A stretch of 12,937 bases of DNA, taken from Candidatus Hodarchaeum mangrovi. GTDB lineage: Archaea; Asgardarchaeota; Heimdallarchaeia; Hodarchaeales; Hodarchaeaceae. This document shows, piece after piece, positions 1-12,937 of the stretch; the first letter of the stretch is position 1; every line of letters starts with the position of its first letter. The stretch lies in contig JAEOUE010000269.1 in the NCBI GenBank assembly GCA_016839515.1, positions 1-12,937 on the forward strand, read 5' to 3'. The position numbers and the translations under genes are program-made. A model generated the notes under the pieces. That model ran no database searches. It saw only the letters and a program-made list of their open reading frames with translations, and had not been told where the DNA came from.

Positions 1-1749
1 GCTAAACTTAATTTACTAGAAAATCTTCTATATCAGGGAAAAAGCCATGAACTATTAGATACTTATGAACAGCTAAAAGAAATTGGTGAAATAACACGAA
101 TAGCCTTAAATGAGACCCAAATTCTTGAAATCCTGATTTTATATGAGCTAGATGAGTTTCAAACAGGATTAGATCTCACTGAAAAGATATTCAATGTAAC
201 CAAGCAATCTGAAGACCAATTATTGGAATTGAATGTAATACTCTTAAAAATAAGGGCATTTTTAGAGCTTGGTGATTTAAAAACAAGTTATGCCATGATA
301 AAAAAAGCAGAAGAATTTCTTCACACTAATAAAGATAAATTGGTTGAACATTTAAGAAGAAAAGAATCTGACCTAGACTACTTAAAAGCTAGGGTTTTCC
401 TAAGAACAGCAGAGTATGATAGTGCGCTTGATTCAGCACAAAGAGTATTAATCAATAGGAGAGAAAACGAAAATCTATATGAAATTGCAGAATGTCTTAA
501 TTTATTAGGGATTATCAACATTTCAAAAGGTGATTATCAGAAAGCAAACGAATATTTAAAAGAATCATTAAAGAATTTTAGTAAATTTGATAATAAAAAG
601 GCAATTGCAAAGATATTCAATAATCTTGGGATGAATTACTGGAGAAGAGGTAATTTACTTAAGGCATTAGACTTTTTTCGAAAGAGTTTAACTTTGGCGA
701 AAGAATTGGAAAATTTTACCCAAATAGCAGTGTTACATTTAAACATTGGCCTTATTTATGGGTATCAAGGGGAATTGAATCTAGCATTAAAGAGTTATCA
801 GAAAAGTCTGGCGATAAGTAAAGAATTAGGTCAAAAAACTACTCTTTCAATGTGTTTAAATAATATTGGATTAATATTCCATGCAAGAGGGGATTTTACA
901 AATGCTTTACATTATTATCAAGATTCATTAGGCTTATTGCAAGAACTAGGTAAAAATCATGACATAGCAATTTGCTATAATAATATTGGAGAAATTTATT
1001 GCTCAATGGGGGAATATAAAAAAGCTTTAGATCAGATTAAGAAGAGTTTATCCTTATTTCAAGAGATCAGGGCTATTCCTGATATAACTCTTCCTTTATT
1101 CAATCTTGTAGAACTTTCACTTTATTCAGGATTTCCTCAAAAAGCCCAATCATATTTACAGCAACTTCAAGATATAGACAAGAAGGAAAAGCATGGAATA
1201 ATTAGTCAAAGGTATCGTTTAGCTCAGGCATTGATTTTGAAAAGTGGTAAAAGAGCTAAAATGAAGATAAGATCTTCTGAAATTCTTGAAGAACTAATGG
1301 AGGAAGAAATTATTGATCATTCACTCACTGTACGCGCAATGTTTGAGCTTTCAGAGTTGTTAATCGATGAATTAAGAGCGTATGGAGAAGAAGAAGTCTT
1401 TAATCAAGTCAAAAAGTTGATTCAAAGATTAGATAAGATAGCTAACGGACAAAAATCATACTCTTTAATGATTGATACATTAATTCTACAGGCAAAAATT
1501 TCAATGGTAGAAGGGGATTTAATTGTTTCACAGAAGTTCTTAGATCAAGCGGAACTAATTATAAAGAAAAAAAGGATTCATCAGTTGGTTAATAAACTCC
1601 AAGAGGAGAAAAAGCAATTAAAAAACCAATTTGAGAAATGGGAAAGCCTTATTCAGAGTAATGCACCGTTTGGCTTACGATTGGAACAAGCACAAGTCTC
1701 TGAATATATCAATGAAGTAAAAAAAGCAAAAAGAGAATGGGGAATATAA
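1..1749 (+). CDS. Large tetratricopeptide-repeat (TPR) protein, 5'-truncated by the window edge
   Basis: Frame 1 is open from base 1 (AKLNLLENLLYQGKSHELL...) into the tracked ORF, so TTG 223 is not the true start. Tandem ~40-aa TPR units (CLNLLGII...GDYQKA; FNNLGMNY...GNLLKA; CLNNIGLIF...GDFTNA; CYNNIGEIY...GEYKKA) followed by a helical C-terminal region. Stop TAA at 1747-1749. Confidence 0.92.
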   Translation, partial: AKLNLLENLLYQGKSHELLDTYEQLKEIGEITRIALNETQILEILILYELDEFQTGLDLTEKIFNVTKQSEDQLLELNVILLKIRAFLELGDLKTSYAMIKKAEEFLHTNKDKLVEHLRRKESDLDYLKARVFLRTAEYDSALDSAQRVLINRRENENLYEIAECLNLLGIINISKGDYQKANEYLKESLKNFSKFDNKKAIAKIFNNLGMNYWRRGNLLKALDFFRKSLTLAKELENFTQIAVLHLNIGLIYGYQGELNLALKSYQKSLAISKELGQKTTLSMCLNNIGLIFHARGDFTNALHYYQDSLGLLQELGKNHDIAICYNNIGEIYCSMGEYKKALDQIKKSLSLFQEIRAIPDITLPLFNLVELSLYSGFPQKAQSYLQQLQDIDKKEKHGIISQRYRLAQALILKSGKRAKMKIRSSEILEELMEEEIIDHSLTVRAMFELSELLIDELRAYGEEEVFNQVKKLIQRLDKIANGQKSYSLMIDTLILQAKISMVEGDLIVSQKFLDQAELIIKKKRIHQLVNKLQEEKKQLKNQFEKWESLIQSNAPFGLRLEQAQVSEYINEVKKAKREWGI

Positions 1750-1804
1750 TCATAATATTGCCTATTGGCTTTATACAGAGAATATTAAGATTAATGAATT
1801 GAAT

Positions 1805-2437
1805 TCATTCTTTTTCTGAATTCACCAAGGAAGGAAATGGACTAGCCAAAATGAAGGTAAAATAGCTTTCTGGACCTATTTCCTCAAGTGGTTGCAAATT
1901 GAGTTCATGGTTTTCTTGAAATTGATAGAGAAACTGATTGAACTCTTTTTGAAAGAGCTCGCCTAATTCCTTATTCATTATTCCAATAGACATTAGTTCC
2001 TTCCCAGTTAGAATATTTTGGATAAATTTGTCGATTTCTCGGCTTTTAAAATTAAATATATTTTCAAGATTTCGTTGAACTGCTAGTAATACTATTTTTA
2101 AAAACTCTAAATCCATCTCTACTAATGCTTTTTCTACAACTGCACCTAAATCTCTAAATTTACGCATATGTTGGCTTGGGCTTAGTTTCCAATAATTTAT
2201 TGTAAAATTACGAATTGATTCTGTTTTTGAGATAAAAACTATTCCTGATCTCTCGAAGGTTCTCAAATTTCGTGTAATAGTCGATTGATCTTTGTTTGTT
2301 AAATTAGCAAGTTGTTTTACAGTTAATTCTTTATGAATTATTAAATTCCAAGCTATTAATGCACGAGTTTCAGAGCTAAACAGCTTTTTAAAAAAAGTTC
2401 GACTGTTTACTCCTTCCTCTATGGTTTTATTTGCCAT
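1805..2437 (-). CDS. Winged helix-turn-helix transcriptional regulator (ArsR/MarR-like N-terminal domain plus C-terminal domain)
   Basis: ETRALIAWNLI...LTVKQLANLTNKDQSTITRNLRTFERSGIV is a typical HTH/wing pattern. SD-like AAGGAG upstream of the ATG on the minus strand. Divergent from the transporter. Confidence 0.85.
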   Translation of the reverse strand: MANKTIEEGVNSRTFFKKLFSSETRALIAWNLIIHKELTVKQLANLTNKDQSTITRNLRTFERSGIVFISKTESIRNFTINYWKLSPSQHMRKFRDLGAVVEKALVEMDLEFLKIVLLAVQRNLENIFNFKSREIDKFIQNILTGKELMSIGIMNKELGELFQKEFNQFLYQFQENHELNLQPLEEIGPESYFTFILASPFPSLVNSEKE

Positions 2438-2485
2438 TTTGAATCGGTCTCCTTGAACATACTTCTAATTGACACAATCATTACA

Positions 2486-2497
2486 TTTATATATAAA
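2486..2497. promoter_or_regulatory. Palindromic archaeal-type TATA box (TTTATATATAAA), possibly bidirectional
   Basis: Perfect 12-bp palindrome in the divergent intergenic region, 48 nt upstream of the regulator ATG and immediately before the repeated boxes. Confidence 0.55.
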
Positions 2498-2501
2498 CAT
2501 T

Positions 2502-2551
2502 TGCATTGTGCATACAGATGTAATGTGCAATACATACGAGTGCATTGTGCG
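2502..2551. promoter_or_regulatory. Three TGCA-N3-TGCA-type boxes, putative operator sites of the adjacent wHTH regulator
   Basis: TGCATTGTGCA (2502-2512), TGTAATGTGCA (2519-2529) and TGCATTGTGCG (2541-2551): dyad-symmetric repeats directly beside the TATA box. Confidence 0.6.
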
Positions 2552-2584
2552 TTTTAATCATGTATTTACATCGGAGATAAAGAA

Positions 2585-2755
2585 ATGAAAGGAAGAAAAA
2601 TATTAGCAATAATCGAAGAAAATACAAAGTATTTTGACCTTTGTTACTGGAAAGAACGCCGAAAAAACCCTGATTCACCCGATTTAAGAAATTGGACTAC
2701 AAAAAAACGAAGAAACTTTCAGAAACTTTGGTATGGTGAGAAAATTGACTCCTGA
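2585..2755 (+). CDS. Unannotated 56-aa basic small protein or leader peptide upstream of the MFS gene
   Basis: GGAG (2573-2576) lies 8 nt before ATG 2585. Translation: MKGRKILAIIEENTKYFDLCYWKERRKNPDSPDLRNWTTKKRRNFQKLWYGEKIDS*. It fills the intergenic gap and overlaps the MFS start by 23 nt. Confidence 0.5.
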   Translation: MKGRKILAIIEENTKYFDLCYWKERRKNPDSPDLRNWTTKKRRNFQKLWYGEKIDS

Positions 2756-4010
2756 AAACAAGAGTTATCTAATGGGTTATCTAGTCATCTGGAGTGGGCA
2801 ATTGATATCGTTATTTGGATCAGGACTGGTTCAATTTGCCATTATCTGGTGGTTAACCACAACCACTGGAAGCTCTTTTATTCTTGCCCTAGCAAGCTTT
2901 GCAGGTTTAATTCCATTGGTTATCTTTACTCCTATTTCAGGGGTACTTGCTGACCGTTGGAAAAGAAAACATTTGATTTTATCAACTGATTTCCTTCAGG
3001 CATTATTATCGTTTGGATTAATCTTTCTTTTTTACTTAAAATTGGAAAGTTTTATCCTAATCATCGTTATATTATTTCTTCGCGGTATGTTTCAAGCAAT
3101 TCAATTACCAGCATCCATTGCTTTGGTTCCACAAATGGTACCCAAAAACAAAATTAGTAGAGTCAATGGATTGAACTCTATCCTGAATAATATAATTTAT
3201 ATGGTTACTCCAGTTGCAGGAGCAATATTTCTTGAAATCGCTTCAATTGAGTACATATTATGGATTGATGTCTTTACTTTCTTAATCGCTGTAGGAACAT
3301 TAGTAGTCGTCTTCGTACCTTCTGTGTCGAAACAAGAAAAAAATAGCGTCCAAAACTACCCTAAAACATCTTTTAAATCTGAATTCATTGAAGGATTAAC
3401 CTACCTGCGCGTAAATGGATTTATGACCCTTATACTTGGTGGAATGTTCGCGAATATTTTGATCAATCCTCTGTTTTCATTATTGCCTTATTTTATCAAA
3501 CATATCCATGAAGGAGGAGCATTAGATCTTGCTCTCATATTAGGAGTCTTTCAAATGGGCAGCCTAGTTGGAGCACTGTTCGTAATGGTGAAAAACTTTC
3601 AACCACAGTTTAAAAATATAGTGTCTGCAGTTTTTGTTTCTTTTATAGGATTATTTTTACTGGGAATCTCTCCTCCAGGATTCTTCTCTATAATAGTTCT
3701 TGGAAGTCTAATTGCTGGTTTAGCATTAGGAACCGTTGATATCATGATAATTAGTATTCTACAAATAAATATACCCGGTGAGTTACAAGGAAGAGTTTTT
3801 TCTATTTTATTCATGCTAGTCAAATCCATTCTTCCAATTGCTGTTCTTATCACAGGTGGTCTTGGAGAAGTATTCGGATTATCGGTGATTTACATAATCA
3901 ATCCTCTACTTGGATTTGGTTTGGTTATATATCTAATATTTGGATCACGAATCTCTAAATTTGATCAAAATATGGTTCAAAGAAGAATGATGATTTCTAC
4001 ATCTAATTGA
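2733..4010 (+). CDS. Major facilitator superfamily transporter (MefA/MFS_3-like drug:H+ antiporter type)
   Basis: About 12 hydrophobic segments; MFS motif A GVLADRWKRK; N-terminal WSGQLISLFGSGLVQFAIIWWL and C-terminal QINIPGELQGRVFS, both typical of the MefA-like subfamily. Confidence 0.92.
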   Translation: MVRKLTPENKSYLMGYLVIWSGQLISLFGSGLVQFAIIWWLTTTTGSSFILALASFAGLIPLVIFTPISGVLADRWKRKHLILSTDFLQALLSFGLIFLFYLKLESFILIIVILFLRGMFQAIQLPASIALVPQMVPKNKISRVNGLNSILNNIIYMVTPVAGAIFLEIASIEYILWIDVFTFLIAVGTLVVVFVPSVSKQEKNSVQNYPKTSFKSEFIEGLTYLRVNGFMTLILGGMFANILINPLFSLLPYFIKHIHEGGALDLALILGVFQMGSLVGALFVMVKNFQPQFKNIVSAVFVSFIGLFLLGISPPGFFSIIVLGSLIAGLALGTVDIMIISILQINIPGELQGRVFSILFMLVKSILPIAVLITGGLGEVFGLSVIYIINPLLGFGLVIYLIFGSRISKFDQNMVQRRMMISTSN

Positions 4011-4101
4011 AAAGCATAATGAACTAATATGAATATAAAAATCAAGATAGGAAGAGGAAACAAAAGATCGTAAAATGATCGAATGGAGGAGGTGATAACA
4101 C

Positions 4102-4117
4102 TTTTTTTATTTTTTTT
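4102..4117 (+). terminator. Oligo-T tract, probable archaeal-type intrinsic terminator of the MFS transcript
   Basis: TTTTTTTATTTTTTTT about 90 nt downstream of the MFS stop, in a convergent intergenic region. Confidence 0.4.
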
Positions 4118-4265
4118 ACTCTAAATCCGAATGCTAATATACGATTTTAACTCTTATTATTGGTTTGTATCATAGGATATGTTTTTCTCAATCAAAACAA
4201 CCTTAAATGATAGAATACAGTATCAATAAAAATATCTATATCCATTAGATTGAGACAACTTAAAT

Positions 4266-4736
4266 CTAATTCTCGTTCATCGCTACCTCAAGGTTTGGAG
4301 ATCCATCAGGTAATAGAATCCCTTTCTTTATAACTTGCATTAATACACCGTTGGCAGACTTGGGATGGAAGAAAACTGAAAATATACCTTCAGTAGGGGT
4401 CATACCTGCTTGTGGAATTCCAGCCTTTTCAAAACGTTCAATTGTATACTTAATATCAGTAGATTCTAATGCTAGATGAAAAAGCCCCTCACCTTTTTTC
4501 TCAAGATACCGCTTAGTGGGGCCATCTGTTAAAGGAGTTACAAGTTCAATAAAGCAATTGTTTCCCAAAGGAATAAAGGCATAATCAATTTCTTCATCTT
4601 CACCTTTCCCGGTAATATAGCTTTGTCTATTAATTTTAATAGTTTCAGGATTCATTTCAAGAGCCTGACAGTATTTTAAAACCGCTTTCTTCAGATCTGT
4701 GACGACTATTCCAATGTGATGAAAATTTGTTTTCAT
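4266..4736 (-). CDS. VOC/glyoxalase superfamily protein, methylmalonyl-CoA epimerase-like
   Basis: HHIGIVV, IELVTP, YLEKKGEGLFHLAL and FFHPKSANGVL match the MMCE-family motif order. The last motif reads GVLMQV instead of GVLxEL. Confidence 0.8.
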   Translation of the reverse strand: MKTNFHHIGIVVTDLKKAVLKYCQALEMNPETIKINRQSYITGKGEDEEIDYAFIPLGNNCFIELVTPLTDGPTKRYLEKKGEGLFHLALESTDIKYTIERFEKAGIPQAGMTPTEGIFSVFFHPKSANGVLMQVIKKGILLPDGSPNLEVAMNEN

Positions 4737-4870
4737 GATCTAACATCTCTAATTAGAGTGGCTATCTAGAAAACTCCAGAGTTCTCTCACCAATTATGGT
4801 TTATTAAATATATTTACTAGATGATATTACTCAGTTATTTAACTAAATTCTTTGAAAAATCCTGAACAAA

Positions 4871-5105
4871 TTAACGTTTCCCGTTGCTAATAATTGTAAA
4901 ACCTTCTTTTTCAAGCAAAGTTTTATGCTATTTTAGTCCTCCTGAAAATTTCTCATTAAATAAACCTTCTGGTTTTAAAATTCACCAATAAAAAATTAAT
5001 AAATCTTTTCCTTGTTTTGCGGCCTCCCCTACTGCATTTGTAGAAGTCATTATATATTCAGTAAGAGAGGAAAATTTGATTCTTACTTCTGGTTGAAATG
5101 AATTA
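4871..5105 (-). pseudogene. Probable decayed C-terminal fragment of a class I SAM-dependent methyltransferase
   Basis: One reading frame with two internal stops: ...IMTSTNAVGEAAKQGKDLLIFYW*ILKPEGLFNEKFSGGLK*HKTLLEKEGFTIISNGKR* (TGA 4984-4982, TAG 4930-4928, TAA 4873-4871). It resembles the 'RxLKPGG...LLExAGF' pattern of methyltransferases. Confidence 0.35.
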
Positions 5106-5108
5106 AAA

Positions 5109-5753
5109 TTAGATTTTAGTTTGTTTGAATCTTGAGAATAAAGCTAAAACTTTTTCTTTTTCACTGTAAACAACGATTAGCTCTAAAAAAATAATTAGTG
5201 AAAAATATAGAAAATTGTAGGTGTTGAAAAACAAAACTGGTGGGATAAATAGAAAAAGAATACTATTAGTTAAAAAATTATCATAGGTTTTATTTTTCGT
5301 AATAAACTTCTTTACCAGTTGCATTACAGTCATTAATCCTATATAAAGAAGAAAAAAACTTTGCCACGATATAAAAAAAAGTATTCCTCCTAAGGGGGCT
5401 CCTCCTTTCCCACCGTGCCATTTATGCTGTTCAATCCATATCCAGAATGAGTTTATATGACCAAGGAGAATACCAACACTAGCTATTGCAATATGTCCTT
5501 CAATATTCTGTAATTGGATAATAATTCTAAAAACATAATCAATTAATCCTAGGGCAAAAATTGCCTTCCCAATGTCAAATAATCCTACAATTATTAAAGC
5601 AGGCCATCCTAATAATCTTCCAGCGTTTGTTGCCCCTAATTGTCCTGTTCCCTCTTCTGTTAGATTAATCCCACGAATTTTTGCCCAATAATAGGAAATA
5701 AAAACTGAGCCGCAGAAATATCCTAAAAGACCACTAAGGAATACCTCAAAAAT
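5109..5753 (-). CDS. plsY: PlsY-like glycerol-3-phosphate acyltransferase (acyl-phosphate dependent), ~214 aa, start codon non-canonical or unresolved
   Basis: Manual translation shows the frame of the tracked 74-aa ORF is open from 5768 to 5109: IFEVFLSGLLGYFCGSVFISYYWAKIRGINLTEEGTGQLGATNAGRLLGWPALIIVGLFDIGKA...GILLGHINSFW...WHGGKGGAPLGG... It contains the PlsY signatures GYxxGS, GxGxxGATNxxR, DxxK, GH and GGKG, plus multiple TM helices. The first ATG/GTG/TTG is at 5333; ATT 5753 is used as a nominal start. Confidence 0.85.
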   Translation of the reverse strand: MFEVFLSGLLGYFCGSVFISYYWAKIRGINLTEEGTGQLGATNAGRLLGWPALIIVGLFDIGKAIFALGLIDYVFRIIIQLQNIEGHIAIASVGILLGHINSFWIWIEQHKWHGGKGGAPLGGILFFISWQSFFLLYIGLMTVMQLVKKFITKNKTYDNFLTNSILFLFIPPVLFFNTYNFLYFSLIIFLELIVVYSEKEKVLALFSRFKQTKI

Positions 5754-6633
5754 TAATTTTTCTTCCCCCTATATCCTTATTTGGCAAAGCGAAATAAGCA
5801 ATTAATAATAAACCAGGGCCAGTATTTGCTGCAATCATTGGATCAGCATCGCCTTCAATAATTTGATATTGAGGAAAATATTTATTTATTTCTTGCTTCA
5901 TTAGTTTTGAATCTTCCTTGCATAAGAAATCACTGATACCAACAATATTCGGTTTTATATTTGTATCTATACTTTTAGATAACAAATTCACCATTATATC
6001 TAACGCTTTTTCTCTTTTTCGGGGCCTGTCAACTAAAAATATATCTGAATTTCTCATAATTAGAATTGGCTTGATTGAAAGTGCATCAGCCATCATAGTT
6101 GCTATTTTTATACTTATTCGACCTGTCTTATTAACATATTTTAACGAATCTAATGTCCCTATAACTTGAATCTGCTGACAATACTTTTGAACCTGTGATA
6201 ATAATTCTGATTCATCACCAATTTGTTGTGCAGAAATGGCCGTCGCAATTACTACCAACCCTAAACCTAATGTTGCTACACCAGTCTCAAATAATTTGAT
6301 TCGAGACGGGTCTTTCATTCTTTGAATAGCTGTGTTTGCTGAATTGATTGCACTAGTTTGTTTCCTAGGAGGATGTAAACTGATAATGAAATCAACATCA
6401 TCAATTAAACTACTATAAGCATTATAATATTCTCCTGGTGGGGGAGCACCAGTTCTGAAAGTCTTATTTTTCTCTGTTATGATTTTACTTAAATCTTTAG
6501 TAAAAAAATTCTCGCCACTTTTATAGCGTTCCCCATCTATGTATATATCTCCTGGAACAACAATAATTGAATATTTTTTTTTCAATTCTATTGGTAATTC
6601 GCCCATTGAATCAGTAACAATACCCACTTTCAA
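5746..6633 (-). CDS. degV: DegV-family (FakB-like) lipid/fatty-acid-binding protein
   Basis: MKVGIVTDS, LKYVNKTGRI, IKPIL and C-terminal TGPG; 295 aa. The TTG start overlaps the upstream stop (TTGA, 6633-6630), with SD GGGAGG 8 nt upstream. Confidence 0.9.
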   Translation of the reverse strand: MKVGIVTDSMGELPIELKKKYSIIVVPGDIYIDGERYKSGENFFTKDLSKIITEKNKTFRTGAPPPGEYYNAYSSLIDDVDFIISLHPPRKQTSAINSANTAIQRMKDPSRIKLFETGVATLGLGLVVIATAISAQQIGDESELLSQVQKYCQQIQVIGTLDSLKYVNKTGRISIKIATMMADALSIKPILIMRNSDIFLVDRPRKREKALDIMVNLLSKSIDTNIKPNIVGISDFLCKEDSKLMKQEINKYFPQYQIIEGDADPMIAANTGPGLLLIAYFALPNKDIGGRKINF

Positions 6634-7664
6634 TTGGATATCCTCCCTATTCGCTGATTCTTTTGTTTAAGAAATTCCATATTCTGTTGCTCTAAAGAAT
6701 GGAAAGTAATAATTTTTACTAAGTTTGTAAGCGAATTCAACTTTGCTATTACTTCTGTGGGATTATTACAATGAATATGAATTTTAACTTTTGAGTCATT
6801 TTCTGCTTTTGTAATGATTAAAGTATCACCTAAATCATCTAATTGGTTACTTAGCAAGCTTAATGACCAATCTAATCCTGGTATTAATGCAATTATCTCA
6901 TATTTCTTCTCAAATTCTTTGAAATCTATTTCAGGTTTAATAAAGTAATTCAATTCATCAGATATAGGGATAATCTCTAATCCAACTTGATATATTTCTC
7001 TTATCTTTATTAAAAACCCCTCAAGAATAACAACTAGCCCCATTGCACCGGAATCAACTACCCCAGCCTTTTTGGCTTCTTTAAGAACATAGTGAGTATC
7101 TTTTAGAGCAATTTTGGCATCTTCAAAAATAATATGTAATAATTCATAGGGATTGGTTACTAATTTCTTCCAAACTTCCGCTGATTCCCCAATCGAACGT
7201 GCCACAGATAATATTGTTCCTTCTCTTGGTCTGATTACAGCATTATAAGCAAATTCTGCCGCTAATTTTAATCCTTCTACTAAAACTTCGATATCAAGAC
7301 TTTTTTGATTCTTCCAAGCTACTTCTAATCCTCTAAAATACTCAGATAAAATACTTCCTGAACTTCCAGCACACCCTCTGAATGCTCCTTGGGATACTAG
7401 TGACATAATATTCCCACAATGGTTATCATGGGGAACTTTTGATAGTTCGTTAATAATTGACTTAAACGTTTGTACTAAATTAGTACCTGTATCGCCATCA
7501 GGGACAGGAAAAACATTGATAGAATTCAACAAATCGTTATATTTTTTAAGGCATTCAAAAGAACTAAATAGCATTAAATAGAGATCTAATCCCGAAATAA
7601 GCTCTGGGTAGGTTTTATCATCTTCAAGAGCGAATTTATAAAAATTCATACTTGAAACACCCAT
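6630..7664 (-). CDS. fakA: DAK2-domain protein, fatty acid kinase subunit A (FakA)-like, lacking the C-terminal domain
   Basis: LNSINVFPVPDGDTGTNL, PREGTILSV, GVVDSGAMG and KIHIHxxxP are FakA/YloV-family motifs. It is 344 aa versus ~550 aa for canonical FakA, and is translationally coupled to degV. Confidence 0.85.
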   Translation of the reverse strand: MGVSSMNFYKFALEDDKTYPELISGLDLYLMLFSSFECLKKYNDLLNSINVFPVPDGDTGTNLVQTFKSIINELSKVPHDNHCGNIMSLVSQGAFRGCAGSSGSILSEYFRGLEVAWKNQKSLDIEVLVEGLKLAAEFAYNAVIRPREGTILSVARSIGESAEVWKKLVTNPYELLHIIFEDAKIALKDTHYVLKEAKKAGVVDSGAMGLVVILEGFLIKIREIYQVGLEIIPISDELNYFIKPEIDFKEFEKKYEIIALIPGLDWSLSLLSNQLDDLGDTLIITKAENDSKVKIHIHCNNPTEVIAKLNSLTNLVKIITFHSLEQQNMEFLKQKNQRIGRISN

Positions 7665-7681
7665 AGATTCTTCATTAATTA

Positions 7682-7689
7682 TTTATAAA
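7682..7689 (-). promoter_or_regulatory. Candidate TATA box (TTTATAAA) for the fakA-degV-plsY operon
   Basis: Lies 17 nt upstream of the first ATG of fakA. The surrounding DNA is very AT-rich, so specificity is low. Confidence 0.3.
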
Positions 7690-7826
7690 TTCACTTTAAA
7701 TAGAATCTAAATTTAAACCTTAAATATTTATCTTAAAAGAAACTATTAGCTGAAATAAAAATCTTAATTACAATGAAAGAGCTAAATTGAATAATTCATT
7801 AATAAAATATGCTGAAATTTAAAAGT

Positions 7827-8606
7827 TTAGCTCAACTTTCTTTCTACATCATTGCAGAAAGAAAGAAGTAGCTTATTAAATGCTTCAGATTCCGATTTAT
7901 GAAAACTATGGTCCCCTTCAAAAGGAATTATTTTTGTTTTAGGGGGTAAATGTTGTTTTAGTAAATCATAATTTTTTGAAGGATTTATGCTGTCCCTTAA
8001 TCCATAAGTTAATAAAATGGGAATATTTAATTTTTGAAAATTTTTAAGAAATTTAATAATCCTTTCATTATTTAATATTAAATTTACCGATGAAAAAGCT
8101 TTAATTATTCTTTTGAATACAATCCAAGCTGCCTTTCCAAACGAACTGTTCTTTTTTACTATCCTTTTAGATTTCGGGAGCTTTGGGATTGATGGAATAA
8201 ATGAATTTAGAACGCTTAATGGACTAACAAGAATTATTCCAAGAACATCTTGTGGAAACATTGAGGCATATGTTAGTGCAATTGCTCCCCCAATGGAATA
8301 ACCAACAAAAATAAAAGGTTTCTTTAACTTCATATGGCTTTTTAGTAAAAACCTGAGATTTTTAAGATCGTAGATAGGACTTTTTTTCTTCTGAATATCT
8401 TTTACAGTTTTTGTTGTGAAACTAAAAATATTTGGAGCTATTACATGATATTTTGATGTAATATTTGAATTATTTAATTGCTGTTCCCAATGTTGATGAG
8501 AATTGCCTGAAAATCCATGTAGTAACACTAATGGTCGACCTTCACCATTTTGATGAAGTGAACTTGAAAAATCATCTCTGCCAGATTGAATCAAATTTAA
8601 AGACAA
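7827..8606 (-). CDS. Alpha/beta-fold hydrolase (esterase/lipase-like)
   Basis: Oxyanion motif LVLLHGF, nucleophile elbow GYSIGG (GxSxG), catalytic Asp in YGLRDSI and His in EGDHSF. The exact TTG start is uncertain. Confidence 0.88.
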   Translation of the reverse strand: MSLNLIQSGRDDFSSSLHQNGEGRPLVLLHGFSGNSHQHWEQQLNNSNITSKYHVIAPNIFSFTTKTVKDIQKKKSPIYDLKNLRFLLKSHMKLKKPFIFVGYSIGGAIALTYASMFPQDVLGIILVSPLSVLNSFIPSIPKLPKSKRIVKKNSSFGKAAWIVFKRIIKAFSSVNLILNNERIIKFLKNFQKLNIPILLTYGLRDSINPSKNYDLLKQHLPPKTKIIPFEGDHSFHKSESEAFNKLLLSFCNDVERKLS

Positions 8607-9125
8607 TCTCCCTTTTTAATTAATTACGATCATGATGAAATGGTGATATGTATTTTATATAAACATAATTGGATAATTTTTTCGTAATATCATATCAAAT
8701 TATCACGTATTCTAGCTCTTTTTCTTTCTTTTGCCTTTTTCAGAGGAGATTGTCCAATTAGCAGACTATTTGAGCTCAGCAGAATTAAAATCATGATAAT
8801 ACCTTTTTTTAAAAAATAATAAAGTTATATTTTGGATTTTTTTTAGGAAAAACTATCAAAACAATATACCATCGAATTTGTTATGATTTCGATTATTTTA
8901 TTCAAGTTTTTTTATATTCATATCATCTCAATCAGAATTGGGAAGAAACTAAAATCTAAACATTAAATTCGTTTATTATCATTGAAAAAGATCTATCTTA
9001 TATTAATTTACTATAATTTTTTATGGGTGAATCAGAATGATAATTTGTGGTAATTGGATTTAATTAGAAATATCAAAAACCAAGCATAATGAATTATTTA
9101 ATAAGATAAACTAGGGGAAAAGAAA

Positions 9126-9845
9126 ATGAATGGACAATTTAGACAAAACATATCAGAACTCAAAAATTATTTGGATTCAGGTCAACTTGATAGAAAAAAG
9201 CATTTGATAAAATTCCAAAGTTCTTTAAGAGTCGCAAGAAAGAGTAATCAGGATGATGAAGACTTAAGAATTTTAGGCAAGATAGATTCTTTCTTTTTTG
9301 AGAAATGGCGTGTACCAAAAACTAAACAAATAATTGGGATTCCTGTACTTATTATAGCTGTTTTATTGGCTCAAATATTATATTTTAGTCTAATAGTAAG
9401 TAAACCATTATTTTTACTTGGAATAATTTTCTATTTCGTTTTTAGTTTTGCAAACTATACCCTTTCACATGTTATTTATCACTGGATTTTTGGTATAATC
9501 CTAGGGATACAATTTAAATCAATTTTTATCTTTAAATCCTCATTTAGAAAAGCAAGATATCCTTTTAATCTGATTGGGAATTTATTACCAACTTTTGGTA
9601 TAAAATATGATACTTATTCTTTTCTTAAGGCCAAAAAATGGAAACGGACTATGATGTTTATCTCTGCGCCCCTATTAACCTGGATTTGGTTTTTTATTAA
9701 CTATATATACCTTTTAGTACAATACCCCTCTGAAATATCCTTATTATTTACAATTGGAGGTATATTAATAGTTTTTTTTGTAATTAGTCAATTTTTAAGC
9801 TATTATGGAAAAGGAGACATCTGGAAAGCTACTCTCGATTATTAA
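9126..9845 (+). CDS. Integral membrane protein with a degenerate zinc-metalloprotease-like signature (HxxxH...AP...GD)
   Basis: Soluble N-terminus followed by 4-5 hydrophobic segments; SHVIYH, FISAPLL and GKGDIW in the order seen in M50/DUF3267-like membrane zincins. The CDS itself is well supported; the family call is tentative. Confidence 0.65.
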   Translation: MNGQFRQNISELKNYLDSGQLDRKKHLIKFQSSLRVARKSNQDDEDLRILGKIDSFFFEKWRVPKTKQIIGIPVLIIAVLLAQILYFSLIVSKPLFLLGIIFYFVFSFANYTLSHVIYHWIFGIILGIQFKSIFIFKSSFRKARYPFNLIGNLLPTFGIKYDTYSFLKAKKWKRTMMFISAPLLTWIWFFINYIYLLVQYPSEISLLFTIGGILIVFFVISQFLSYYGKGDIWKATLDY

Positions 9846-9958
9846 TAAATTAATTAAAATTCTTAAAATTCCAAATTAGAATTAATCTACGAAATATTTG
9901 CATATTTCTTTAAAAGTAAAGTCAAATTAATCACCAATTAAATAAAAAGGGCTTAATT

Positions 9959-10621
9959 ATGGTTTTAAATTTAATATATCCTATATTAGTCTTGACTGGA
10001 ATTCTTTTAGTAGTTTGGACCCTAATTTCGTATTTTACAACCAGAGCCATAGAAGAACCAAAATATATAGTGCTGAAAAAATACCCTAATTTTGAAATAC
10101 GTGAATATCTACCATATATTATTGCTTATACTGATATTTTAAGCTCTTTTAATGAATCAGCTAATTCAGGGTTTCGAATACTGGCTAATTATATTTTTGG
10201 AAGAAATAGCAGATCTCAGAAAATTAAGATGACTGCACCAGTTATTCAGGGAAAAATAGAAATTACTACAGAAAAGATTGCAATGACTAAACCAGTTATT
10301 CAAGAAGAGAGAGGAAACTCCTATCGAATAGCCTTCATCATGCCTTTAAAATATACATTAGAGACCTTACCTAAACCAGAAGACCCAAGAGTAAAGATTA
10401 CAGAAGTAGATAAGGAAATTAGAGCAGTATATACTTTTAAAGGATGGGCAACAGAGAAAAGAGTAAAAGCAAAGCAGGAAACCTTTATTGGATTACTTGA
10501 GGAAAGTTGTCTCCCCTTTAAAAATATTAAATTAGCTCAATATGATCCTCCATATACTCCCCCCTATATGCGGAAAAATGAATTACATGCTACTCTAGAT
10601 ACCGACTATACCTCATATTAA
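9959..10621 (+). CDS. SOUL-family heme-binding protein with N-terminal membrane anchor or signal
   Basis: IEEPKY, FEIREY, GFRILANYIFGRN, KIxMTAPV, FIMP, LPKP and YDPPYTPPYMRKNE are SOUL motifs. Residues ~3-25 are hydrophobic. Confidence 0.92.
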   Translation: MVLNLIYPILVLTGILLVVWTLISYFTTRAIEEPKYIVLKKYPNFEIREYLPYIIAYTDILSSFNESANSGFRILANYIFGRNSRSQKIKMTAPVIQGKIEITTEKIAMTKPVIQEERGNSYRIAFIMPLKYTLETLPKPEDPRVKITEVDKEIRAVYTFKGWATEKRVKAKQETFIGLLEESCLPFKNIKLAQYDPPYTPPYMRKNELHATLDTDYTSY

Positions 10622-10722
10622 GTTTAGAACTTAATCCCATTAACTACTTAATCTTTTCTTGAATTAAATACCTAAGAGTGAAATAATCAAGAATTAAAAC
10701 CGTTATTTCTTGGTAAAATTCC

Positions 10723-11844
10723 TCAAATTTCTGTAAAACTCTTTACAGTATTTAAATCAAGTCTTTTAATTACCTCAATAAGTAGTGAAACTGCTTTTTC
10801 CACATCTCCAAGATCTAAAATACCATTATGGCTGTGGATATGCCTTGTAGGTATTCCAAGAACAAGTGAAGGACAACCAGATCCTGATAAATGTATTCTT
10901 CCTGCATCGGTTCCACCACCCATTACTACACTATCTTGATATTCTATATTAAATTCTTTAGCAATATCAATGACATAATGACGTAATCGAGGATTAGGAA
11001 TCATTGAAGCGTCTCCAGCTAAAATTGAGACACCCTTGGACATCTCTGAAGGAGCTTTTAACTTCGGGACATCAGGAACATCACCAGATATATCAACTTC
11101 AAGAGCAAAACCAATTTCTGGTTGAATCATTTGAGCTGAAGTTTGAGCCCCTCGAAGGCCTATTTCTTCTTGCACAGTTGCTACTCCGAACAATTGGTTG
11201 GGATGGGCAATATTTTCTTCTTTAATTTTTCTTAACACTTCTGCAGCAATAAATAGTCCAATACGATCATCAAATGCTTTACCAATAAGAAGACTCACTT
11301 CTTTCCTATTCTCTTTTTCATCCTTTTTTTCAATCTGGGTTCTTTTAATCATCTCAAATTTAGAATCAGGAACAATTGGATCTCCTATTTGAATCCCAAG
11401 CTCCTTCACTTCTTTATCACTTTTACATCCTACATCAATAAACATTTTGTCTTTAGTAAGAACTTTTTTTTGTTCTTCAGGATCTAATACATGAGGAGGT
11501 GGGGCTACAATAATTCCACGATGTAAATCTCCCGTTTTAGTCTTTATGATAACTCTTTGGGTTAAAAGAGACTGATCCCACCATCCGCCTACCTGATGAA
11601 AGCTGATATATCCTTTCTGATTAATACCAACAACAATAAAGCCGATTTCATCGACATGGCCAGCAAGCATGATTTTAGGACCCTTATCACCAACTTTGAA
11701 GATTAAAGAACCCGTTTTGTCATTAAGTACTTCATCAGAAAAAGTTGAGACATATTCCTTTACGATTCTGGTTACTTCCAGTTCATGTCCTGAAGGACCA
11801 AACGCATTACTCATTCTTTCTAAAAACTCAAGATTCAGATTCAT
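10723..11844 (-). CDS. M42-family metallo-aminopeptidase (TET/glutamyl aminopeptidase-like)
   Basis: GPSGHE, AGHVDEIG, KAFDDR, QEEIGLRGA, GGTDAG and RHIHS provide the dinuclear metal ligands. SD GAGGAG 5 nt upstream of the ATG. Confidence 0.95.
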   Translation of the reverse strand: MNLNLEFLERMSNAFGPSGHELEVTRIVKEYVSTFSDEVLNDKTGSLIFKVGDKGPKIMLAGHVDEIGFIVVGINQKGYISFHQVGGWWDQSLLTQRVIIKTKTGDLHRGIIVAPPPHVLDPEEQKKVLTKDKMFIDVGCKSDKEVKELGIQIGDPIVPDSKFEMIKRTQIEKKDEKENRKEVSLLIGKAFDDRIGLFIAAEVLRKIKEENIAHPNQLFGVATVQEEIGLRGAQTSAQMIQPEIGFALEVDISGDVPDVPKLKAPSEMSKGVSILAGDASMIPNPRLRHYVIDIAKEFNIEYQDSVVMGGGTDAGRIHLSGSGCPSLVLGIPTRHIHSHNGILDLGDVEKAVSLLIEVIKRLDLNTVKSFTEI

Positions 11845-12028
11845 ACGATCTCCTCAATAAAAATTGCTATTTTTTTAAAAAAACTGTTATAAAAAAGATT
11901 AGATATCTATTTTGTAACTGATTCATATCATAATCTAAATATTTTTTGTGAATATACCAACATATCAATCATGAATTCTCAATATATAAATGACAAAAAT
12001 TTCGTAGTTTAATCTTTTTGAATCAATT

Positions 12029-12937
12029 TTATTTAATAATTAAGCGTTTTCTAATCAATATAAGACCGATAGAAAGAATTACTAAAACAGAAAATTCAAT
12101 TTTTGTCGTGTGAGTAGTGTAATCATCTTCAATCTGAAAGATCAATAATCCTATATTTCTATCTGCAACAAATAAGATATCATCACGTAGAAAGATATCA
12201 TTCGTCCCACAATTATCATAAAGATACCGTATTTGTTCGACAGGATTCGTTATTGTGCTGATATTAATTATTTGAATTCCACCTGAAATATCAGAAATAT
12301 AAGCGAGTTCCTCAATGATATGAATTGAATAGCAGTTACTACTACTGTTAACTATTTCCGATACCTTGGTTATTTGAGAAAGATTACTAATATCTAGTAT
12401 TTGTATACCATAATGATAATAACAAGCAAATGCATAATTATCAACAACCTCAAAAGTGATGAGGTGAATATTAGGATTTGCAGAATCAATATATGTATCT
12501 AAAAGATTCAGGTCAGTCCTATTACTGATATCATAAACAAGGAATCCTTTCTGGGCACACGCAGCATATAACCTATTTCCAACTCGCTGTAAGTCTGGAA
12601 TATCATCTTCAGTTAAAATTGTTGCAACATGAACTGGATTGGTCAGATCACTGATATTGGTGATAGTAATACTTTCTTGAGCACTAATATGACCATTTCC
12701 TGTATAGATAACGTCATCCACTAACTGAATATCCCAAGAATAGTCATGAGGGAATTCAGTAAGCACTGTAGGATTCTCGGGTTCAGTACAATTGATAATC
12801 CAAATTCCGCCATACCCATTCCCAATATACGCAATATTATTTTCCAAGATGAATTGATGAGCATAACCATTACCAGCTTGTGGTAGAAGAGCAACTTGGG
12901 TTGGATTAGAGAGATCACTAATATCAAAAATTCTAAA
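12029..12937 (-). CDS. LVIVD-repeat (beta-propeller-like) cell-surface protein with C-terminal membrane anchor; N-terminus lies outside the window
   Basis: The frame is open to base 12937 (FRIFDISDLSNPTQVALL...). Repeats AYIGNGYGGIWIINCTEPENP, AFACYYHYGIQILDISNLSQI and AYISDISGGIQIINISTITNP. Ends with a Thr-rich linker, TM helix and basic tail RKRLIIK. Confidence 0.88.
   Translation of the reverse strand, partial: FRIFDISDLSNPTQVALLPQAGNGYAHQFILENNIAYIGNGYGGIWIINCTEPENPTVLTEFPHDYSWDIQLVDDVIYTGNGHISAQESITITNISDLTNPVHVATILTEDDIPDLQRVGNRLYAACAQKGFLVYDISNRTDLNLLDTYIDSANPNIHLITFEVVDNYAFACYYHYGIQILDISNLSQITKVSEIVNSSSNCYSIHIIEELAYISDISGGIQIINISTITNPVEQIRYLYDNCGTNDIFLRDDILFVADRNIGLLIFQIEDDYTTHTTKIEFSVLVILSIGLILIRKRLIIK

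Follow-up and report, generated by a model that had tools for sequence, protein, structure and literature searches.

It has long been asked whether fatty-acid ester lipids are made by any archaeon, a matter that touches on the 'lipid divide' and on the origin of the bacterial-type membranes of eukaryotes, and the PlsY genes of Asgard archaea have been cited both for and against such lipids. In 2017, Villanueva reportedly described Asgard homologues of PlsY and PlsC, so-called 'orphans', with no donor-forming enzyme reported. Asgard PlsY is also in print elsewhere (PMC6431249, PMC6737245, PMC13400652), and the portions of Coleman 2019 (PMC6431249) and Manoharan 2019 (PMC6737245) cited here report no donor-forming enzyme for Asgard PlsY or PlsC. 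In the same portion, Coleman et al. expressed doubt about a role in lipid synthesis, pointing out that their search turned up neither PlsX nor PlsB in archaea and that archaeal PlsC and PlsY homologues are patchy and come only from metagenome bins (PMC6431249). On the minus strand of the window (the whole stretch of DNA analysed, 12,937 nt from Candidatus Hodarchaeum mangrovi), three genes at 5109-7664 overlap stop to start; their products are a short FakA-like kinase, a protein of the DegV/FakB type and a membrane protein of the PlsY family. The features discussed below are as follows.

7827..8606, minus strand: alpha/beta-hydrolase gene upstream of fakA (Pfam Abhydrolase_1, 1.4e-17)
7665..7826, minus strand: AT-rich spacer of 162 nt 5' of fakA, with a TATA-like run TTTATAAAT
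6630..7664, minus strand: short fakA-like gene, 344 aa, with a Dak2 kinase domain and a FakA middle domain, lacking FakA_C
6630..6646, minus strand: junction 1, with GGAGG (6646-6642), 8 nt, and the degV TTG overlapping the fakA TGA (TTGA, 6633-6630)
5746..6633, minus strand: degV/fakB-like gene, 295 aa, TTG start
5746..5769, minus strand: junction 2, with purine-rich GGGGGAAG (5769-5762), 8 nt, and the plsY ATT (5753-5751)
5109..5753, minus strand: plsY-like gene, 214 aa, ATT start at 5753-5751, in a stop-to-stop frame of 5109-5768

The coordinates and family assignments (Dak2 kinase, DegV, PlsY family) agree with a preliminary description of three overlapping minus-strand genes in one coupled operon. 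At junction 2 the plsY ATT is followed by TTT and then by the degV stop TGA (5748-5746), together ATTTTTGA as read from the sequence, and this stop falls within the plsY reading frame. The spacer at 7665..7826 is likely a promoter region; a sigma-70 promoter scan, which does not cover archaeal promoters, gave no excess over chance (16 matches against a shuffle mean of 21.1).

The host is an Asgard archaeon, a Hodarchaeales-type member of the Heimdallarchaeia. No match with the archaeal or bacterial Rfam SSU rRNA models was found in the genome, so taxonomy was taken from protein evidence. A bacterial contaminant of the bin would have no bearing on archaea, and some features are compatible with one: the bin has 348 contigs and an estimated contamination of 6.09%, the window is an entire 12.9-kb contig that carries no rRNA or universal marker gene, and the Dak2, DegV and PlsY families are mainly bacterial. 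However, the GC content of the contig is ordinary for the bin (z-score -1.57), its tetranucleotide distance lies at the 75th percentile among 85 bin contigs of similar length, and the nearest homologues of all three proteins have Asgard names from NCBI, several of them on contigs of 87-410 kb. The operon occurs in ten independent assemblies of one genus. In relatives it adjoins genes for a Ras-family GTPase and a DRG-like GTPase, and in other Heimdallarchaeia genes for EMG1, aIF5B, L7Ae, TiaS and prefoldin. Contamination is thus extremely unlikely, and the apparently archaeal, Asgard-like origin proposed earlier is borne out by composition, homologues and neighbouring genes. The genome also has G1P-dehydrogenase-like and GGGPS-like genes. 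No G3P dehydrogenase (GpsA) was called: a PF01210 probe of the genome gave eight matches, and the six tested with NCBIfam were 3-hydroxyacyl-CoA dehydrogenases, ProC or unknown proteins, the last with GpsA similarity limited to the first 100 Rossmann residues (<=34 bits).

The kinase gene (6630-7664) matches Pfam Dak2 at 1.3e-31 and FakA-like_M at 1.8e-8, and its second ATG, at 7649, agrees with the N-terminus MNFYKF of the nearest relative. Residues 37-330 match the FakA of PDB 7w7h (E 1.6e-37), and PDB 7rm7 is also matched. TIGR03599 aligns over profile positions 4-303 of 530 only and scores below its cut-off (221.3 versus 396.1 bits), as does the NF038248 equivalog (155.9 versus 975 bits). 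In the alignment the protein ends after the middle domain, where bacterial FakA runs on into its C-domain. FakA_C (PF13684) has no match anywhere in the genome, and this docking domain is absent from the FakA of all Heimdallarchaeia examined. Candidates for a free-standing FakA_C in the class gave weak PF13684 matches (<=35.5 bits), mostly in ORFs of ~280-330 aa, with a few shorter fragments; several coincide with DegV genes, and we read them as cross-matches.

FakB is reported to be bound by the FakA C-domain in S. aureus and S. suis (PMC9136124, PMC10848957). FakA can function without this domain, as S. aureus FakA_NL is catalytically active (apparent Km for FakB1 0.99 versus 0.09 uM; PMC9136124). 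In S. aureus numbering (from PMC9136124), equivalents of Asn32, Asp38, Asp40, Thr41, Asp185, His282 and His284 are kept, and the NVFPVPDGDTGTN and VVDSG motifs of the Mg/ATP site are conserved; at the position of Asn82, the window protein and those of its two nearest relatives have Ser. Of the catalytic or zinc-binding residues of the middle domain (Cys240, His282 and His284), the two His of the HxH are invariant, and no Cys aligns with Cys240. All nine short Hodarchaeales-type FakAs have HxHC, and the two aligned fusion proteins keep a Cys240-like Cys and lack HxHC, a covariation suggesting that the Cys directly after HxH may replace Cys240.

The second gene (5746-6633) matches Pfam DegV (PF02645) at 1.5e-41 (143 bits, cut-off 27) and TIGR00762 at 176.6 bits (cut-off 99.7), and 22 DegV/FakB chains in the PDB match its product at E <= 0.001. 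The FakB carboxylate site comprises Thr61, Ser93, His264 and Arg170 (S. suis FakB2 numbering; PMC10848957), and the window DegV keeps the equivalents of Thr61 and Arg170. In the window and four relatives Ser93 is replaced by Thr and His264 by Asn, whereas other operon DegVs keep His at 264.

The PlsY-like frame (5109-5768) reaches 79.5 bits with Pfam G3P_acyltransf (PF02660; gathering score 24.1), in line with its earlier assignment as PlsY-like, and 62.1 bits with the TIGR00023 equivalog, below the cut-off of 137.2. It is not a chance ORF: the 4.0-Mb genome contains no second PF02660 match, orthologues 47-62% identical occur in nine of the 21 other genomes of the genus, and the predicted structure has the PlsY fold. 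The AF2 model (mean pLDDT 90.6) has as its five best Foldseek matches only Aquifex PlsY structures (5xj5-5xj8; TM 0.75/0.82), the next match lying at E 1.9, and the family profile matches PDB 5xj5 at E 9.2e-15. All 22 invariant positions of the family are retained. In Aquifex numbering (PMC5700162), the donor side is kept: Thr41, Arg45, His92 and the Gly-Gly-Lys104-Gly of the acyl-phosphate 'phosphate hole'. His92 and the Gly-Gly-Lys104-Gly loop are invariant across the family, and Thr41 is often replaced by Ser.

The acceptor pocket is rebuilt. In Aquifex PlsY, G3P is reported to be held by a phosphate clamp of Ser35, Arg45, Lys104 and Asn180, with Ser142 and His177 for the 2-OH, and the His177/Asn180 motif positions G3P in the solved enzyme (PMC5700162). 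The window protein has S35T, N37Q, H177E and N180K and keeps Arg45 and Lys104; Ser142 is unmappable, falling in a gap in both alignments. Mutants of the Aquifex enzyme retain 17% (S35T), 9.5% (N37Q) and 6.5% (H177A) of activity (PMC5700162). Across the Hodarchaeales-type clade we find S35T, Gln (or Lys, or Asn) at 37, Glu or Asp at 177, Lys, Ser or Thr at 180, and a clade-specific insert YDNFxTN with two invariant Asn. Among 1.84 billion representatives the family profile gave only seven clusters at E <= 1e-30. Thr35 is common to all of them, and position 177 is acidic in the six whose sequence extends into the motif-3 columns; the other is a 133-aa fragment. For the next 143 matches the picture is different, with Ser35 in 126 and His in 105 of the 111 for which position 177 is aligned. 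The branch that carries the clade is very long (2.47 changes per column). Since the His177/Asn180 motif is missing, G3P as the acceptor is not assured.

The three genes travel together. In the genus, degV lies directly 5' of plsY in 10/10 loci (nine genomes), and fakA precedes degV in all nine loci long enough to show it. Both DegV and the Hodarchaeales-type PlsY are confined to the same 9/21 genomes, and Dak2 is present in eight of these (the ninth is cut at a contig end) and in 0/12 others; these twelve, one of them a closed genome of 4.9 Mb, lack all three genes. The module is accessory in the genus, and its genes are gained and lost together. Both sister-family genomes encode a PlsY::Dak2::FakA_M fusion ORF (585 and 598 aa) followed by degV, the database holds three further clusters of this fusion, and another Heimdallarchaeial family (f4, 'Candidatus Heimdallarchaeota archaeon'; loci L080-L084 / L109-L112) has the order fakA-degV-plsY in 5/5 loci. 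Co-conservation in relatives, a point on which the preliminary description hinged, thus extends from the same set of genomes within the genus to the same order in other families. PF02660 occurs in 158/400 Asgard genomes; DegV is limited to one class, with 71 of its 82 genomes (G000 not counted) against three weak matches in 317 others. Neither the genome itself nor the 83 genomes examined from the class gave a PlsX match above the cut-off. A search for related loci with the single PlsY sequence returned one distant Eubacteriales match only.

As described earlier, plsY has no standard start, the first ATG, GTG or TTG of the frame being codon 146. The accompanying expectation that pipelines would miss the operon failed: a 214-residue call from the ATT (P0001), identical to that of the window, is in the protein collection, and relatives of P0001 carry the NCBI name 'glycerol-3-phosphate acyltransferase'. 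The ATT sits in the alignment column where 8/10 related loci have ATG, with a purine-rich motif ahead of it at the position of junction 2, and the nearest relative (G010, PlsY 62% identical) likewise has ATT. We infer that plsY is translated from this ATT, a weak start.

ATT is a poor initiator and the module is dispensable in the genus, so plsY could be becoming a pseudogene, silenced by the change from ATG to ATT, with the kinase pair alone still made; no ATG, GTG or TTG lies upstream of codon 146 to replace it. This is very unlikely, as G010 shares the ATT at 62% protein identity and yet both frames are open over their full length, the family-invariant positions and the upstream purine-rich motif are kept, and acyl-phosphate would have no known use with neither PlsY nor PlsX. 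The G to T change could instead have made a shifty stop (A-UUU-UUG-A, read UUU UGA), at which a +1 slip of tRNA-Phe joins DegV to PlsY. The ATTTTTGA run, found in exactly the two genomes lacking the ATG, allows UUU to re-pair one base downstream right before the stop, comparable re-pairing occurs just before the stop of the prfB frameshift site, and fusions among FakA, DegV and PlsY are known from other loci. However, 8/10 relatives make separate proteins from ATG, and the PlsY::FakA fusions place a cytoplasmic kinase at the C-terminus of a seven-helix protein (topology from PMC5700162), so that the PlsY N-terminus should face outward, ill-suited to the cytoplasmic DegV. We regard such a slip as highly improbable.

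The Dak2/DegV pair could phosphorylate something other than ordinary fatty acids, such as an isoprenoid acid or other lipid carboxylate, and the operon would then serve a purpose other than the uptake of straight-chain acyl groups. DegV differs from FakB at two of three carboxylate-binding positions (Ser93 and His264, above); DegV paralogues are numerous in Heimdallarchaeia (in two families, 10-29 first-look candidates per genome), suggesting varied ligands; and Dak2 domains occur in dihydroxyacetone kinases too, a true DhaK/DhaL/PTS cluster being present at locus L090. Nevertheless, the DhaL of that cluster matches the FakA profile weakly (E 1.3e-11, versus 1e-65 or better for the others), only Fak-type kinases have the FakA middle domain with HxH, Thr61 and Arg170 of DegV are invariant, and linkage or fusion to the acyl-phosphate-using PlsY suits a carboxylate that ends as an acyl ester; a different ligand is therefore quite improbable. 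A reading in which the kinase half works and the Hodarchaeales-type PlsY takes an acceptor other than free glycerol phosphate deserves more weight, although we think it rather unlikely. GGGP or a similar ether-lipid intermediate could be the acceptor, as could a different phospho-alcohol or a polar head group, and the product would not be a bacterial-type lysophosphatidate. This would fit the clade-wide change of acceptor-side residues beside a kept donor side, the insert, the long branch, and the Thr35 and acidic 177 that set the close clusters apart from the next 143 matches. On the other hand, the phosphate clamp still has its Arg45 and Lys104, Lys at 180 could still bind phosphate, and the flanking genes are not conserved, so that no candidate acceptor is pointed to by the neighbours. 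Canonical bacterial PlsY is reported to take both G1P and G3P (PMC13400652), so no rebuilding of the pocket is required for G1P.

We therefore favour, as probable though well short of certain, a working, translationally coupled operon that encodes a compact fatty-acid kinase and an acyltransferase using its product. A free fatty acid would be held by the FakB-like DegV and phosphorylated with ATP to acyl-phosphate by the short FakA, which consists of kinase and middle domains and is a natural counterpart of 'FakA_NL'. The seven-helix PlsY-family protein could then use this acyl-phosphate to acylate the phosphorylated glycerol backbone, either G3P or G1P, and an ester lipid of the lysophosphatidic-acid type would result. 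Because no PlsX was found, acyl-phosphate would come from Fak alone. The plsY gene would be translated from the ATT overlapping the degV stop, probably by termination-reinitiation behind the purine-rich ribosome-binding motif. What the analysis shows is the identity of the genes, the PlsY fold, the retained residues, the overlapping arrangement, the joint inheritance, the fusions and the lack of PlsX and FakA_C matches; each catalytic step, a fatty acid as ligand, the acceptor and initiation at ATT are predictions. The 'activate and transfer' unit proposed in the preliminary description is strengthened by the PlsY::FakA fusions and the missing PlsX, but its G3P acceptor is less secure; likewise 'bacterial-type' holds for the protein families, but not for a FakA lacking the FakB-binding C-domain or a PlsY lacking the His177/Asn180 motif. 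In Hodarchaeales-type archaea the rebuilt PlsY might even esterify scavenged fatty acids, activated by the C-less Fak, onto G1P or an ether-lipid intermediate. This idea is speculative and we consider it doubtful; if true, it would mean that an archaeon naturally makes membrane lipids that are mixed ester/ether or heterochiral.

In Firmicutes the fakA, fakB and plsY genes are dispersed, whereas in the window they form one overlapping operon. The operon is nonetheless a variant of the known pathway in which Firmicute FakA/FakB feed PlsY, reported for S. aureus, S. suis and B. subtilis (PMC9136124, PMC10848957, PMC13400652). It shares with that pathway the three protein families, the logic by which a fatty acid becomes acyl-phosphate and then acylated glycerol phosphate, the FakA_N ATP/Mg site, the middle-domain HxH, the FakB Thr/Arg and the PlsY acyl-phosphate site. 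It differs in the missing FakA_C docking domain, in the replaced PlsY motif 3 (His177/Asn180), in an archaeal host with G1P-dehydrogenase-like and GGGPS-like genes, and in that no PlsX was found in the host class and there would thus be no exchange with acyl-ACP.

A similar architecture is seen in bacterial FakA(N+M)::DegV fusions directly 5' of plsY, found in 3/76 other PlsY loci (L137 Spirochaetaceae, L138 Thermotogota, L148 Fidelibacterota; such fusions are also seen in P0192 and P0251). They share the gene order and the C-less kinase, but there kinase and DegV are one polypeptide and PlsY is canonical (160-171 bits), whereas the window has separate overlapping fakA and degV genes and a divergent PlsY. 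An unrooted FakA tree places 22 Asgard short FakAs and six bacterial fusions on one side (SH-aLRT 98) and 22 canonical three-domain FakAs on the other. The f4 operon shares class and three-gene order with the window, and its short FakA (313-330 aa) is also Dak2 plus FakA_M. The f4 PlsY is canonical, with GSGN and HRxN motifs and Pfam scores of 155-163 bits, and falls with bacterial PlsY (SH-aLRT 87), whereas the window PlsY groups on its long branch with other Heimdallarchaeial PlsYs (SH-aLRT 95). As these trees are quick searches with SH-aLRT support only, with long branches and a bacterial sample biased toward best matches, we draw from them no donor lineage or direction of transfer.

Compared with the 'orphan' Asgard PlsY and PlsC homologues, the window PlsY shares family and phylum but is physically coupled to a Fak-like kinase. 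Asgard PlsY was known before; our literature search found no paper on its link to Fak. The operon, the fusions and their class-wide spread point to an acyl-phosphate source in Heimdallarchaeia, and the cassette would supply the missing acyl donor for these puzzling archaeal PlsY genes. Of the wider significance suggested earlier, relevance to the lipid divide stands; the bearing on eukaryogenesis is indirect, because eukaryotes are reported not to use PlsY (PMC5700162) and for these genes Coleman et al., in the portion cited, saw no link between eukaryotes and Asgard archaea (PMC6431249). In a cultured Asgard archaeon only archaeal lipids were detected, according to a published analysis cited in PMC13400652. 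The three-gene cassette suits the assay published for bacterial enzymes, including G1P versus G3P (PMC13400652), and the rebuilt pocket in the Hodarchaeales-type enzyme offers a specific starting point in the search for a new substrate specificity. A preprint reports cultured strains of an order proposed to be closest to the first eukaryotic ancestor (10.1101/2025.02.26.640444), which we take to be Hodarchaeales; lipid tests in an organism of this type are therefore within reach.

Upstream of the spacer, the alpha/beta-hydrolase gene has a homologue at the same position in the nearest relative G010 only (61% identity), and other alpha/beta-hydrolase genes lie immediately 3' of plsY in loci L045 and L046. 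The upstream gene possibly encodes an esterase that releases fatty acids and is loosely linked to the operon.

This operon of a Heimdallarchaeial archaeon most likely encodes a compact fatty-acid kinase whose product would be used by an acyltransferase of the PlsY family, a prediction from sequence that names no particular acceptor. The contig that carries it, C239, is covered by the window in full (12,937 bases) and belongs to an assembly of 4.0 Mb in 348 contigs (completeness 91.3%, contamination 6.1%). The features of the operon are:

6630-7664, minus strand: fakA-like ORF, 344 aa, with Dak2 (1.3e-31) and a FakA-like middle domain (1.8e-8)
5746-6633, minus strand: degV ORF, 295 aa (Pfam 1.5e-41; TIGR00762 176.6 bits, above cut-off)
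5109-5768, minus strand: plsY-like frame, stop to stop (Pfam G3P_acyltransf 79.5 bits; gathering score 24.1)
5753-5751, minus strand: ATT, the sixth codon of the plsY-like stop-to-stop frame

These ORFs and their Pfam matches confirm the three-gene operon (DAK2 kinase, DegV, PlsY-like) of the preliminary description. The profile check of the third frame succeeded in part: it exceeds the Pfam gathering score but, at 62.1 bits, misses the cut-off of the PlsY equivalog TIGR00023 (137.2). The plsY-like frame is the single PF02660 match in the whole genome, and the window degV is likewise its single DegV match. The TGA stop of fakA and the TTG start of degV overlap (TTGA, 6633-6630), and a GGAGG lies 8 nt 5' of that start.

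No rRNA was found in the genome, and the host was assessed from homologue names, composition and neighbouring genes. For both the PlsY-like and the FakA-like protein, the closest homologues with a name are NCBI records from Asgard MAGs (Hodarchaeota, Heimdallarchaeota, Promethearchaeota and others), some of them on contigs of 87-410 kb. By composition the window does not stand out in its bin: the GC z-score is -1.57, and among 85 contigs of comparable size its tetranucleotide distance falls at the 75th percentile. In relatives the operon adjoins genes for two GTPases, one of the Ras family and one DRG-like, and in other Heimdallarchaeia the short fakA adjoins EMG1, aIF5B, L7Ae, TiaS, prefoldin and Ras genes. 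All three lines agree with the archaeal, Asgard-like host proposed from the sequence, and they make a bacterial contaminant contig very unlikely.

With the window PlsY as query, an orthologue (47-62% identity) was found in 9 of the 21 other genomes of the genus. DegV occurs in exactly these nine; Dak2 occurs in eight, the ninth having a contig end inside fakA, and is absent from all 12 genus genomes that lack a PlsY orthologue. Gene order is constant: degV lies immediately 5' of plsY in 10/10 loci (nine genomes, one with two loci), and fakA precedes degV in all nine loci that extend far enough. The co-conservation that had been set as a check is therefore seen in relatives. Flank conservation in the genus is limited to the nearest relative, which shares an alpha/beta hydrolase, and the operon is missing from one genus member with a closed 4.9-Mb genome. 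Thus, the three genes behave as one accessory unit. In both genomes of a sister family in the same order, PlsY is N-terminal to Dak2 and FakA_M in one ORF (585 and 598 aa), followed by an overlapping degV, and the database holds three further PlsY::FakA fusion clusters. Operon and fusion versions are mutually nearest in the trees of PlsY (SH-aLRT 99) and DegV (92); the FakA tree does not resolve this relationship.

Alpha/beta-hydrolase genes, not always of the same family, adjoin the operon in the window and in three of four relatives scanned:

window 7827-8606, minus strand
relatives' loci: L043, 5450-6226; L045, 8728-9519 and 11017-11826; L046, 9055-9855

Genes for a PEMT/ICMT-like methyltransferase and an acyl-CoA thioesterase lie near the operon in L045 and in a further locus, L044.

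Residue roles were taken from PMC9136124 (FakA, S. aureus numbering), PMC10848957 (FakB, S. suis FakB2 numbering) and PMC5700162 (PlsY, Aquifex numbering). FakA retains its Mg/ATP ligands, with Ser in place of the Asn82 equivalent, and its middle domain has kept HxH. Cys240 has no counterpart in the short FakA, and nine short proteins have HxHC instead; the two aligned fusion FakAs have a Cys240-like Cys and lack HxHC. All aligned Asgard FakAs end about 20 residues past a conserved EQ, where bacterial FakA continues into its C-domain. Unlike the S. aureus and S. suis enzymes, the Asgard FakA thus lacks the C-domain to which FakB binds in those two species (PMC9136124, PMC10848957). S. aureus FakA without this domain (FakA_NL) retains catalytic activity, its apparent Km for FakB1 being raised 11-fold (PMC9136124). 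In DegV, Thr61 and Arg170 are conserved, Ser93 is replaced by Thr and His264 by Asn.

The AlphaFold model of PlsY (mean pLDDT 90.6) has Aquifex PlsY as its sole PDB match (TM 0.75/0.82). The two proteins share the donor side (Thr41, His92 and the GGKG loop), whereas the acceptor side differs in the window protein (Ser35 to Thr, Asn37 to Gln, His177 to Glu, Asn180 to Lys; residues Thr36, Gln38, Glu198 and Lys201 of its own 214), which also carries a clade-specific insert, YDNFxTN. According to PMC5700162, Aquifex PlsY retains 17% of its activity as S35T, 9.5% as N37Q and 6.5% as H177A. Searched against 1.84 billion representatives, a family profile returned only seven clusters at E <= 1e-30; Thr35 is present in all seven and an acidic residue 177 in the six that cover it, the seventh being a 133-aa fragment. 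Among the subsequent 143 matches, 126 have Ser35, and His177 occurs in 105 of the 111 aligned there.

The plsY frame has its first ATG, GTG or TTG only at codon 146, so the lack of a standard start had been read correctly. In the aligned start column, ATG is found in 8/10 related loci, whose proteins start MFE or MIE; the nearest relative (62% identity) has ATT, as does the window, where it is followed by TTT and then the degV stop (ATTTTTGA). A purine-rich run precedes the window ATT and likewise the ATG of relatives. We propose that plsY would be translated by reinitiation at this near-cognate start. The base change that makes ATT also yields a UUU-UGA run, at which a +1 slip could join DegV to PlsY; however, such a product would place DegV on the outward-facing N-terminus of PlsY, and because the PlsY::FakA fusions put the kinase at the C-terminus we infer that this is topologically unlikely. 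A 214-residue protein identical to the window PlsY and beginning at the ATT is present in the protein collection (P0001). The expectation that automated pipelines would miss plsY was therefore wrong; as a whole, the observation in the preliminary description is confirmed and its interpretation supported in part.

Similar gene neighbourhoods occur in Bacteria. We surveyed 80 named PlsY loci, four of them the operon of f4, another Heimdallarchaeial family. In three of the 76 others (from Spirochaetaceae, Thermotogota and Fidelibacterota), a 603-643-aa ORF comprising Dak2, FakA_M and a true DegV (207-225 bits) lies immediately upstream of plsY; kinase and DegV are thus one ORF there, whereas the window has separate genes. 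Among 50 kinase modules, an unrooted tree splits 22 Asgard sequences plus six bacterial FakA::DegV fusions from 22 canonical FakAs (SH-aLRT 98); an earlier 68-row tree placed all 30 Asgard rows together (SH-aLRT 94) amid bacterial FakAs. From the fusions beside bacterial plsY and the shared side of the tree, we conclude that there is a distinct C-less, cis-linked Fak type in both domains. P0150 (857 aa) has a further unusual FakA architecture.

Of 400 Asgard genomes, 74 have DegV, which is nearly absent outside the class of the window (three weak matches in 317 genomes). Within the class it is present in 72/83 genomes, or 71/82 without the window's own, which is also left out of the counts by family (9/21, 2/2, 31/31, 12/12, 12/12, 1/1 and 3/3). 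Dak2 occurs in 66 of the 83, in ORFs of at most 374 aa except for the two PlsY fusions. FakA_C gave only weak cross-matches in the class, mostly to DegV-sized ORFs, several of them listed DegV genes, and PlsX gave no match above cut-off in the 83 genomes. PlsY (PF02660) is more widespread than DegV, with 158 of 400 genomes, including 77/135 of f20, a family of another class. In f4, the order fakA-degV-plsY holds in 5/5 loci examined, with a canonical PlsY (155-163 bits). One f4 locus (L083, 6454-6978, genome G037, contig C69) has a DegV frame open for 175 aa only (profile positions 107-279) between intact fakA and plsY neighbours, which may reflect a frameshift or an assembly error.

Two Heimdallarchaeial families show a strong expansion of DegV paralogues (10-29 first-look candidates per genome, six scored per genome), often in tandem and at 230-270 bits; examples are G074:C163 6972-8760, G032:C155, G056:C143, G082:C96 and G036:C159 (genome:contig). 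Each genome of family f3 (loci L095-L099) encodes two proteins of 209-233 aa that have Dak2 but lack the FakA middle domain. Their genes lie away from DegV and PlsY, for example beside leucyl-tRNA synthetase; DegV and PlsY are nonetheless in every f3 genome. In the class of f20, PlsY makes up the N-terminal half of proteins roughly 400 aa long, and Pfam matches nothing in their last 200 residues:

L189, minus strand: 1289-2512
L190, minus strand, four tandem copies: 684-1907, 3622-4875, 4996-6189 and 6292-7500

An ESM Atlas comparison leads to clusters resembling phosphatidate cytidylyltransferase (feature score 0.90; TM of the structures 0.85-0.88), a hint of a possible PlsY-CdsA-like fusion.

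As to backbone supply, the genome encodes two G1P-dehydrogenase-like paralogues (NF002022 290 and 317 bits, below the equivalog cut-off of 413; contigs C90 and C311, loci L036 and L037), one GGGPS-family protein, a glycerol kinase above cut-off (724 bits; 3.9-kb contig C125, L100) and a GlpD-like dehydrogenase (C16, L108), with no recognisable GpsA gene. It also has three full-length PlsC-like acyltransferases, a fourth, interrupted match, and beta-oxidation genes. Of the genes proposed for a search (plsC, G3P dehydrogenase, glpK and G1PDH), all have a candidate here apart from a G3P dehydrogenase of the GpsA type, and on this gene content both G1P and G3P may be available in the host. Work on Asgard PlsY and PlsC is said by later papers to include Villanueva 2017. 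The presence of both enzymes in Asgard archaea is in print already (PMC6431249, PMC6737245 and PMC13400652), and the last, which describes an assay of FakA/B with PlsY, has bacterial PlsY and PlsC accept both stereo-forms, G1P and G3P, in vitro. No account of Fak in any archaeon, Asgard or otherwise, turned up in the literature searched, which took in few subscription journals and main texts only. The operon is a new form of a pathway already known, and is directly testable.

Elsewhere in the window, on the plus strand, a 239-aa ORF (9126-9845) has neither a Pfam nor an NCBIfam match, and a SOUL heme-binding-protein gene (9959-10621; Pfam 2.3e-43, no NCBIfam match) lies in a low-GC stretch (0.26-0.29).

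Follow-up and report, generated by a model that had tools for sequence, protein, structure and literature searches.

An AUU codon overlapping the degV stop as the probable start of plsY in Candidatus Hodarchaeum mangrovi

In the window (the whole stretch of 12,937 nucleotides analyzed here, contig JAEOUE010000269.1 of Candidatus Hodarchaeum mangrovi, whose genome is designated G000), comparison with related genomes indicates that plsY is very probably a separate gene, the last of a fakA–degV–plsY trio, and that its translation begins at the AUU codon at 5753–5751 of the minus strand. The first gene of this overlapping trio is fakA-like (6630–7664, minus strand; Dak2 and FakA middle domain, PF02734 1.3e-31 and PF21645 1.8e-08). 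It overlaps by 4 nt with degV (5746–6633, minus strand), which encodes a fakB-type fatty-acid-binding protein (PF02645 at 1.5e-41, residues 2–281 of 295) and extends from a TTG start at 6633–6631 to a TGA stop at 5748–5746. The fakA/degV junction was found as ATAGGGAGGATATCCAATTG, just as the first-pass annotation had described it, with the TTG overlapping the fakA stop as TTGA. The proposed plsY coding sequence (5109–5753, minus strand) consists of 214 codons and a stop at 5111–5109. Upstream on the same strand, an alpha/beta hydrolase gene (7827–8606; PF00561 1.4e-17) lies 162 nt away from fakA and may belong to the same unit as the trio.

The minus-strand letters over 5772–5745 are ATAGGGGGAAGAAAAATTAATTTTTGAG. 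The first-pass annotation had reported these letters correctly, under the range 5745–5771, which misses the first A at 5772, and it had also read the degV end correctly as AAT TTT TGA. Its observation that the plsY frame has no canonical start was borne out as well. The frame is +1 relative to degV and is closed on its 5' side by TAG at 5769–5771 (minus strand), which rules out a start further 5'; in the relative G010, TTG stands where this TAG stands here. From 5768 the frame is open for 219 codons down to 5109, and ATG, GTG, and TTG are absent over 145 codons. The ATT lies 6 codons past the TAG; canonical codons begin only with the ATG at 5333, 139 codons past the ATT and downstream of both main motifs, GTGQLGATN and GGKGG. 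The genome contains 2717 stop-to-stop ORFs with a length of 150 codons or more; only 9 of them lack a canonical start for at least 100 codons, and plsY has the second-longest such stretch. The lack of a canonical plsY start is beyond chance.

The frame matches PF02660, the PlsY (acyl-phosphate:glycerol-phosphate acyltransferase) family, scoring 79.5 bits where the cut-off is 24.1; the match covers residues 15–205 of the stop-to-stop frame and positions 1–159 of the 164 in the profile. A profile of 11 orthologues matches the Aquifex PlsY structure 5xj5 with an E value of 3.6e-10, profile position 6 falling on chain residue 6, so that the N-terminus counted from ATT agrees residue for residue with the solved protein. 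GTGQLGA.N and GGKGG are invariant in all 11 sequences and align with GSGNVGATN and GGKG of 5xj5; in total, 60 alignment columns, the motif residues included, are invariant in 11/11 PlsY sequences. An AlphaFold2 model built from the 11-row alignment had a mean pLDDT of 57.8, insufficient for judging the fold. In the structural account of PlsY in PMC5700162, the enzyme has seven membrane helices, a cytoplasmic active site, and a GFP-tagged C-terminus, and because of these features its N-terminus would face outward.

Aligning the orthologous junctions, a step proposed in the first-pass annotation, revealed an NTG at codon 5753 and none at 5756. ATG stands at the position of the ATT in 11 of the 12 other junctions, namely in 9 of the 10 genus loci and in both metagenome loci; the remaining junction, that of the closest relative G010, has ATT as well. 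The metagenome scan added only these two loci, one with junction letters identical to those of the genus genome G003. The degV TGA occupies +5 to +7 of the plsY start codon in 11/11 genus loci, giving the 8-nt overlap that spans 5746–5753 (minus strand) here and reads ATTTTTGA; it includes the TTT-TGA for which +1 slippage had been proposed. As judged from these alignments, the ATT is homologous to the ATG of the relatives and the overlap is conserved. G000 and G010 form a clade in the PlsY tree (support 100/99), and a single G-to-T change in their common ancestor would have converted an ancestral ATG to ATT.

A run of GGGGG (5765–5769, minus strand) within the degV tail lies at −16 to −12 from the ATT and resembles a Shine–Dalgarno (SD) sequence; its pairing would match that of GGAGG except for one G-U. 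At the same columns G010 has a perfect GGAGG, and its in-frame upstream TTG belongs to that SD. We found a GGAG/GAGG core at −16 to −4 in 400 of 1638 first ATGs (24%) of G000 versus 639 of 13332 internal ATGs (4.8%), and SD use in this genome is real. No 16S rRNA was found in G000, G009, G006, or G010, and SD use was judged from this position profile instead of from the anti-SD. The SD cores of the genome begin at −16 to −11, a band that contains the plsY GGGGG. The plsY run is imperfect and at the far edge of the band, 34 cores beginning at −16 versus 159 at −12. Folding of 5705–5795 revealed no notable RNA structure at the junction (z +0.97). The suggestion in the first-pass annotation that AGGGGG serves as an SD for ATT 5753 thus gains support from the homology to ATG, the spacing of the G-run, and the other near-cognate starts described below.

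Initiation would then proceed as follows. The GGGGG inside the degV tail, 11 nt upstream of the AUU, would position the ribosome, and initiator Met-tRNA would read AUU 5753–5751 as a near-cognate of AUG. Because the plsY start overlaps the degV stop (AUUUUUGA), ribosomes finishing degV probably re-initiate at plsY, that is, by termination-reinitiation; de novo SD-led initiation may equally well be at work instead. The likely effect of the ATT is a lower output of PlsY relative to DegV.

If the ATG was lost without replacement, plsY would be silent or decaying, with the open frame as a remnant, which we consider unlikely. plsY is accessory in the genus, being matched in 9 of the 21 other genomes, and no branch of the PlsY tree is longer than that of G000 (0.63), a length that would fit some relaxed constraint. 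A public 156-aa chimera, in which the C-terminus of a PlsY follows the N-terminus of a DegV, shows that the pair can decay. Against such decay, the ATT is common to G000 and G010 despite a divergence that has saturated synonymous positions (pS 0.79, pN 0.23), and both frames remain open; at the given base composition, the chance of 214 codons staying open is 6e-8. Because pN is 0.23 against a saturated pS of 0.79 between these sisters, plsY has remained under purifying selection while carrying ATT. Moreover, all 60 family-invariant columns are retained, and a strain about 1% divergent, seen in the sequencing run X14, keeps both the frame and the ATT.

The first-pass annotation had listed recoding first: a tRNA-Phe would slip from UUU 5751–5749 to 5750–5748 before the UGA, and the +1 frameshift would yield a DegV–PlsY fusion. 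That such a programmed shift supplies all or most of the PlsY is very unlikely. The sequence UUU-UGA-G does permit perfect re-pairing, with UUU GAG read at +1, a G-rich run is located upstream, and the TTT-TGA is found in both ATT genomes, where the same G-to-T change generated it and some +1 slippage may occur. However, conservation of the site ends there; in 11 of the 12 other junctions an ATG opens plsY and GTT, GAT, or GCT precedes the TGA. With no TTT shift site and an ATG of its own in the relatives, the ancestral state was two proteins. A well-known case of such recoding is prfB, the gene of RF2, in which a programmed +1 frameshift occurs at CUU-UGA and the SD-like run is about 3 nt from the shift codon. 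Like prfB, the plsY junction has a U-rich codon for the P site, able to re-pair at +1, before UGA and a G-rich run upstream. Unlike in prfB, the G-run here ends at 5765 and the TTT begins at 5751, leaving a gap of 13 nt, the site is missing in 11/12 related junctions, and in the relatives a separate start serves the downstream frame. The RF2 type of feedback would also be impossible for a degV–plsY pair. The folding mentioned above disclosed no stimulatory RNA structure.

Protein architecture also bears on a fusion. A search for in-frame DegV–PlsY fusions that covered the 150 best of 4578 homologues returned no N-terminal fusion: in nearly all of these, the PlsY domain starts no further than 24 residues into the protein, the largest extension N-terminal to PlsY is 83 residues, and all three proteins longer than 400 aa carry PlsY at residues 2–207. 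A separate search for longer homologues scored none, a weak result, since it also missed known fusions of 585 aa. These are natural PlsY–FakA fusions in the relatives G022 and G023, which belong to a different family of the same order, with PF02660 at 14–202, Dak2 at 283–460, and FakA_M at 501–574. The Fak system and PlsY are linked in function, and these proteins, as in the tethering idea of the first-pass annotation, physically join the two. In contrast to that idea, the partner is FakA and not DegV, the fusion is an ordinary single ORF without recoding, and this only natural fusion seen joins PlsY at its C-terminus. A folded cytoplasmic DegV before helix 1 would further conflict with the outward-facing N-terminus proposed for PlsY.

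As a start, AUU 5753–5751 should also be weighed against other non-canonical codons in the short lead, for example TTA 5756 and GTA 5744. The frame is open from 5768 and would accommodate such a start, which is nevertheless highly improbable: in the stretch from the TAG to the first membrane helix, no codon but the ATT differs from ATG by a single base, and the ATT is homologous to the ATG of the relatives. The TTA at 5756 had been regarded as a decayed or misread TTG. This proposal was rejected; the codon is never NTG in the relatives, being TTA, TAA, or TCA in 10/10 of those in the genus, a stop in three.

A sequencing or assembly error concealing an ordinary ATG or TTG has next to no probability, even with a source as fragmented as this metagenome-assembled genome (348 contigs, 6% contamination), given that contigs from three other studies have the same base at every position of 5745–5771 and the independent genome G010 carries an identical ATTTTTGA. 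The check for an assembly error used Logan contigs, not raw reads, of three runs (X3, covering 5360–5973; X6, 5300–6042; and X14, 5649–5958), all spanning 5745–5771 without a single differing letter there; a fourth run, X18, had no cover of the junction. None of the runs listed for 5300–6300 was an RNA run. The closest differences between these contigs and the window are at 5730 and 5887.

ATT is included among the starts of NCBI table 11. A filtered scan of G000 yielded 476 SD-led candidate positions, 362 canonical and 114 non-canonical. Among the 114, ATT, ATC, ATA, CTG, or ACG occurred 37 times versus 12.6 expected (P 8.5e-10), while five control spacings gave 13–18 near-cognates among 108–116. 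This spacing-controlled scan superseded a looser test, which considered near-cognate codons preceding the first canonical start by 15 codons or more and detected no SD enrichment before ATT (17/301) or ATA (12/210) compared with 5.7% internally, and a small-number excess for ATC (12/103) and CTG (4/36) compared with about 5.5–6% internally. In 13 further genes, the Pfam domain begins 5' of any canonical start. The phosphoesterase gene has CTG in G000 and GTG or TTG in 20/20 relatives. The uvrB start is CTG in 16 of 19 loci, ATG in two, and GTG in one. The Fe-ADH gene has ATT in G000; the start in 19 relatives is ATA in nine, CTG in four, ATG or TTG in five, and unclear in one. By this comparison, several other genes of G000 use near-cognate starts, with orthologues confirming uvrB, Fe-ADH, and phosphoesterase. 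For FMN reductase (ATA start), no genus orthologue was found at E ≤ 1e-25; the only match was a paralogue within G000, in which that codon is TTG. Some near-cognate starts are conserved between species, namely the CUG of uvrB and the AUA of Fe-ADH.

We consider it reasonably probable that the plsY ATT is one case of a lineage-wide relaxed start choice, with about one in twenty SD-led genes of this Asgard genus starting from AUU, AUA, AUC, CUG, or ACG. If so, archaeal relatives of eukaryotes would already make routine use of near-cognate initiation, which is a hallmark of translation in eukaryotes, and the present gene calls for these Asgard genomes would be systematically truncated. Our literature search found no paper on AUU, AUA, AUC, or CUG starts behind SD sites in Asgard genomes. 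Reviews give AUG, GUG, and UUG as the only archaeal starts (PMC7531240), and in Sulfolobus and Pyrococcus aIF1 reportedly selects against codons other than AUG (PMC6237735). plsY would be an orthologue-anchored addition to such starts behind Asgard SD sites, and, if confirmed, bear on the strictness of archaeal aIF1/aIF2 start selection and on annotation pipelines.

At the plsY locus itself, a DegV–PlsY fusion is not supported by the sequence comparisons, which point to no recoding, and the result is mainly corrective. Gene finders restricted to ATG, GTG, and TTG reduce the intact 214-codon plsY to a C-terminal fragment, and a 71-residue PlsY fragment of a close relative is present in public protein data. 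Truncated plsY calls affect surveys of Asgard archaea for lipid genes of the bacterial type; arguments about the lipid divide draw on whether PlsY is present or absent, and the discussion in PMC6431249 reports archaeal PlsY from metagenome bins only and doubts its membrane role.

The trio resembles the fatty acid kinase system of Firmicutes, in which FakA/FakB (DegV) feeds PlsY (Parsons 2014, as cited in PMC13400652 and PMC5700162); FakA/B is described as making the acyl-phosphate that is the PlsY substrate (PMC13400652). Here, too, genes of all three protein families occur together. In contrast to the Firmicutes system, the host is an archaeon and PlsY is divergent (GTGQLGATN versus the bacterial GSGN.GATN seen in 5xj5), with a predicted activity. 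As for coupling, termination-reinitiation at overlapping gene pairs is reported from Haloferax volcanii and Escherichia coli (Huber et al. 2019, PMC6728339). As at the degV–plsY junction, those genes are co-directed, with an overlapping stop and start and an SD inside the upstream gene; however, they overlap by 1 or 4 nt (ATGA, TGATG) and have canonical starts, whereas 8 nt and an AUU are involved here. AUU is described as the start of infC and pcnB in E. coli, and AUA, AUC, AUU, and CUG as yielding 1–2% of AUG (bioRxiv 10.1101/063800). plsY would likewise have AUU as its sole start behind an SD, with canonical codons in relatives and a low yield to be expected. It differs from infC and pcnB in its Asgard host with aIF1/aIF1A/aIF2-type initiation and in a start buried in an 8-nt overlap, and from infC in showing no evident autoregulatory logic, the aIF1 gene of G000 itself starting at ATG.

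Four consecutive genes of an archaeal host occupy the minus strand here: an alpha/beta hydrolase gene (7827-8606), fakA (6630-7664), degV (5746-6633), and plsY (5109-5753). Pfam places Dak2 and the FakA middle domain in fakA, directly upstream of degV. The degV ORF starts with TTG, carries PF02645, and ends in AAT TTT TGA. The PlsY frame opens behind a TAG (5771-5769) and runs for 219 codons to 5109 (PF02660 at residues 15-205, 79.5 bits), with its first ATG, GTG, or TTG at 5333; the minus-strand sequence at the degV/plsY junction is AAGGATATAGGGGGAAGAAAAATTAATTTTTGAGGTATTCCTT. Among the 2717 ORFs of 150 codons or more (stop to stop) in the host genome, only one has a longer lead without a canonical start than plsY. 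Reading of the window, its ORFs, and Pfam searches confirmed all sequence statements of the first-pass annotation. The row of four genes looks like a module for activation of free fatty acids and esterification of glycerol phosphate. The FakA/FakB-PlsY pathway is described as established in bacteria (PMC13400652), and PlsY genes in Asgard bins have already been published (PMC6431249).

The host genome (4.0 Mb in 348 contigs, 91% complete, 6% contamination, GC content 32.9%) encodes ribosomal protein S28e and actin (437 bits). Its genetic code appears to be standard because the ORFs of the window under table 11 are long and contain full Pfam domains. Positions 5745-5771 were bridged by contigs (not raw reads) from public sequencing runs of three other studies (X3, X6, and X14) with no differing letter; contigs of a further run (X18) stop short of these positions. 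Since the three independent studies agree, the missing canonical start of plsY is not an assembly artefact.

Of the 21 other genus genomes, nine contain a PlsY match, for a total of 10 loci, all with degV directly upstream of plsY. The codon aligned to ATT 5753-5751 is ATG in nine of these loci (ATG TTT GAA or ATG ATT GAA); the only exception, in genome G010, reads ATT TTT GAA, as in the window. Two metagenome contigs also have ATG at the plsY start, one of which has junction letters identical to those of genome G003 and may not be independent of it. The TGA of degV lies at +5 to +7 of the plsY start codon in 11/11 genus loci; therefore, an 8-nt stop/start overlap is present throughout the genus. 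The N-terminus set by ATT or ATG coincides with that in the Aquifex PlsY structure (profile position 6 on chain residue 6), and among the best 150 of 4578 profile hits nearly all have the PlsY domain beginning no more than 24 residues from the N-terminus. These comparisons support initiation of plsY at ATT 5753, one of three options raised in the first-pass annotation.

Several loci of the relatives show further features. G014 has two degV-plsY pairs (L005 and L025), one per PlsY subclade. PlsY of G003 (L009) and of G014b (L025) has a C-terminal extension of ~45 residues, for a total of 265 aa. At the fakA/degV junction of G021 (L004), TTA stands where G016 and G001 have the TTG start of degV, and the 10 upstream codons shown include no canonical start.

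In the PlsY tree, the host genome groups with G010 as its sister (support 100/99; terminal branches 0.63 and 0.41), so the simplest account is that a single G-to-T change in their ancestor removed the ATG. Between their plsY genes, synonymous sites are saturated (pS 0.79) and pN is 0.23. The chance of a 214-codon frame remaining open at this base composition is 6e-8, and all 60 family-invariant PlsY columns are retained in the host, including GTGQLGA.N and GGKGG. The plsY gene has thus long been maintained without an ATG. G010 has an in-frame TTG six codons upstream of ATT, at the place of the window's TAG. Because this TTG falls inside a Shine-Dalgarno-type site (SD; TTGGAGG) and is not itself preceded by one, ATT is the likelier plsY start in G010 too. 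A public protein of 71 aa (P0013), compared by eye without alignment, closely resembles the C-terminal third of PlsY in the window, and its first residue corresponds to the second internal Met of that PlsY. It is apparently the product of a truncated gene model in another close relative, whose gene may likewise be without a canonical start.

The first-pass annotation had also proposed that a +1 frameshift at UUU-UGA-G yields PlsY as a DegV-PlsY fusion. The site permits perfect +1 re-pairing and is present in both ATT genomes, because the G-to-T change that removed the ATG also created UUU-UGA, and some slippage there may occur. As the source of PlsY, however, it has several points against it. 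Two genes with GTT, GAT, or GCT, and thus no slip codon, before TGA are found in 11 of 12 related junctions and represent the ancestral state. The G-run lies 13 nt from the slip codon, and the junction RNA is unstructured (folding z +0.97). None of the 150 best homologues has a long N-terminal domain before PlsY, and all three of them exceeding 400 aa have PlsY at the N-terminus. PlsY is described as having seven helices, with the active site and long loops cytoplasmic, and GFP was attached at its C-terminus for expression (PMC5700162); on these grounds its N-terminus would face outward, which is incompatible with a preceding cytoplasmic DegV domain. The natural fusion, PlsY-FakA, occurs in two genomes of another family of the order (G022 and G023); FakA is attached to the C-terminus of PlsY, with degV coming next. 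The frameshift is thus not supported as the route to PlsY. TTA 5756 as an altered TTG start was rejected, since the homologous codon in relatives is TTA, TAA, or TCA and never NTG.

The fusion with the FakA-like kinase is a single ORF of 585 or 602 aa (L011:358-2115, minus strand, in G022; L012 in G023), with its domains Pfam-confirmed in G022, and the downstream degV overlaps it by ATGA. Two public representatives from the profile search (585 and 587 aa) share this layout. Another public protein (P0123, 156 aa) joins ~50 N-terminal DegV residues to the C-terminal third of a G014b-type PlsY and is probably a deletion or chimeric assembly rather than a functional fusion.

As for initiation at ATT 5753, the host genome uses SD sites: a GGAG/GAGG core precedes 400 of 1638 first ATGs (24%) compared with 4.8% of internal ATGs, and the cores begin at -16 to -11. 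The SD-like site of plsY (GGGGG in the window, GGAGG in G010) lies at -16 to -12, inside this band at its far edge. A genome scan collected positions behind a correctly spaced SD and followed by an open frame of 120 codons or more; the preceding in-frame stop had to lie within 20 codons, and no further canonical codon was allowed between that stop and the 15th codon after the position. Among the 476 positions obtained, 362 were ATG, TTG, or GTG. The other 114 included 37 near-cognate codons (ATT 18, ATC 7, ATA 6, CTG 3, and ACG 3; spread over 30 ORFs), where codon usage predicts 12.6 (P 8.5e-10); moving the SD to five incorrect spacings gave 13-18 near-cognates of 108-116. Counting against near-cognate use, a looser first test in this genome showed no effect for ATT and ATA.

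In 13 further genes of the host genome, the Pfam domain already begins before the first canonical start codon, and a near-cognate codon lies behind GGAG/GAGG at the usual spacing. These codons (host contig and position; m, minus strand) are CTG in uvrB (C54:8397) and a phosphoesterase (metallophosphoesterase) gene (C54:30750, m); ATT in the genes for Fe-ADH (C311:12571, m), PhzF (C209:25340, m), a GT2 transferase (C265:8342), GNAT (C198:1955, m), and PIN_9 (C153:45096, m); ATA in those for FMN reductase (C342:1472, m), an ABC ATPase (C157:33503, m), and DUF134 (C92:10060, m); and ATC in those for TrmB (C162:813, m), NurA (C150:69975, m), and a GHL10 hydrolase (C15:3398, m). Inositol_P, GCHY-1, an aminotransferase, and an HTH protein were set apart as ambiguous, with a canonical codon before the domain. 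Three of the 13 were compared with genus orthologues, and all three hold. The phosphoesterase start, CTG in the host, is GTG or TTG in 20/20 relatives. The uvrB start over 19 aligned loci is CTG in 16, ATG in two, and GTG in one; in eight genomes, an in-frame stop precludes any canonical start, and eight others have an upstream TTG, within the SD, as a possible start. The Fe-ADH start, ATT in the host, is ATA in nine relatives, CTG in four, ATG in two, TTG in three, and unclear in G010. The uvrB of G007 was left out because its N-terminus was unaligned: the match (L085, G007:C6:55448-55900) begins at query residue 50, and its open frame spans 1217 aa compared with ~680 aa elsewhere, which may reflect an insertion or fusion.

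The main interest of plsY here is as an orthologue-anchored example of a putative wider use of near-cognate starts in the lineage. A literature search returned nothing on non-canonical starts in Asgard archaea, only work on Haloferax. The archaeal starts given in PMC7531240 are AUG, GUG, and UUG only, and aIF1 is reported to discriminate against non-AUG codons (PMC6237735). In Haloferax ribosome profiling, ~30% of putative alternative starts were near-cognate, a point left there by the authors (PMC7261190). On the most likely reading, the initiator tRNA would decode AUU 5753 behind GGGGG. Given the invariant overlap, with the start 5 nt upstream of the degV stop, ribosomes terminating on degV would probably restart at this AUU; such restart at overlapping gene pairs has been demonstrated in Haloferax volcanii and E. 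coli (PMC6728339). A lowered PlsY:DegV ratio would be plausible, since AUU, which starts infC and pcnB in E. coli, yields ~1-2% of AUG in that organism (bioRxiv 10.1101/063800).
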